Shown: one piece after another, positions 1-37,264 of the stretch
Layout: each line of letters opens with the position of its first letter
Position numbering within the stretch: the stretch's first letter is position 1
Source: a virus
Lineage: Duplodnaviria > Heunggongvirae > Uroviricota > Caudoviricetes
DNA: 37,264 bases
Direction: 5' to 3' (one strand)
Virus record (IMG/VR): IMGVR_UViG_2778261068_000007
Location: 1-37,264 of that record
Notes under the pieces: generated by a model
Database searches by the model: none
What the model was told of the DNA's origin: nothing
What the model saw: only the letters and a program-made list of their open reading frames with translations
Program-made: the position numbers and the translations under genes

Positions 1-62
1 AGTATCCGTTCAGCTGCAAAGTCATTATGTTGATTTTACGGTGACTATCCAGGAGTGAAAAG

Positions 63-83
63 AAAAAAGGCCGCGAAGCGGCC
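63..83 (-). terminator. Rho-independent terminator closing the leftward int-cargo transcript
   Basis: GGCCGC-gaa-GCGGCC stem at 69-83 preceded on the + strand by A6 (a T-run after the stem when read on the - strand); lies downstream of the 193..747 gene. Confidence 0.45.
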
Positions 84-192
84 ATAAACACAAACAAAAA
101 TCAATAAGTTAGATAATTATCAAAGACTTACAGACACACAAAAACACAGCCAACCACAACAAACAACAGAGATGTGGTCAATTTGTGGATCA

Positions 193-747
193 TCAGCCAA
201 CAAATTTAGCAACAAATACAGCAACCGCCGCCGTGAAAATGGTTGTGCATACTGGCACAATAATGCCACTCCAACGCCACTTCGTATTATCATCAACCTT
301 GTCAAACCGCCGATTCATCTCATCCATAATCTTGTCAAAGCGTTTATCCATCGCTTCGGTAAGCTCACCCTTCAGGCTGTTAATGTCTGATTTGAGCTGC
401 TCTTTCAGGTGAGCTGTATCAGATTTAAGCTCACCTTTCAGATTCGCAATATCGCATTTAAGATCACCTTTCAGATGAGCAATGTCTGCTTTGAGCTCAC
501 CTTTCACCTCACCAACATCAGCTTTGGTTGAGAGGTTTGTAGTGCGTTCAGTAAGCGTCGCAAGGTCGTTTCTTGTTAGCGATAAATCACCTTCGAGTCG
601 CTCAATTCGCCTTTCAAGTTTATCTGACATTCCGCCTCCACTACTGCCGCCATCGCCGCCATGATAAAGCACATCACGCTCAGAATGCGACATACTACCT
701 GCTGAATTACCGAAAAGGTTTCTTGCTGCATTACCCATTTTCACCAT
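193..747 (-). CDS. Coiled-coil protein with tandem 11-residue repeats and a C-terminal transmembrane anchor (possibly XhlA-like)
   Basis: 184-aa ORF: Gly-rich N-terminus, four 11-aa repeats (DIAHLKGDLKC / DIANLKGELKS / DTAHLKEQLKS / DINSLKGELTE), hydrophobic tail WRWSGIIVPVCTTIFTAAVAVFVAKFV. Start uncertain (ATGs at 747, 738, 693). XhlA resemblance is from memory only. Confidence 0.5.
   Translation of the reverse strand: MVKMGNAARNLFGNSAGSMSHSERDVLYHGGDGGSSGGGMSDKLERRIERLEGDLSLTRNDLATLTERTTNLSTKADVGEVKGELKADIAHLKGDLKCDIANLKGELKSDTAHLKEQLKSDINSLKGELTEAMDKRFDKIMDEMNRRFDKVDDNTKWRWSGIIVPVCTTIFTAAVAVFVAKFVG
355..519. repeat. Five 33-bp tandem direct repeats inside the 193..747 gene
   Basis: Units at 355-387, 388-420, 421-453, 454-486, 487-519 share the core aagctcacctttcag; they encode the 11-aa protein repeats on the - strand. 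Confidence 0.7.
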
Positions 748-1231
748 CCTGCGCTTTGTCTTTCTCCAACCACTTCAGCACCGCAGACGTACGGTAAAGG
801 CTCAGGTAACCACAATTCAGGCAATGCAGCGTGTAATAAGTTTTGCGCATATCAGGTATGCTCTTAACATCACCAAAAAAAGTATAAGATACATAATGCT
901 TTATGTTCTCTTTAATTAACTCACTCTGCTCCTCCAAGGGTAGATTGTTAAAATTTTCTGGTTTCTTATTTTTATCCCAACAAAGATCCATACTTTCAGG
1001 AACAGATAATCGCGACGATCCACATGAAGGGCAGACACTGGAGACCCCCTTCTCAGACAAGAAACGGAAGAAGATTTCTGGCGTAATCTCCATCAGCCGC
1101 TCTTTATGTTTTTTGACACGACTCATCGACTTCTTATTGATTTCATCAGCTTCTTCTTTGCATTTATCTTCTATATATTTTGATAGTAAATAGTCATATA
1201 ACTCTTTTTTTGTAGGTTTTTTTATTTCCAT
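731..1231 (-). CDS. Cys-rich putative zinc-ribbon protein, AT-rich cargo gene
   Basis: 166-aa ORF with CPSC ... CLNC pairs; markedly AT-rich versus the flanking phage genes; its start codon lies 2 nt after the int stop and it overlaps the next gene by 17 nt, implying co-transcription with int. Confidence 0.5.
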   Translation of the reverse strand: MEIKKPTKKELYDYLLSKYIEDKCKEEADEINKKSMSRVKKHKERLMEITPEIFFRFLSEKGVSSVCPSCGSSRLSVPESMDLCWDKNKKPENFNNLPLEEQSELIKENIKHYVSYTFFGDVKSIPDMRKTYYTLHCLNCGYLSLYRTSAVLKWLEKDKAQDGENG

Positions 1232-1233
1232 AG

Positions 1234-2211
1234 TTACATTCCTCCCAAGGGATTAAACCTCACCGCATCCTGCAAGTAATCCGGCGCAAGATGGGCATAA
1301 ATCATCGTTGTCTGAATCTTTGCGTGCCCCAGAATTTTCTGGAGCGTCAGAATATTGCCGCCGTTCATCATGAAATGACTGGCGAAGGTGTGGCGCAGCG
1401 CATGAACAGCCTGGCCGTCAGGAACATCAGGTGCGACCGTTTTGATGACATCGCGAACCAATGGATAATCCAGCGTCGGAAACACCAGTTTCCCGCCCCG
1501 TTTTTTGATCTTTTCAAACAAACCTTCGGAGATTGGGACAGTACGGTTTTTACTATTCTTTGTTTTTGAAAAAGTGATTCGACAATGCAGAACGCGACGC
1601 TGCTCCAACGCCACTACCTCGCCCCATCGCGCCCCGGTCGACAAAAGGATTTCGACAGCCAGCCGTTCATCGGGATTTTCAGCTAGTGCATCCAGCAACT
1701 GAATACACTCAGACTTACTCAGATATCCCATTTCGCGCTCGTTAACCTTCATTCCTTTCAGGCCTTGAACGGGATTATCGTTAAGAAAATGGCCGGATGA
1801 GATGAGCGCAGTAAACATCGCGCTTAACGCCCCAATCTCTCGATTAATGGTGCTGGGCTGTATCCCCTGCTCTATCCTGGACACACGTAGCTCGGTGAGC
1901 ATCGTTGTATTAAGTTTATGCACGCACGGGTCATCCATTGCCTCACTCAAGCGCAGCAATTTAAGGCGCGTGTTATGCCCTGACTTCATTAGCTGGCCGT
2001 GGTATTTCCACCACAAGTCAATAAGCACTGACAGCGGACGGCGATCAATGGAGTTTCCTTTCCACTCATTGTTATGCTGTTGCGCCAGCACCCACCGCTC
2101 ATATAAAACTGCATCCGATTTCGTTTTAAATTTTTTACGAATGCGTTTGCCTTTACGCCCCTCCGGGCGCATGTCAAGAAGATACCCTCCCGGAATTGAT
2201 TTTATGCTCAT
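1234..2211 (-). CDS. int: Tyrosine integrase, P2 Int-like
   Basis: C-terminal catalytic region HALRHTFASHFMMNGGNILTLQKILGHAKIQTTMIYAHL; N-terminus MSIKSIPGG..RPEGRKGKRIRKKF matches remembered P2 Int (MAIKKLDDG..RPTGRNGKRIRRKF). Start placed at the internal ATG (2209-2211), not the longer ORF start at 2361. Confidence 0.9.
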   Translation of the reverse strand: MSIKSIPGGYLLDMRPEGRKGKRIRKKFKTKSDAVLYERWVLAQQHNNEWKGNSIDRRPLSVLIDLWWKYHGQLMKSGHNTRLKLLRLSEAMDDPCVHKLNTTMLTELRVSRIEQGIQPSTINREIGALSAMFTALISSGHFLNDNPVQGLKGMKVNEREMGYLSKSECIQLLDALAENPDERLAVEILLSTGARWGEVVALEQRRVLHCRITFSKTKNSKNRTVPISEGLFEKIKKRGGKLVFPTLDYPLVRDVIKTVAPDVPDGQAVHALRHTFASHFMMNGGNILTLQKILGHAKIQTTMIYAHLAPDYLQDAVRFNPLGGM

Positions 2212-2260
2212 TCGTGAAACCCCAGCGTTACAAGACCACCATGCCCCCAGCGTTCCATGA

Positions 2261-2569
2261 TTAGCCGGGCTGTGTGCCAGTCTTGCGGGGTTTTTGAGAA
2301 GGCGATGTGCTTTTTGGCCCATCAGGGGAGAGAGAGGGACTGATCTGCCCAGCAGCCTCATTCGTTTTTCCTGTCATAAGCCAATTCATGTACTTAAAAA
2401 AGCGAGGGTGATTAACAATCTTGATAAGCACTTCCCCCCCTATGTTTTCAATCCGCCCCGTTTCATAACGGCGCAAAGTGCCGATAGGCACATCAATCAG
2501 GCCGCAAAATTCTTCGCGCGTTAAATCCTCTGATTCACGAATCACTCTAATTTTTTCACCGATAAGCAT
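2261..2569 (-). CDS. Immunity repressor, P2 C-like HTH protein
   Basis: About 100 aa with HTH-like LTREEFCGLIDVPIGTLRRYETGR; sits between int and a divergent Cox-like gene as in P2; start placed at ATG 2567-2569 (the track ORF begins at an upstream GTG). Confidence 0.7.
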   Translation of the reverse strand: MLIGEKIRVIRESEDLTREEFCGLIDVPIGTLRRYETGRIENIGGEVLIKIVNHPRFFKYMNWLMTGKTNEAAGQISPSLSPDGPKSTSPSQKPRKTGTQPG

Positions 2570-2581
2570 TGACAGTGTTCC

Positions 2582-2627
2582 TATAAGTACACTAAGCTTG
2601 CGCACAAGGTGTACTTATAAGTACACC
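2582..2627. promoter_or_regulatory. Immunity-switch operator and divergent promoter region
   Basis: Perfect 20-bp palindrome ggtgtacttataagtacacc (2608-2627) plus an upstream copy of the half-site tataagtacac (2582-2592); TTGACA at 2569-2574; lies between the divergent repressor and Cox-like genes. Confidence 0.5.
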
Positions 2628-2665
2628 AAGTCACAAACAACCACAGATAGCGCAGGTTATCACAC

Positions 2666-2944
2666 ATGGCAAAAGTCCTGAACACACACGAACAGGCAGA
2701 CTTTGAGCGTTTAGCAGCGTTCTATCCCTACCGCGATGAGCATGGGTTACCAGTTCTTGAAGAAAGCCTGAAAGATTACGCAAAGCGTACCAACCAAGCT
2801 GTTAACACAGTGAAAAGACAGGCTGACAGAGGTTCAATTCCCATCAACCAAGATGAAAAGAACTCAAGACGCACAGTAAATCTCTTCGCTCTTTTCCTGA
2901 AAACAATCAGGAGCGCAGAGAAATACGTGCAGATGACAAAATAA
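2666..2944 (+). CDS. Cox/Apl-like excisionase-regulator
   Basis: 92-aa protein in the P2 cox position; HTH-like segment YAKRTNQAVNTVKRQADRGSIP resembles the remembered Cox HTH; weak RBS. Confidence 0.5.
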   Translation: MAKVLNTHEQADFERLAAFYPYRDEHGLPVLEESLKDYAKRTNQAVNTVKRQADRGSIPINQDEKNSRRTVNLFALFLKTIRSAEKYVQMTK

Positions 2945-2958
2945 CGAGGTGTAATTTT

Positions 2959-3297
2959 ATGCTGAAGCAACGCCATAATTTTCGTACCGGAACGGAACGC
3001 CACGCTAACCGTTTCGCTACCAGTGCATCACGTAGTAACTCCCGCTACAGCCTGAGCGAGACACACGCAACACCGGATGGTCACCCCGTAAAACAAATTG
3101 GTGAACACACCTGGCTAATTGAGAAAGCTGGAATCGTGGTTCACAGATGCCAACGCAACCCATTTACCGGAAACCGCATTTTTGCTCTGAGCAACGGCGA
3201 CAATCAGTTTGGACAGGATTTCACGTTGTACGAAGCTCTGCGCACGGTTGATCGTCTACTGCGCGGACAGAATTTCATTAAACAGGCTGATTTATAA
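2959..3297 (+). CDS. Hypothetical early protein
   Basis: 112-aa ORF, RBS acgaggtg upstream of ATG 2959; early-operon position. Confidence 0.45.
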   Translation: MLKQRHNFRTGTERHANRFATSASRSNSRYSLSETHATPDGHPVKQIGEHTWLIEKAGIVVHRCQRNPFTGNRIFALSNGDNQFGQDFTLYEALRTVDRLLRGQNFIKQADL

Positions 3298-3307
3298 CAG
3301 GTGCTTT

Positions 3308-3586
3308 ATGACCAAAGACCATGCTCAGGGTGTATTTATCCGCTTTATTGATTTTCGCGGTGAGCTGTTGTTGCGCGCATCAGCTATTGATGGAGTGGTT
3401 CCAGTAGATAAAAGCACGGCCACTTACATTTATCTGAACGGCACACACCTGACCGTAGAGATTCCATATCAACACGTATGCGAAATTATTAGCGAAGCTG
3501 AAAAAGCACGTCAGGTTAATGGCAATAAACCCTATCTCGAAATTATCTGCATGGATTCAGAAGCTGAAATTCAGAAGGCAGATTAA
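3308..3586 (+). CDS. Hypothetical early protein
   Basis: Start placed at internal ATG 3308 (MTKDHAQGV...) just after the upstream stop; the track ORF 3209..3586 overlaps the preceding gene. Confidence 0.45.
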   Translation: MTKDHAQGVFIRFIDFRGELLLRASAIDGVVPVDKSTATYIYLNGTHLTVEIPYQHVCEIISEAEKARQVNGNKPYLEIICMDSEAEIQKAD

Positions 3587-3597
3587 AGGGCGTTGAG

Positions 3598-3840
3598 ATG
3601 GATAAAGAATATAAAACTCTCGTCAATAAAGCACTTGAGCGCTTTTATTTTCGCTTAAGCGCATCAGGCACTCATGCTGAGCTCGCAGCCCGGGAGTCAT
3701 TGACCAGGGCCATCAAGAGTATATACGACACAGCTTTTTACATTGACGACCCGGACGCGCTCGACGAGCTTTCCATACTCGTCTGCGCCGCAGAAAACGG
3801 GGACCATATTGAGCCATATAAACTGGGGAATATTGCATGA
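3598..3840 (+). CDS. Hypothetical early protein
   Basis: 80-aa ORF in the early operon, tightly spaced. Confidence 0.45.
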   Translation: MDKEYKTLVNKALERFYFRLSASGTHAELAARESLTRAIKSIYDTAFYIDDPDALDELSILVCAAENGDHIEPYKLGNIA

Positions 3841-3950
3841 GTATATTTATCTCATGGCTTGTTCTGATTATTTCGGTGGCCTGCGCTATTGGGGTTATGC
3901 GAATTATTAATTCAGTAAAAAAGATTGAACGCTTTTTCACTGAAGAATAA
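3837..3950 (+). CDS. Small hydrophobic peptide (37 aa), possible membrane protein
   Basis: ATG overlaps the upstream stop (ATGA); translation MSIFISWLVLIISVACAIGVMRIINSVKKIERFFTEE; too short for the ORF track. Confidence 0.3.
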   Translation: MSIFISWLVLIISVACAIGVMRIINSVKKIERFFTEE

Positions 3951-4036
3951 CTGCGCAAATAAGACTCCAGGTTAAATAAGAAAATGTGAAAACAATCCGC
4001 ATTCGCGGAGGTATTCGCACACACCAAGGAGGCGTA

Positions 4037-4240
4037 ATGGCAATTAAGCATTTTCCTGTCGTTCGTTTCACCTCCAGAGGACGTGAATACGAAGTTGACG
4101 AACGCCTGATTACCACAATCGACAAACACCGTTCAGAAAAGGATGCACATCACATCTATCTCACTGACGGCACTTACTTCTGCGCCACCAACGTGGTGCA
4201 GGTGAATCTTATCAGACAGGTACAGGAGTCACGCAGATGA
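4037..4240 (+). CDS. Hypothetical early protein
   Basis: RBS aaggagg 4026-4032 then ATG 4037 (MAIKHFPVVRF...); the track ORF begins upstream at 3986. Confidence 0.45.
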   Translation: MAIKHFPVVRFTSRGREYEVDERLITTIDKHRSEKDAHHIYLTDGTYFCATNVVQVNLIRQVQESRR

Positions 4241-4482
4241 CCATTCTGGACTATATCGCCGCCAATCCGGGGTGTAGCGGTGGAGAAATCGCCGCAGCAC
4301 TGAATACCCCAACCACAGCCATTAATGCGGAGCTACGCCGTCCCTGGCGCAGCGGTTCAGTCATAAGAAAAGAACGCAAAACAGGCGGTCGCTTTTCTTA
4401 TCAGGTAAACCCGCTGCCGTTTGGGTGTAGCAACCCACTAACCCAGATGTTCAACCAGCTATTGAGGGAAATCAGAGCATGA
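4237..4482 (+). CDS. Hypothetical small protein, possible DNA-binding
   Basis: 81-aa ORF overlapping the upstream stop (ATGA coupling). Confidence 0.4.
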   Translation: MTILDYIAANPGCSGGEIAAALNTPTTAINAELRRPWRSGSVIRKERKTGGRFSYQVNPLPFGCSNPLTQMFNQLLREIRA

Positions 4483-4623
4483 GCACCTCCTGCTGCCGGA
4501 AACCACGTCGGTCTTCAGCAGCTCATCCGGCAGCAAAACAAACTCCGTTAATTCCTGTTCCGGGCCTTTTCTGCACCTTGCGGCGGGAGGCCTTCGCACA
4601 TCTGCAACAAGAGGATTGCCGCA

Positions 4624-4989
4624 ATGATTCTCGCCGAAGACTTTTTTGATTACCTGCTGAAAACCGAGCGCGATTTTGGTATTCGCGTTCTCGACCGCTA
4701 TGCAATGTATCTGAAATCACTGCCGGAACAGCAGCTCCCGGACGGCCAGATTGTTATTGACGGGCGCTACATGGTTGGTAGCTGCCAGGAGGATTACACA
4801 CTTTTCCGCATCGAAAGCGGCACGCCTTCCGTACTGGGTATTTACCAGCGAACTTCATCTCTGATTGCTGATGTAATTGCTGACAGCATTCGCATAACAC
4901 ACCGCTATGCCAGCACAGAGAGCACCATGCAGGAAATCCAGCGGCTGGCTACCGTCTGCCACAATGTACTGAGCGGCAGGGCGGAGTAG
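4624..4989 (+). CDS. Hypothetical protein upstream of the replication gene
   Basis: 121-aa ORF ending 6 nt before the A start; inverted repeat ctgctgccgg ... ccggcagca lies in the upstream gap. Confidence 0.45.
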   Translation: MILAEDFFDYLLKTERDFGIRVLDRYAMYLKSLPEQQLPDGQIVIDGRYMVGSCQEDYTLFRIESGTPSVLGIYQRTSSLIADVIADSIRITHRYASTESTMQEIQRLATVCHNVLSGRAE

Positions 4990-4994
4990 TCAGC

Positions 4995-7817
4995 GTGGCA
5001 ACGGAGTACATCAGAGACTGGCAACAACCACGCCATGCAGTCGGTCGCGAGGGAACGGGGGAGCCTGTCCGCCCCTCCCTTCTTTCTTCCTGGCTGGATG
5101 CCTACCGGGCAGAGAACGAGCGCCGCCAGGAAATGGCTGATGCGGCGTTCTCCGCTGCACCACTGGGCAATCTGATTAATAAAAGCCTGGACGCACAGGA
5201 AAAACAGGACAAAGCCATCACACTGGCAAGAGAAGCCAGAAAGCAGGCACGCGGTGCGGTGGATGAAGCCATGGCCTCGCTGCGTCTGCTGCCGTCCTAT
5301 CTGCGTGATCCGCTTATCCGCCATCTCTCTTTCCTGCGCAAAAAACAGGAATCTGGCCGCCAGAAAGGCAAAAATAGCTGGCAGGCTGAACGCTACGCGC
5401 GCGGAAACCTGCGCAAAATATTCGAACGTCTGGACTGCACCGACCGTCGCTGGCTGACTCCGGGTTATCGCTCCCTTGCCGGACGTGAACGTCTGGACGA
5501 TTTGCTGTACTTGCCACAGCTCAACAAGCACCAGATACAGACGCTGGCCGTCATGACAGCGGCAATGTTCAGCAGCACCTTCGAAAAACTCTGCGATGAC
5601 TTTGGCGCGACCGACGGCGAGCTGACCATGGATATAACGCTGAAGGCGTATCAGATGCTGGCCCGCATGGCGTTACATCTGCACACGGTGCCGCCGCATT
5701 ATGACGCACTGACAACAGACAAAGACCGGAAGAACGAACCGGACACGGAACTGCTGCCGGGTGCAATCCTCCGCCTGACCTGTGCGGACTGGTGGAAACG
5801 CAAATTGTGGCTTTTACGTTGCGAATGGAGAGAGGAACAACTCCGCGCTGCCTGTCTGGTTTCCAGAAAAACATCGCCCTATCTGAGTCAGGACGCATTA
5901 AGTGAATTTCGCGCACAGCGCGAGAAAACACGCGATTTCCTGAAAAGTTTCATGCTGGAAAATGAAGACGGGTTCACGATTGATCTCGAGACGGTGTATT
6001 ACGCGGGAGTAAGTAACCCGGTCCACCGTAAGGCAGAAATGATGGCCACCATGAAAGGGCTGGAACTTCTGGCCGAAGCCCGTGGCGACAAAGCGGTGTT
6101 TCTGACTGTCACCTGCCCGTCAAAATACCACGCAACAACGGAGAACGGTCATCCGAACCCCAAATGGAACGGGGCCACCATGCGCGACTCCAGCGATTAC
6201 CTGGTTAACACGTTTTTTGCGGCGGTCCGCAAAAAACTGAACCGCGACGGTCTGCGCTGGTATGGCATCCGCACGGTGGAGCCTCACCATGACGGCACCG
6301 TGCACTGGCATATGATGGTCTTTGCACACCCGGACGAGATTGAAACCATCGTGTCCCACGTCTGCGATATTGCCATTCAGGAAGACCGCCACGAGCTGGG
6401 CGATGACATAACTCCGCGTTTTAAGGCGGAGTACGTAGACGGCTCAAAAGGCACGCCAACCAGCTACATCGCCACCTACATCGGAAAGAACCTGGACAGC
6501 CGCGCCGTGGATGGCATCGACCCGAAAACGGGCAAGCCACGCGTTGACCACGAAACCGGAAAATCAATGGCAGAGAGCGTGGAACGCGCCATCGGCTGGG
6601 CGCGCCTTCACCGGGTCCGCCAGTTCCAGTTCTTTGGTATCCCTTCCCGTCAGGTGTGGCGTGAACTGCGTCGCCTTGCCAGCCAGATGGCACGCAACCC
6701 GGAAGGCCCGCAACGGCTGAAGGATGACGCAATGGACGCGGTTCTTGCTGCCGCTGATGCCGGATGTTTTGCCACCTACATAGAGAAACAGGGTGGCGTA
6801 CTTGTTCCACGCAAGGATTACCTGATTCGCACCGCCTACGACCTCGCAGAAGAGCTGAACGATTACGGCGAGCAAAGCGTACAGATTTACGGGATCTGGT
6901 CGCCACAAATCGGGGAATCTTCCCGCGTGTGCACGCACCCGGATAACTGGAAGCTGGTAAGACGTAAACCGGAAGCGGAAGACAGCGCCCGCGAAAATGG
7001 TTTTGACCTTCAGGGCGGCCCTGCCGCCCCTTGGACTCGTGGCAATAACTGTCCCCGTGTACAGGAAACGGACAACAACGGGACAGAACAGCCGGAAGAA
7101 CGGCCAGCACCGTGGCCGCAGCTTCCTGACGGCGTTGAAGTGAATGAATGGATGCGCTCACTGAAACGGCACGAACGCCGGGCGCTGATGCGTTCGCTGC
7201 GTGACAAACAGGCAAAAAACAGCAGTGATGAAATGCAGAGCTGGACACAGAGCCGCAAACAGCAGCGGCCTTTGCCTGATAACCACGAATTACTCGCTAA
7301 AGAATGGCGGGAGTCTGCCGAATCTCTCGGCCTGCATATCGGTGAACAACAGATGCTGCACCTGTTACGGGGCGGCAGTCTGTACGTTGACGGCAGCATC
7401 ATTGCGCCGCAGGGATATGAAATTGTACGTAAACCGGATACCCGACCGGACAGCCGAATCACGCGACTTTGGCAGCGCCTGAGTCGTAATCACAGCGTAA
7501 ACAGCACGGAAATCCGCCATAACCCGGTTTCCAGCTATCTGAAACAGCTCGGGGCATCAGACCCCGAAGCCGCCGCACGCCTGGCATCCACAATTCAGCA
7601 GGACCAGAACACCATGAAAACTCCCGTTACCGTGCTTTCTGACATGCTGCGCGCCATCCGTGACGCAGAGCACGCACAAAGATTCAATGAAACCACTGAA
7701 CGCGTCCGCCGCAAAGCAGATCTGTTGCAGGGTGGACTAACCAGTGAAAACAAAAAACAGACAAAAACGGGATTCACAAATCCCGTAAATGAGCAAAAAA
7801 CGCGCCGCGATATATGA
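4995..7817 (+). CDS. A: Rolling-circle replication initiator, P2 gpA-like
   Basis: 940-aa ORF with HWHMMVFAHPDE (HUH-type motif) and YHATTENGHPNPKWNG...TFFAAVRKKL...GLRWYGIRTVEPHHDGTVHWH; GTG start at 4995 with RBS ggag 8 nt upstream (alternative ATG at 5133); longer than remembered P2 A (about 760 aa). Confidence 0.9.
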   Translation: MATEYIRDWQQPRHAVGREGTGEPVRPSLLSSWLDAYRAENERRQEMADAAFSAAPLGNLINKSLDAQEKQDKAITLAREARKQARGAVDEAMASLRLLPSYLRDPLIRHLSFLRKKQESGRQKGKNSWQAERYARGNLRKIFERLDCTDRRWLTPGYRSLAGRERLDDLLYLPQLNKHQIQTLAVMTAAMFSSTFEKLCDDFGATDGELTMDITLKAYQMLARMALHLHTVPPHYDALTTDKDRKNEPDTELLPGAILRLTCADWWKRKLWLLRCEWREEQLRAACLVSRKTSPYLSQDALSEFRAQREKTRDFLKSFMLENEDGFTIDLETVYYAGVSNPVHRKAEMMATMKGLELLAEARGDKAVFLTVTCPSKYHATTENGHPNPKWNGATMRDSSDYLVNTFFAAVRKKLNRDGLRWYGIRTVEPHHDGTVHWHMMVFAHPDEIETIVSHVCDIAIQEDRHELGDDITPRFKAEYVDGSKGTPTSYIATYIGKNLDSRAVDGIDPKTGKPRVDHETGKSMAESVERAIGWARLHRVRQFQFFGIPSRQVWRELRRLASQMARNPEGPQRLKDDAMDAVLAAADAGCFATYIEKQGGVLVPRKDYLIRTAYDLAEELNDYGEQSVQIYGIWSPQIGESSRVCTHPDNWKLVRRKPEAEDSARENGFDLQGGPAAPWTRGNNCPRVQETDNNGTEQPEERPAPWPQLPDGVEVNEWMRSLKRHERRALMRSLRDKQAKNSSDEMQSWTQSRKQQRPLPDNHELLAKEWRESAESLGLHIGEQQMLHLLRGGSLYVDGSIIAPQGYEIVRKPDTRPDSRITRLWQRLSRNHSVNSTEIRHNPVSSYLKQLGASDPEAAARLASTIQQDQNTMKTPVTVLSDMLRAIRDAEHAQRFNETTERVRRKADLLQGGLTSENKKQTKTGFTNPVNEQKTRRDI

Positions 7818-7865
7818 AGCGCGCACAAAACAGGCAAAAGCGGGATTTAAAAATCCCGTAAACGA
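7762..7865. repeat. Two 31-bp direct repeats, each holding a 7-bp-stem hairpin (cgggatt-N4-aatcccg)
   Basis: caaaaacgggattcacaaatcccgtaaatga (7762-7792) and caaaagcgggatttaaaaatcccgtaaacga (7835-7865) bracket the A stop codon (7815-7817) and a GC-rich near-palindrome cgcgccgcgatatatgaagcgcgc. Confidence 0.6.
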
Positions 7866-7893
7866 TTAATTAATCAACATAAGGAAAATCGAC

Positions 7894-8853
7894 ATGAAAA
7901 TTTGCATCGACGACGGCTCCACCAACATCAAGCTGGCATGGACTGAGAACGGCGAACGCCGCAACGCCATCAGCCCGAACAGCTTCAAGTCGGAATGGTC
8001 TGCGCCGTTCGGTGGCACACAGCCCGCGAACTACATGCTTGATGGCGTGCGCTATGGTTTTGATCCGGTCAGCGATCGCTTTGTCCAGACGACCGACACG
8101 CAATACCAGTACAGCGATGTGAATGTCATTGCCATTCATCACGCGCTGGTCAAATCAGGTATCACACCACAGGAAGTGGACGTGGTTGTCACTCTGCCAC
8201 TGAGCGAGTATTTCGATACAAACGCACAGCCGGACATGGCCAACATCAACCGCAAAAAAGCGAATGTCCTGCGCCCTGTGGAGTACCAGAACGGTGAAGC
8301 ATTCACTATCCGCAACGTGCGGGTTATGCCTGAATCCATTCCGGCTGGCTTTAAGGCACTGGCTGACATGAGTCCGTTTGAATCCCTGCTGATTGTGGAT
8401 TTAGGCGGAACAACGCTGGATGTGGCAAAGGTTCAGGGGCAACTGGCAGGCATCAGCCAGGTGTTTTGCGATCCACACGTAGGCGTTTCCCTGATGGCTG
8501 ATGCCGTGCTGTCGGTGATGGCCACTAACGGTATGCGTACCAGTCACCACATCGCCAATACCATTATTGAGCACCGTCACGATGAAGCCTGGCTACGCCA
8601 GCACATTCACAATGACGCGCATTACAACAGCCTGATGGCGGTTATTCGTGAAAAGGAGGAGACACTAAAACAACGCGTGATCCGCGCACTCGCGGGCTTT
8701 TCGGGTTACGGGCGGGTGCTGGTTGTCGGTGGAGGAGCGGAGATTGTGGCACCCGCAGTCCGTGAAATCTATGGAGTCAATGCGAATTTCATCACAGACG
8801 GGGTGCCACAGTTTGCTCTGGTTAACGGTCTGTACGCTATGGATAAGGAGTAA
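7894..8853 (+). CDS. parM: Actin-like segregation ATPase, ParM/StbA family
   Basis: N-terminus MKICIDDGSTNIKLAW closely matches remembered R1 ParM (MLVFIDDGSTNIKLQW); further shared blocks ISPNSFK.EW, YSDVNV.A.HHAL, LPL.E, VDLGGTT; RBS aaggaaaa upstream. Confidence 0.8.
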   Translation: MKICIDDGSTNIKLAWTENGERRNAISPNSFKSEWSAPFGGTQPANYMLDGVRYGFDPVSDRFVQTTDTQYQYSDVNVIAIHHALVKSGITPQEVDVVVTLPLSEYFDTNAQPDMANINRKKANVLRPVEYQNGEAFTIRNVRVMPESIPAGFKALADMSPFESLLIVDLGGTTLDVAKVQGQLAGISQVFCDPHVGVSLMADAVLSVMATNGMRTSHHIANTIIEHRHDEAWLRQHIHNDAHYNSLMAVIREKEETLKQRVIRALAGFSGYGRVLVVGGGAEIVAPAVREIYGVNANFITDGVPQFALVNGLYAMDKE

Positions 8854-8859
8854 CCCTCC

Positions 8860-9171
8860 ATGGCGACATTAACCAGAAGAATAAGTTTCTATCTGAAGCC
8901 AGCCGCCGTCAAGAACGAAGGCAAAGCATGCGCCTGGCTGGACAGCCTTACACCAGAAGCCCGCAAAAGCGGCCAACGCGTGGCTTTTCTGGCCGGGCTG
9001 GCACTTCTGAAAATGAATCCGGCAGAGGCTTACCGACTGGCTGCATGGGCTGATGATGAGGCGTTATCAGTGACACAAACCAGGGCAGAACGCCACATGT
9101 TACAGCCAGCGCCCACCGCACAGATAACCAGTCAGATAGCTGGAAATATCCGGGCGTTATTTCCCGAATAA
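8860..9171 (+). CDS. parR: ParR/StbB-like centromere-binding adaptor
   Basis: 103 aa immediately downstream of parM with RBS aaggag; RRISFYLKP...AWLDSLTPEARKSGQRVAFLAGLALL...IRALFPE parallels remembered ParR (RTIAFKLNP...DTLDSIPQGERSRLNRAALTAGLALY...LRSLFPKE). Confidence 0.65.
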   Translation: MATLTRRISFYLKPAAVKNEGKACAWLDSLTPEARKSGQRVAFLAGLALLKMNPAEAYRLAAWADDEALSVTQTRAERHMLQPAPTAQITSQIAGNIRALFPE

Positions 9172-9234
9172 CACAACATCAGGGCGCATCCGCCCTGATG
9201 ACTTTAATCCGGGAACATAAACAAGGGGGACACA

Positions 9235-9576
9235 ATGCAACACATTGACAGAGAAAAAGCGCAGCGACTGATTGAGCGGATGGAAGCGCTGGCGAAAGAA
9301 GAAAATGTCAACATCCAAAAAATAGCAGAATGTGGCCAGATAGTTCTTCGTCGTGAAAAAGACATCAAGCAACTGATGTCTGGCGAAACCAGCAAAACAC
9401 GGATTCCAGGCGAGAAAACGATTTATTGTAGCTTCTGCAATAAATCCCAGTACGAAGTCACAAAGGTGATTGCCGGACCGTCTGTTTACATCTGCAATGA
9501 GTGCGTGGATTTGTGCAATGAAATTATCAGGAGAGAAGCGACTGACCATGAAGAAGCGCGGAGATGCAACGATTAA
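9235..9576 (+). CDS. ClpX N-terminal zinc-binding-domain (ZBD)-only protein
   Basis: C-terminal half [40 protein letters not shown] is near-identical in pattern to the remembered ClpX N-domain ([40 protein letters not shown]), including the C4 zinc ligands; no AAA+ module follows. Confidence 0.7.
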
Positions 9577-9644
9577 GTCGGGTAATGATATTGAGCAGGC
9601 GACTCACTGGATGCCGATGCCAGAAGCGTTTCAGGAGGTTAACC

Positions 9645-9920
9645 GTGGCTAACCTGCAACTTGCCGTCAAAGGTGAATACTTCGATGCCATGATTCGCGG
9701 AGAGAAAACAGAAGAGTATCGCCTGGTTAATTCATACTGGTCTCGCCGTATATTGGATAAGAGCTATGATCGATTGATTATTACTAAGGGGTATCCGAAA
9801 CGCGACGATTTAAGCCGCAGAATTGATGTCCCATATGGGGGATATGAGATCAAGGTGATAACACATCCACATTTTGGACCAGAGCCAGTAAAAGTATTTG
9901 CTATTAAGTTGACTCAATGA
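9645..9920 (+). CDS. ASCH/PUA-like small protein
   Basis: GTG start at 9645 with strong RBS aggagg 6 nt upstream (track ORF starts at 9564); KGEYFDAMIRGEKTEEYR resembles ASCH-type motifs; family assignment tentative. Confidence 0.45.
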   Translation: MANLQLAVKGEYFDAMIRGEKTEEYRLVNSYWSRRILDKSYDRLIITKGYPKRDDLSRRIDVPYGGYEIKVITHPHFGPEPVKVFAIKLTQ

Positions 9921-10180
9921 CCGATACCACTAAGAAAAAGACGTTAAATAACATACATGAAAAGTATGATTATTTTACGGATACCGCTTGCTTGCTGACA
10001 TCTGAAGAACAAAAGATAGCCCAACTTTTAGGCGATGCATGGAACCTGTATTTAACATTGCCAGTTGAGCATCCAATGGGTAGAGATGAATTTTGCCGGG
10101 CAATTCATCATTGCCAAAATATGGTGTTGGCACGCCCTGCCATCAGGGCGCTGGCCAGTAAGGGGCAAGGCTATAAATAG
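9917..10180 (+). CDS. Hypothetical protein
   Basis: 87-aa ORF overlapping the upstream stop (ATGA), followed by a terminator. Confidence 0.4.
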   Translation: MTDTTKKKTLNNIHEKYDYFTDTACLLTSEEQKIAQLLGDAWNLYLTLPVEHPMGRDEFCRAIHHCQNMVLARPAIRALASKGQGYK

Positions 10181-10186
10181 ATGAGC

Positions 10187-10214
10187 AAAACGCCCTCCTC
10201 CAGGGCGTTTATTT
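10187..10214 (+). terminator. Rho-independent terminator ending the early/accessory operon
   Basis: aacgccct-cctcc-agggcgtt stem-loop followed by TTTATTT. Confidence 0.6.
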
Positions 10215-10494
10215 CAATGCACAATAGTGCACAAATTTGCACAATTTTTTTGAACAACTTTTTACCCTTCCGGCCCGCGTGGCGGCTGGATCCGTCAAGG
10301 ATCCGTGCATGCACAAAAAAACGCATTTTTTCTGCGCGCAGGTGACGGGGGAACAGCCCGCGTTTCAGGGGGTAAATAGCATTCCCTGAGCGATGTCGCA
10401 GCGACACAACAGAATGGCTGTATTTCTCACGCTGAGCGTGAAAAAGACGTAAGGGTTTTTGATTTGATGGGTTGAAAGGTAAGGCCGTCAAAAT

Positions 10495-10525
10495 CGCACT
10501 GAGGCGGCAGGAACATGCAGTCAAC
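10495..10525. other. Candidate cos (cohesive end) site
   Basis: gaggcggcaggaacatgc (10501-10518) resembles the remembered P2/186 cos core (GGCGAGGCGGGGAAAGCAC); lies in the 450-bp non-coding gap next to the portal gene, as in P2. Confidence 0.25.
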
Positions 10526-10668
10526 GCGGTGGGATTGCGTAAGAGCCTGACCGTCGATGATGGCAATAAGCTGGAAGGCGTCGTGAAATTATCTGACTGA
10601 TACAGGAGCTGGAGAGTCGGGGCATAAATTTTTTATGCCCCGGCGAAGCAGCAGACAAGCGAAGCGCG

Positions 10669-11715
10669 TCAGGCTGTGGGCTGGGTGTCTAACAGTGCGT
10701 AAGGGTTAAAGCGGATCACCTCTTCGCCAAGCCAGTCATTGATGTGCTTCATGGCCTCCATGACGGGCATCAGCTCGTTAATTGCGTAAACCCGCGCGGC
10801 CTTCTCCACATCACCGAACGCACTTTTTTCACCCGGCATCGCCCCCATCAGTTGCGGTGGAACGCGGTGCGCAGCCAGCACATCATCACGGGATGCAGCC
10901 TTAACATTCATGAACTCATCCTTTGCGGTGATCTGCTGGAACGGCAAAATTTGCACCCCCTCTTTGCCCCCGTTGGGCGCATGAATGAGCACGTTTTTAA
11001 ACGCACCACCACCACGTGCACCCTGTAGCGTTTCTTTCAGGGAGTCCATGCTTTCGCGGTTTACCTGCGCTGCACCGATGTAGATGATGCACCCGGCGTG
11101 GGATCCGTTGTCGTAATACAGTTTTCTGAACATGTCCGCCGAATGAGACAGGCTGGCCGAGAGTAATGCGCCGAGATATTCCGGCATGCCGTAGATTTCC
11201 TGGTTAATGTCAGGATTCATCAGGTGGCACACTTTGCCAGGGCGAAACTGAAACGCGTCCTTACCATCCTGCACATACCACCATGATTCAAGATCGCTTC
11301 CGCGTCGCATGTATTTCGCCAGGGCGTGCCGTAATTTAAGCGGTTCGCCGAGCATATTGCTTCGAAGCTCAAGGAATGCGTTACCGAACACAAACCAGTC
11401 CAGCGCCAGCGCCGAGAAATCCTGCCGGGAAAGCAGCGGGTGCGGAATATAGCAGCCGAGCAATACATTGCGCTTAAAGTAAAGCGCAGACTGATGCCAG
11501 GACGTTTGCCGGGCAGCTCTTGCCAGACCGTACCAGTCCACCGGGGTTTCATACCATCGCCCGTTATCGGCACAGTACATATTGTCCAGTAAATCATGCC
11601 CGGTCAGGCGGTAAGGGCCGTCAAATGTGAATGCACTGAGCGACGATTCTTTCCTGAGCGCATCAGCGAGATCAATGCGTGAACTCATGCGCACTTTTTT
11701 ATTTTTTCTGCTCAT
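10669..11715 (-). CDS. Q: Portal protein, P2 gpQ-like
   Basis: 348 aa (P2 Q about 344 aa), immediately downstream of the terminase gene on the - strand. Confidence 0.85.
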   Translation of the reverse strand: MSRKNKKVRMSSRIDLADALRKESSLSAFTFDGPYRLTGHDLLDNMYCADNGRWYETPVDWYGLARAARQTSWHQSALYFKRNVLLGCYIPHPLLSRQDFSALALDWFVFGNAFLELRSNMLGEPLKLRHALAKYMRRGSDLESWWYVQDGKDAFQFRPGKVCHLMNPDINQEIYGMPEYLGALLSASLSHSADMFRKLYYDNGSHAGCIIYIGAAQVNRESMDSLKETLQGARGGGAFKNVLIHAPNGGKEGVQILPFQQITAKDEFMNVKAASRDDVLAAHRVPPQLMGAMPGEKSAFGDVEKAARVYAINELMPVMEAMKHINDWLGEEVIRFNPYALLDTQPTA

Positions 11716-13466
11716 CAGAACTCCATAACCGTGAAACGCTCGTTTTCTCCTTCGCCGCCAATCGGTTCGTTAATGACAGCAAGCATGGTTGCCCACGCAA
11801 GGTCGCCGTGGCTGATCCCCCTCGCGCGGTCCGTTTCGTAAGTGATAAAGCCGCCCGGTGTTTTCACCTTACGCACGGCGTTAAAGGCCGCGACCAGCTC
11901 CCGTTCGGCGCGATCGTATTCCCAGCGCCCGGCACGCATTATTTGCAGCATTTTCAGTACCAGCGACCGTTTTGATGACAGCGTGAAGGTGTACGGAATA
12001 GCAGCAGGGAAAAACCGTTTCACTATCTGATAAACAGCCTCCCCGTTCCCGCCCGTCACATCAATGCCGATGTGTTCCACGTTGTAGCGATACGTAAACT
12101 CTTCAATGACTCTGGCCTGTTCTTCAAACTCCAGCCCCTGAACGCGTCGCGTCTCCACCGTTCGAAAACGGCCACCAGGAACAGCCGGAGGAACCACCAC
12201 GGACACTGCGCCGCTGTCGCCGTTTCCACTGCTGCCGTTTGCGTCATATCCAATCCATACCGGACGATTCCCCATCGGGCGGGGAGCAAAAGGTTTCCAG
12301 TCTTTCCAGTCGTCGTATCCGTCAACGCCGCAGCCAATCAGGATATTCAGGTTAAATGCCGATTCCCCTTCGCGGACAAATTCACACATATAGAGATTGA
12401 GGAACTCGTCTTCGGTGTTTTCATCACGAATTTCATCAATATCGGTGTGTTTCCAGCCGTGATTAACCACATCTTCCAGCGTGACAATCTGCCGCCACGT
12501 CCGGTCAGGGCAGATAAGCCCGTTATGCAGCGTTTTCCAGTCCACAGAAAAACGCTGGCGTTTATGCGTGGCCTTTTTCTCGTTCCAGCGGTCGCCGTTC
12601 CAGTAGGCGTATGCCTCGTGCGTTTCGGTGGATGGCGTGGAGAAGTAGGTGCGCCGCAGTCCGCTGAGGGTTGCCATAGCGCCAGCCACCTTGCGCAGTT
12701 CAGCAAAGCGACTGACCCAGAAAAATTCATCAAAATAAAAATTGCCCGTATAGGACTGTGCCGACGCAGCAGAAGTGCCGAGAAAATGCAGCTCTGCGCC
12801 GTTGGAGAGGATGATTTTATCGCCCCCTTTCAGCTCCACATCAACTTCAGCCGCGGCCTTCTGAATAATGCTTTTAAACTGGAACGCCTGACGACGCGAC
12901 GCAGACAAAAAAATCTGGTTACGCTGGTAAGGTTGCGCCACATCGTCACGCAGCGCCATCAGCAGCGCTTCCTGTGCAAAATACCAGGTCGCCCCAATCT
13001 GTCGGGATTTCAGGATCATCCTGTTACGTATCCCGGCTTCCCTGCAAAGGGTCAGGGAGTCAAACCAGCCCCGCTGATGCCACTCCAGCCTGCTGATGAT
13101 TTTTTCCCGCAGTGCGGCAATCTGTTCCGGCGTGAAATGATTTTTAATTTTTTTCGCCCGGCCTTTCTTTCCTGTGGCCGTCGCATCCGGCTGGCCATCA
13201 TGCAGTTTTTTAAGCTGCCGGGTCAGCAGGTCTATTTCCTTGAAGTCACCACCTGTTTTATTCTGTTTTTCAGTAAGCTGAATGAGGCGCGCATCGATGG
13301 ACTGCGTGACACGCTGCACGGGTGGCGTTTCATCCCACTGGTCGCGTTTTTTCCACGCATAAATCGTGTTCGGGTTTATTCCCATCAGACGTGATATTTC
13401 TGCGGGCGGGTAACCCTGCCAGTAAAGTTGCCGCGCACGCTGGCGCACAAAAGCGTCCTGAATCAT
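11715..13466 (-). CDS. P: Terminase large (ATPase) subunit, P2 gpP-like
   Basis: 583 aa (P2 P about 590 aa), divergent from the capsid operon as in P2. Confidence 0.85.
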   Translation of the reverse strand: MIQDAFVRQRARQLYWQGYPPAEISRLMGINPNTIYAWKKRDQWDETPPVQRVTQSIDARLIQLTEKQNKTGGDFKEIDLLTRQLKKLHDGQPDATATGKKGRAKKIKNHFTPEQIAALREKIISRLEWHQRGWFDSLTLCREAGIRNRMILKSRQIGATWYFAQEALLMALRDDVAQPYQRNQIFLSASRRQAFQFKSIIQKAAAEVDVELKGGDKIILSNGAELHFLGTSAASAQSYTGNFYFDEFFWVSRFAELRKVAGAMATLSGLRRTYFSTPSTETHEAYAYWNGDRWNEKKATHKRQRFSVDWKTLHNGLICPDRTWRQIVTLEDVVNHGWKHTDIDEIRDENTEDEFLNLYMCEFVREGESAFNLNILIGCGVDGYDDWKDWKPFAPRPMGNRPVWIGYDANGSSGNGDSGAVSVVVPPAVPGGRFRTVETRRVQGLEFEEQARVIEEFTYRYNVEHIGIDVTGGNGEAVYQIVKRFFPAAIPYTFTLSSKRSLVLKMLQIMRAGRWEYDRAERELVAAFNAVRKVKTPGGFITYETDRARGISHGDLAWATMLAVINEPIGGEGENERFTVMEF

Positions 13467-13620
13467 TGCTCCCCCTGAGTAATTACAGGAAGATTACCCG
13501 CGCGCGAAACTGTTCTCCTTAACCCCCTGTTCTGGCCGTTTTCTTACAACAAAAGCCCTTTGTATCAGCCTGTTACGCTTTGCCATCATGACTGAAGAAC
13601 CAGTCAGAGGGGCAAAAACT
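13467..13620. promoter_or_regulatory. Divergent late promoter region (P-Q leftward, O-N-M rightward)
   Basis: 154-bp gap between divergent late operons; TGT...ACA-like elements (tgttctggccgttttcttacaaca) could be Ogr sites, but no exact TGT-N12-ACA consensus was confirmed. Confidence 0.35.
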
Positions 13621-14457
13621 ATGGCTAATGAAAAAAAGACATCCCGCAAAAAGTTTCGCGTGGCTGTCTCCGGTGTAACGGCAGACGGGCGCGAAATCAA
13701 CGGCGACATGCTGAAAGCTGCCGCCACCAGTTATAACCCGTCCGTTTATGGTGCGCGTGTGAATATTGAGCACATCCTGTCACCACTCCCCGGTAGCGAG
13801 TTTTCCGCTATGGGCGATGTTGTGGGGTTGAGCACCGAAGACATAACCGATGGCCCGCTGGCAGGTCGCACGGCACTGTATGCCGAAATTGAGCCGACCG
13901 CTCGCATGATGTCCCTGCTTAACGATGGTAAAAAAATTTACTCCAGTATTGAGCTGGAACCTCAGTCAACCATCACGGGAGGCCCTTACCTGCGCGGGCT
14001 GGCAATGACCGACACCCCTGCCAGCCTGGGCACGGAACGTCTGGCCTTTGCGGCACAACAACGTATGCAACTGATGACATTCAACTGTCAGCAGGGAGAC
14101 GTGGCGATGTTTACCGCCGCTATGGAGTCAGAACTTATCGAACTCACCGAACAACGTCAGGAAGAAGGCACCCAGTGGTTTAACCGCGTTATGGGGATTA
14201 TTGGCCGTGGACGCAAAGCGGATGACGCCAGTTTCTCCCGTATTCAGGAAGCGGTGGAAGGTGTCGCAACGTCACAGGCCGACATTATCGACCGTTTTAA
14301 TGTGCTGGAAACCCGCCATCAGCAGGACAGCCAGAAAATCACTTTACTGACCACAGAGCTGGCAGCACTGAAGGAAAAACTGCGCACGCAGGACGGCGAT
14401 CCGCAGAACCGGTTCACCGCAACGGGCGCTGCCTCCGACCAGCTGGCTGACTTCTGA
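13621..14457 (+). CDS. O: Capsid scaffolding protein, P2 gpO-like
   Basis: SRKKFRVAVSGVTADGREINGDMLK...YGARVNIEHI parallels remembered gpO (SKFFRIGVEGDTCDGRVISAQDIQ...YGCRINLEHL); start at ATG 13621 with RBS gagggg. Confidence 0.9.
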   Translation: MANEKKTSRKKFRVAVSGVTADGREINGDMLKAAATSYNPSVYGARVNIEHILSPLPGSEFSAMGDVVGLSTEDITDGPLAGRTALYAEIEPTARMMSLLNDGKKIYSSIELEPQSTITGGPYLRGLAMTDTPASLGTERLAFAAQQRMQLMTFNCQQGDVAMFTAAMESELIELTEQRQEEGTQWFNRVMGIIGRGRKADDASFSRIQEAVEGVATSQADIIDRFNVLETRHQQDSQKITLLTTELAALKEKLRTQDGDPQNRFTATGAASDQLADF

Positions 14458-14480
14458 TAAGACAAAGGAGCAAATTTTTT

Positions 14481-15533
14481 ATGAATCTGGTGATGTCAGA
14501 TATTACCCGCAACAAGCTGGGTTGCTATATGGCGCAGCAGGCGTCGCTTAACAATATCCCGGTTTCCGCACTGGTATCGCGATTTACCGTGGAACCCTCG
14601 GTACAGCAGCGTTTTGAAAACGCCTCAAAGGAAAGCACCGAATTTACAAAAAGAATTAACGTGATCGGCGTGACCGACCAGAAAGGCGAAAAAATCCTCC
14701 TGGATACCACCGGGCCGATTGCGCGCACGAATACCAGTTATGACGGCACAAAACGCCGTAACCCGAATAACGTGGTTGATCTGAAAAACCGCAAATACCA
14801 GTGCGAACAGGTGAACTACGACACGTTTATTTCATATCCGCAGCTTGATGCCTGGGCGGCACACCCTGATTTTCAGTCCCGCATCAGCGCACAGATTGCC
14901 CGACAGGTGGCACTTGACCGCATCATGATCGGTTTCAACGGCACGTCTCACGCGGATGAGTCCAACTTCAGCACCAACAAGTTGCTTCAGGACGTTAACG
15001 TGGGGTGGCTGGAGCACATCAGAACCGACGCCAGCGAACGCGTTATGAATGACGTGACGCTGACCTCCCGTAACATGGACAACACCGTGGCGCACGCGGG
15101 TAAGTATGCGAACGCTGATGCTCTGGTACAGGACGCGCGCTCATCCCTGCTGGATGAATGGCACAAGGAAGCTGACGACCTCGTGGTGATTATGGGGCGC
15201 AACCTGTTTAACTCGCTGCGTCTGCCCGTGCTGAACAGCATCAGCGGCCAGAATCCCAATGCGGAATTACTCGCCGGGCAGCTCATTCTGTCATCGCGCA
15301 CCATTGGCGGGCTGGGCGTGTTCCTTGCGCCATTCTTCCCGGATTCAACGATGCTGATCACCTCGTTCAACAACCTGTCGATTTACTGGCAGAAAGGTTC
15401 AATGCGTCGTCTGATGAAAGACGAACCGGAATACAACCGCATCGCCACCTACCAGTCCATCAATGACGCTTATGTCGTTGAAGACTATGGCAAGTGCGCG
15501 ATGGTCACTGGCCTGAAGTTCGCCGACAGCTAA
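14481..15533 (+). CDS. N: Major capsid protein, P2 gpN-like
   Basis: Shared blocks FTVEPSV, GEKI, KYQCEQVNYDTFISY, IMIGFNGT, LQDVNVGWL, LVVIMGR, MLITSFNNLSIY, DYVVEDYG versus remembered gpN. Confidence 0.9.
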   Translation: MNLVMSDITRNKLGCYMAQQASLNNIPVSALVSRFTVEPSVQQRFENASKESTEFTKRINVIGVTDQKGEKILLDTTGPIARTNTSYDGTKRRNPNNVVDLKNRKYQCEQVNYDTFISYPQLDAWAAHPDFQSRISAQIARQVALDRIMIGFNGTSHADESNFSTNKLLQDVNVGWLEHIRTDASERVMNDVTLTSRNMDNTVAHAGKYANADALVQDARSSLLDEWHKEADDLVVIMGRNLFNSLRLPVLNSISGQNPNAELLAGQLILSSRTIGGLGVFLAPFFPDSTMLITSFNNLSIYWQKGSMRRLMKDEPEYNRIATYQSINDAYVVEDYGKCAMVTGLKFADS

Positions 15534-15550
15534 TCAACTCACGGCGGGCA

Positions 15551-15569
15551 TCATGCCCGCCTGTAACGG
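15551..15569 (+). terminator. Stem-loop after the capsid gene (possible attenuator)
   Basis: ggcgggcat-c-atgcccgcc perfect hairpin between N and M; no clear T-run. Confidence 0.4.
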
Positions 15570-15578
15570 AGAGAAAAA

Positions 15579-16379
15579 ATGATTACTCCTGCACAGCAAC
15601 ACTGGCAGAACGTGATGGCACAGCGCGCAGGCCGGGCGAATGAAGGCGTGGACCACGCCGCGCGTACCGCGCATGAAGAGGTGCTGTATCGTCTGCGTCT
15701 GGCACAGGCCCGGCTTAAGGGCGTACAGGCCAGAAGCGCGAAAGCCGCCATCAAAAAAGAGTTGTTGCCGGACTTTTCCGGCTGGATTGAGGGAACGCTG
15801 GAGGCTGACGGAGGGCAGCAGGACGAAGTGATTGCCACGCTGATGGTGTGGGCGATTGACTGCGGCGATCTTCCGCTGGCGCTGCATATTGGTGCGTATG
15901 TGGTCCGTCACAACCTCATCATGCCGGATAACTTTGGCCGTACTGCTGCCACGGTTCTGACCGAAGAAATCTGCAACCCGGTACTGACGCAGGCCGGGAC
16001 GGATGCCGACGCGGATTTATCCGCCTTTATCGAACCACTGGACACCCTCCGGGAGATTGTCACCGACCAGGACATGCCGGACGAAGTGCGCGCCAAATTA
16101 TGCAAGGCGTGCGCCTTTGCCCGTCGTGGTCTGACCGATGCAGACAACATGGCCTTATCACTGAAGCTGCTGCGCGAAGCGATGCACCTGAACCCGAACG
16201 CAGGTGTGAAACGCGAGATTGCAACCCTTTCCCGCGCCCTGAAAAAAGCCGATTCCGCAGCCGCCCCAGAAGACGCCAGCGCACAGCAGGCGCAGGACGA
16301 AAGCAGCAAAAGTAAAAAGACAACGCGGAAGCCTGCAACACGAAAAACCACCGCGACGCAGAAGGCGAAGCGCGGTTAA
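15579..16379 (+). CDS. M: Terminase small (endonuclease) subunit, P2 gpM-like
   Basis: MITPAQQHW..., KKELLP, DMPDEVRAKL and AGVKREI blocks match remembered gpM; basic C-terminal tail. Confidence 0.9.
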   Translation: MITPAQQHWQNVMAQRAGRANEGVDHAARTAHEEVLYRLRLAQARLKGVQARSAKAAIKKELLPDFSGWIEGTLEADGGQQDEVIATLMVWAIDCGDLPLALHIGAYVVRHNLIMPDNFGRTAATVLTEEICNPVLTQAGTDADADLSAFIEPLDTLREIVTDQDMPDEVRAKLCKACAFARRGLTDADNMALSLKLLREAMHLNPNAGVKREIATLSRALKKADSAAAPEDASAQQAQDESSKSKKTTRKPATRKTTATQKAKRG

Positions 16380-16480
16380 CGACTGACCCCGTCAGCGGGC
16401 GGCGTGCGCGGTGTTCCGGTTTGACTCCGTGACCGTTTACACCACGCACCCACCGCCCGATTTTTTCAGGAGTGAACCCC

Positions 16481-16975
16481 ATGAGTATGGTTGCCAGAAC
16501 CGAAACCCGCCCCGCAGAGGATGACATCACTGATACCGATGATGGCGACACCCGCATTTCTGCGGGGGCATTCTGGCCGGATATTGTGCTGCGTGAGCTG
16601 CGTCTGGCGGTACGACTGCCAGGCCGCGTGACCACCTCCCGCCTGCTGCATACCGCCACCGGGGCGGTGGCCCACGTTACCCGTGAGCTGGAAGCGTGGC
16701 AGCAGGAACAGCAGGCAGCCGGACACGAAACACTGGCCGATGTCCCGGCGCCATTAATTAACGGAGAAAGCGTCAATCTCTGGCACTGGCGCAATGCGGT
16801 TTATACCGCCACCCGTGCCCTGATTCTGGAGCGTTACCGCGATGCGGACACAACGGATAAGGGCGAGCGCCGGGCAGATGCACTGGACGCACAGGCTGCG
16901 GACCTGTGGCGCGATGTGAGCTGGGCCATCTCTGACATTCTGGGAAGGCCACGAATGTTTGCGGAGCTGTGCTGA
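16481..16975 (+). CDS. L: Head completion protein, P2 gpL-like
   Basis: Position after M; ATG 16481 with RBS aggag (track ORF starts at an upstream GTG); stop overlaps the X start. Confidence 0.8.
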   Translation: MSMVARTETRPAEDDITDTDDGDTRISAGAFWPDIVLRELRLAVRLPGRVTTSRLLHTATGAVAHVTRELEAWQQEQQAAGHETLADVPAPLINGESVNLWHWRNAVYTATRALILERYRDADTTDKGERRADALDAQAADLWRDVSWAISDILGRPRMFAELC

Positions 16976-17175
16976 TGAAAGTGAAGGCACTGGCAGGCGA
17001 CACCGTGGATTCGCTCTGTTTCCGGTACTACGGCACGACGCAGGGCGTCACCGAAAAGGTGCTGGATGCCAACCCAGGACTCTGTCAGCAGGTATTTCTG
17101 AACGCCGGGCAGGAAGTGGAGATGCCGGAGCCGGAGAAGAAGAAACGAGAAATGATTCAGTTGTGGGGAGAGTAG
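16975..17175 (+). CDS. X: Tail protein X (LysM-like), P2 gpX-like
   Basis: KALAGDTVDSLCFRYYGTTQGVTEKVLDANPGL parallels remembered gpX (FALQGDTLDAICVRYYGRTEGVVETVLAANPGL); ATG overlaps the L stop. Confidence 0.8.
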   Translation: MKVKALAGDTVDSLCFRYYGTTQGVTEKVLDANPGLCQQVFLNAGQEVEMPEPEKKKREMIQLWGE

Positions 17176-17177
17176 CG

Positions 17178-17501
17178 GTGAGCACCATTCAAACAGGGAT
17201 CACAGAGCAGGTTATTGCGTGGCTCTTTGACCACCTGCCAACGGTGTATGCAGTAGGCGCGGCGGTCAGCATTTCCGCGCTGATGAGTCTTTATGACGGA
17301 CGAACACTGGTTCAGACCGTAACGGGATCGCTGGCGTGCGGCGTTCTTGCCATGGCCGTGGCCGGGTCGTTGCGCTTCTTCGGGTTTCCTGAAGATGCCG
17401 TGACGTTTATCGGCGCATCAATCGGTTTTATGGGTGCAGAGAAAGCACGCGACAAGGTTATTGCGGCCTTTAATCGCAGGGTGAAGGAGAAGGACGAATG
17501 A
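17178..17501 (+). CDS. Putative holin
   Basis: GTG start after RBS ggggagag; hydrophobic segments WLFDHLPTVYAVGAAVSISALMSL and LACGVLAMAVAGSL; directly upstream of the endolysin with ATGA overlap. Confidence 0.55.
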   Translation: MSTIQTGITEQVIAWLFDHLPTVYAVGAAVSISALMSLYDGRTLVQTVTGSLACGVLAMAVAGSLRFFGFPEDAVTFIGASIGFMGAEKARDKVIAAFNRRVKEKDE

Positions 17502-17890
17502 GCAACACATTTAAATTCAGCAGCCGGAGCGAAAAGAATTTGCAGGGTGTAAATCCTGATCTGGTGAAAGTGACCCGACGGGCACTGGAAATCTCGGAAG
17601 TGGATTTTGGTATCACCGAAGGATTGCGCAGCCGTTACCGCCAGAAGCAACTTGTGGCCACGGGTAAGAGCCAGACCATGAACAGCCGCCACCTTACGGG
17701 GCATGCTGTGGATGTTGTGGCTTATATCGGCAGCCAGGTGTCATGGGAATGGCCGCTGTACGAAAAAATCGCAGCAGCATTCAGACAGGCCAGCCGGGAA
17801 CTGAATATTCCGGTGGAATGGGGCGGCGACTGGAAGACCCTGAAAGACGGACCGCATTTTCAGTTACCACACGGAGCCTATCCGGCATGA
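17498..17890 (+). CDS. Endolysin, zinc peptidase M15-type
   Basis: SRHLTGHAVDV ... DGPHFQL pattern typical of M15/VanY-like peptidases; occupies the position of the P2 K lysozyme. Confidence 0.7.
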   Translation: MSNTFKFSSRSEKNLQGVNPDLVKVTRRALEISEVDFGITEGLRSRYRQKQLVATGKSQTMNSRHLTGHAVDVVAYIGSQVSWEWPLYEKIAAAFRQASRELNIPVEWGGDWKTLKDGPHFQLPHGAYPA

Positions 17891-18294
17891 AGCTCTGGCC
17901 CACGCTGGGTGTCGCTTTCCTTCTGATTGCCGCATGGGGAGCATCCATGCGTCTGTCGTGGTCGCTGGGCCGGGAGAACGCCAGAAACGAAGCGCAGGCC
18001 AGCACCCTGAGAAGTACCGTCGACACCATGAATATCATCAGCGCCGGGGTACAGGATCTGCAGCAGGTGCTGGCACAACTCCGCGCGGAAAATCAGCAAC
18101 GCAATCAGGACGGAGAGGCCAGACGTGAACAACTACGCAACGATATTGCAAAAGACGCATGCGCCCACGCTTTGCCTGACGCTCGTTTTACTGACAGGTT
18201 GCGCAGACACGCAGAACGCGCCACTGCCAGCGCCGTCAGTCCGGCTTATACCGCAGACGCTGACCATACCGGTAACGCCTCCCCCCTTCCCTGA
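17887..18294 (+). CDS. Rz-like i-spanin (LysB-like)
   Basis: Start ATG 17887 overlaps the endolysin stop; N-terminal membrane anchor MKLWPTLGVAFLLIAAWGA then coiled-coil-like region. Confidence 0.55.
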   Translation: MKLWPTLGVAFLLIAAWGASMRLSWSLGRENARNEAQASTLRSTVDTMNIISAGVQDLQQVLAQLRAENQQRNQDGEARREQLRNDIAKDACAHALPDARFTDRLRRHAERATASAVSPAYTADADHTGNASPLP

Positions 18295-18445
18295 CACTCC
18301 CACATGGGGAAACCTCGGGATATGGGGCGACCGCCTTCTGGATGCACTGGAAACCTGTAACGCGGATAAACGGGCCATTGAATTACTGGAGCAGCGCAGA
18401 CTGCAACGACTGAACAATGAGGACAACAGCCATGCTGAAAACTGA
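18125..18445 (+). CDS. Rz1-like o-spanin lipoprotein (LysC-like)
   Basis: Embedded in and extending beyond the i-spanin gene in another frame; lipobox LLTGC then Pro-rich region; exact start unclear (GTG at 18125). Confidence 0.5.
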   Translation: MNNYATILQKTHAPTLCLTLVLLTGCADTQNAPLPAPSVRLIPQTLTIPVTPPPFPDTPTWGNLGIWGDRLLDALETCNADKRAIELLEQRRLQRLNNEDNSHAEN

Positions 18446-18899
18446 TTCCCTGCGTGAAGCCATGACCCGTTCATGTCGATGGTGTCACGCCAACCCGGAG
18501 AAATTCACCATTTTCGTGGAGAGCGGCAACATTGAAACGACCGGAGAAACTCCCTCGTTTGCTTACCGCTATCAGATGGTGATGTTTGTCATGGATTACG
18601 CCGGGGAGCTGGACGACCTGACGCTGCCGCTGCTGGCGTGGTTGTCGGAGAATCAGCCGCAGTTGTTGCTCAACCCTGAGCGTAATCAGGACATCAAATT
18701 TTCTGCCGTTATTAATGACGATGACAGCGCCGACATCCTGTTTACACTGCCCCTGCGGGAGCGCGTTCGCGTCACGCGCAGCAGTCAGGGGACACCGCAG
18801 GCAGAACACCTGCCGGAGCCAAAACCCCGTCTGCCCTCTTCCGAAGGCGACTGGTCGCATGTATTCCAGGATGTGACGTGGGGTGAAAGCGATGGATAA
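18432..18899 (+). CDS. R: Tail completion protein, P2 gpR-like
   Basis: MLKTDSLREAMT...IFVESGNI...PLLAWLSENQP parallels remembered gpR (MLKPDSLRRALT...IFVDNGSI...PVLAWLRENQP). Confidence 0.85.
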   Translation: MLKTDSLREAMTRSCRWCHANPEKFTIFVESGNIETTGETPSFAYRYQMVMFVMDYAGELDDLTLPLLAWLSENQPQLLLNPERNQDIKFSAVINDDDSADILFTLPLRERVRVTRSSQGTPQAEHLPEPKPRLPSSEGDWSHVFQDVTWGESDG

Positions 18900-19527
18900 G
18901 GCATTCACCCGCGTGGATGAAACCTTTGAGGCCATCCGCGACAGCCTGAATCAGCAGGCCATCAATAACATCGCCAGAAAGCTGGCACAGGATTTACGCC
19001 GCGCCCAGCAGGCGCGCATCCGGTCACAGAAAGCGCCGGACGGGACCGCATGGACACCACGCAGACGCCGCGTAACCCGGATACAGGAGCGCATTCGCTT
19101 TATCTGGAATAACGAAGTACGCACGCTGAAAAACTGGCATCACGACACGGGGAAATACGGGCGAACCATCACCGGGTGGGATGAGGATAAAAACAGCATC
19201 CGCACGTTTTACCGGGATGACATCGACCGTTTTCTGGAAATACGCACCCGGCGCATCAACCAGGACAGCACAAAGCGCGTCCCCATGTTCGTAAAACTGC
19301 GCACCGCCCGCTACCTGAAAGCCCGTGCAGATGCTTCCGGTGTGACGGTGGGTTACAGCGGCGTGGCCGCACGTATTGCACGCGTTCATCAGTTCGGTGA
19401 ACGCGATCAGGTTGCGCCGGGCATTTTCACCGATTACCCGGTACGTGAGCTGTTGGGTATCAGCCAGGCAGATGAGCGCCTGATTTATAACACGGTACTG
19501 GGCCGGATTGCGGAGGCTGTACGGTGA
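18892..19527 (+). CDS. S: Tail completion / virion morphogenesis protein, P2 gpS-like
   Basis: Positional homologue between R and V; ATG 18892 overlaps the R stop; longer than remembered P2 S. Confidence 0.7.
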   Translation: MDKAFTRVDETFEAIRDSLNQQAINNIARKLAQDLRRAQQARIRSQKAPDGTAWTPRRRRVTRIQERIRFIWNNEVRTLKNWHHDTGKYGRTITGWDEDKNSIRTFYRDDIDRFLEIRTRRINQDSTKRVPMFVKLRTARYLKARADASGVTVGYSGVAARIARVHQFGERDQVAPGIFTDYPVRELLGISQADERLIYNTVLGRIAEAVR

Positions 19528-20105
19528 GCGCAGAACTCATGCGGCTACTGAGCAACATCATCCGCACCGGGATCATCTCTGAAATTGATGAGGAATCCTG
19601 GCGCGTTCGCGTTCGCAGCGGCGAACTGGAAACAGGCTGGTTGCGCTGGAACACCACGCGCGCGGGAGCCTTCAATGTGTGGCTGCCGCCATCAGTGGGC
19701 GAACAGGTGGTAATTGCCTGCATCGGCGGCAACCCGGAAACCGCCATGATAATTGGCAGCCTGTGGAGTGATGCCAATCCGGCCCCCGGCAAAAGCCTGA
19801 AAGAAATCGTGGTCAGCGCGCCGGATGGCGCGGTGTTCCGCTACGACGCGGACGCAGGCGCACTGAGCGCCAGCGGCATGAAAACGGCCACCCTGCAGGC
19901 ATCCGTCAGCGTGAAACTGGACACGCCCGTCGTGGAGTGCACAAACCTTCTGAAAACAGCCGAGATTGACGTCACAAAAGGGGGAAAGATGAGCGGCAAT
20001 ATCACGCACAGCGGCGGCAATTTCACCTCAAACGGCATCACTGTGCATACGCATAAACACGGTGGCGTTAAAGGTGGCAGCGATTCAACAGGAGGCCCGC
20101 AGTGA
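19524..20105 (+). CDS. V: Baseplate spike protein, P2 gpV-like
   Basis: IRTGII, WLRW, APSVGEQV, FPDGAV, TPVVECTN, KGGKMSGNITHSGG and VHTHKH blocks match remembered gpV; GTG start overlapping the S stop. Confidence 0.85.
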   Translation: MSAELMRLLSNIIRTGIISEIDEESWRVRVRSGELETGWLRWNTTRAGAFNVWLPPSVGEQVVIACIGGNPETAMIIGSLWSDANPAPGKSLKEIVVSAPDGAVFRYDADAGALSASGMKTATLQASVSVKLDTPVVECTNLLKTAEIDVTKGGKMSGNITHSGGNFTSNGITVHTHKHGGVKGGSDSTGGPQ

Positions 20106-20452
20106 CAACCCGCTACACAGGAATGAACCCGGACGGGACGGGAAACCTGAACGATATGGAGCACCTGAAACAGTCAGTCAGGGACATCCTGACCACTCCG
20201 CTGGCAAGCCGGGTTATGCGACGAGAATATGGCAGTCTTGTCCCTGATTTGATTGACGAACCCATGAATAACACTACGCGTCTGCAATGCATGAGCGCTG
20301 CTGTGATTGCACTGACACGATGGGAGCCACGCATTGCCCTGAACGCCATTGATGTTGTCTGGAAGGCGGGAGGCCGCGCCGGGGTGACACTATCGGGTAC
20401 TGTCATTCAGACCATGCAGAATGTTGAATTAACCATCACGCTGAGGGAATAA
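20102..20452 (+). CDS. W: Baseplate wedge protein, P2 gpW-like
   Basis: MTTRYTGMN...SRVMRREYGSL...WEPR parallels remembered gpW (MTARYLGMN...SRVMRRDYGSL...WEPR). Confidence 0.85.
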   Translation: MTTRYTGMNPDGTGNLNDMEHLKQSVRDILTTPLASRVMRREYGSLVPDLIDEPMNNTTRLQCMSAAVIALTRWEPRIALNAIDVVWKAGGRAGVTLSGTVIQTMQNVELTITLRE

Positions 20453-20455
20453 ATC

Positions 20456-21352
20456 ATGCCTGCCGTTGACCTTTCACAGTTACCGGAACCCGCCATCATC
20501 GCGGAGCCTGATTTTGAGGCAATTCTGGCTGATACAAAGGGCATGATGATTGCGGCTTATCCGGCCGAACAGCGCGCCGCCGTCTCCGCAGCGCTGGAGC
20601 TGGAATCGGAACCCCTGAACGTTATCGCCCAGACAACAGCATTTCGTGAAATGCTGTTACGCCAGCGGGTCAACGAGGGCGCACGCGCCTGCATGTTAAG
20701 CCACAGCGCCGGGACAGACCTGGACAACCTCGCAGGTAATATGAACACAAAGCGCCTGGTTATCACTCCGGCAACGGATACCACCGACGCGGTGATGGAA
20801 AGCGACACCTCGCTGAGACTGCGGGCGCAGCGGGCGTACGACGGGCTGAGCGTTGCTGGCCCGTCAGGTGCATACGAGTATTTTGCCCGCAGTGCCAGCG
20901 GTCTGGTGCGTGATGCGCGGGCTATCAGTCCCTCTCCGGCAAATGTGACGGTTTCCATCCTGTCCACTGAAGGCGACGGCACAGCAACGGAGGCATTGCT
21001 CAATACCGTTCGCACTGCTCTGAACGCGGAGGACACTCGCCCGGTGGCCGACCGCCTGACCGTACAGAGCGCCAGAATCGTGACATGGCGGCTGAATGCA
21101 AAACTGTACTTTTACCCCGGCCCGGAATCCGAACCTATTCTGGCCGCGGCGGAATCGTCATTCAGGAAGTGGCTGGCTGAACAGGGGCTTATCGGTCAGG
21201 ACGTGGCGTTGTCCGCCATTGCTGCCGCACTGCATGTGCACGGTGTGCAACGCGTGGAGATAATCGAACCCACACAGAATCTGGCCATCAGCGACATACA
21301 GGCGGCGCGTTGTGAGTCATTCACCATCAGCGAAGGTGGGCGCAATGAGTAA
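20456..21352 (+). CDS. J: Baseplate protein, P2 gpJ-like
   Basis: 298 aa (P2 J about 302 aa), conserved W-J-I-H order. Confidence 0.85.
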   Translation: MPAVDLSQLPEPAIIAEPDFEAILADTKGMMIAAYPAEQRAAVSAALELESEPLNVIAQTTAFREMLLRQRVNEGARACMLSHSAGTDLDNLAGNMNTKRLVITPATDTTDAVMESDTSLRLRAQRAYDGLSVAGPSGAYEYFARSASGLVRDARAISPSPANVTVSILSTEGDGTATEALLNTVRTALNAEDTRPVADRLTVQSARIVTWRLNAKLYFYPGPESEPILAAAESSFRKWLAEQGLIGQDVALSAIAAALHVHGVQRVEIIEPTQNLAISDIQAARCESFTISEGGRNE

Positions 21353-21875
21353 TTCGTTGTTACCACCATCAGCCAGCAATTTCATGCGTTGTGCCGAAGC
21401 CGTCGGAACGCGCATTACAGACATTCCGGTAGACCTCAACACGCTGTGGTCGCCGGACACATGCCCGGTGCATCTGCTGCCTTATCTCGCCTGGGCGTTT
21501 TCCGTTGACCGCTGGGACCGCAACTGGCCGGAGGAAACAAAGCGCCAGGTGATTCGCGATGCGTGGCTGATACACCGACACAAGGGGACCATCAGCGCAC
21601 TGCGCCGGGCCATTGAGCCGCTGGGATACCTCATTCGCGTGTCTGAGTGGTGGGAGTTCGGCGGAGAACCGGGAACATTTACCGTTGAAGTCGGCACGCT
21701 GGACAGCGGTGTGACGGAGGAAATGTATCTGGAAATGGAGCGGTTGATTGCTGATGCCCGCCCGGTCAGCCGCCACATGACAGGGCTGAATATCATTCAG
21801 GAAATCCCGGGGGATATTTTCGCAGCGGCGGCAACTTATGACGGTGAAGTTATTACCATTTATCCAGGCGATTAA
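21345..21875 (+). CDS. I: Baseplate protein, P2 gpI-like
   Basis: Start ATG 21345 overlapping the J stop; about 176 aa. Confidence 0.8.
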   Translation: MSNSLLPPSASNFMRCAEAVGTRITDIPVDLNTLWSPDTCPVHLLPYLAWAFSVDRWDRNWPEETKRQVIRDAWLIHRHKGTISALRRAIEPLGYLIRVSEWWEFGGEPGTFTVEVGTLDSGVTEEMYLEMERLIADARPVSRHMTGLNIIQEIPGDIFAAAATYDGEVITIYPGD

Positions 21876-21877
21876 GC

Positions 21878-24103
21878 ATGAGCACCACAACACGAAAATT
21901 TAAAACCGTTATCACCGATACGGGTGCAAAAAAATTAGCACAGGCAGCCGCACCAGATGGCAAACCCGTCCGCCTGACACATATGGCCGTGGGTGACGGC
22001 GGCGGTACTTTACCCACGCCAGACAGTAAGCAGACCCGTCTCGTGCATGAGGTGTGGCGACATACCGTTAATCGCGTCTTCCTGGACGCAACACATCAGA
22101 ACCGCATTATTGCGGAGCTGGTTATTCCTCCAGAAACGGGCGGATTCTGGATCCGGGAAATTGGTGTGTTTGATGAGCACGGCGATTTAATCGCGGTGGG
22201 CAATACTGCCGAAAGTTACAAGCCAGCCGTTGCCGAAGGGTCCGGGCGTGCGCAAACATTTCGCACCATCCTGACCGTATCCAGCACGGCCACCGTGGCG
22301 CTTACCGTGGATAACACCATGGTGATGGCCACAGTGGATTACGTGGATGACAAACTAAAAGAGCATGAACAGTCACGACGTCACCCGGATGCCTCGCTGA
22401 CCGCAAAAGGCTTTACTCAGTTAAGCAGTGCGACCAACAGCACGTCTGAAGCACTGGCCGCAACGCCGAAAGCGGTAAAGGCTGCATATGACCTTGCTAA
22501 CAGGAAATATACCGCACAGGATGCCACCACAGAGCAAAAAGGCCTTGTCCAGCTCAGTAGCGCCACTAACAGCGTGTCTGAAACGATGGCGGCAACGCCG
22601 AAAGCGGTAAAGGCCGCCTATGACCTTGCTAACGGGAAATATACTGCACAGGACGCCACCACAGCGCGAAAAGGCCTTGTCCAGCTCAGTAGTGCAACCA
22701 ACAGCCCGTCTGAAACGCTGGCTGCGACGCCAAAAGCTGTTAAGACGGTAATGGATGAAACGAACAAGAAAGCGCCGCTGTCGAGTCCGGCACTCACCGG
22801 AACGCCAACCGCACCAACTGCGCCAAAGGGTACTAACAATACTCAGATAGCAAACACGGCGTTCGTTATGGCCGCGATTGCCGCACTTGTAGACTCATCA
22901 CCTGACGCACTGAATACGCTGAACGAGCTGGCTGCGGCACTGGGCAATGACCCGAACTTTGCGACCACTATGACCAACGCGCTTGCGGGCAAGCAGCCGA
23001 AAGACGCCACCCTGACGGCGCTGGCCGGGCTTGCTACTGCGGCAGACAGGTTTCCGTATTTTACAGGGAATGACACCGCCAGCCTGGCAACTCTGACAAA
23101 AGTCGGGCGGGATATTCTGGCTAAAGCGACCGTTGCCGCCGTTATCGAATACCTCGGTTTGCAGGAAACGGTAGAGTTAGCGGCAGGGGCGGTACCAGCA
23201 ACACGCAAAGTAAACGGGCGTGCGTTAACCAGTGATATAAATGTTACTTCGCAGGATATTTTTAATGGGCAGAGCATTTCTATTGGTGCTAATCAAAACT
23301 TAAATGATTATATGACTCCTGGTCTGTATCATCAGTCGCTCAACGTTAATACAAGCTCTGCATTAAACTACCCGGAGAATGGCGCCGGAAATTTAATTGT
23401 GTTAAAAAATGCTGGCGTAAAACAAATTTATCATGTGTATAACTCCTCAAGAGTGTGGTCACGTAGCAAATATTCATCAGAACCATGGACACCGTGGGCA
23501 CGAGAATATAATTCACAAAGCAAACCGACCCCGGCAGAGCTCGCAGTATTGGCATTAGCTGGCGGTAGCATGTCAGGGAGTATTAAATTTATAAATGATG
23601 CCTTCCTGATTTGGGAAAGGAACACCGACTGGGCGAAAATCGGATTTAAAAATGATTCAGATTCCGATACTGACTCATACCTGTGGTTTGAAACTGGTGA
23701 TAATGGCAATGAATATTTCAAATGGCGTATCAGGGCTGGAAGCGCAACAAAAGACTTGATGTTTTTGAAGTCTGATGCGCTCAGAGTCACTGGTCAGGTT
23801 ATACCATCTAATTACGGTAATTTTGATTCCCGTTATCAGGCTAAAAATACCGCGTCCAAAGCGGCGAATGGCTGGCATAAAGATGCCTCTACGGGAGTTA
23901 TTACACAGTGGGGATATATTTCTAACGCTGGAGCGGGATTAACATTTCCGGTGGCTTTTCCATCCGCCTGCGCAAGCATAACAATTACTAACGCACACGG
24001 GCGATTTGACTACAGTATTGCTGTTAACTCACTATCCAGAACCGGGGCAAAATTTAACAGTGAAGGTAATGGCAATATGTACTGGACAGCTATAGGTTAC
24101 TAA
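21878..24103 (+). CDS. H: Tail fibre protein, P2 gpH-like, with invertible C-terminal variable part
   Basis: 741 aa; conserved N-terminal region, internal 43-aa tandem repeats, AT-rich C-terminal third beginning at the gix-like crossover site (23142-23167). Confidence 0.9.
22409..22760 (+). repeat. About 2.7 tandem copies of a 129-bp repeat inside the tail fibre gene
   Basis: Encodes [44 protein letters not shown] three times; DNA copies nearly identical. Confidence 0.6.
23142..23167. repeat. Left gix/hix-like inversion crossover site
   Basis: ttatcgaatacctcggtttgcaggaa; inverted match to the 26020-26045 site and similar to remembered Mu gix (TTCCTGTAAACCGAGGTTTTGGATAA). Confidence 0.7.
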
Positions 24104-24104
24104 T

Positions 24105-24518
24105 ATGACGATTTATTACAGCCCATCAACGAAAGGTTTTTACGACGATAAATTAAAAAACGACTACCAGAATAATGACTCATGGCCAGAAGACCTTACT
24201 GAAATATCAGAGCGATGGTATAACTATCTTTTGCAAAAGCAGTCAGAAGGAAAAACCATCAATATCAATGAATATGGTCAGCCAGTAGTTACGGAACCAG
24301 AGCCGCCAACTCAGGAAGAGTTAACAGGACAAGCAGAGAGGCAAAAATCTAAACTTCTGGCGGAAGCGGAATCTTTTATATTACCACTGGAGCGAGCCGT
24401 AAAACTGGGGATGGCTACTGATGCTGAGCGAGAAATGCTGGAGTCGTGGGAGCGTTACAGCGTTCTGCTCAGCCGCGTGGATACGGCAAATCCAGAATGG
24501 CCACAAAAGCCTGAATAA
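24105..24518 (+). CDS. G: Tail fibre assembly chaperone, P2 gpG-like
   Basis: 137 aa directly downstream of H; inside the invertible segment. Confidence 0.8.
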
Positions 24519-24523
24519 AAAAT

Positions 24524-24541
24524 AAGGCCCGAACGGGCCTT
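24524..24541. terminator. Bidirectional terminator hairpin between the convergent chaperone genes
   Basis: aaggccc-gaac-gggcctt between the G stop (24518) and the opposite-strand stop (24545), flanked by A/T runs. Confidence 0.6.
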
Positions 24542-24544
24542 CTC

Positions 24545-25078
24545 TCATTCTGGTTGTTCGGGGAACGTGACTGGCAGGACGGAGGTATCCGTAGACTCTA
24601 CTTTCTGCGCGTAGAGCAGCCACTCGGTCAATTTTTGTTTATTCTCAGCAGAAATAATTCCAAGTCGTAGCTGAGAATCCCATAGCTGAGTTTTATCCCT
24701 GACGAGTTGTAACAGGTTTTGCTTCTCATTTTCCGCCTGTTGTCTCTGTTCTTCTTCGGTATATTCCCGCTTTATCACTGCGCCATCTTTGAACATCCAG
24801 TTACCAGAAATATCGACCCGCCTATTGGCTGTAATATCAGGAACCTCAACAACGCTTAAACCTTCGGGATTAATTGTTGATACATCCTTATCTACAGCCA
24901 CAATGATTCCATCGGCAGTGTAAGCAAATTTTATTGTATCTTCCTGAAAGTTTTTCTGTTCTTCATACCAGTTCTTACCGTCTTCCGACCACAACCAGAC
25001 AACACCGAACTGTCGTGTTAATTCATATTGTTCAACGGTTTTTGGATTTCCCGACTTGATGTTTTTTAAATGCATCAT
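24545..25078 (-). CDS. Alternative tail fibre assembly chaperone
   Basis: 177-aa ORF on the opposite strand inside the invertible segment, mirroring G. Confidence 0.75.
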   Translation of the reverse strand: MMHLKNIKSGNPKTVEQYELTRQFGVVWLWSEDGKNWYEEQKNFQEDTIKFAYTADGIIVAVDKDVSTINPEGLSVVEVPDITANRRVDISGNWMFKDGAVIKREYTEEEQRQQAENEKQNLLQLVRDKTQLWDSQLRLGIISAENKQKLTEWLLYAQKVESTDTSVLPVTFPEQPE

Positions 25079-25080
25079 AA

Positions 25081-26070
25081 TTAAATACTTCCCGCATTAT
25101 ACCAGGTGCCATTGATACAATATTGCACTGGCCTTGCCTGTGTTGTATCAATAATTTCATCTTTGTTTGAGTTAACGGAACCTGTAACAACGTAACCAGA
25201 TTTATCGCCCCAGCCAGGACCATTCCATGTTTGCGCTGATGATTTTGTACCTAATCGGATACCTGTAATAAACCGCGTATTACATTCCGCTTTAGTATAT
25301 GCCCCAACATCTGCCGCTGATGGTTTTCGGGTTGTGGTGTAAAACTCTGACCAGTCAGCCTCGAAGCCATAACCATCACGCGCTGAACGATAATAAATAC
25401 CGCCGTTCTTATAATTTACGCGGAACTGAACAGCAGGGCAGCTACCCGCGTTCATATTGAAATGAAGAATTAATGTTGATGCACCTTTTAGGTCTGCATC
25501 ATAAACACCGCTATTCCAGTTCCAGCCAACAGCTTTATCATTTGCAACCCTACTGCCTGTTATCCCTAAAGCAAAAGCAGCCTGCTGATTTTTCGTGTTG
25601 TAGTCACGTCGCCAGCCAGGTAAATACTCTGAACCGTGGTTAATATATATAAATTGTGCATTAGTGGTGCCACCACCGCTAGAGGTACTCGGTGTGGTTA
25701 TACGAATGGTCATGGCGCCTTTATTGCCCATAACTTCAATAACGCAACCCGCAAGGTGAATAAGTCCACATCCGGTGTCAGTAATAATTTTATTATTGCC
25801 GTATGACCAGGAGCATTTACACATCCAGTATGGATGATTGAAGGCCCATTGAGATTCCAGCCATTCAATAAATTGCGCCGTCGTCCAGTTTCCTGCACCT
25901 GTGCTAATAGAACCATGAAAAGAGCGGCAAGCACCTATTGTTTGCGTAAATTTATCTTTGTTTGGAATATCTGCGCCGTTCTGGTTTTTCTGCAACGCAC
26001 CAGAAGCCTGATTTACCGTTTCCTGCAAACCGAGGTTTTTGATAATGGTCGTTTCTGGCCCACATGGCAT
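25081..26070 (-). CDS. Alternative tail fibre C-terminal segment, currently promoterless
   Basis: ORF runs up to and across the right gix-like site; its crossover-encoded peptide NLGLQETV matches H (YLGLQETV); inversion would fuse it to the constant N-terminal part of H. The functional exon is probably 25081..about 26045. Confidence 0.7.
   Translation of the reverse strand: MPCGPETTIIKNLGLQETVNQASGALQKNQNGADIPNKDKFTQTIGACRSFHGSISTGAGNWTTAQFIEWLESQWAFNHPYWMCKCSWSYGNNKIITDTGCGLIHLAGCVIEVMGNKGAMTIRITTPSTSSGGGTTNAQFIYINHGSEYLPGWRRDYNTKNQQAAFALGITGSRVANDKAVGWNWNSGVYDADLKGASTLILHFNMNAGSCPAVQFRVNYKNGGIYYRSARDGYGFEADWSEFYTTTRKPSAADVGAYTKAECNTRFITGIRLGTKSSAQTWNGPGWGDKSGYVVTGSVNSNKDEIIDTTQARPVQYCINGTWYNAGSI
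26020..26045. repeat. Right gix/hix-like inversion crossover site
   Basis: ttcctgcaaaccgaggtttttgataa; its reverse complement differs from the left site at about 3 of 26 positions. Confidence 0.7.
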
Positions 26071-26099
26071 GATTTGTGCCTTTGAGCGGGAGATTCAAC

Positions 26100-26699
26100 G
26101 TGCTGATTGGCTATGTAAGGGTATCAACAAATGACCAGAACACGGATTTGCAACGCAATGCGCTCAATAGCGCAGGATGTGAACTGATTTTTGAAGATAA
26201 AATCAGCGGAACAAAGTCAGCCAGACCGGGATTGAAAAAACTGCTCAGAACACTGTCAGAAGGCGATACGCTGGTTGTCTGGAAACTGGACAGGCTGGGC
26301 AGAAGCATGAAACACCTGATCACACTGATTGAGGAATTACGGGAAAAAGGTGTCAATTTTCGTAGTCTGACGGACAGCATTGACACATCAACACCCATGG
26401 GGCGCTTCTTTTTTCACGTCATGGGGGCTTTAGCTGAAATGGAACGCGAACTGATAGTTGAACGTACCAGGGCAGGACTGGCAGCAGCCCGCGCACAGGG
26501 GCGCATTGGTGGGCGTCGCCCGAAACTGACAAAAGAGCAACATGAGCAAATAGCAAGGCTGATTAAAAACGGCCATGACAGAAAACAACTGGCCATAATT
26601 TACGGTATTGGTATATCGACGATTTATCGTTACCACCCCGCGGGAGAATCAACCGGAACAACAGAGAAGACCAGAGGAAACAAAAAACCGCTAATCTGA
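26100..26699 (+). CDS. Serine DNA invertase, Hin/Gin/Cin/Pin family
   Basis: LIGYVRVSTNDQNTDLQRNAL...LVVWKLDRLGRS...GRFFFHVMGALAEMERELIVERT...AAARAQGRIGGRRPKLT matches the remembered Hin sequence including the catalytic Ser region; GTG start 26100 with RBS gggag. Confidence 0.9.
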   Translation: MLIGYVRVSTNDQNTDLQRNALNSAGCELIFEDKISGTKSARPGLKKLLRTLSEGDTLVVWKLDRLGRSMKHLITLIEELREKGVNFRSLTDSIDTSTPMGRFFFHVMGALAEMERELIVERTRAGLAAARAQGRIGGRRPKLTKEQHEQIARLIKNGHDRKQLAIIYGIGISTIYRYHPAGESTGTTEKTRGNKKPLI

Positions 26700-26714
26700 T
26701 CATTAGCGGTTTTG
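26683..26714. terminator. Bidirectional terminator between invertase and gpU
   Basis: aaaccgctaat-ctgatc-attagcggttt perfect 11-bp stem with flanking A and T runs; invertase stop lies in the loop. Confidence 0.55.
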
Positions 26715-26721
26715 CATTAAA

Positions 26722-27210
26722 TCAGAACAACCCTTTAACTGAACTGGTCGCGCTGTTAAGGGATGCTGTCACCTTATCTTTAAGGCCGGACAGCATATCA
26801 CTGAACGCTGAGGATTGCAGGCGTTCCCGCAAATCCTCATCACAGCGTTCAAGGGTCAGGGAAAACTCTATCTTTTTCGCTTTCCCGTAGCGATCCAGTT
26901 CAGAGCGGGTCGTGCTCGTTTCGGTCAGAACATACATGCCGTAAATCTGCCCGACGCCATCAATCAGGGGCCACGGGCGCCCCATATACGCCTGCGTGGT
27001 CAGCAGCGACAGCGACACTTCGCCGCCTGTAATCTCAGGATAAAGCACGCCGGAAAGAACGATGCGATCATCACCTGCACCGATATACTGCCAGCTTGCT
27101 GAACGGTTAACGCGCTCGTTTTTCACATGTCGCCAGCTTTTGTTTTGCTGTAACTGCTGATGCGGTAATGTGCGCAACTCAAAAACAAACATGCCGTAGA
27201 TCATCATCAT
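26722..27210 (-). CDS. U: Tail protein, P2 gpU-like
   Basis: MMMIYGMFVFELRTLPHQ...VLYPEITGG...WPLIDGVGQIYGMYV parallels remembered gpU (MMLALGMFVFMRQTLPHQ...VLYPELTGG...WPLLDGTGMIYGMYV). Confidence 0.85.
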   Translation of the reverse strand: MMMIYGMFVFELRTLPHQQLQQNKSWRHVKNERVNRSASWQYIGAGDDRIVLSGVLYPEITGGEVSLSLLTTQAYMGRPWPLIDGVGQIYGMYVLTETSTTRSELDRYGKAKKIEFSLTLERCDEDLRERLQSSAFSDMLSGLKDKVTASLNSATSSVKGLF

Positions 27211-27221
27211 GGCACGACTCC

Positions 27222-30059
27222 TTACTCTTTATCATAAAAGCTGCCACGCCCGGCACGGGTACGCCGCTCCAGTTCTGCCCTGACCATTTCGCCGACCAGT
27301 TTCGCCAGTTCGCGGGGATTCTGCGTAACAACGTTATGCAGATGGACATGAATTTCACCACCAAATCCGGGGGTCGCAGCCTCCCGGCTGCGGGAAGATG
27401 CGGAAACGGGCGCAACTGGCGCACGTGCGGCCTCCACGACCGGACGGGAGCTTGCTGCAACAACAGGGGGCAGCGCCGGATATAACGGAGCCGGGGGCGC
27501 GGGAGTGATATTGATTGCAGGAAGAGCCTTGTTGCTCTGCGCAACCTTTCGCTCCTGCCACTCCCCACGAACAGCAAGCGCACGGGGCAAATTCTTAAAG
27601 ACAATATCACCGGGGCCGATACGCTTTTTCGTCTCATCAACCAGCTTGCCTGTGTTATCTGCAATTTTGCTGAGCCTGCGCAGCGTGCCAGTGTTGTTGT
27701 CCGTGAGCGGCTTGTTGTCTTTAGGCTTATCGCCTCCGGTCCCTGTTTCCGCAGACTTCGGTGGATTGATTTTTGCCAGGTCCCCCTGAAGCAAAGCAAC
27801 CTTGTCCTGAAGAATGGCCGCACGCTGCGCGTCTTCGATTTTCTTTCTCGCCCTTTCCGCTTCATCTGGAAGGACACCAAGTTTTTCCAGTATCCATGCC
27901 AGCGTATCCAGCAGCATTTTTGCAGGCGTCAGGACAAGCTGTAACGCACCGCCAAGAACGTTGCCGAATACCTCGCCAGCACTGGTGTATTTATCCAGCG
28001 TTTCCTTGCTGGATTCCATCGGTGACAGCAGCGATGTAAACCAGTTAAAGACCTGAATCACGCCATCACGAACCAGTTCGAAAACAGGGCCAAACCGTTC
28101 AAAGGTTTCGCGTAACGGGGCCAGCCGCTCCATAATCCCGCTGAACACCCCGGAAAAAAATGCCCTGATTGGGTCCCAGTATTTCCAGATGAGAACGGCA
28201 GCTCCGGCAAGCGCAGCTACGATAAGACCGACCGGGCTGAACAACGCCCCGATAGCGCCTCCCAGTAAAGAGACGGAACCCGACGCCATTCCCCACAACG
28301 CTGGCAGGACCCTGACAGCATTCATTGATCCGGTCAGGAGGGAAAAACCAAGACGCAGTTTTGCCAGCGGGCCAGCAAGCACCCCAAGAGCCAGTGACAA
28401 CGAGCCAACCGTTGCAGTCATTGCCAGCAACGCACCGCCTGCAATCAGTAGCTGGCGCGTCAGTACCGGATGGGCCTGCGCCAGCGAGGTGATTTTTTCA
28501 AGCACCCGCGTGAGCCACTGCGTGACAGAACGCAGCGGACCGTCAACCAGATCACTGATGCGAATACGAAGACCTTCCCATGCGCTGTCGAGATTTTTCA
28601 GGTCCCCATCAAGATTATCGGCCATTACTTTTGCGACGCGATCGGCCTCTCCCCTTGCCCCCTGCAATTCTCTGGTCAGTTTTTGCAGCTCTCCTGAACC
28701 AGCCGCCGCAACAAGCGTCTGCAAACCAACGAACGCCTCTTCTCCGGCGATGTCCTTGAAGAAGGAGACCTGGTCCACCTGTCCGTATTTTTGTGTCGCC
28801 TTATAGAGATCAAGCAGCACATCCTCCATCGGGCGCATTTTGCCTCTGGCGTCAGCAACTGACACCCCCAGCTCTTTCAGTGCATCAGCCGCAGCTTTTG
28901 GCGGTGATGCAAGGCGGGACAGACTTGCGCGCATGGCCGTACCAGCATCGCTTCCGCGAAGACCATTATTGGCAAGCATCCCGGCCATGGCCGCCGCTTC
29001 TTCAAGACTGATACCAAGTTTTGCGGCAACCGGACCGGTATACTTCATGGTTTCGCCCAGCGCGCGTAAATCAGTATTGGTCCGGGTGAATGCCGCTGTC
29101 AGCGTATCGCCAACCCGGTCCATTTGATCGGCTGTCAGGTTGAACTGTGTGAGGATATTGGAGCCTATATCAGCCGTCTCGCCGAGTTCGACGCCACCTG
29201 CCAGCGCCATATTAAGAACACCGGGCAATGCGGCCTGAATGGCCTGCGGAGTAAAACCAGCCATTGCCAGAAAGCTCTGCCCACTGGCGGCATCACTCGC
29301 AGTAAACTGTGTTTCAGAGCCAAGTTTTAACGCCTGCTCACGCAGCGCCTTAAACTGCGGGCTGTTTTTGTCGATTCGCGTCAGTGCCTGAACGCGGGAC
29401 ATCTCTTTCCCGAACCCGATCGCAGGCTGCAAAAAACGCCCGGCAGCATAGCCGCCAGCCGCTGCCGCACCAATTGCCAGCGCACCACCTGTTTTCAGTT
29501 TTCCCGCAGTTTCCTGCGCGCGCGAATACCGCTCACGCGCCCGCGTTACACGCGCAAGCGCCTGCCGCTCGCGTTCAAGCTGGTTGTTGTATTGTTCGGT
29601 GCGTCTGATGGCCTGCTGAATGGTGTTATCGCTGCCTGTCAGGGAAATGCCGTGGCGTTTCAGCTCTCCGCCAAGCTCCCGCATTTTCTGAATTTCCCGC
29701 GTGCGCGATTCATTCAGGCGTTCAAGCCGGGTGCTTAACTGCTGCATCAGCTTTTGTTGTTTTTCGCTGAGCACAGTACCCGTGCGTTGTAACTGATGAA
29801 GGGCGTTAAGCTGGCGTCGTGCTTTCACGATGCCAGCATCCGCTTTACTGACAGCATCGCGGGCGCGCTCAAATGAACGCGCCTGACGCTCGAGATTTTT
29901 GATTGCCCCCTGTGTTCGCTGGATGGAGTCACCAAGCTGTCCCATCAGGCGGCGGGCGTTTTCGGCTGGCCGGGTCAGCCTGTCAACAGCACTGAAGGCG
30001 ACCCGGATGTCAAGAGTCTTCATTGTCTGCATTCCCGCTGCGAAGTGCCGCCCGCTCAC
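27222..30059 (-). CDS. T: Tail tape measure protein, P2 gpT-like
   Basis: 945-aa Ala/Gly-rich protein with coiled-coil N-terminal region, between the E/E' chaperones and U. Confidence 0.85.
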   Translation of the reverse strand: MSGRHFAAGMQTMKTLDIRVAFSAVDRLTRPAENARRLMGQLGDSIQRTQGAIKNLERQARSFERARDAVSKADAGIVKARRQLNALHQLQRTGTVLSEKQQKLMQQLSTRLERLNESRTREIQKMRELGGELKRHGISLTGSDNTIQQAIRRTEQYNNQLERERQALARVTRARERYSRAQETAGKLKTGGALAIGAAAAGGYAAGRFLQPAIGFGKEMSRVQALTRIDKNSPQFKALREQALKLGSETQFTASDAASGQSFLAMAGFTPQAIQAALPGVLNMALAGGVELGETADIGSNILTQFNLTADQMDRVGDTLTAAFTRTNTDLRALGETMKYTGPVAAKLGISLEEAAAMAGMLANNGLRGSDAGTAMRASLSRLASPPKAAADALKELGVSVADARGKMRPMEDVLLDLYKATQKYGQVDQVSFFKDIAGEEAFVGLQTLVAAAGSGELQKLTRELQGARGEADRVAKVMADNLDGDLKNLDSAWEGLRIRISDLVDGPLRSVTQWLTRVLEKITSLAQAHPVLTRQLLIAGGALLAMTATVGSLSLALGVLAGPLAKLRLGFSLLTGSMNAVRVLPALWGMASGSVSLLGGAIGALFSPVGLIVAALAGAAVLIWKYWDPIRAFFSGVFSGIMERLAPLRETFERFGPVFELVRDGVIQVFNWFTSLLSPMESSKETLDKYTSAGEVFGNVLGGALQLVLTPAKMLLDTLAWILEKLGVLPDEAERARKKIEDAQRAAILQDKVALLQGDLAKINPPKSAETGTGGDKPKDNKPLTDNNTGTLRRLSKIADNTGKLVDETKKRIGPGDIVFKNLPRALAVRGEWQERKVAQSNKALPAINITPAPPAPLYPALPPVVAASSRPVVEAARAPVAPVSASSRSREAATPGFGGEIHVHLHNVVTQNPRELAKLVGEMVRAELERRTRAGRGSFYDKE

Positions 30060-30228
30060 GCCAGCTAACCACTTCGCCGGGCGTCATCATGAAGATTTCG
30101 GCGGGCGACCAGTTAAAAATAACGGCAATATCTGCCACAAAGTCTTCTATGTGCTCAAAGCACACAACCGTGATCAGGCTTCCGTCGCCTGTTCGTTCTT
30201 CCCGCCAGAGTCCGCACCGCTCAAAAAA
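30010..30228 (-). CDS. E' extension reached by programmed -1 frameshift from E
   Basis: In the E reading frame the - strand reads gta aat ttt ttg agc (heptamer T TTT TTG); a -1 slip continues as FERCGLWREER... in the overlapping ORF (track ORF 30010..30246), ending inside the start of T. Confidence 0.5.
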   Translation of the reverse strand, partial: FFERCGLWREERTGDGSLITVVCFEHIEDFVADIAVIFNWSPAEIFMMTPGEVVSWRERAALRSGNADNEDS

Positions 30229-30539
30229 TTTACGGCAACCACACATAACTGAATAAAGTCACGGGATGCCATTTTTTTGATCGTCACTTCATCCAGTCGC
30301 GGTGATGTCACGCGTGACAACAGCGTAAACATGGCTTCCGCTTTCAGATTCAGCACATCAGACAGCGACAAATCTCGCAGAGATCCAGCCTGCTCAATAG
30401 CCCCGGTGATCTCCACATACGTGATTTTTTCGCCGCCTCGCTCAATTGGCTGGGTAAGTTTTACGCCACGCTCGCTGGTTTCTTTCACAGTGTCAGTAAC
30501 TACCGTGTTTTCGGTATCGATGTTTTTCGTCTCTTTCAT
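30174..30539 (-). CDS. E: Tail assembly chaperone, P2 gpE-like
   Basis: Immediately upstream of T; ends shortly after a TTTTTTG slippery heptamer. Confidence 0.65.
   Translation of the reverse strand: MKETKNIDTENTVVTDTVKETSERGVKLTQPIERGGEKITYVEITGAIEQAGSLRDLSLSDVLNLKAEAMFTLLSRVTSPRLDEVTIKKMASRDFIQLCVVAVNFLSGADSGGKNEQATEA
30222..30228 (-). other. Slippery heptamer TTTTTTG for the E/E' frameshift
   Basis: + strand caaaaaa at 30222-30228; the same heptamer I recall for P2 E/E'. Confidence 0.6.
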
Positions 30540-30593
30540 CAGAAAACTCCTTTCAGTCAGAGGCGACGCACTGCGCCGCCTGCATATTACTTA

Positions 30594-31106
30594 TCAGCCG
30601 AGCCCAAGCGCGGAGCGGATGCGGTCGGGTACAATGTCCTTGCCATCCTTCCGGTAGATGTGGTTCGCCAGGTCAATTTCCCACACCGGACGATCGTTAA
30701 TACTCAGCTTGTAGTAGGTGTTTTTGACAGCGTAAGTGTGTGACGTGGCTTCGCCCTGTTTGGCCTCCCCCATATCAATTTCCGTCACACGCCCGCGCAT
30801 CTCGATTTCATACAGGTCGCTTTCTGCATCGGTGTAGTATTCACCCGCAAAACGCAGCAGCGTGCCGTCCATTGTTCCGCCATATTTAAGGAACAGCGCA
30901 CGAACGGCGCCACCCATGACAAAACTCGCATCAAGCGCGGAATCGTCCAGGCCGAGGTCGATACTCACCGCTCCCAGCATGCCACCACCACGATAGCTGT
31001 CGGTTTTACGCGTCAGTTTAGGCGGGGTGACAGACGTCACCTTACCCACTTCATTTTCACCATCCACAAACAGCGTAAAAAAACGAAGATGTTTTGGTAC
31101 GGCCAT
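30594..31106 (-). CDS. FII: Tail tube protein, P2 gpFII-like
   Basis: 170 aa (P2 FII about 172 aa), downstream of the sheath gene. Confidence 0.85.
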   Translation of the reverse strand: MAVPKHLRFFTLFVDGENEVGKVTSVTPPKLTRKTDSYRGGGMLGAVSIDLGLDDSALDASFVMGGAVRALFLKYGGTMDGTLLRFAGEYYTDAESDLYEIEMRGRVTEIDMGEAKQGEATSHTYAVKNTYYKLSINDRPVWEIDLANHIYRKDGKDIVPDRIRSALGLG

Positions 31107-32290
31107 TAAGCACCTCCAAGCACTGCAAATGCAGGACCAAAGAACTCATCAGTGAACGCCTGGTAAAGCTCCGCATCTTCCAGCGGAGGAATGGGCGTAT
31201 ATTTATAGCGAATACGCACGCGCCCCTGTCGTAATTCTGTGGTGCTGTTATCCACGATGTCATACCAGCACGATGCGCCAATCAGTTTCCCGGCAGTAAC
31301 CAGCGAATCCAGTTTTGCCCTGATGCCACTGATGACGTCCTTCACGTTCGCGGGCGTCAGTGGACTGTCGATGGTTTCAAACTGCGCTTCCGCAATTGAA
31401 TCAGCCAGCACCTGTGCGGTTCGGGTATACACCTCAAAGATGTAGGCGTTCGTTTCCGGTGTGCGGTTGCCCCAGAAGCGGAACCCGTTGCGGCGAATGA
31501 TGGTTGTGATTTCTTTGTTGTTGAGGCTGTTGGCGTCGCTGTCATCAGCCTGCAACGACCAGAACACATGCCTGGACATCCCCAGCACATTTTTGACCGG
31601 AACGTTGGACAGCGATTTGTGCCAGCCCTGCTCATGGTCAATGTACGCACGAAGGCCGCACGCATAGGCTGGCGCGGGGAAAACCTCATTCTCGCCACTT
31701 TTCGGGTTGTAAGCGATGAAGTCCGGCCACAGGAGCATCAGCTCGCGTTCGTTGAATTTTTCACGGTATGCAATGGCTTCAGCCATCGTGTTACAGCCAT
31801 GACAGGAGGCATACACAAACGCGCGCAGTTTACCTGCAATCACGCACAGGGATTTTGTCACCGCCTCCGTGTCCAGCCCCGGCGCGGCCAGAATACGCGG
31901 ACGGTATCCGATGCTTTCATCCTGCTCTGCAACAAGCAGCGCATACATCCCCGTATAGCTGCCGTCGGATTCAGAACCACCAATAACCAGTTGATCCTGT
32001 GTTTTTCCGTCTTCTTCTTTGTGTTCAGCCACGCGAACGACGATCACCTTTGTGCTCACCTGGTCTGCAATGGGTTTCAGCGCACGGTACAGCGTCCCCG
32101 TTGTCCCGCATTTTCCCAGCACGTCATTGACGCGGGTCACTAATGCAGGCTTGTTCAGCGGGAACAGCTTCGCGTCCGCATCGTCCGCCGTTGCCACGAT
32201 ACCGATAACGCTGGAATCAACGTCGTTAATTGCTGTTACCAGGTCGGTACTTTCCGTAACGCGGGCGCCATGAAAGCGAGTTTCACTCAT
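31106..32290 (-). CDS. FI: Tail sheath protein, P2 gpFI-like
   Basis: FPLNKP, PRIL..PGLDT, KLRAF, RELM..WPDF, DHEQGWHKSLSNV, RRNGFRFWGNRT and YTRTAQV blocks match remembered gpFI. Confidence 0.9.
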   Translation of the reverse strand: MSETRFHGARVTESTDLVTAINDVDSSVIGIVATADDADAKLFPLNKPALVTRVNDVLGKCGTTGTLYRALKPIADQVSTKVIVVRVAEHKEEDGKTQDQLVIGGSESDGSYTGMYALLVAEQDESIGYRPRILAAPGLDTEAVTKSLCVIAGKLRAFVYASCHGCNTMAEAIAYREKFNERELMLLWPDFIAYNPKSGENEVFPAPAYACGLRAYIDHEQGWHKSLSNVPVKNVLGMSRHVFWSLQADDSDANSLNNKEITTIIRRNGFRFWGNRTPETNAYIFEVYTRTAQVLADSIAEAQFETIDSPLTPANVKDVISGIRAKLDSLVTAGKLIGASCWYDIVDNSTTELRQGRVRIRYKYTPIPPLEDAELYQAFTDEFFGPAFAVLGGA

Positions 32291-32447
32291 AGTTCCAGCC
32301 CCTTGTATCCGTTAAATGATTCGGCAACAATCATCACCCACCACGCGCGCAATCTCATCCCTGCGCCGTTCTTGCCGCCCGGCGACAACAAAAAGCAGTA
32401 ACCCCGCCCGCACACACATGCGACCATGCTGCACAGGGAGGGAGCCG

Positions 32448-33548
32448 ATGATTGACACCACCATGCAACTGTTCAACCAGAGTACTGACCCCGTGAAGAT
32501 GCCTGATTTTGATATTCTCGCGGAGGGGAAAACGCTGTCCGGTGTGGCAGAACGCCTGATGAGCCTGTCACTGACCGACAACCGGGGATTTGAAGCAGAC
32601 CAGCTCACCATCACGCTGGATGATGCTGATGGTCAGTTGCAGTTGCCGCCACGGGGCGCTCGCCTGACGGTTCTCATTGGCTGGAAAGGCGAACCGCTGA
32701 CAGAAAAAGGCACTTACATTGTTGATGAAATTGCTCATGAAGGACCGCCCGACAGACTGACCATTTCAGCCAGAAGCGCAGATTTTCGGGATGAATTTAA
32801 CGTCAAGCGCGAAGTATCCTGGCATGATGTGACCGTTGAACGCGTGGTGTCTGCAATTGCTCACCGATACGGCCTGAAACCGCAAATCAGCGAAATGCTG
32901 ATGGATATCGAAATCGACCACGCAGACCAGACCGAAGAAAGCGACATGTCCTTCCTTACACGCATGGCGGAAATGTTGGGCGCAATCACCACGGTAAAAA
33001 GCGGTAATCTGTTATTCATTATGCCAGGTGGTGGCGTGAACGCGCAGGGAAAACCATTGCCATCGTTTGCCATCACACGCAGCAGCGGCGATCGCCATCA
33101 GTTTCGCATTGCTGACCGCGAGGCGTATACAGGTGTACGCGCCTACTGGCTTGATCTTAATTACGGGAAAAAGAAAAAAGTCAGCGTGAAACGCCGCAAA
33201 CCGAAAAAGGAGAAAAGCAGCAGCCGGGAAGGCGACTATATGGCAGGCGCGGAAGGCAACGTGTTTGTGTTACGCAAGACTTATCAGAACGAGCAGGCAG
33301 CAAGACGCGCAGCGGCGGCAAAGTGGCAGCAGCTACAACGCGGAGCCGCATTATTCTCCATCACGCTGGCGCGTGGACGTGCAGAACTCTATCCCGAAAT
33401 GCATGGCACAGTGGCAGGCTTCAAAAGCGACATCGACAATCAGGACTGGATTATCGCAAAAGCCGAGCACACCATTGATGGCAGTGGTTTTATCACGCAG
33501 CTTGAGCTTGAAGCAAAAATCCCGGAATGGATAGCAGAAACAGAGTGA
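32448..33548 (+). CDS. D: Tail protein D, P2 gpD-like
   Basis: Start placed at ATG 32448 after RBS gggagggag (track ORF begins upstream at 32316); about 366 aa. Confidence 0.8.
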   Translation: MIDTTMQLFNQSTDPVKMPDFDILAEGKTLSGVAERLMSLSLTDNRGFEADQLTITLDDADGQLQLPPRGARLTVLIGWKGEPLTEKGTYIVDEIAHEGPPDRLTISARSADFRDEFNVKREVSWHDVTVERVVSAIAHRYGLKPQISEMLMDIEIDHADQTEESDMSFLTRMAEMLGAITTVKSGNLLFIMPGGGVNAQGKPLPSFAITRSSGDRHQFRIADREAYTGVRAYWLDLNYGKKKKVSVKRRKPKKEKSSSREGDYMAGAEGNVFVLRKTYQNEQAARRAAAAKWQQLQRGAALFSITLARGRAELYPEMHGTVAGFKSDIDNQDWIIAKAEHTIDGSGFITQLELEAKIPEWIAETE

Positions 33549-33710
33549 GCAACTTAAATGTATTAACTCAGAACGGATCAACACACTCACAACATAGAGT
33601 CAATATAGCTGCTCGCTTTGTTCCAGCAAGGATGCCTATTTCTAAGGAAAAACAGAGCAGAAACATATGGTGTTTTTCTACCTGACATCAGGGGTGGTAA
33701 GAATCATGCT

Positions 33711-33740
33711 TTGATAACCAATTGATAACTATTATTATAT
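33711..33740 (+). promoter_or_regulatory. Candidate sigma70-type promoter for the PIN-domain gene
   Basis: TTGATA (33711-33716), about 17-18 bp spacer, then ATTATA/TTATAT; AT-rich intergenic region; RBS gagg before ATG 33774. Confidence 0.25.
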
Positions 33741-33773
33741 TAATCTAACACCATTGACATAGTTGAGGTTTGA

Positions 33774-35276
33774 ATGAACAAAAAGCTGTATTTATTCCCA
33801 GACTCAAACATTTTTCTACAATGCAAGGCCTTGACGCAGGTAAATTTTTCCGAGATTACTGCTTGTGATGAAGTATGTATCATTATTACAAGGCCCATTC
33901 AGCAAGAGATTGACCGCCAGAAAGGGCAAGGTAATTCCCGCCTATCCAAAAAAGCAAGGAAGGCTGCTAGCCTATTTAATCAAGTAGTTGATTCAACTGA
34001 CATGACTCTTGTTATTCGTGAACGCTCGCCGCGAGTTTTTCTTACCATGGATCTAAGCCTGAAACCATGTGAACAGTTATCTGAACAATTGGATTATCAG
34101 GAGGCCGACGATCGTTTTGTTGGTATTGCGGCAGGGTATTGCGCTGACGATCCAGATTCGGAGGTGGCAATCATTACCAATGATAGCGGTCCACGTTTTT
34201 CAGCAATAAAACATAATATAATCTGCTATAAAGTGCCTTCTTCATGGTTGCTTCCTGCTGAGCCAGATGAAAAGGATAAACAAATTAAATTGCTGGAAGC
34301 TAAGCTGAAGCAATTCACTCAGTCTATGCCCGATTTCAGCATTAAAGCAGCCGATGACGAGCAATTAAATATTGTACTTCCTTATTATACAGCTTTATCT
34401 GAATATGAAGTTGATAATTTGCTTTGTCAACTAACGGATGCATTCCCATTGGTTACAAACTTTGACAATGAACAAACTACCCCACAATCACTAGAAAAAA
34501 TCATCAAGTCATTTAGTCAACAGGAGTATTTCCCTGTATCAGCAGATGATATTTCTCTTTATAAAGAAAAACATTATCCACTTTGGAAAAAGCAGTGTGA
34601 AGAAATACTGAAAAACTGTCATACTCATATTAATCCGAAGGCAATAAAATACCCGCTGTCGTTTTTATTACAAAACACAGGTTATACTATCGCTGAACGT
34701 GCTGTGGTAACATTTACAGCAAAAGGAGATTTTCGTCTGTGTGGATTTAATTGGGAGATAATGGAAGAGCTGACTGAAAGCAAAAGGATTGACCTACCTT
34801 CAGCCCCTACCGCACCCAAAGGAAAATGGCGTAGTGTATGTGGCGTAACAGAAAGAATGCCTTACGCTTGGGGAGCTTTGGAAACACCGCTATCCAGTAT
34901 AATTTCAAAAGAAATTGGTCCTTTGTTATCTCTTACTCCAACAGAAAGGGATAAAAACGATTTTTATTATAAAGAAAAGAGAAATGTGCCAGTTCAAGTT
35001 GTATCGCTGGAATGCGAAGAGTGGCGTCATCAAGTCAAAGAAGAAATATTCCCGTTGTTCGTATATACAGCCAACAAACCAAAGAAAGTGAATGGTGCAA
35101 TTGAGGTGAGAGTTGATGCAAATAACCTTACCAATCCGGTCATTAAAACATTTAAATTAAAAATAACTATAGAAGAACATAGTGCATTTTCAACCATAAC
35201 AGAAATGGTGCAGACATACATTCAAGAGCAGAAGAAAAGACAGAAAAGTTCTATTAGCGCACAAATCAAAACATGA
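33774..35276 (+). CDS. PIN-domain protein with a roughly 350-aa uncharacterised C-terminal region
   Basis: N-terminal 150 aa carries the PIN acidic residues in order (LFPDSNIF, QQEID, EADDRF, IITNDSG); gene and flanks are AT-rich unlike the phage backbone; inserted between D and ogr. Confidence 0.6.
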   Translation: MNKKLYLFPDSNIFLQCKALTQVNFSEITACDEVCIIITRPIQQEIDRQKGQGNSRLSKKARKAASLFNQVVDSTDMTLVIRERSPRVFLTMDLSLKPCEQLSEQLDYQEADDRFVGIAAGYCADDPDSEVAIITNDSGPRFSAIKHNIICYKVPSSWLLPAEPDEKDKQIKLLEAKLKQFTQSMPDFSIKAADDEQLNIVLPYYTALSEYEVDNLLCQLTDAFPLVTNFDNEQTTPQSLEKIIKSFSQQEYFPVSADDISLYKEKHYPLWKKQCEEILKNCHTHINPKAIKYPLSFLLQNTGYTIAERAVVTFTAKGDFRLCGFNWEIMEELTESKRIDLPSAPTAPKGKWRSVCGVTERMPYAWGALETPLSSIISKEIGPLLSLTPTERDKNDFYYKEKRNVPVQVVSLECEEWRHQVKEEIFPLFVYTANKPKKVNGAIEVRVDANNLTNPVIKTFKLKITIEEHSAFSTITEMVQTYIQEQKKRQKSSISAQIKT

Positions 35277-35519
35277 GGGTGTACTCAAATAATACAATGC
35301 TATAGTAAATCTATAAGTGCATAACTATTTCCTGATCTTTTCCCAAAATAGATGACAGGATAAAAAACATTCCAATCATTTACAGGCTTTGGATAAATCT
35401 TATCAAAGCCTATTTCTTCAAGAGTTAAATCACCGCTTTTCGCTCGAAACGGACTGGCTGTTGGAGTATGAGCCAGAACAACTTAGAATAGCCCCTGCAC
35501 TACGTTAAGGGAGGTCGCT

Positions 35520-35780
35520 ATGTTCCGTTGTCCGCTTTGCCGCGCATCTGCCCGTATCCGCACCAGTCGTCCTGAAAATGATTCAAACACCGTGCGGCAA
35601 AAGTATTACCAGTGTAACAATCTAGAATGCGGCGTATGCTTCTCAACACTGGAAGCTTTCCATAAATTCACATCGAAACACGCCTCCGGCGTTCACTCTT
35701 CAGAAGGTATCCCGTGGCATGAGCTGCCAGCTTCACACAGGGGAAACAATCAGATGAGTTTGCCTTTGCCTCAAAATTAA
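35520..35780 (+). CDS. ogr: Late transcription activator, Ogr-like zinc finger
   Basis: MFRCPLCRASARIRTSRP...YYQCNNLECGVCFSTLEAF parallels remembered Ogr (MFHCPLCQHAAHARTSRY...YHQCQNVNCSATFITYESV); RBS aagggagg. Confidence 0.85.
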   Translation: MFRCPLCRASARIRTSRPENDSNTVRQKYYQCNNLECGVCFSTLEAFHKFTSKHASGVHSSEGIPWHELPASHRGNNQMSLPLPQN

Positions 35781-35840
35781 CAGGCAGAATTGCCGGAGTA
35801 ACAAAAAAGCGATAGATTACGCGCGGGTGCCTTTCGGCTA

Positions 35841-36053
35841 ATGGCTGGAGGGAATACCCAAAGGCCGGATGTGGAAAGGCCCCGGAAAACATCTCTGTTT
35901 AACCGAGGCCCTGACCATCTAACCTTAGCAAGTGATAGGTTAGCGCCTCCACAAAAAAGGAGCAAGCGCTATGTCGCAAAAATCGCTGATAGCCATCACG
36001 TTCTGCGTGACGGTAATCCTCATCATCTGGATGCTGCACGGTTCGCTGTGTGA
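35841..36053 (+). CDS. mok-like overlapping reading frame of the hok-type locus
   Basis: 70-aa ORF in another frame overlapping the start and most of the hok-like ORF, the same arrangement and size as mok. Confidence 0.35.
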   Translation: MAGGNTQRPDVERPRKTSLFNRGPDHLTLASDRLAPPQKRSKRYVAKIADSHHVLRDGNPHHLDAARFAV

Positions 36054-36111
36054 AATACGGATGAGCTTCTGGGGAGCGGAGTTTGCGGCGTTCTTACAGT
36101 GTAAGCAGTAA
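35971..36111 (+). CDS. hok: Hok/Gef-family type I toxin (46 aa)
   Basis: MSQKSLIAITFCVTVILIIWMLHGSLCEIRMSFWGAEFAAFLQCKQ: N-terminal TM helix then SLCEIR and AAF, as in remembered Hok (..[25 protein letters not shown]..); RBS aaggag 8 nt upstream; absent from the ORF track because under 60 aa. Confidence 0.7.
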   Translation: MSQKSLIAITFCVTVILIIWMLHGSLCEIRMSFWGAEFAAFLQCKQ

Positions 36112-36196
36112 GGAAACCGCGACGGGGGAGCAATCCCCCGTCAATCGGTTGCTAAGGCTGGCCGAAGTGGCACCCTATCCCATGGACACAAACAAG

Positions 36197-36232
36197 AAAA
36201 CCCGCAGCGTAAATACTGCGGGTTTTCTTTTT
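36197..36232 (+). terminator. Rho-independent terminator of the hok-like transcript
   Basis: aaaacccgcag-cgtaaata-ctgcgggtttt followed by CTTTTT. Confidence 0.6.
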
Positions 36233-36273
36233 GGTACCCTCACAAATGAGGGCACCATCCGTAAGCAATAGGC

Positions 36274-36293
36274 ATAACAAATCAATTTGTTAT
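36274..36293. promoter_or_regulatory. Perfect 20-bp palindrome upstream of the com-like gene (candidate operator)
   Basis: ataacaaat-ca-atttgttat, 37 bp upstream of the Com-like start. Confidence 0.4.
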
Positions 36294-36330
36294 CATATCG
36301 GCAGCAGTAACCACATAAGAGGTGCCGCAG

Positions 36331-36528
36331 ATGATGCAAAATATACGATGCAAAAATTGCTATAAATTACTTGCCCGCGCCTCATTTCACCACATTGAAA
36401 TAAAATGTCCGCGTTGCAAAACCCTTAACCAGGTAACGAGAGCCATCGAGCCCCCCACACACATGAGGAGCTATGACCGTGGGGATCGCAATCCAGCACA
36501 AAACAGCCCATACCCCGGAATACACTAA
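36331..36528 (+). CDS. com: Mu Com-like zinc-finger protein (candidate translational activator)
   Basis: MMQNIRCKNCYKLLARASFHHIEIKCPRCKTLNQV parallels remembered Mu Com (MKSIRCKNCNKLLFKADSFDHIEIRCPRCKRHIIM); RBS aagagg 8 nt upstream; 3' end overlaps the methyltransferase start by 56 nt. Confidence 0.7.
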   Translation: MMQNIRCKNCYKLLARASFHHIEIKCPRCKTLNQVTRAIEPPTHMRSYDRGDRNPAQNSPYPGIH

Positions 36529-37264
36529 GATTTACCAGACTGACAATGCCACGCTCTGCTGTGGGAATGCACTGGAAATATTGCCGCTGATTGAGCCAGA
36601 AAGCATTGATGCCTTAATCACTGATCCGCCTTACAGCTCAGGGGCAACACACAAGGCCGGACGCACCAACCAGGGCAGCCACGCAAAATATCTGAACGGC
36701 GAGAGCCTTCACCGCTTTGATGGATTTGCGGGTGAAAATATGGATGCCCGTTCGTGGGCTTACTGGACACAATTATGGATGGCACAGGCATACCGCGCAG
36801 TCAGGCCGGGCGGTTATGCCCTGGTGTTTACTGACTGGCGGCAACTGCCTGCTTTAACCGATGCGTTTCAGGCCAGCGGCTTTACATGGCGTGGAATCAT
36901 TGCGTGGAACAAAGGGAGGGGGTCACGAACACCCCATACCGGGTATTTCCGGCATCAGTGCGAATACATCGTCTGGGGCAGTAAAGGCCATTTAGGTAAA
37001 TCGCCTTCGGGACCGTTCGACGGCTGCATGACGTTCCCGGTTATCCCGTCAAAGAAACTGCATCCGACCGGAAAACCAGAAGAGTTAATGGCGGAGCTGG
37101 TCAGGACTGCGAATAGAGGCGGAACAGTCCTTGATCCTTTTATGGGGTCAGGGACAACGGGTATTGCAGCACTGAAAGCAGGACGCAAATTTATTGGTAT
37201 AGAAACCAGTGATCATTATTTTGATGTAGCAACACAACGGCTCAAAACGGCGATCGAACCATAA
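36473..37264 (+). CDS. DNA methyltransferase, N6-adenine or N4-cytosine, beta-class
   Basis: Catalytic motif ITDPPYSS precedes the AdoMet-binding motif DPFMGSGTT (beta-class order); start overlaps the end of the Com-like gene; alternative GTG start at 36479. Confidence 0.85.
   Translation: MTVGIAIQHKTAHTPEYTKIYQTDNATLCCGNALEILPLIEPESIDALITDPPYSSGATHKAGRTNQGSHAKYLNGESLHRFDGFAGENMDARSWAYWTQLWMAQAYRAVRPGGYALVFTDWRQLPALTDAFQASGFTWRGIIAWNKGRGSRTPHTGYFRHQCEYIVWGSKGHLGKSPSGPFDGCMTFPVIPSKKLHPTGKPEELMAELVRTANRGGTVLDPFMGSGTTGIAALKAGRKFIGIETSDHYFDVATQRLKTAIEP

Follow-up and report, generated by a model that had tools for sequence, protein, structure and literature searches.

What kind of element separates ogr from the right end of a P2-like (P88/Xuanwuvirus-like) E. 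coli prophage, and how would it be controlled? The window, by which we mean the whole stretch of 37,264 nucleotides of DNA that was analyzed, had been predicted to carry a hok-type locus downstream of ogr, with a Hok/Gef-like ORF, an overlapping mok-like frame, 3' hairpins, a terminator and an expected Sok-like antisense RNA. The locus and the sequence features listed for it are all where they had been placed, including the stable hairpin after the hok stop and the terminator beyond it (Table 1). There is hardly any doubt that the cassette belongs to hok/sok. It is also highly probable that positions 35790-36232 form a complete type I toxin-antitoxin cassette of this family, of a 46-residue HokA-like subfamily and carried as prophage cargo. 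The gene was said to have been missed by the ORF track, but this reflects only the small size of the peptide: RefSeq/PGAP annotates it routinely, and the gene call itself adds nothing new. The cassette is an ordinary, previously catalogued element, whose peptide, locus and family were all known before. Its sole unusual point is that the 46-residue subfamily lacks a conserved mok leader gene.

Our comparisons used 82 distinct homologous loci obtained by a DNA-pattern scan of IMG/VR, and the counts per test refer to 74 to 82 of them. An alignment-based search for related loci gave 6 loci.

Table 1. Features of the cassette, in window coordinates.
Feature	Position	Strand	Description
hok mRNA promoter	35790-35818	+	-35 TTGCCG (35790-95), 17-nt spacer, -10 TAGATT (35813-18)
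Predicted full-length hok mRNA	35825-36232	+	about 408 nt; presumed start G35825, 3' end set at the terminator
tac element (mRNA 5' end)	35825-35840	+	GGGUGCCUUUCGGCUA; pairs with 36159-36175 in the full-length mRNA and with ucb in the truncated one (MFE)
70-aa overlapping frame	35841-36053	+	open in 13/81 loci, interrupted in 68/81; judged fortuitous
Predicted Sok-like RNA	35868-35931	-	about 60-65 nt; both ends predicted, start 6-8 nt past the -10
ucb-like box	35873-35883	+	GGAAAGGCCCC; partner of GAGG in the full-length mRNA, of tac in the truncated one; conservation 0.96
sokT hairpin in the mRNA	35878-35910	+	complement is the terminator-like hairpin of Sok
GAGG box	35905-35908	+	conserved, at the mok Shine-Dalgarno position of canonical loci; no start codon after it
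Sok 5'-tail target	35910-35931	+	hypervariable (80 loci, 31 variants); no other leader segment varies as much
Sok promoter	35937-35965	-	-35 TTGCTC (complement of 35960-65), 17-nt spacer, -10 TAACCT (complement of 35937-42)
dcb / anti-SD box	35943-35950	+	GCGCCUCC; essentially invariant
hok Shine-Dalgarno (SD)	35956-35961	+	AAGGAG; sequestered in hairpin UAGCGCCUCC...GGAGCAAGCGCUA (35940-35971)
hok toxin gene	35971-36111	+	46 codons and stop; peptide MSQKSLIAITFCVTVILIIWMLHGSLCEIRMSFWGAEFAAFLQCKQ
Post-stop hairpin	36121-36142	+	stable, 9 bp; arms GACGGGGGA (36121-29) and TCCCCCGTC (36134-42)
3' anti-target	36149-36157	+	UUGCUAAGG; pairs with 35923-31, masking the Sok-tail target in the full-length mRNA (fold)
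fbi (fold-back inhibitor)	36159-36175	+	UGGCCGAAGUGGCACCC; pairs with the mRNA 5' end (helix 1, 87% of cells paired)
Intrinsic terminator	36194-36232		14-15 bp stem; T-run on + strand, usable tail on - strand

The toxin gene and its setting

The 46-residue peptide is predicted to be a single-helix membrane toxin. Residues 6-44 match Pfam HOK_GEF (PF01848) with 31.1 bits (E 1.8e-7), which exceeds the gathering score, set at 22, and the peptide has the Hok/Gef architecture of about 50 residues with one N-terminal transmembrane helix, a periplasmic L-C-E and a second, C-terminal Cys/Tyr. The transmembrane helix, the SLCEIR and AAF motifs and the good ribosome-binding site of the original prediction were all confirmed. 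The hydrophobic helix covers residues 6-24 (Kyte-Doolittle 2.39), SLCEIR contains C27, C44 lies within FLQCK, and the SD stands 9 nt before the ATG. Residues M1, C12, T14, C27 and E28 are invariant among the relatives and match the conserved positions listed in a recent preprint (bioRxiv 10.1101/2025.08.07.668861).

The exact peptide is present in NCBI under the name 'Hok/Gef family protein'. Its closest named toxin and best NCBIfam match is HokA, with 43% identity that includes both cysteines. In the HokA equivalog test (NCBIfam NF007290) it scored 35.4 bits, below the cut-off of 89, and it is therefore HokA-related rather than a HokA orthologue. In the preprint (2025-26) this peptide family appears as 'cluster 72'. 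The toxicity screen of that study included the cloned peptides 72_1621 (96% identical) and 72_1589 (78%), and the 3 peptides of 45 that it lists as non-toxic are different ones (bioRxiv 10.1101/2025.08.07.668861). PADLOC models matched neither the toxin peptide nor the neighboring PIN protein.

Annotations of the same locus exist in 1757 of 5426 complete E. coli genomes, about one in three, as well as in the phages P88, Chuche and 500465-2. The cassette occurs in several prophage contexts, among them P2-like and lambdoid/Stx ones, and moves between them as a unit whose end lies exactly at fbi. The transcriptome paper of Owen et al. (2020) has no content on hok.

Such settings bear on what the cassette does for the phage. 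It might help lysis, as hokW-sokW does in an Stx2 prophage (PMC8621323): loss of Sok after prophage induction would let Hok speed up lysis and phage release, rather than stabilize the prophage or abort infection by other phages. This would fit the presence of a close relative (82% nucleotide identity) beside lom in Stx phages, and the location of the cassette directly 3' of the late-gene activator ogr, on the same strand and with no terminator between them. Yet HokW represents a different subfamily, with 51 residues and a mok, and copies of the cassette also occur outside obvious late-gene contexts, e.g. beside rpmE-like genes. A trigger by transcription shut-off would also serve abortive infection or retention just as well. 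We consider help in lysis an unlikely role of the cassette, if by no means a negligible one.

Promoters, antisense RNA and mRNA folding

To return to the complete hok/sok cassette that we favor, its toxin mRNA is predicted to start from a weak constitutive promoter, whose spacer is 17 nt long in 78 of 81 homologues and whose hexamers (TTGCC/TTGCG and TAnAnT) are retained even where the upstream flanks diverge. The presumed start, 7 nt past the -10, aligns with position 1 of the Rfam sok/hok-leader model. A simple sigma-70 consensus scan called neither this promoter nor that of Sok, and both were placed by comparison instead; the Sok promoter was missed because half of the six positions in each of its hexamers deviate from the consensus.

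The covariance models gave a divided answer. At gathering thresholds Rfam had no match in the whole window, and the sok match came only from a permissive search, in which the full RF01794 model (sok/hok leader, positions 1-157) aligned to the + strand with a significant E of 4e-7 and a score of 38.8 bits that does not reach the gathering score of 59. Eight relatives from the subfamily are sub-threshold too (38-50 bits). The leader of the subfamily is a divergent branch of RF01794, with a significant match that stays below the threshold. Other weak Rfam matches (Thr/Leu leaders, MicC, miRNAs) all fell on the terminator hairpin, and we discarded them as generic terminator matches.

A Sok-like antisense RNA is strongly predicted by the comparison, and we consider it probable that a functional Sok is made at the cassette. 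The -10 TAACCT is present in 80 of 82 loci and the 17-nt spacer in 77 of 82, whereas the -35 occurs as TTGCTC, TTGCCT or TTGACT. The same -10 hexamer occurs, with equal spacing and at the corresponding place, in the sokW promoter of prophage Sp5, where -10 mutations abolish antitoxin activity (PMC8621323). The conservation of the -35, and part of that of the -10, could alternatively come from the overlapping hok SD and its hairpin. The predicted RNA folds into a free 5' tail of about 19 nt and a 15-bp hairpin (-25.8 kcal/mol, z = -3.3), with a very short terminator U-tract (UUU only). The U-tract of R1 Sok is likewise poor. The position of the antisense RNA differs from the one originally expected: it is predicted to span about 35931 to 35868 and would thus face the GAGG/sokT region rather than the ATG at 35841 that had been proposed as the mok start. 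Its promoter had been sought at 35820-35900, and the conserved -35/-10 pair is at 35937-35965 instead.

The mRNA itself is extensively structured. A 411-nt transcript has an MFE of -190 kcal/mol, against -134 +/- 5.6 for shuffled sequences (z = -10). When the structure derived from the window is imposed on the 82 loci, 88% of the cells in the pair count are paired, against 40-44% in slid controls, and 53 pairs change on both sides, a value reached by none of 500 shuffles. In full-length folds of individual loci, tac pairs with fbi in 74/74, GAGG with ucb in 72/74 and the SD with dcb in 74/74. The long toxin mRNA is in this way predicted to be closed by tac and fbi, and tac is highly conserved (mean majority fraction 0.97 in 80 loci). 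RNAalifold on the 82-sequence MAFFT alignment failed to recover this closure because the 3' part of the alignment is gappy; tac/fbi was assessed instead by pair counting on the window-derived structure and by per-sequence folding.

Several helices vary in sequence while remaining paired. The post-stop hairpin (helix 18) is paired in 99.9% of cells and 5 of its 9 pairs change on both sides; it is probably the protector of the 3' end of the processed mRNA, a role drawn from data on the R1 3' stem-loop (PMC9841398). The helix between anti-target and Sok-tail target (helix 9) has 9 of 13 pairs changing on both sides, and this target differs between the tandem cassette copies of two loci (L035 and L113). 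Helices 7 and 8 of sokT are paired in 86-89% of cells, with AU/CG exchanges and 24 variants of the loop part. The helices of the SD hairpin (10 and 11) are 92-100% paired, and RNAalifold recovers the pairing of 35940-45 with 35965-70. Sequence similarity between cassette sublineages ends right after fbi, and the terminator is swapped for unrelated terminators in other lineages.

Could the cassette nevertheless be an inactive relic, a decaying hitch-hiker that no longer expresses toxin and antitoxin? This was reported for several chromosomal hok loci of K-12: in the preprint, hokA, hokB and hokC are summarized as giving no killing, and Pedersen & Gerdes (1999) are reported to have found no post-segregational killing by the chromosomal hok loci they tested (bioRxiv 10.1101/2025.08.07.668861). 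The subfamily also lacks the mok start needed by canonical loci, one locus has a mutated tac (L005) and another a frameshifted ORF (L128). Yet the ORF is intact, with its 46 codons, in 80 of the 81 distinct loci, even though these span 74-99% nucleotide identity, and tac, ucb, dcb and the Sok -10 are conserved at 96-100% while neighboring segments vary freely. Compensatory changes preserve helices 9 and 18, the cassette moves between prophages as a unit with a precise end, and cluster-72 peptides are toxic when expressed (bioRxiv 10.1101/2025.08.07.668861). Decay is an improbable explanation for such a locus.

Control of hok and the place of mok

If the hok/sok cassette is active, as we think, how is it controlled? 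The overlapping 70-aa frame noticed in the original prediction exists, but it does not behave as a mok. It is interrupted in most loci, among them the 93%-identical P88, and ORFs starting at its ATG end at scattered positions among homologues, as far apart as -123 and +131 from the hok ATG. This start codon has no SD, lies 17 nt into the mRNA and is inside tac and the 5' hairpin. The frame has no Pfam or NCBIfam match.

The position at which canonical loci start mok is also empty. The distance from GAGG to the hok ATG is 66 nt here; in R1-like and HokD/W-type loci it is 69 nt. In 79 loci we found no ATG 3-16 nt after GAGG, and a TTG in 9, whereas the controls have an ATG at +12 in 78 of 80 HokD/W-type prophage loci and in the R1-like locus. 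No canonical ORF reaches the hok SD in 52 of 81 loci. A search among homologues for starts at the conserved +17 ATG, in-frame N-terminal extensions and near-cognate codons revealed no conserved leader ORF. We think it fairly likely that mok is truly absent from the 46-residue subfamily. The canonical three-gene arrangement, in which the 70-aa frame would be mok, its translation would open the hok ribosome-binding site and Sok would block its start, has in its favor the overlap of this frame with hok, the conservation of GAGG and the essential role of the mok ORF in R1 (PMC9841398), but it appears largely refuted by these comparisons and by a predicted Sok that does not cover 35841, and is very improbable.

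In a mok-less hok/sok cassette, Sok must act without blocking mok. It would likely do so by RNase III decay of the mRNA and/or by leaving dcb locked back onto the hok SD. We tentatively propose a version of such control that is plausible rather than probable, in which GAGG is not a ribosome-binding site but an 'anti-anti-SD' in an RNA relay. After 3' processing, it would pull dcb off the hok SD; Sok would sequester GAGG and let dcb snap back, in addition to causing decay by RNase III. If true, this would be a leader-peptide-independent version of the classic hok switch.

The ucb/dcb switch of the R1 paradigm appears in part of the folds. In truncated mRNAs, tac pairs with ucb in 46/74 loci and GAGG(C) pairs with dcb, displacing the SD, in 46/75; when the Sok target is blocked in silico, the SD-dcb pairing forms in 74/74. 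The SD stays on dcb in 29 of the 75 truncated folds under strict counting (66/74 with a laxer count), and these MFE structures thus do not account for the translatability of hok without mok. Ensemble accessibility of the hok SD is nearly equal in the full-length (0.40), truncated (0.35) and Sok-blocked (0.40) states. The ucb and dcb boxes are nearly invariant, which places their switch out of the reach of covariation.

We can sketch how the cassette would work, taking the full-length pairings and the conserved Sok promoter from sequence comparison, and the later steps from the R1 and hokW paradigms. The full-length mRNA would be inert: closed by tac and fbi, with ucb holding GAGG, the dcb hairpin enclosing the SD and AUG of hok, and the complementary box at the 3' end masking the Sok-tail target. 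Slow 3' trimming back to the post-stop hairpin would remove fbi and the anti-target, upon which tac would move to ucb and expose the GAGG/sokT region. Sok, abundant and unstable, would pair there, and RNase III would cut the duplex. Once the supply of Sok stops, by loss of the element or by a shut-off of transcription (as upon induction or an attack by phage), translation of the stable processed mRNA would begin and Hok would permeabilize the inner membrane.

Comparison with known systems

The value for annotation is that 35790-36232, including promoters, leader, Sok and terminator, can be described as one cargo module of a P2-like prophage. Of the RNA boxes of the R1 paradigm, the widespread subfamily lacks only the mok start. 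Since this start is essential in R1 genetics, the subfamily is a natural test of Sok control without translational coupling. It also provides a tractable prophage system to study the use of Hok to phages, be it retention, exclusion of other phages or help in lysis.

The closest known relatives are the peptides of cluster 72 (Escalera-Maurer et al., bioRxiv 10.1101/2025.08.07.668861), which correspond to the RefSeq 'Hok/Gef family protein' or 'MokW-like host killing' of phage P88. They belong to the same peptide family, and 72_1621 differs from the toxin at 2 of 46 residues. The Hok catalogue of that study is enriched in prophages and the peptides of the family are toxic on over-expression; unlike our analysis, it is by design limited to the coding sequence and leaves aside mok, Sok and mRNA folding. 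What RefSeq labels 'MokW-like' in the phage is in fact the hok ORF; the label is a misnomer and gives no evidence for a mok gene. As for hokA/sokA of E. coli K-12, the comparison concerns the peptides only: HokA, the nearest named toxin, has 50 residues, against 46 here.

The hokW-sokW system of Stx2 prophage Sp5 (Takada et al. 2021, PMC8621323) is also prophage-borne. Its Sok promoter shares the -10 and the 17-nt spacing with the promoter predicted here and also has a TTGCxx -35, all at homologous positions, and both mRNAs start with GGGUGC. It differs by its 51-residue, HokC/D-like toxin (about 40% identity over 42 residues, judged from a near-identical HokD/W-type peptide), by a mok ATG 12 nt after GAGG, and by reaching the Rfam family, whereas the subfamily of the cassette is sub-threshold. 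The function of hokW-sokW was tested experimentally in that study.

Finally, the cassette differs from hok/mok/sok (parB) of R1 in having neither a mok start codon nor a conserved leader ORF, in toxin length (46 residues against 52), in leader length (146 nt against 168), and in a Sok promoter that lies 8 nt nearer to the hok AUG. Only about 38% of DNA columns are identical, and one system is prophage-borne, the other plasmid-borne. Yet both encode a Hok/Gef toxin with an LCEIR motif (39% identity over 31 residues) in an mRNA of about 400 nt with tac/fbi closure, ucb and dcb boxes and a GAGG 66-69 nt before the hok AUG. In both, the hok SD is buried by an upstream CCUC box, a stable hairpin is found at the 3' end, and an antisense promoter with 17-nt spacing, predicted in the case of the cassette, lies inside the leader.

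A toxin gene and its predicted closed messenger

The locus is a real, complete and ordinary hok/sok cassette, already annotated and catalogued. Sequence and comparison support its toxin family, closed full-length fold, conserved boxes and antisense promoter. The original prediction correctly identified a 46-codon ORF with a good ribosome-binding site (AAGGAG, 9 nt upstream) and a Hok/Gef-like peptide, which matches Pfam HOK_GEF at 31.1 bits (cut-off 22). The top NCBIfam match is HokA, with a score far under the equivalog cut-off. The peptide shares 43% identity with HokA, 39% with R1 Hok and 40% with a HokD/W-type peptide. A single hydrophobic helix spans residues 6-24, and C27 and C44 are the two cysteines typical of the family.

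Features of the prophage and of the hok/sok locus (window positions)
Feature	Position	Strand	Remarks
Integrase	1234-2361	-	
Replication gene A	4995-7817		
ParM-like protein	7894-8853	+	StbA_N and ParM C-terminal domains, E 7e-82
Tail-fibre-sized ORF	21878-24103		
Oppositely oriented ORFs	24545-26070	-	
Serine resolvase/invertase	26076-26699	+	
gpD	32316-33548		
PIN_4 protein	33774-35276	+	500 aa
Ogr/Delta zinc finger	35520-35780		
hok promoter	35790-35818		TTGCCG-17-TAGATT
tac	35825-35840		
70-aa frame	35841-36053	+	
Predicted Sok RNA	~35931 to ~35868	-	~19-nt free 5' tail, 15-bp hairpin; -25.8 kcal/mol, z = -3.3
ucb-like box	35873-35883		
GAGG	35905-35908		
Sok-tail target	35910-35931		
Predicted Sok promoter	complement of 35960-65 and 35937-42	-	TTGCTC-17 nt-TAACCT, conserved among homologues
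dcb	35943-35950		
hok ORF	35971-36111		
3' hairpin	36121-36142		9 bp, GC-rich
fbi	36159-36175		
Terminator	36194-36232		
Com-like zinc ribbon	36322-36528	+	
N6/N4 DNA methyltransferase	36473-37264	+	

The comparison set comprised 82 distinct homologous loci of 74-99% identity, drawn from IMG/VR and from genomes of E. coli and Salmonella. The hok promoter is retained even next to unrelated upstream DNA, and its position puts the mRNA start at G35825, the exact first position of the Rfam sok/hok-leader match. This covariance model, proposed earlier as a check, aligned over its full length (E 4e-7) but missed the gathering score, with 38.8 against 59 bits; eight relatives, at 38-50 bits, also fell below it.

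The predicted 411-nt transcript is very stable (-190 kcal/mol, z = -10). In its full-length fold, nucleotides 1-16 (tac) pair with fbi, GAGG with the GGCC of the ucb-like box, and 35923-31 (CCUUAGCAA) with 36149-57 (UUGCUAAGG), while the hairpin UAGCGCCUCC...GGAGCAAGCGCUA contains the hok SD and the first base of the hok AUG. Homologues folded one by one gave tac-fbi in 74/74, GAGG-ucb in 72/74 and SD-dcb in 74/74. Across the 82-sequence alignment, 88% of cells are paired in the window structure against 40-44% with slid partners, the former figure being somewhat favoured because the structure came from one of the aligned sequences. Both-sided changes occur at 53 pairs, and the observed values were reached by none of 500 shuffles; the helix masking the Sok-tail target covaries at 9 of 13 pairs. 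The structured 3' hairpin noticed by eye is 99.9% paired over the 82 loci, with five covarying pairs, and the terminator is also present. Similarity between sublineages stops directly past fbi and terminators are interchangeable, which fits a module with fbi as its functional 3' border.

The predicted antisense RNA

A search for an antisense promoter had been suggested at 35820-35900; the conserved -35 and -10 hexamers lie instead at the positions in the table. The -10 is kept in 80/82 loci and the spacing is fixed in 77/82. A simple promoter scan missed them because each hexamer matches the consensus at only 3/6 positions. Their conservation could partly be explained by overlap with the hok SD hairpin. 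We found Sp5 hokW-sokW in IMG/VR contigs via the published primer and probe sequences, and its sokW promoter (TTGCCT-17-TAACCT) occupies the homologous position. Mutation of the sokW -10 abolished antitoxin activity (Takada et al. 2021, PMC8621323).

The predicted Sok ends in a short U-tract. No part of the leader varies more than the target of its tail, which has 31 variants across 80 loci and differs between tandem copies on one contig, as expected if it determines specificity and insulates several hok/sok pairs per cell. Two IMG/VR contigs (L035:4275-5463 and L113:5501-6423) each carry two tandem cassettes of the present subfamily with different Sok-tail targets and near-identical toxins, a divergence consistent with insulation of paralogous antitoxins.

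Prophage setting, distribution and role

The window is a P2-like prophage with tail and head genes. Its right 25 kb shows 91-94% identity over ~70-77% to Escherichia phages Chuche and 500465-2 and Citrobacter phage Shae_phiSM, and the same identity to P88 (Peduoviridae, Xuanwuvirus) over 44%. On one side of the cassette lies ogr, on the other a variable cargo pair in which a Com-like zinc ribbon ORF overlaps the start of a DNA methyltransferase gene by 56 nt. This resembles the Mu com/mom layout, but with a methylase instead, and in E. coli MB07081 hok is followed by the same pair. Most other prophages cease to match at ~36243, just past the hok terminator. The PIN-ogr-hok block occurs at 97.8% identity in many E. 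coli chromosomes. PADLOC matched neither the hok peptide nor the protein with an N-terminal PIN_4 domain between gpD and ogr, which may be an uncharacterised prophage cargo or defence gene. Elsewhere, a ParM-like actin segregation protein, a plasmid-partition ATPase unusual for an integrating P2-like prophage, adjoins the P2-type replication gene A. A serine resolvase/invertase flanks oppositely oriented ORFs 3' of a large tail-fibre-sized ORF, and the region (24545-26699) has the look of an invertible host-range segment of the Cin/Gin type.

NCBI holds the identical peptide ("MULTISPECIES: Hok/Gef family protein [Escherichia]", 71 contigs), and blastn found the 460-nt locus in 1757/5426 complete E. 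coli genomes, where it also bears the name "Hok/Gef family protein", and in 198 phage records. RefSeq phage records, including P88 (NC_026014.1), label the 141-nt hok CDS "MokW-like host killing", a misleading name, since what is annotated is the hok ORF, in a subfamily that lacks a conserved mok. Relatives carry the cassette after ogr where the prophage ends, beside serS in EC958, for instance, or beside a tRNA cluster in strain 510016; it also adjoins lom in lambdoid/Stx phages and occurs in other contexts. Near-identical copies of this Hok (77-98% amino-acid identity) turn up under the labels Planococcaceae MAG, Vagococcus sp. and Xanthomonas pisi, where contaminating or mis-binned contigs are the likeliest source. 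The sRNA STnc540 (Rfam RF02082, 185.7 bits; L015:1509-1695, minus strand) is encoded ~170 nt downstream of the hok homologue in Salmonella enterica subsp. diarizonae.

A trigger by transcription shut-off fits prophage retention, abortive infection or lysis help. R1 hok/sok excludes T4. A lysis-helper role was shown for hokW-sokW (PMC8621323). A catalogue of 32,532 Hok loci, prophage-enriched and with 6290 IMG/VR homologues, lists the present peptide family as cluster 72 in its supplementary tables; two members, one with 2/46 residues different, were cloned for a toxicity screen, and neither is among the only three non-toxic ids (bioRxiv 10.1101/2025.08.07.668861). That analysis expressly omitted mok and Sok, and the preprint reports hok as not enriched near defence systems.

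A leader without a mok start

The 70-aa frame proposed as mok exists, but its identity as mok does not hold: it is open in only 13/81 loci and closed in P88 at 93% identity, its ATG lies 17 nt into the mRNA without an SD, and ORF ends are scattered across loci. An ATG/GTG/TTG leader ORF reaching the hok SD is missing from 52/81 loci. At 3-16 nt past the conserved GAGG, 0/79 loci have an ATG and 9/79 a TTG. The mok-start tests therefore describe a subfamily that retains tac, ucb, GAGG, dcb, fbi and the predicted Sok promoter but lacks a mok initiation site. In R1, genetic evidence shows that Hok cannot be made without the mok start and its SD (PMC9841398).

On the R1 and hokW paradigms, full-length mRNA would be made constitutively and stay inert until 3' trimming to the stable post-stop hairpin strips fbi and the anti-target. 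Then tac would pair with ucb, as it does in the window's truncated MFE and in the truncated folds of 46/74 homologues, opening the GAGG/sokT region to Sok, and RNase III would destroy the duplex. Once Sok synthesis is off, the long-lived mRNA would be translated and Hok would damage the inner membrane. Without mok, we speculate that the freed GAGGC may pair with dcb GCCUC, displacing dcb from the hok SD. Truncated MFEs show this state in 46/75 loci and SD-dcb in 29/75; it is absent from full-length folds and from those with the Sok target blocked (SD-dcb 74/74 in both). We offer the relay only as a hypothesis because the displaced SD usually pairs elsewhere and ensemble SD accessibility barely shifts.

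The point for specialists is this widespread subfamily without a mok start. In the same test, the R1-like plasmid locus (L135) and 78/80 HokD/W-type prophage loci have an ATG 12 nt past GAGG. Among these loci the mok frame is in frame with hok, +1 or +2 even between close relatives, so that Mok is an N-terminally extended Hok in some variants; the mok start is nonetheless kept.

Follow-up and report, generated by a model that had tools for sequence, protein, structure and literature searches.

The final two genes of a P2-like prophage, com and a DNA methylase gene at its right end, are probably best explained as a Mu-type com switch that drives a different cargo. The window (the whole stretch of DNA analysed, 37,264 nucleotides) carries an integrase, a GPA replication protein, Ogr/Delta and P2-type tail genes, which identify it as P2-like (Peduoviridae), and the module lies inside this P2-type genome, with ogr on one side and the attachment site on the other. 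The pairing of com with the methylase is real and far beyond chance, being found in about 147 complete E. coli genomes, in phage Chuche and in 21 IMG/VR contigs. A sequence-only reading of this DNA had suggested that Com-type control is grafted onto a methylase; the idea is correct though already known, the arrangement of Com with a DNA-modification gene being not new: Com with non-Mom methylases has been in the literature since 2011/2012, and the pair with a beta-class enzyme is already annotated. The elements of the module are as follows.

36194–36229, + strand: stem-loop and T-run terminator at the end of the upstream hok/sok unit, bounding the com-methylase unit on its 5′ side.
36317–36322, + strand: com Shine-Dalgarno sequence AAGAGG, 8 nt upstream of the ATG.
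36331–36528, + strand: com, 65 aa from the first ATG, a CCCC zinc ribbon with a disordered-type C-terminal tail.
36440–36453, + strand: Com-type RNA hairpin GAGC[CAUCGA]GCCC, with CC-N3-GAG, a closing C-G pair and one A·C stem mismatch at 36441/36452.
36453–36484, + strand: putative hairpin inhibiting translation, with CCCCAC/GUGGGG as outer and CAUG/UAUG as inner stem, a loop containing AGGAGC and a predicted −11.5 kcal/mol.
36465–36470, + strand: methylase Shine-Dalgarno sequence GAGGAG, 2 nt before the AUG and 8 nt before the GUG.
36473–37264, + strand: orphan amino-methyltransferase (N6/N4) of the beta class; counted from the AUG it has 263 aa, or 261 aa if GUG 36479 is the start.

Both Shine-Dalgarno sequences were read directly from the sequence. 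The terminator has a 15-pair stem and was called on the minus strand by the scan; the + strand carries this stem as well, with a T run after it, and the region forms an inverted repeat (I1) with arms at 36188–36207 and 36216–36235. A search of 35500–37264 against Rfam in E-value mode returned only sok and terminator-like noise, with neither the Com hairpin nor the inhibitory one covered by any family.

By profile and alignment, the small protein is a true homologue of Com, as its zinc-finger pattern had first suggested. It matches Pfam PF10122 (Zn_ribbon_Com) with an E-value of 3.5e-12 and 46 bits (cutoff 22.9) and PHROG 13819, ‘gpCom control of modification’, with an E-value of 9e-16, and in a tblastn comparison residues 2–43 are 60% identical to Mu Com. 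The cysteines of the zinc ribbon are C7, C10, C26 and C29; all four, together with R6 and R28, are invariant in an alignment of eight diverse Com proteins that includes Mu Com and six distant members. Searching PDB sequences with Com produced nothing but ribosomal S27 zinc ribbons at chance level (E > 0.3), and in NCBIfam a Com model is absent and the methylase models reach sub-threshold scores only.

The cargo is a beta-class amino-methyltransferase and not Mom, and on this point the family profile, the motif order and the predicted fold all agree with the sequence-only reading. The protein matches PF01555 with an E-value of 2e-33, and its DPPY motif (36623–36634, residues 51–54) precedes FMGSGTT (37139–37159, residues 223–229), placing motif IV N-terminal to motif I in a SAM-dependent Rossmann fold, as is characteristic of the beta class. 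The top Foldseek matches of its AlphaFold model (pTM 0.78) are CcrM, M1.HpyAVI, M.BceJIV, M.RsrI and M.PvuII, with E-values from 1e-16 to 1e-11, and the correspondence of the predicted fold with the first four of these indicates a beta-class enzyme. Specificity does not transfer from these structures, because sequence identity to them is only 20–26% and loops 55–90 and 152–160 of the model are of low confidence. The DPPY form of motif IV favours N6-adenine as the methylated base; an N4C enzyme is also among the top structural matches. The PADLOC matches were to generic models for Type II and orphan methylases, from which no specificity follows. In the literature, we found no characterised P2-like Com-linked methylase or recognition site beyond the table entries for phage KS5.

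The designation of the enzyme as an orphan is also borne out by its neighbours, among which there is no cognate restriction endonuclease gene either upstream in the window or downstream in relatives. The 3′ end of the window is the methylase stop codon, and the genes upstream are hok and com. In E. coli CEA212U the host gene flk lies directly downstream of the methylase, and in the virion-derived genome of phage Chuche the module is located between hok and int, the methylase being followed by attP/int.

The RNA elements of the Mu system are present at the junction of the two genes. The target of Mu Com is a hexaloop hairpin, 5′-CC(N)2-3GAG-3′ with a closing C-G pair, that adjoins an inhibitory hairpin containing the GUG of mom (PMC6483171). 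In the window, the equivalent hairpin lies inside the com coding region and begins 22 nt downstream of the second CxxC, an offset identical to that of AUGC[CUGCGA]GCAU in Mu com-mom; the loop motif and the closing pair are present and three of the four stem pairs form. It is weak, at 0.0 kcal/mol unstable alone, and minimum-free-energy prediction favours another local fold, CGA[GAGCCA]UCG, over it.

The inhibitory hairpin that adjoins it has stem arms matching those of Mu and of the Com locus L141, CCCCAC…GUGGGG in the window corresponding to CCCAC…GUGGG in Mu, and GUG 36479 sits in its 3′ arm in the same place as the mom GUG. Its predicted energy is −11.5 kcal/mol, compared with −7.9 kcal/mol in Mu. 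According to structure prediction it sequesters the methylase start: in ensemble folding the unpaired probability is 0.04 for AUG 36473 and 0.01 for GUG 36479 (96–99% paired), with the Shine-Dalgarno sequence mostly unpaired (0.82) in the hairpin loop. Thermodynamics alone has been left out as evidence, because the folding energy of the 51–76-nt region does not differ significantly from that of shuffled sequences (z −0.8 to −1.4). The inhibitory stem is invariant among close relatives and thus offers conservation and no covariation. Taken at their predicted structures, these RNA elements suggest that a Mu-like mechanism is better supported than the sequence-only reading could tell.

Covariation is seen in the Com hairpin when the family is considered as a whole. 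All 71 of the 71 non-redundant Com loci have a Com-type hairpin at +19 to +22 nt and/or +41 to +44 nt, against a background of 0.09 per 110 nt. When motifs are chosen regardless of pairing, 57% form all three outer pairs, compared with 6.5% in the background. The stem covaries, with all three variable pairs changing on both sides, and the covariation score is 0.426, compared with 0.16 ± 0.025 for shuffles, none of 500 of which reaches it, and with no more than 0.19 for slid controls. The hairpin also lies in different reading frames across loci, where it encodes A-I-E, A-C-E or A-L-S, and the constraint therefore acts on the RNA.

Among 80 IMG/VR Com loci, 77 have an overlapping DNA-modification gene downstream of com, the other three being cut off or unclassified. 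These cargoes comprise 10 Mom proteins, 38 proteins with the late-DPPY motif order (four of the 38 were sampled, and all are PF02086 D12-class) and 29 PF01555 beta-class methylases. Three unrelated cargo families are thus found at Com loci, with the binding hairpin at a fixed offset within com, often as a tandem pair. From the side of the enzyme, Com is upstream in only 8 of 79 species-level loci of the window's methylase family; this rules out Com as an obligatory partner of that family and indicates that the enzyme is not intrinsically dependent on Com.

The methylase start codon has two in-frame candidates, AUG 36473 and, 6 nt downstream, GUG 36479. As had been pointed out, com overlaps the next gene as Mu com overlaps mom; the overlap is 56 nt from the AUG or 50 nt from the GUG, the latter being equal to the 50-nt overlap of Mu com with the mom GUG. 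The sequence-only reading placed the ribosome-binding site 2–4 nt from the ATG and took this as consistent with a need for an activator. GAGGAG does lie 2 nt before the AUG, but the argument for an activator is weakened because the in-frame GUG gives a canonical 8-nt spacing. RNA structure is a likelier block on the methylase start than spacing, if the predicted folds are correct, and on the combined evidence GUG 36479 is most likely the start codon.

The mechanism that we propose follows that of Mu. com and the methylase gene would be transcribed on one mRNA, probably from a promoter just 3′ of the hok/sok terminator. In the free mRNA, the hairpin at 36453–36484 would pair both candidate start codons, and little methylase would be made. 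Com, translated from the same mRNA, would then bind the adjoining hairpin at 36440–36453, whose CC-N3-GAG loop matches the recognition motif of Mu Com and whose 3′ arm has C36453 in common with the inhibitory stem. Its binding would destabilise the inhibitory hairpin and allow ribosomes to initiate, most likely at GUG 36479. We infer that the methylase would modify replicating phage DNA, probably at N6-adenine, such that progeny may evade restriction in the next host. So tight a translational gate would imply that unscheduled expression of the methylase is harmful to the host.

Activation could also occur in cis, with ribosomes translating com melting the 36453–36484 hairpin so that methylase synthesis follows com translation, and with the Com protein dispensable or otherwise employed. 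This is compatible with the Com switch, the two not being exclusive, and we give it a small chance as the explanation of the module. The com reading frame covers the entire inhibitory hairpin and ends 50 nt within the methylase gene, and the Shine-Dalgarno sequence is exposed in the loop, the start codons alone being paired. The same 50-nt in-frame overlap, however, permits no stop-start re-initiation; with the com stop that far inside the methylase gene, stop-start coupling is inapplicable and the description of the two genes as ‘translationally coupled’ does not hold. Ribosome traffic also leaves unexplained the zinc ribbon and the covarying hairpin, with its invariant C…GA loop and fixed offsets in 71/71 loci. 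Mu Com, moreover, was reportedly found by Wulczyn, Bolker and Kahmann in 1989 to act in trans as a protein.

Distinct differences from Mu, and from close relatives, are seen upstream of com, where two further features are located.

36269–36296, + strand: sigma-70-like promoter candidate, TAGGCA, 16-nt spacer, TG-TATCAT; a consensus match only, with 9/12 positions matching.
36274–36293, no strand assigned: 9+2+9 inverted repeat ATAACAAAT-CA-ATTTGTTAT, at the junction of a lineage-specific 31-bp deletion.

The inverted repeat had been described as a 20-bp perfect palindrome. Its 9-nt arms are indeed perfect, but the 2-nt centre is not self-complementary and there is no perfect 20-mer. Nor does its proposed role as a candidate operator stand: the repeat occurs only in the window and in two near-identical IMG/VR contigs, and in 0 of 5426 complete E. 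coli genomes. At the same site the relatives (173 E. coli genomes, Salmonella and phage Chuche) have 31 more bp, with three GATC, and the palindrome is the junction left by their deletion; its absence from relatives rules it out as a conserved operator. The 40-bp three-GATC region of the relatives is 32/40 identical to the corresponding stretch of Mu, which we take to be the Dam/OxyR site of Pmom. All three GATC have been lost in the window lineage through the 31-bp deletion and two G-to-A changes. By inspection, there is no GATC between 36233 and 36330, and thus none of the three that belong to Mu mom-type control, and no Mu C-protein site is seen in the window.

The deletion has also altered the candidate promoter. 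Its −10 element is common to the relatives, in which the arrangement is TCGATA-16-TATCAT with the ancestral −35, TCGATA, inside the second GATC site; the −35 of the window, TAGGCA, was introduced by the deletion. Expression timing may therefore differ from that in the relatives, the upstream control region being deleted in this lineage. The P2 Ogr-type late-promoter box is TGT-N12-ACA; none was found by eye in 36200–36330, and late timing via Ogr is thus unsupported.

These losses raise the question of whether the module is misregulated or decaying in the window lineage, either silent or leaky in the lysogen, in which case the host chromosome would be marked and the enzyme would no longer serve the lytic cycle alone. 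The disappearance of all three GATC and of the ancestral −35 is in keeping with this, as are the truncated methylase genes in 2 of 21 close relatives (L086 and L089). We nevertheless regard misregulation or decay as improbable, and somewhat more so than activation in cis, since both open reading frames, both Shine-Dalgarno sequences, the TG-bearing −10 and both hairpins are intact and the deletion itself supplies a new −35-like TAGGCA at 16-nt spacing. Two contigs, L083 and L084, have the same deletion yet differ elsewhere, from which we conclude that the deleted form has persisted. It is highly improbable that Com is a DNA-binding transcription factor with 36274–36293 as the operator of the operon, as could be read from the overlap of the palindrome with the candidate −35/−10 region and from the PGAP product name ‘Com family DNA-binding transcriptional regulator’, a name that is probably misleading for the Com family, because the palindrome is a product of the 31-bp deletion that is absent in the 173 E. 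coli genomes with the module's upstream region, in Salmonella and in Chuche, the conserved partner element is an RNA hairpin within com, and the characterised Com family member binds RNA (PMC6483171).

Comparison with known systems shows where the window departs from Mu. Relative to Mu, the window has an extra AUG 6 nt before the GUG, a mismatch in the Com hairpin stem and no three-GATC cluster; its phage is P2-like where Mu is transposable, and its cargo is a SAM-dependent beta-class methyltransferase where that of Mu is Mom, homology to Mu ending directly after GUGGGG. The whole Mu cassette of GATC cluster, com, Com hairpin, inhibitory stem and GUG has been reused, with the cargo swapped exactly after GUGGGG, and Com appears as a translational switch that is compact, portable and of interest to synthetic biology. 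As a discovery this adds little, Com-controlled operons being textbook knowledge for Mu and already extended to methyltransferases (PMC3299994).

Com homologues are located directly upstream of Hin1523, Hia5 and Nme1821, non-Mom DNA adenine methyltransferases that occupy the mom position as in the window, in FluMu, Pnm1 and an island carried by H. influenzae biogroup aegyptius (Drozdz et al. 2012, PMC3299994). Com-type regulation was already proposed there and invoked to explain silent expression. The ORF47/48 pair of phage B3, with a non-Mom methylase downstream of Com, is grouped with these systems. They differ from the window in residing in Mu-like prophages and in having FxGxG before DPPY (Dam/DpnII-like, alpha order), the order also seen in the 38 late-DPPY cargoes from IMG/VR, whereas the PF01555 enzyme of the window has DPPY first.

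Closer likenesses are found in phages of the window's own type, KS5, Smp131, RsoM1USA and Chuche, in which com, with Com-type hairpins, overlaps the methylase gene. The PF01555 methylases of these Peduoviridae relatives are 42–47% identical to that of the window, again with DPPY before FxGxG. Com and a beta-class methylase are annotated in Burkholderia KS5 (gp21/gp20; PMC3091744), Stenotrophomonas Smp131, Chuche and about 147 E. coli genomes; Ralstonia RsoM1USA has the pair with com unannotated. In Escherichia phage Chuche the module recurs with 92.6% DNA identity, its com annotated ‘gpCom control of modification’. The position of the module differs: KS5 carries it in the interval from the tail-fibre-assembly to the sheath genes, Smp131 has it following Q, and in the window it occupies the ogr/att end. 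The mode of sequestration differs as well: the Com hairpin of KS5 has its 3′ arm paired with the methylase Shine-Dalgarno sequence, whereas in the window it is the start codon that is paired, within a Mu-type stem.

Hin1523, Hia5 and Nme1821 are almost non-specific m6A enzymes (PMC3299994). By analogy there is some chance, well short of likely, that the window's methylase similarly has very relaxed or no specificity and is toxic, hence Com-gated, and that after loss of the three GATC it may be expressed leakily in the lysogen and reshape the methylome of the host. It would then be a beta-class counterpart of those Com-associated non-specific enzymes, independent of M.EcoGII, and Com-linked methylases in general are candidate broad-specificity enzymes of the kind used for chromatin-accessibility mapping. 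M.EcoGII, like other prophage orphan methylases, resembles the window's enzyme in being beta-class, prophage-borne and an orphan; it is silent in the lysogen, reported to be toxic when expressed and, at 349 aa with no Com gene mentioned for it (PMC5778455), distinct from the 263-aa protein described here.

The pairing of com with the methylase is real, and the arrangement of a com gene with a beta-class methylase is of a kind already known and annotated. Its parts in the window are as follows.

36331-36528: com, 65 aa, with AAGAGG 8 nt upstream and cysteines at positions 7, 10, 26 and 29
36440-36453: Com hairpin, GAGC[CAUCGA]GCCC
36453-36458 and 36479-36484: predicted inhibitory hairpin, CCCCAC with GUGGGG, inner stem CAUG/UAUG, AGGAGC in the loop
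36473-37264: methylase ORF, 263 aa, PF01555 (E 2e-33)

The com product matches Pfam Zn_ribbon_Com at 46 bits (cutoff 22.9; E 3.5e-12) and the PHROG 'gpCom control of modification', and its zinc ribbon shares 60% identity with Mu Com. In the methylase, DPPY lies ahead of FMGSGTT, as in the beta order, and the solved structures closest to its AlphaFold model (pTM 0.78) are CcrM, M1.HpyAVI, M.BceJIV, M.MboIIA, M.PvuII and M.RsrI, at identities of 20-26%; motif order and predicted fold together point to the beta class. The sequence-only reading had described a Com-like zinc finger overlapping a beta-class amino-methyltransferase at this position, and both are present.

The target of Mu Com is a hexaloop hairpin with 5'-CC(N)2-3GAG-3' and a closing C-G pair, adjoining a translation-inhibition hairpin whose stem contains the mom GUG start (PMC6483171). 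The Mu elements read AUGC[CUGCGA]GCAU, then CCCAC-GGAGAAACAUU-GUGGG. As in Mu, the Com hairpin of the window starts 22 nt past the second CxxC, and the com/cargo overlap, counted from a GUG at 36479 that is in the methylase reading frame, is exactly 50 nt in both. Sequence similarity between the window and Mu ends directly past GUGGG(G), so the start codon is the exact point of the cargo swap. Ensemble folding has this GUG 99% paired and the AUG 96% paired, and the isolated inhibitory hairpin has a predicted energy of -11.5 kcal/mol, compared with -7.9 for Mu. The Com hairpin of the window has an A.C mismatch in its stem and is predicted to be unstable by itself; an alternative local fold exists for this region, and C36453 is common to both hairpins, so that they should compete slightly. 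Folding energies of the window RNA region are not significantly better than those of shuffles, and the inhibitory stem, being identical among close relatives, gives no covariation.

The spacing between ribosome-binding site and start had been taken as consistent with methylase translation that needs an activator. The GAGGAG does end 2 nt before the AUG (36473), but the GUG stands 8 nt after it (the corresponding Mu spacing is 7 nt), and the argument loses its force. We do not favour the short AUG spacing as a cause of poor methylase translation; it may instead be a sign that the annotated start lies 6 nt too early.

Com loci for comparison were drawn from one-per-species genomes, found via the methylase, and from IMG/VR, found via Com. 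A hairpin of the form xxxC[C-N2-4-GA]Gxxx is present in 71/71 non-redundant loci, at +19..22 and/or +41..44 nt past the second CxxC, against a background rate of 0.09 hits per 110 nt. When motifs were picked blind to pairing, by CC-N2-4-GAG and position only, all three outer pairs were formed in 57% of 105 distinct Com-locus motifs, compared with 6.5% of 3531 from background. The 48 hexaloop cases show two-sided changes at all three variable stem pairs (38 cells), with a covariation score of 0.426 that was reached by none of 500 shuffles (0.160 +/- 0.025); slid controls gave at most 0.19. Since the hairpin codes for different residues, in different frames, from locus to locus, the constraint on it acts at the level of RNA. 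The structures downstream vary in detail, yet every one of them conceals either the Shine-Dalgarno sequence or the start codon; in the Burkholderia P2-like phage KS5 and in comparison locus L105 the sequestering stem is built in part from the Com hairpin's own 3' arm. This comparative RNA evidence gives good support to the proposal first made for this DNA, in which an orphan beta-class methylase is under translational control of the Com type.

Beyond the Mu and E. coli-P2 groups, the majority of com genes contain a tandem pair of Com-type hairpins, spaced about 22 nt from each other within com and at fixed offsets of +19..22 and +41..44 nt past the second CxxC (loci L104-L162, L030, L031, L034 and L081; for example L030 2920-2933 and 2942-2955). 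These tandem hairpins are covered by no Rfam family and are in line with a bipartite SELEX motif that has been reported for Mu Com.

Com with a non-Mom adenine methylase after it has been described in FluMu, Pnm1, an island carried by H. influenzae biogroup aegyptius and phage B3; Hin1523, Hia5 and Nme1821 are nearly non-specific m6A enzymes for which Com-type regulation was proposed (PMC3299994). In KS5, annotated in 2010, a 'Com translational regulator' (gp21) overlaps an 'N-4/N-6 DNA methylase' (gp20) (PMC3091744). The methylases of KS5, Smp131 and RsoM1USA are 42-47% identical to the window enzyme, with the same motif order, and their loci likewise have Com hairpins. The PGAP product names of the two E. 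coli genes are 'Com family DNA-binding transcriptional regulator' (com at L001 6861-7058, a comparison locus) and 'DNA-methyltransferase'. The former label probably misstates the function; the family member that has been characterised is a translational activator that binds RNA, and the partner element conserved here is an RNA hairpin. Com lies upstream in only 8/79 species-level loci of the window's methylase family.

Cargo of 80 IMG/VR Com loci, by overlapping gene
Mom: 10/80
Methylase with late-DPPY motif order: 38/80 (four sampled, all four PF02086 D12-class)
PF01555 beta-class: 29/80, 21 at >=92% identity to the window enzyme and 8 at about 44% (one of the 8, L120, also checked against Pfam)
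Cut off or unclear: 3/80

Upstream of com, what had been described as a perfect 20-bp palindrome and candidate operator is an inverted repeat (36274-36293) of 9-nt arms around a non-palindromic CA. In 15 of 18 distinct upstream variants, among them Salmonella, phage Chuche and E. coli, 31 extra bp lie in its middle, the undeleted form reading ATAACA-GATCGATGCAATAAATCCGATCGATAAAAACGATCGAT-TTGTTAT, with three GATC sites. The junction is seen only in the window and IMG/VR contigs L083 and L084, and in 0/5426 complete E. coli genomes, 173 of which hold the three-GATC form. A conserved operator is thus ruled out, and the palindrome is the scar of a 31-bp deletion, with two further G-to-A changes; neither it nor the ribosome-binding-site spacing upholds the case for control. 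When window 36258-36300, L090 1900-1966 (a relative) and Mu L003 1092-1131 were compared, the three-GATC stretch aligned at 32/40 positions with Mu GATCGAATCAATTAAATCGATCGGTAATACAGATCGATT, also upstream of com (local score 36, compared with 16.2 +/- 2.0; reached by 0/300 shuffles). This Mu stretch we take, following Bolker and Kahmann (1989) and Hattman and Sun (1997), to be the Dam-methylation/OxyR control region of Pmom. Transcription from Pmom is governed by Dam and OxyR (PMC3378877). A candidate promoter of the relatives, TCGATA-16-TG-TATCAT, overlaps their GATC sites; the window lineage, which has lost the presumed Dam/OxyR input, has kept the -10 and gained a -35-like TAGGCA.

The 37.3-kb window is a P2-like prophage of Peduoviridae type, with these landmarks.

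1234-2361, minus strand: integrase
4995-7817: GPA replication protein, followed by P2-type structural genes
35520-35780: Ogr/Delta zinc-finger activator
35825-36111: Hok/Gef toxin with sok-like RNA

The window stops at the methylase stop codon, leaving attR outside and com and the methylase as its final two genes. In E. coli CEA212U the host gene flk lies 230 bp past the module, and in the virion-derived Escherichia phage Chuche the module sits between hok and integrase; the module is therefore cargo of the phage, placed at its ogr/att end, and the methylase has no restriction partner.

Directly upstream of com is a hok/sok-type toxin-antitoxin locus with its terminator (35825-36235, plus strand; Hok/Gef Pfam E 2e-7; sok Rfam 38.8 bits, under the gathering score); after the terminator comes an inverted repeat with 11-bp arms (36232-36257), part of which has been deleted in several relatives. 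A 500-aa protein with an N-terminal PIN_4 domain (33774-35276, plus strand; E 6e-8), which has no PHROG or PADLOC match, may be a moron or defence gene; it lies in a low-GC island (35-40% vs about 53%) inserted between gpD and ogr and missing from CEA212U. A ParM/StbA actin-like segregation ATPase (E 7e-82) and an StbB-type plasmid-stability protein (7894-9171, plus strand), adjoined by a ClpX-type C4 zinc-finger protein (9235-9576), suggest a plasmid-like maintenance option for the prophage. Downstream of the integrase, 193-1231 (minus strand) encodes a coiled-coil protein, labelled DUF1640 in its E. coli O157:H7 match, and a PHROG 4293 protein (function not assigned), and is 97.6% identical to P2-like prophages of E. 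coli O157:H7.
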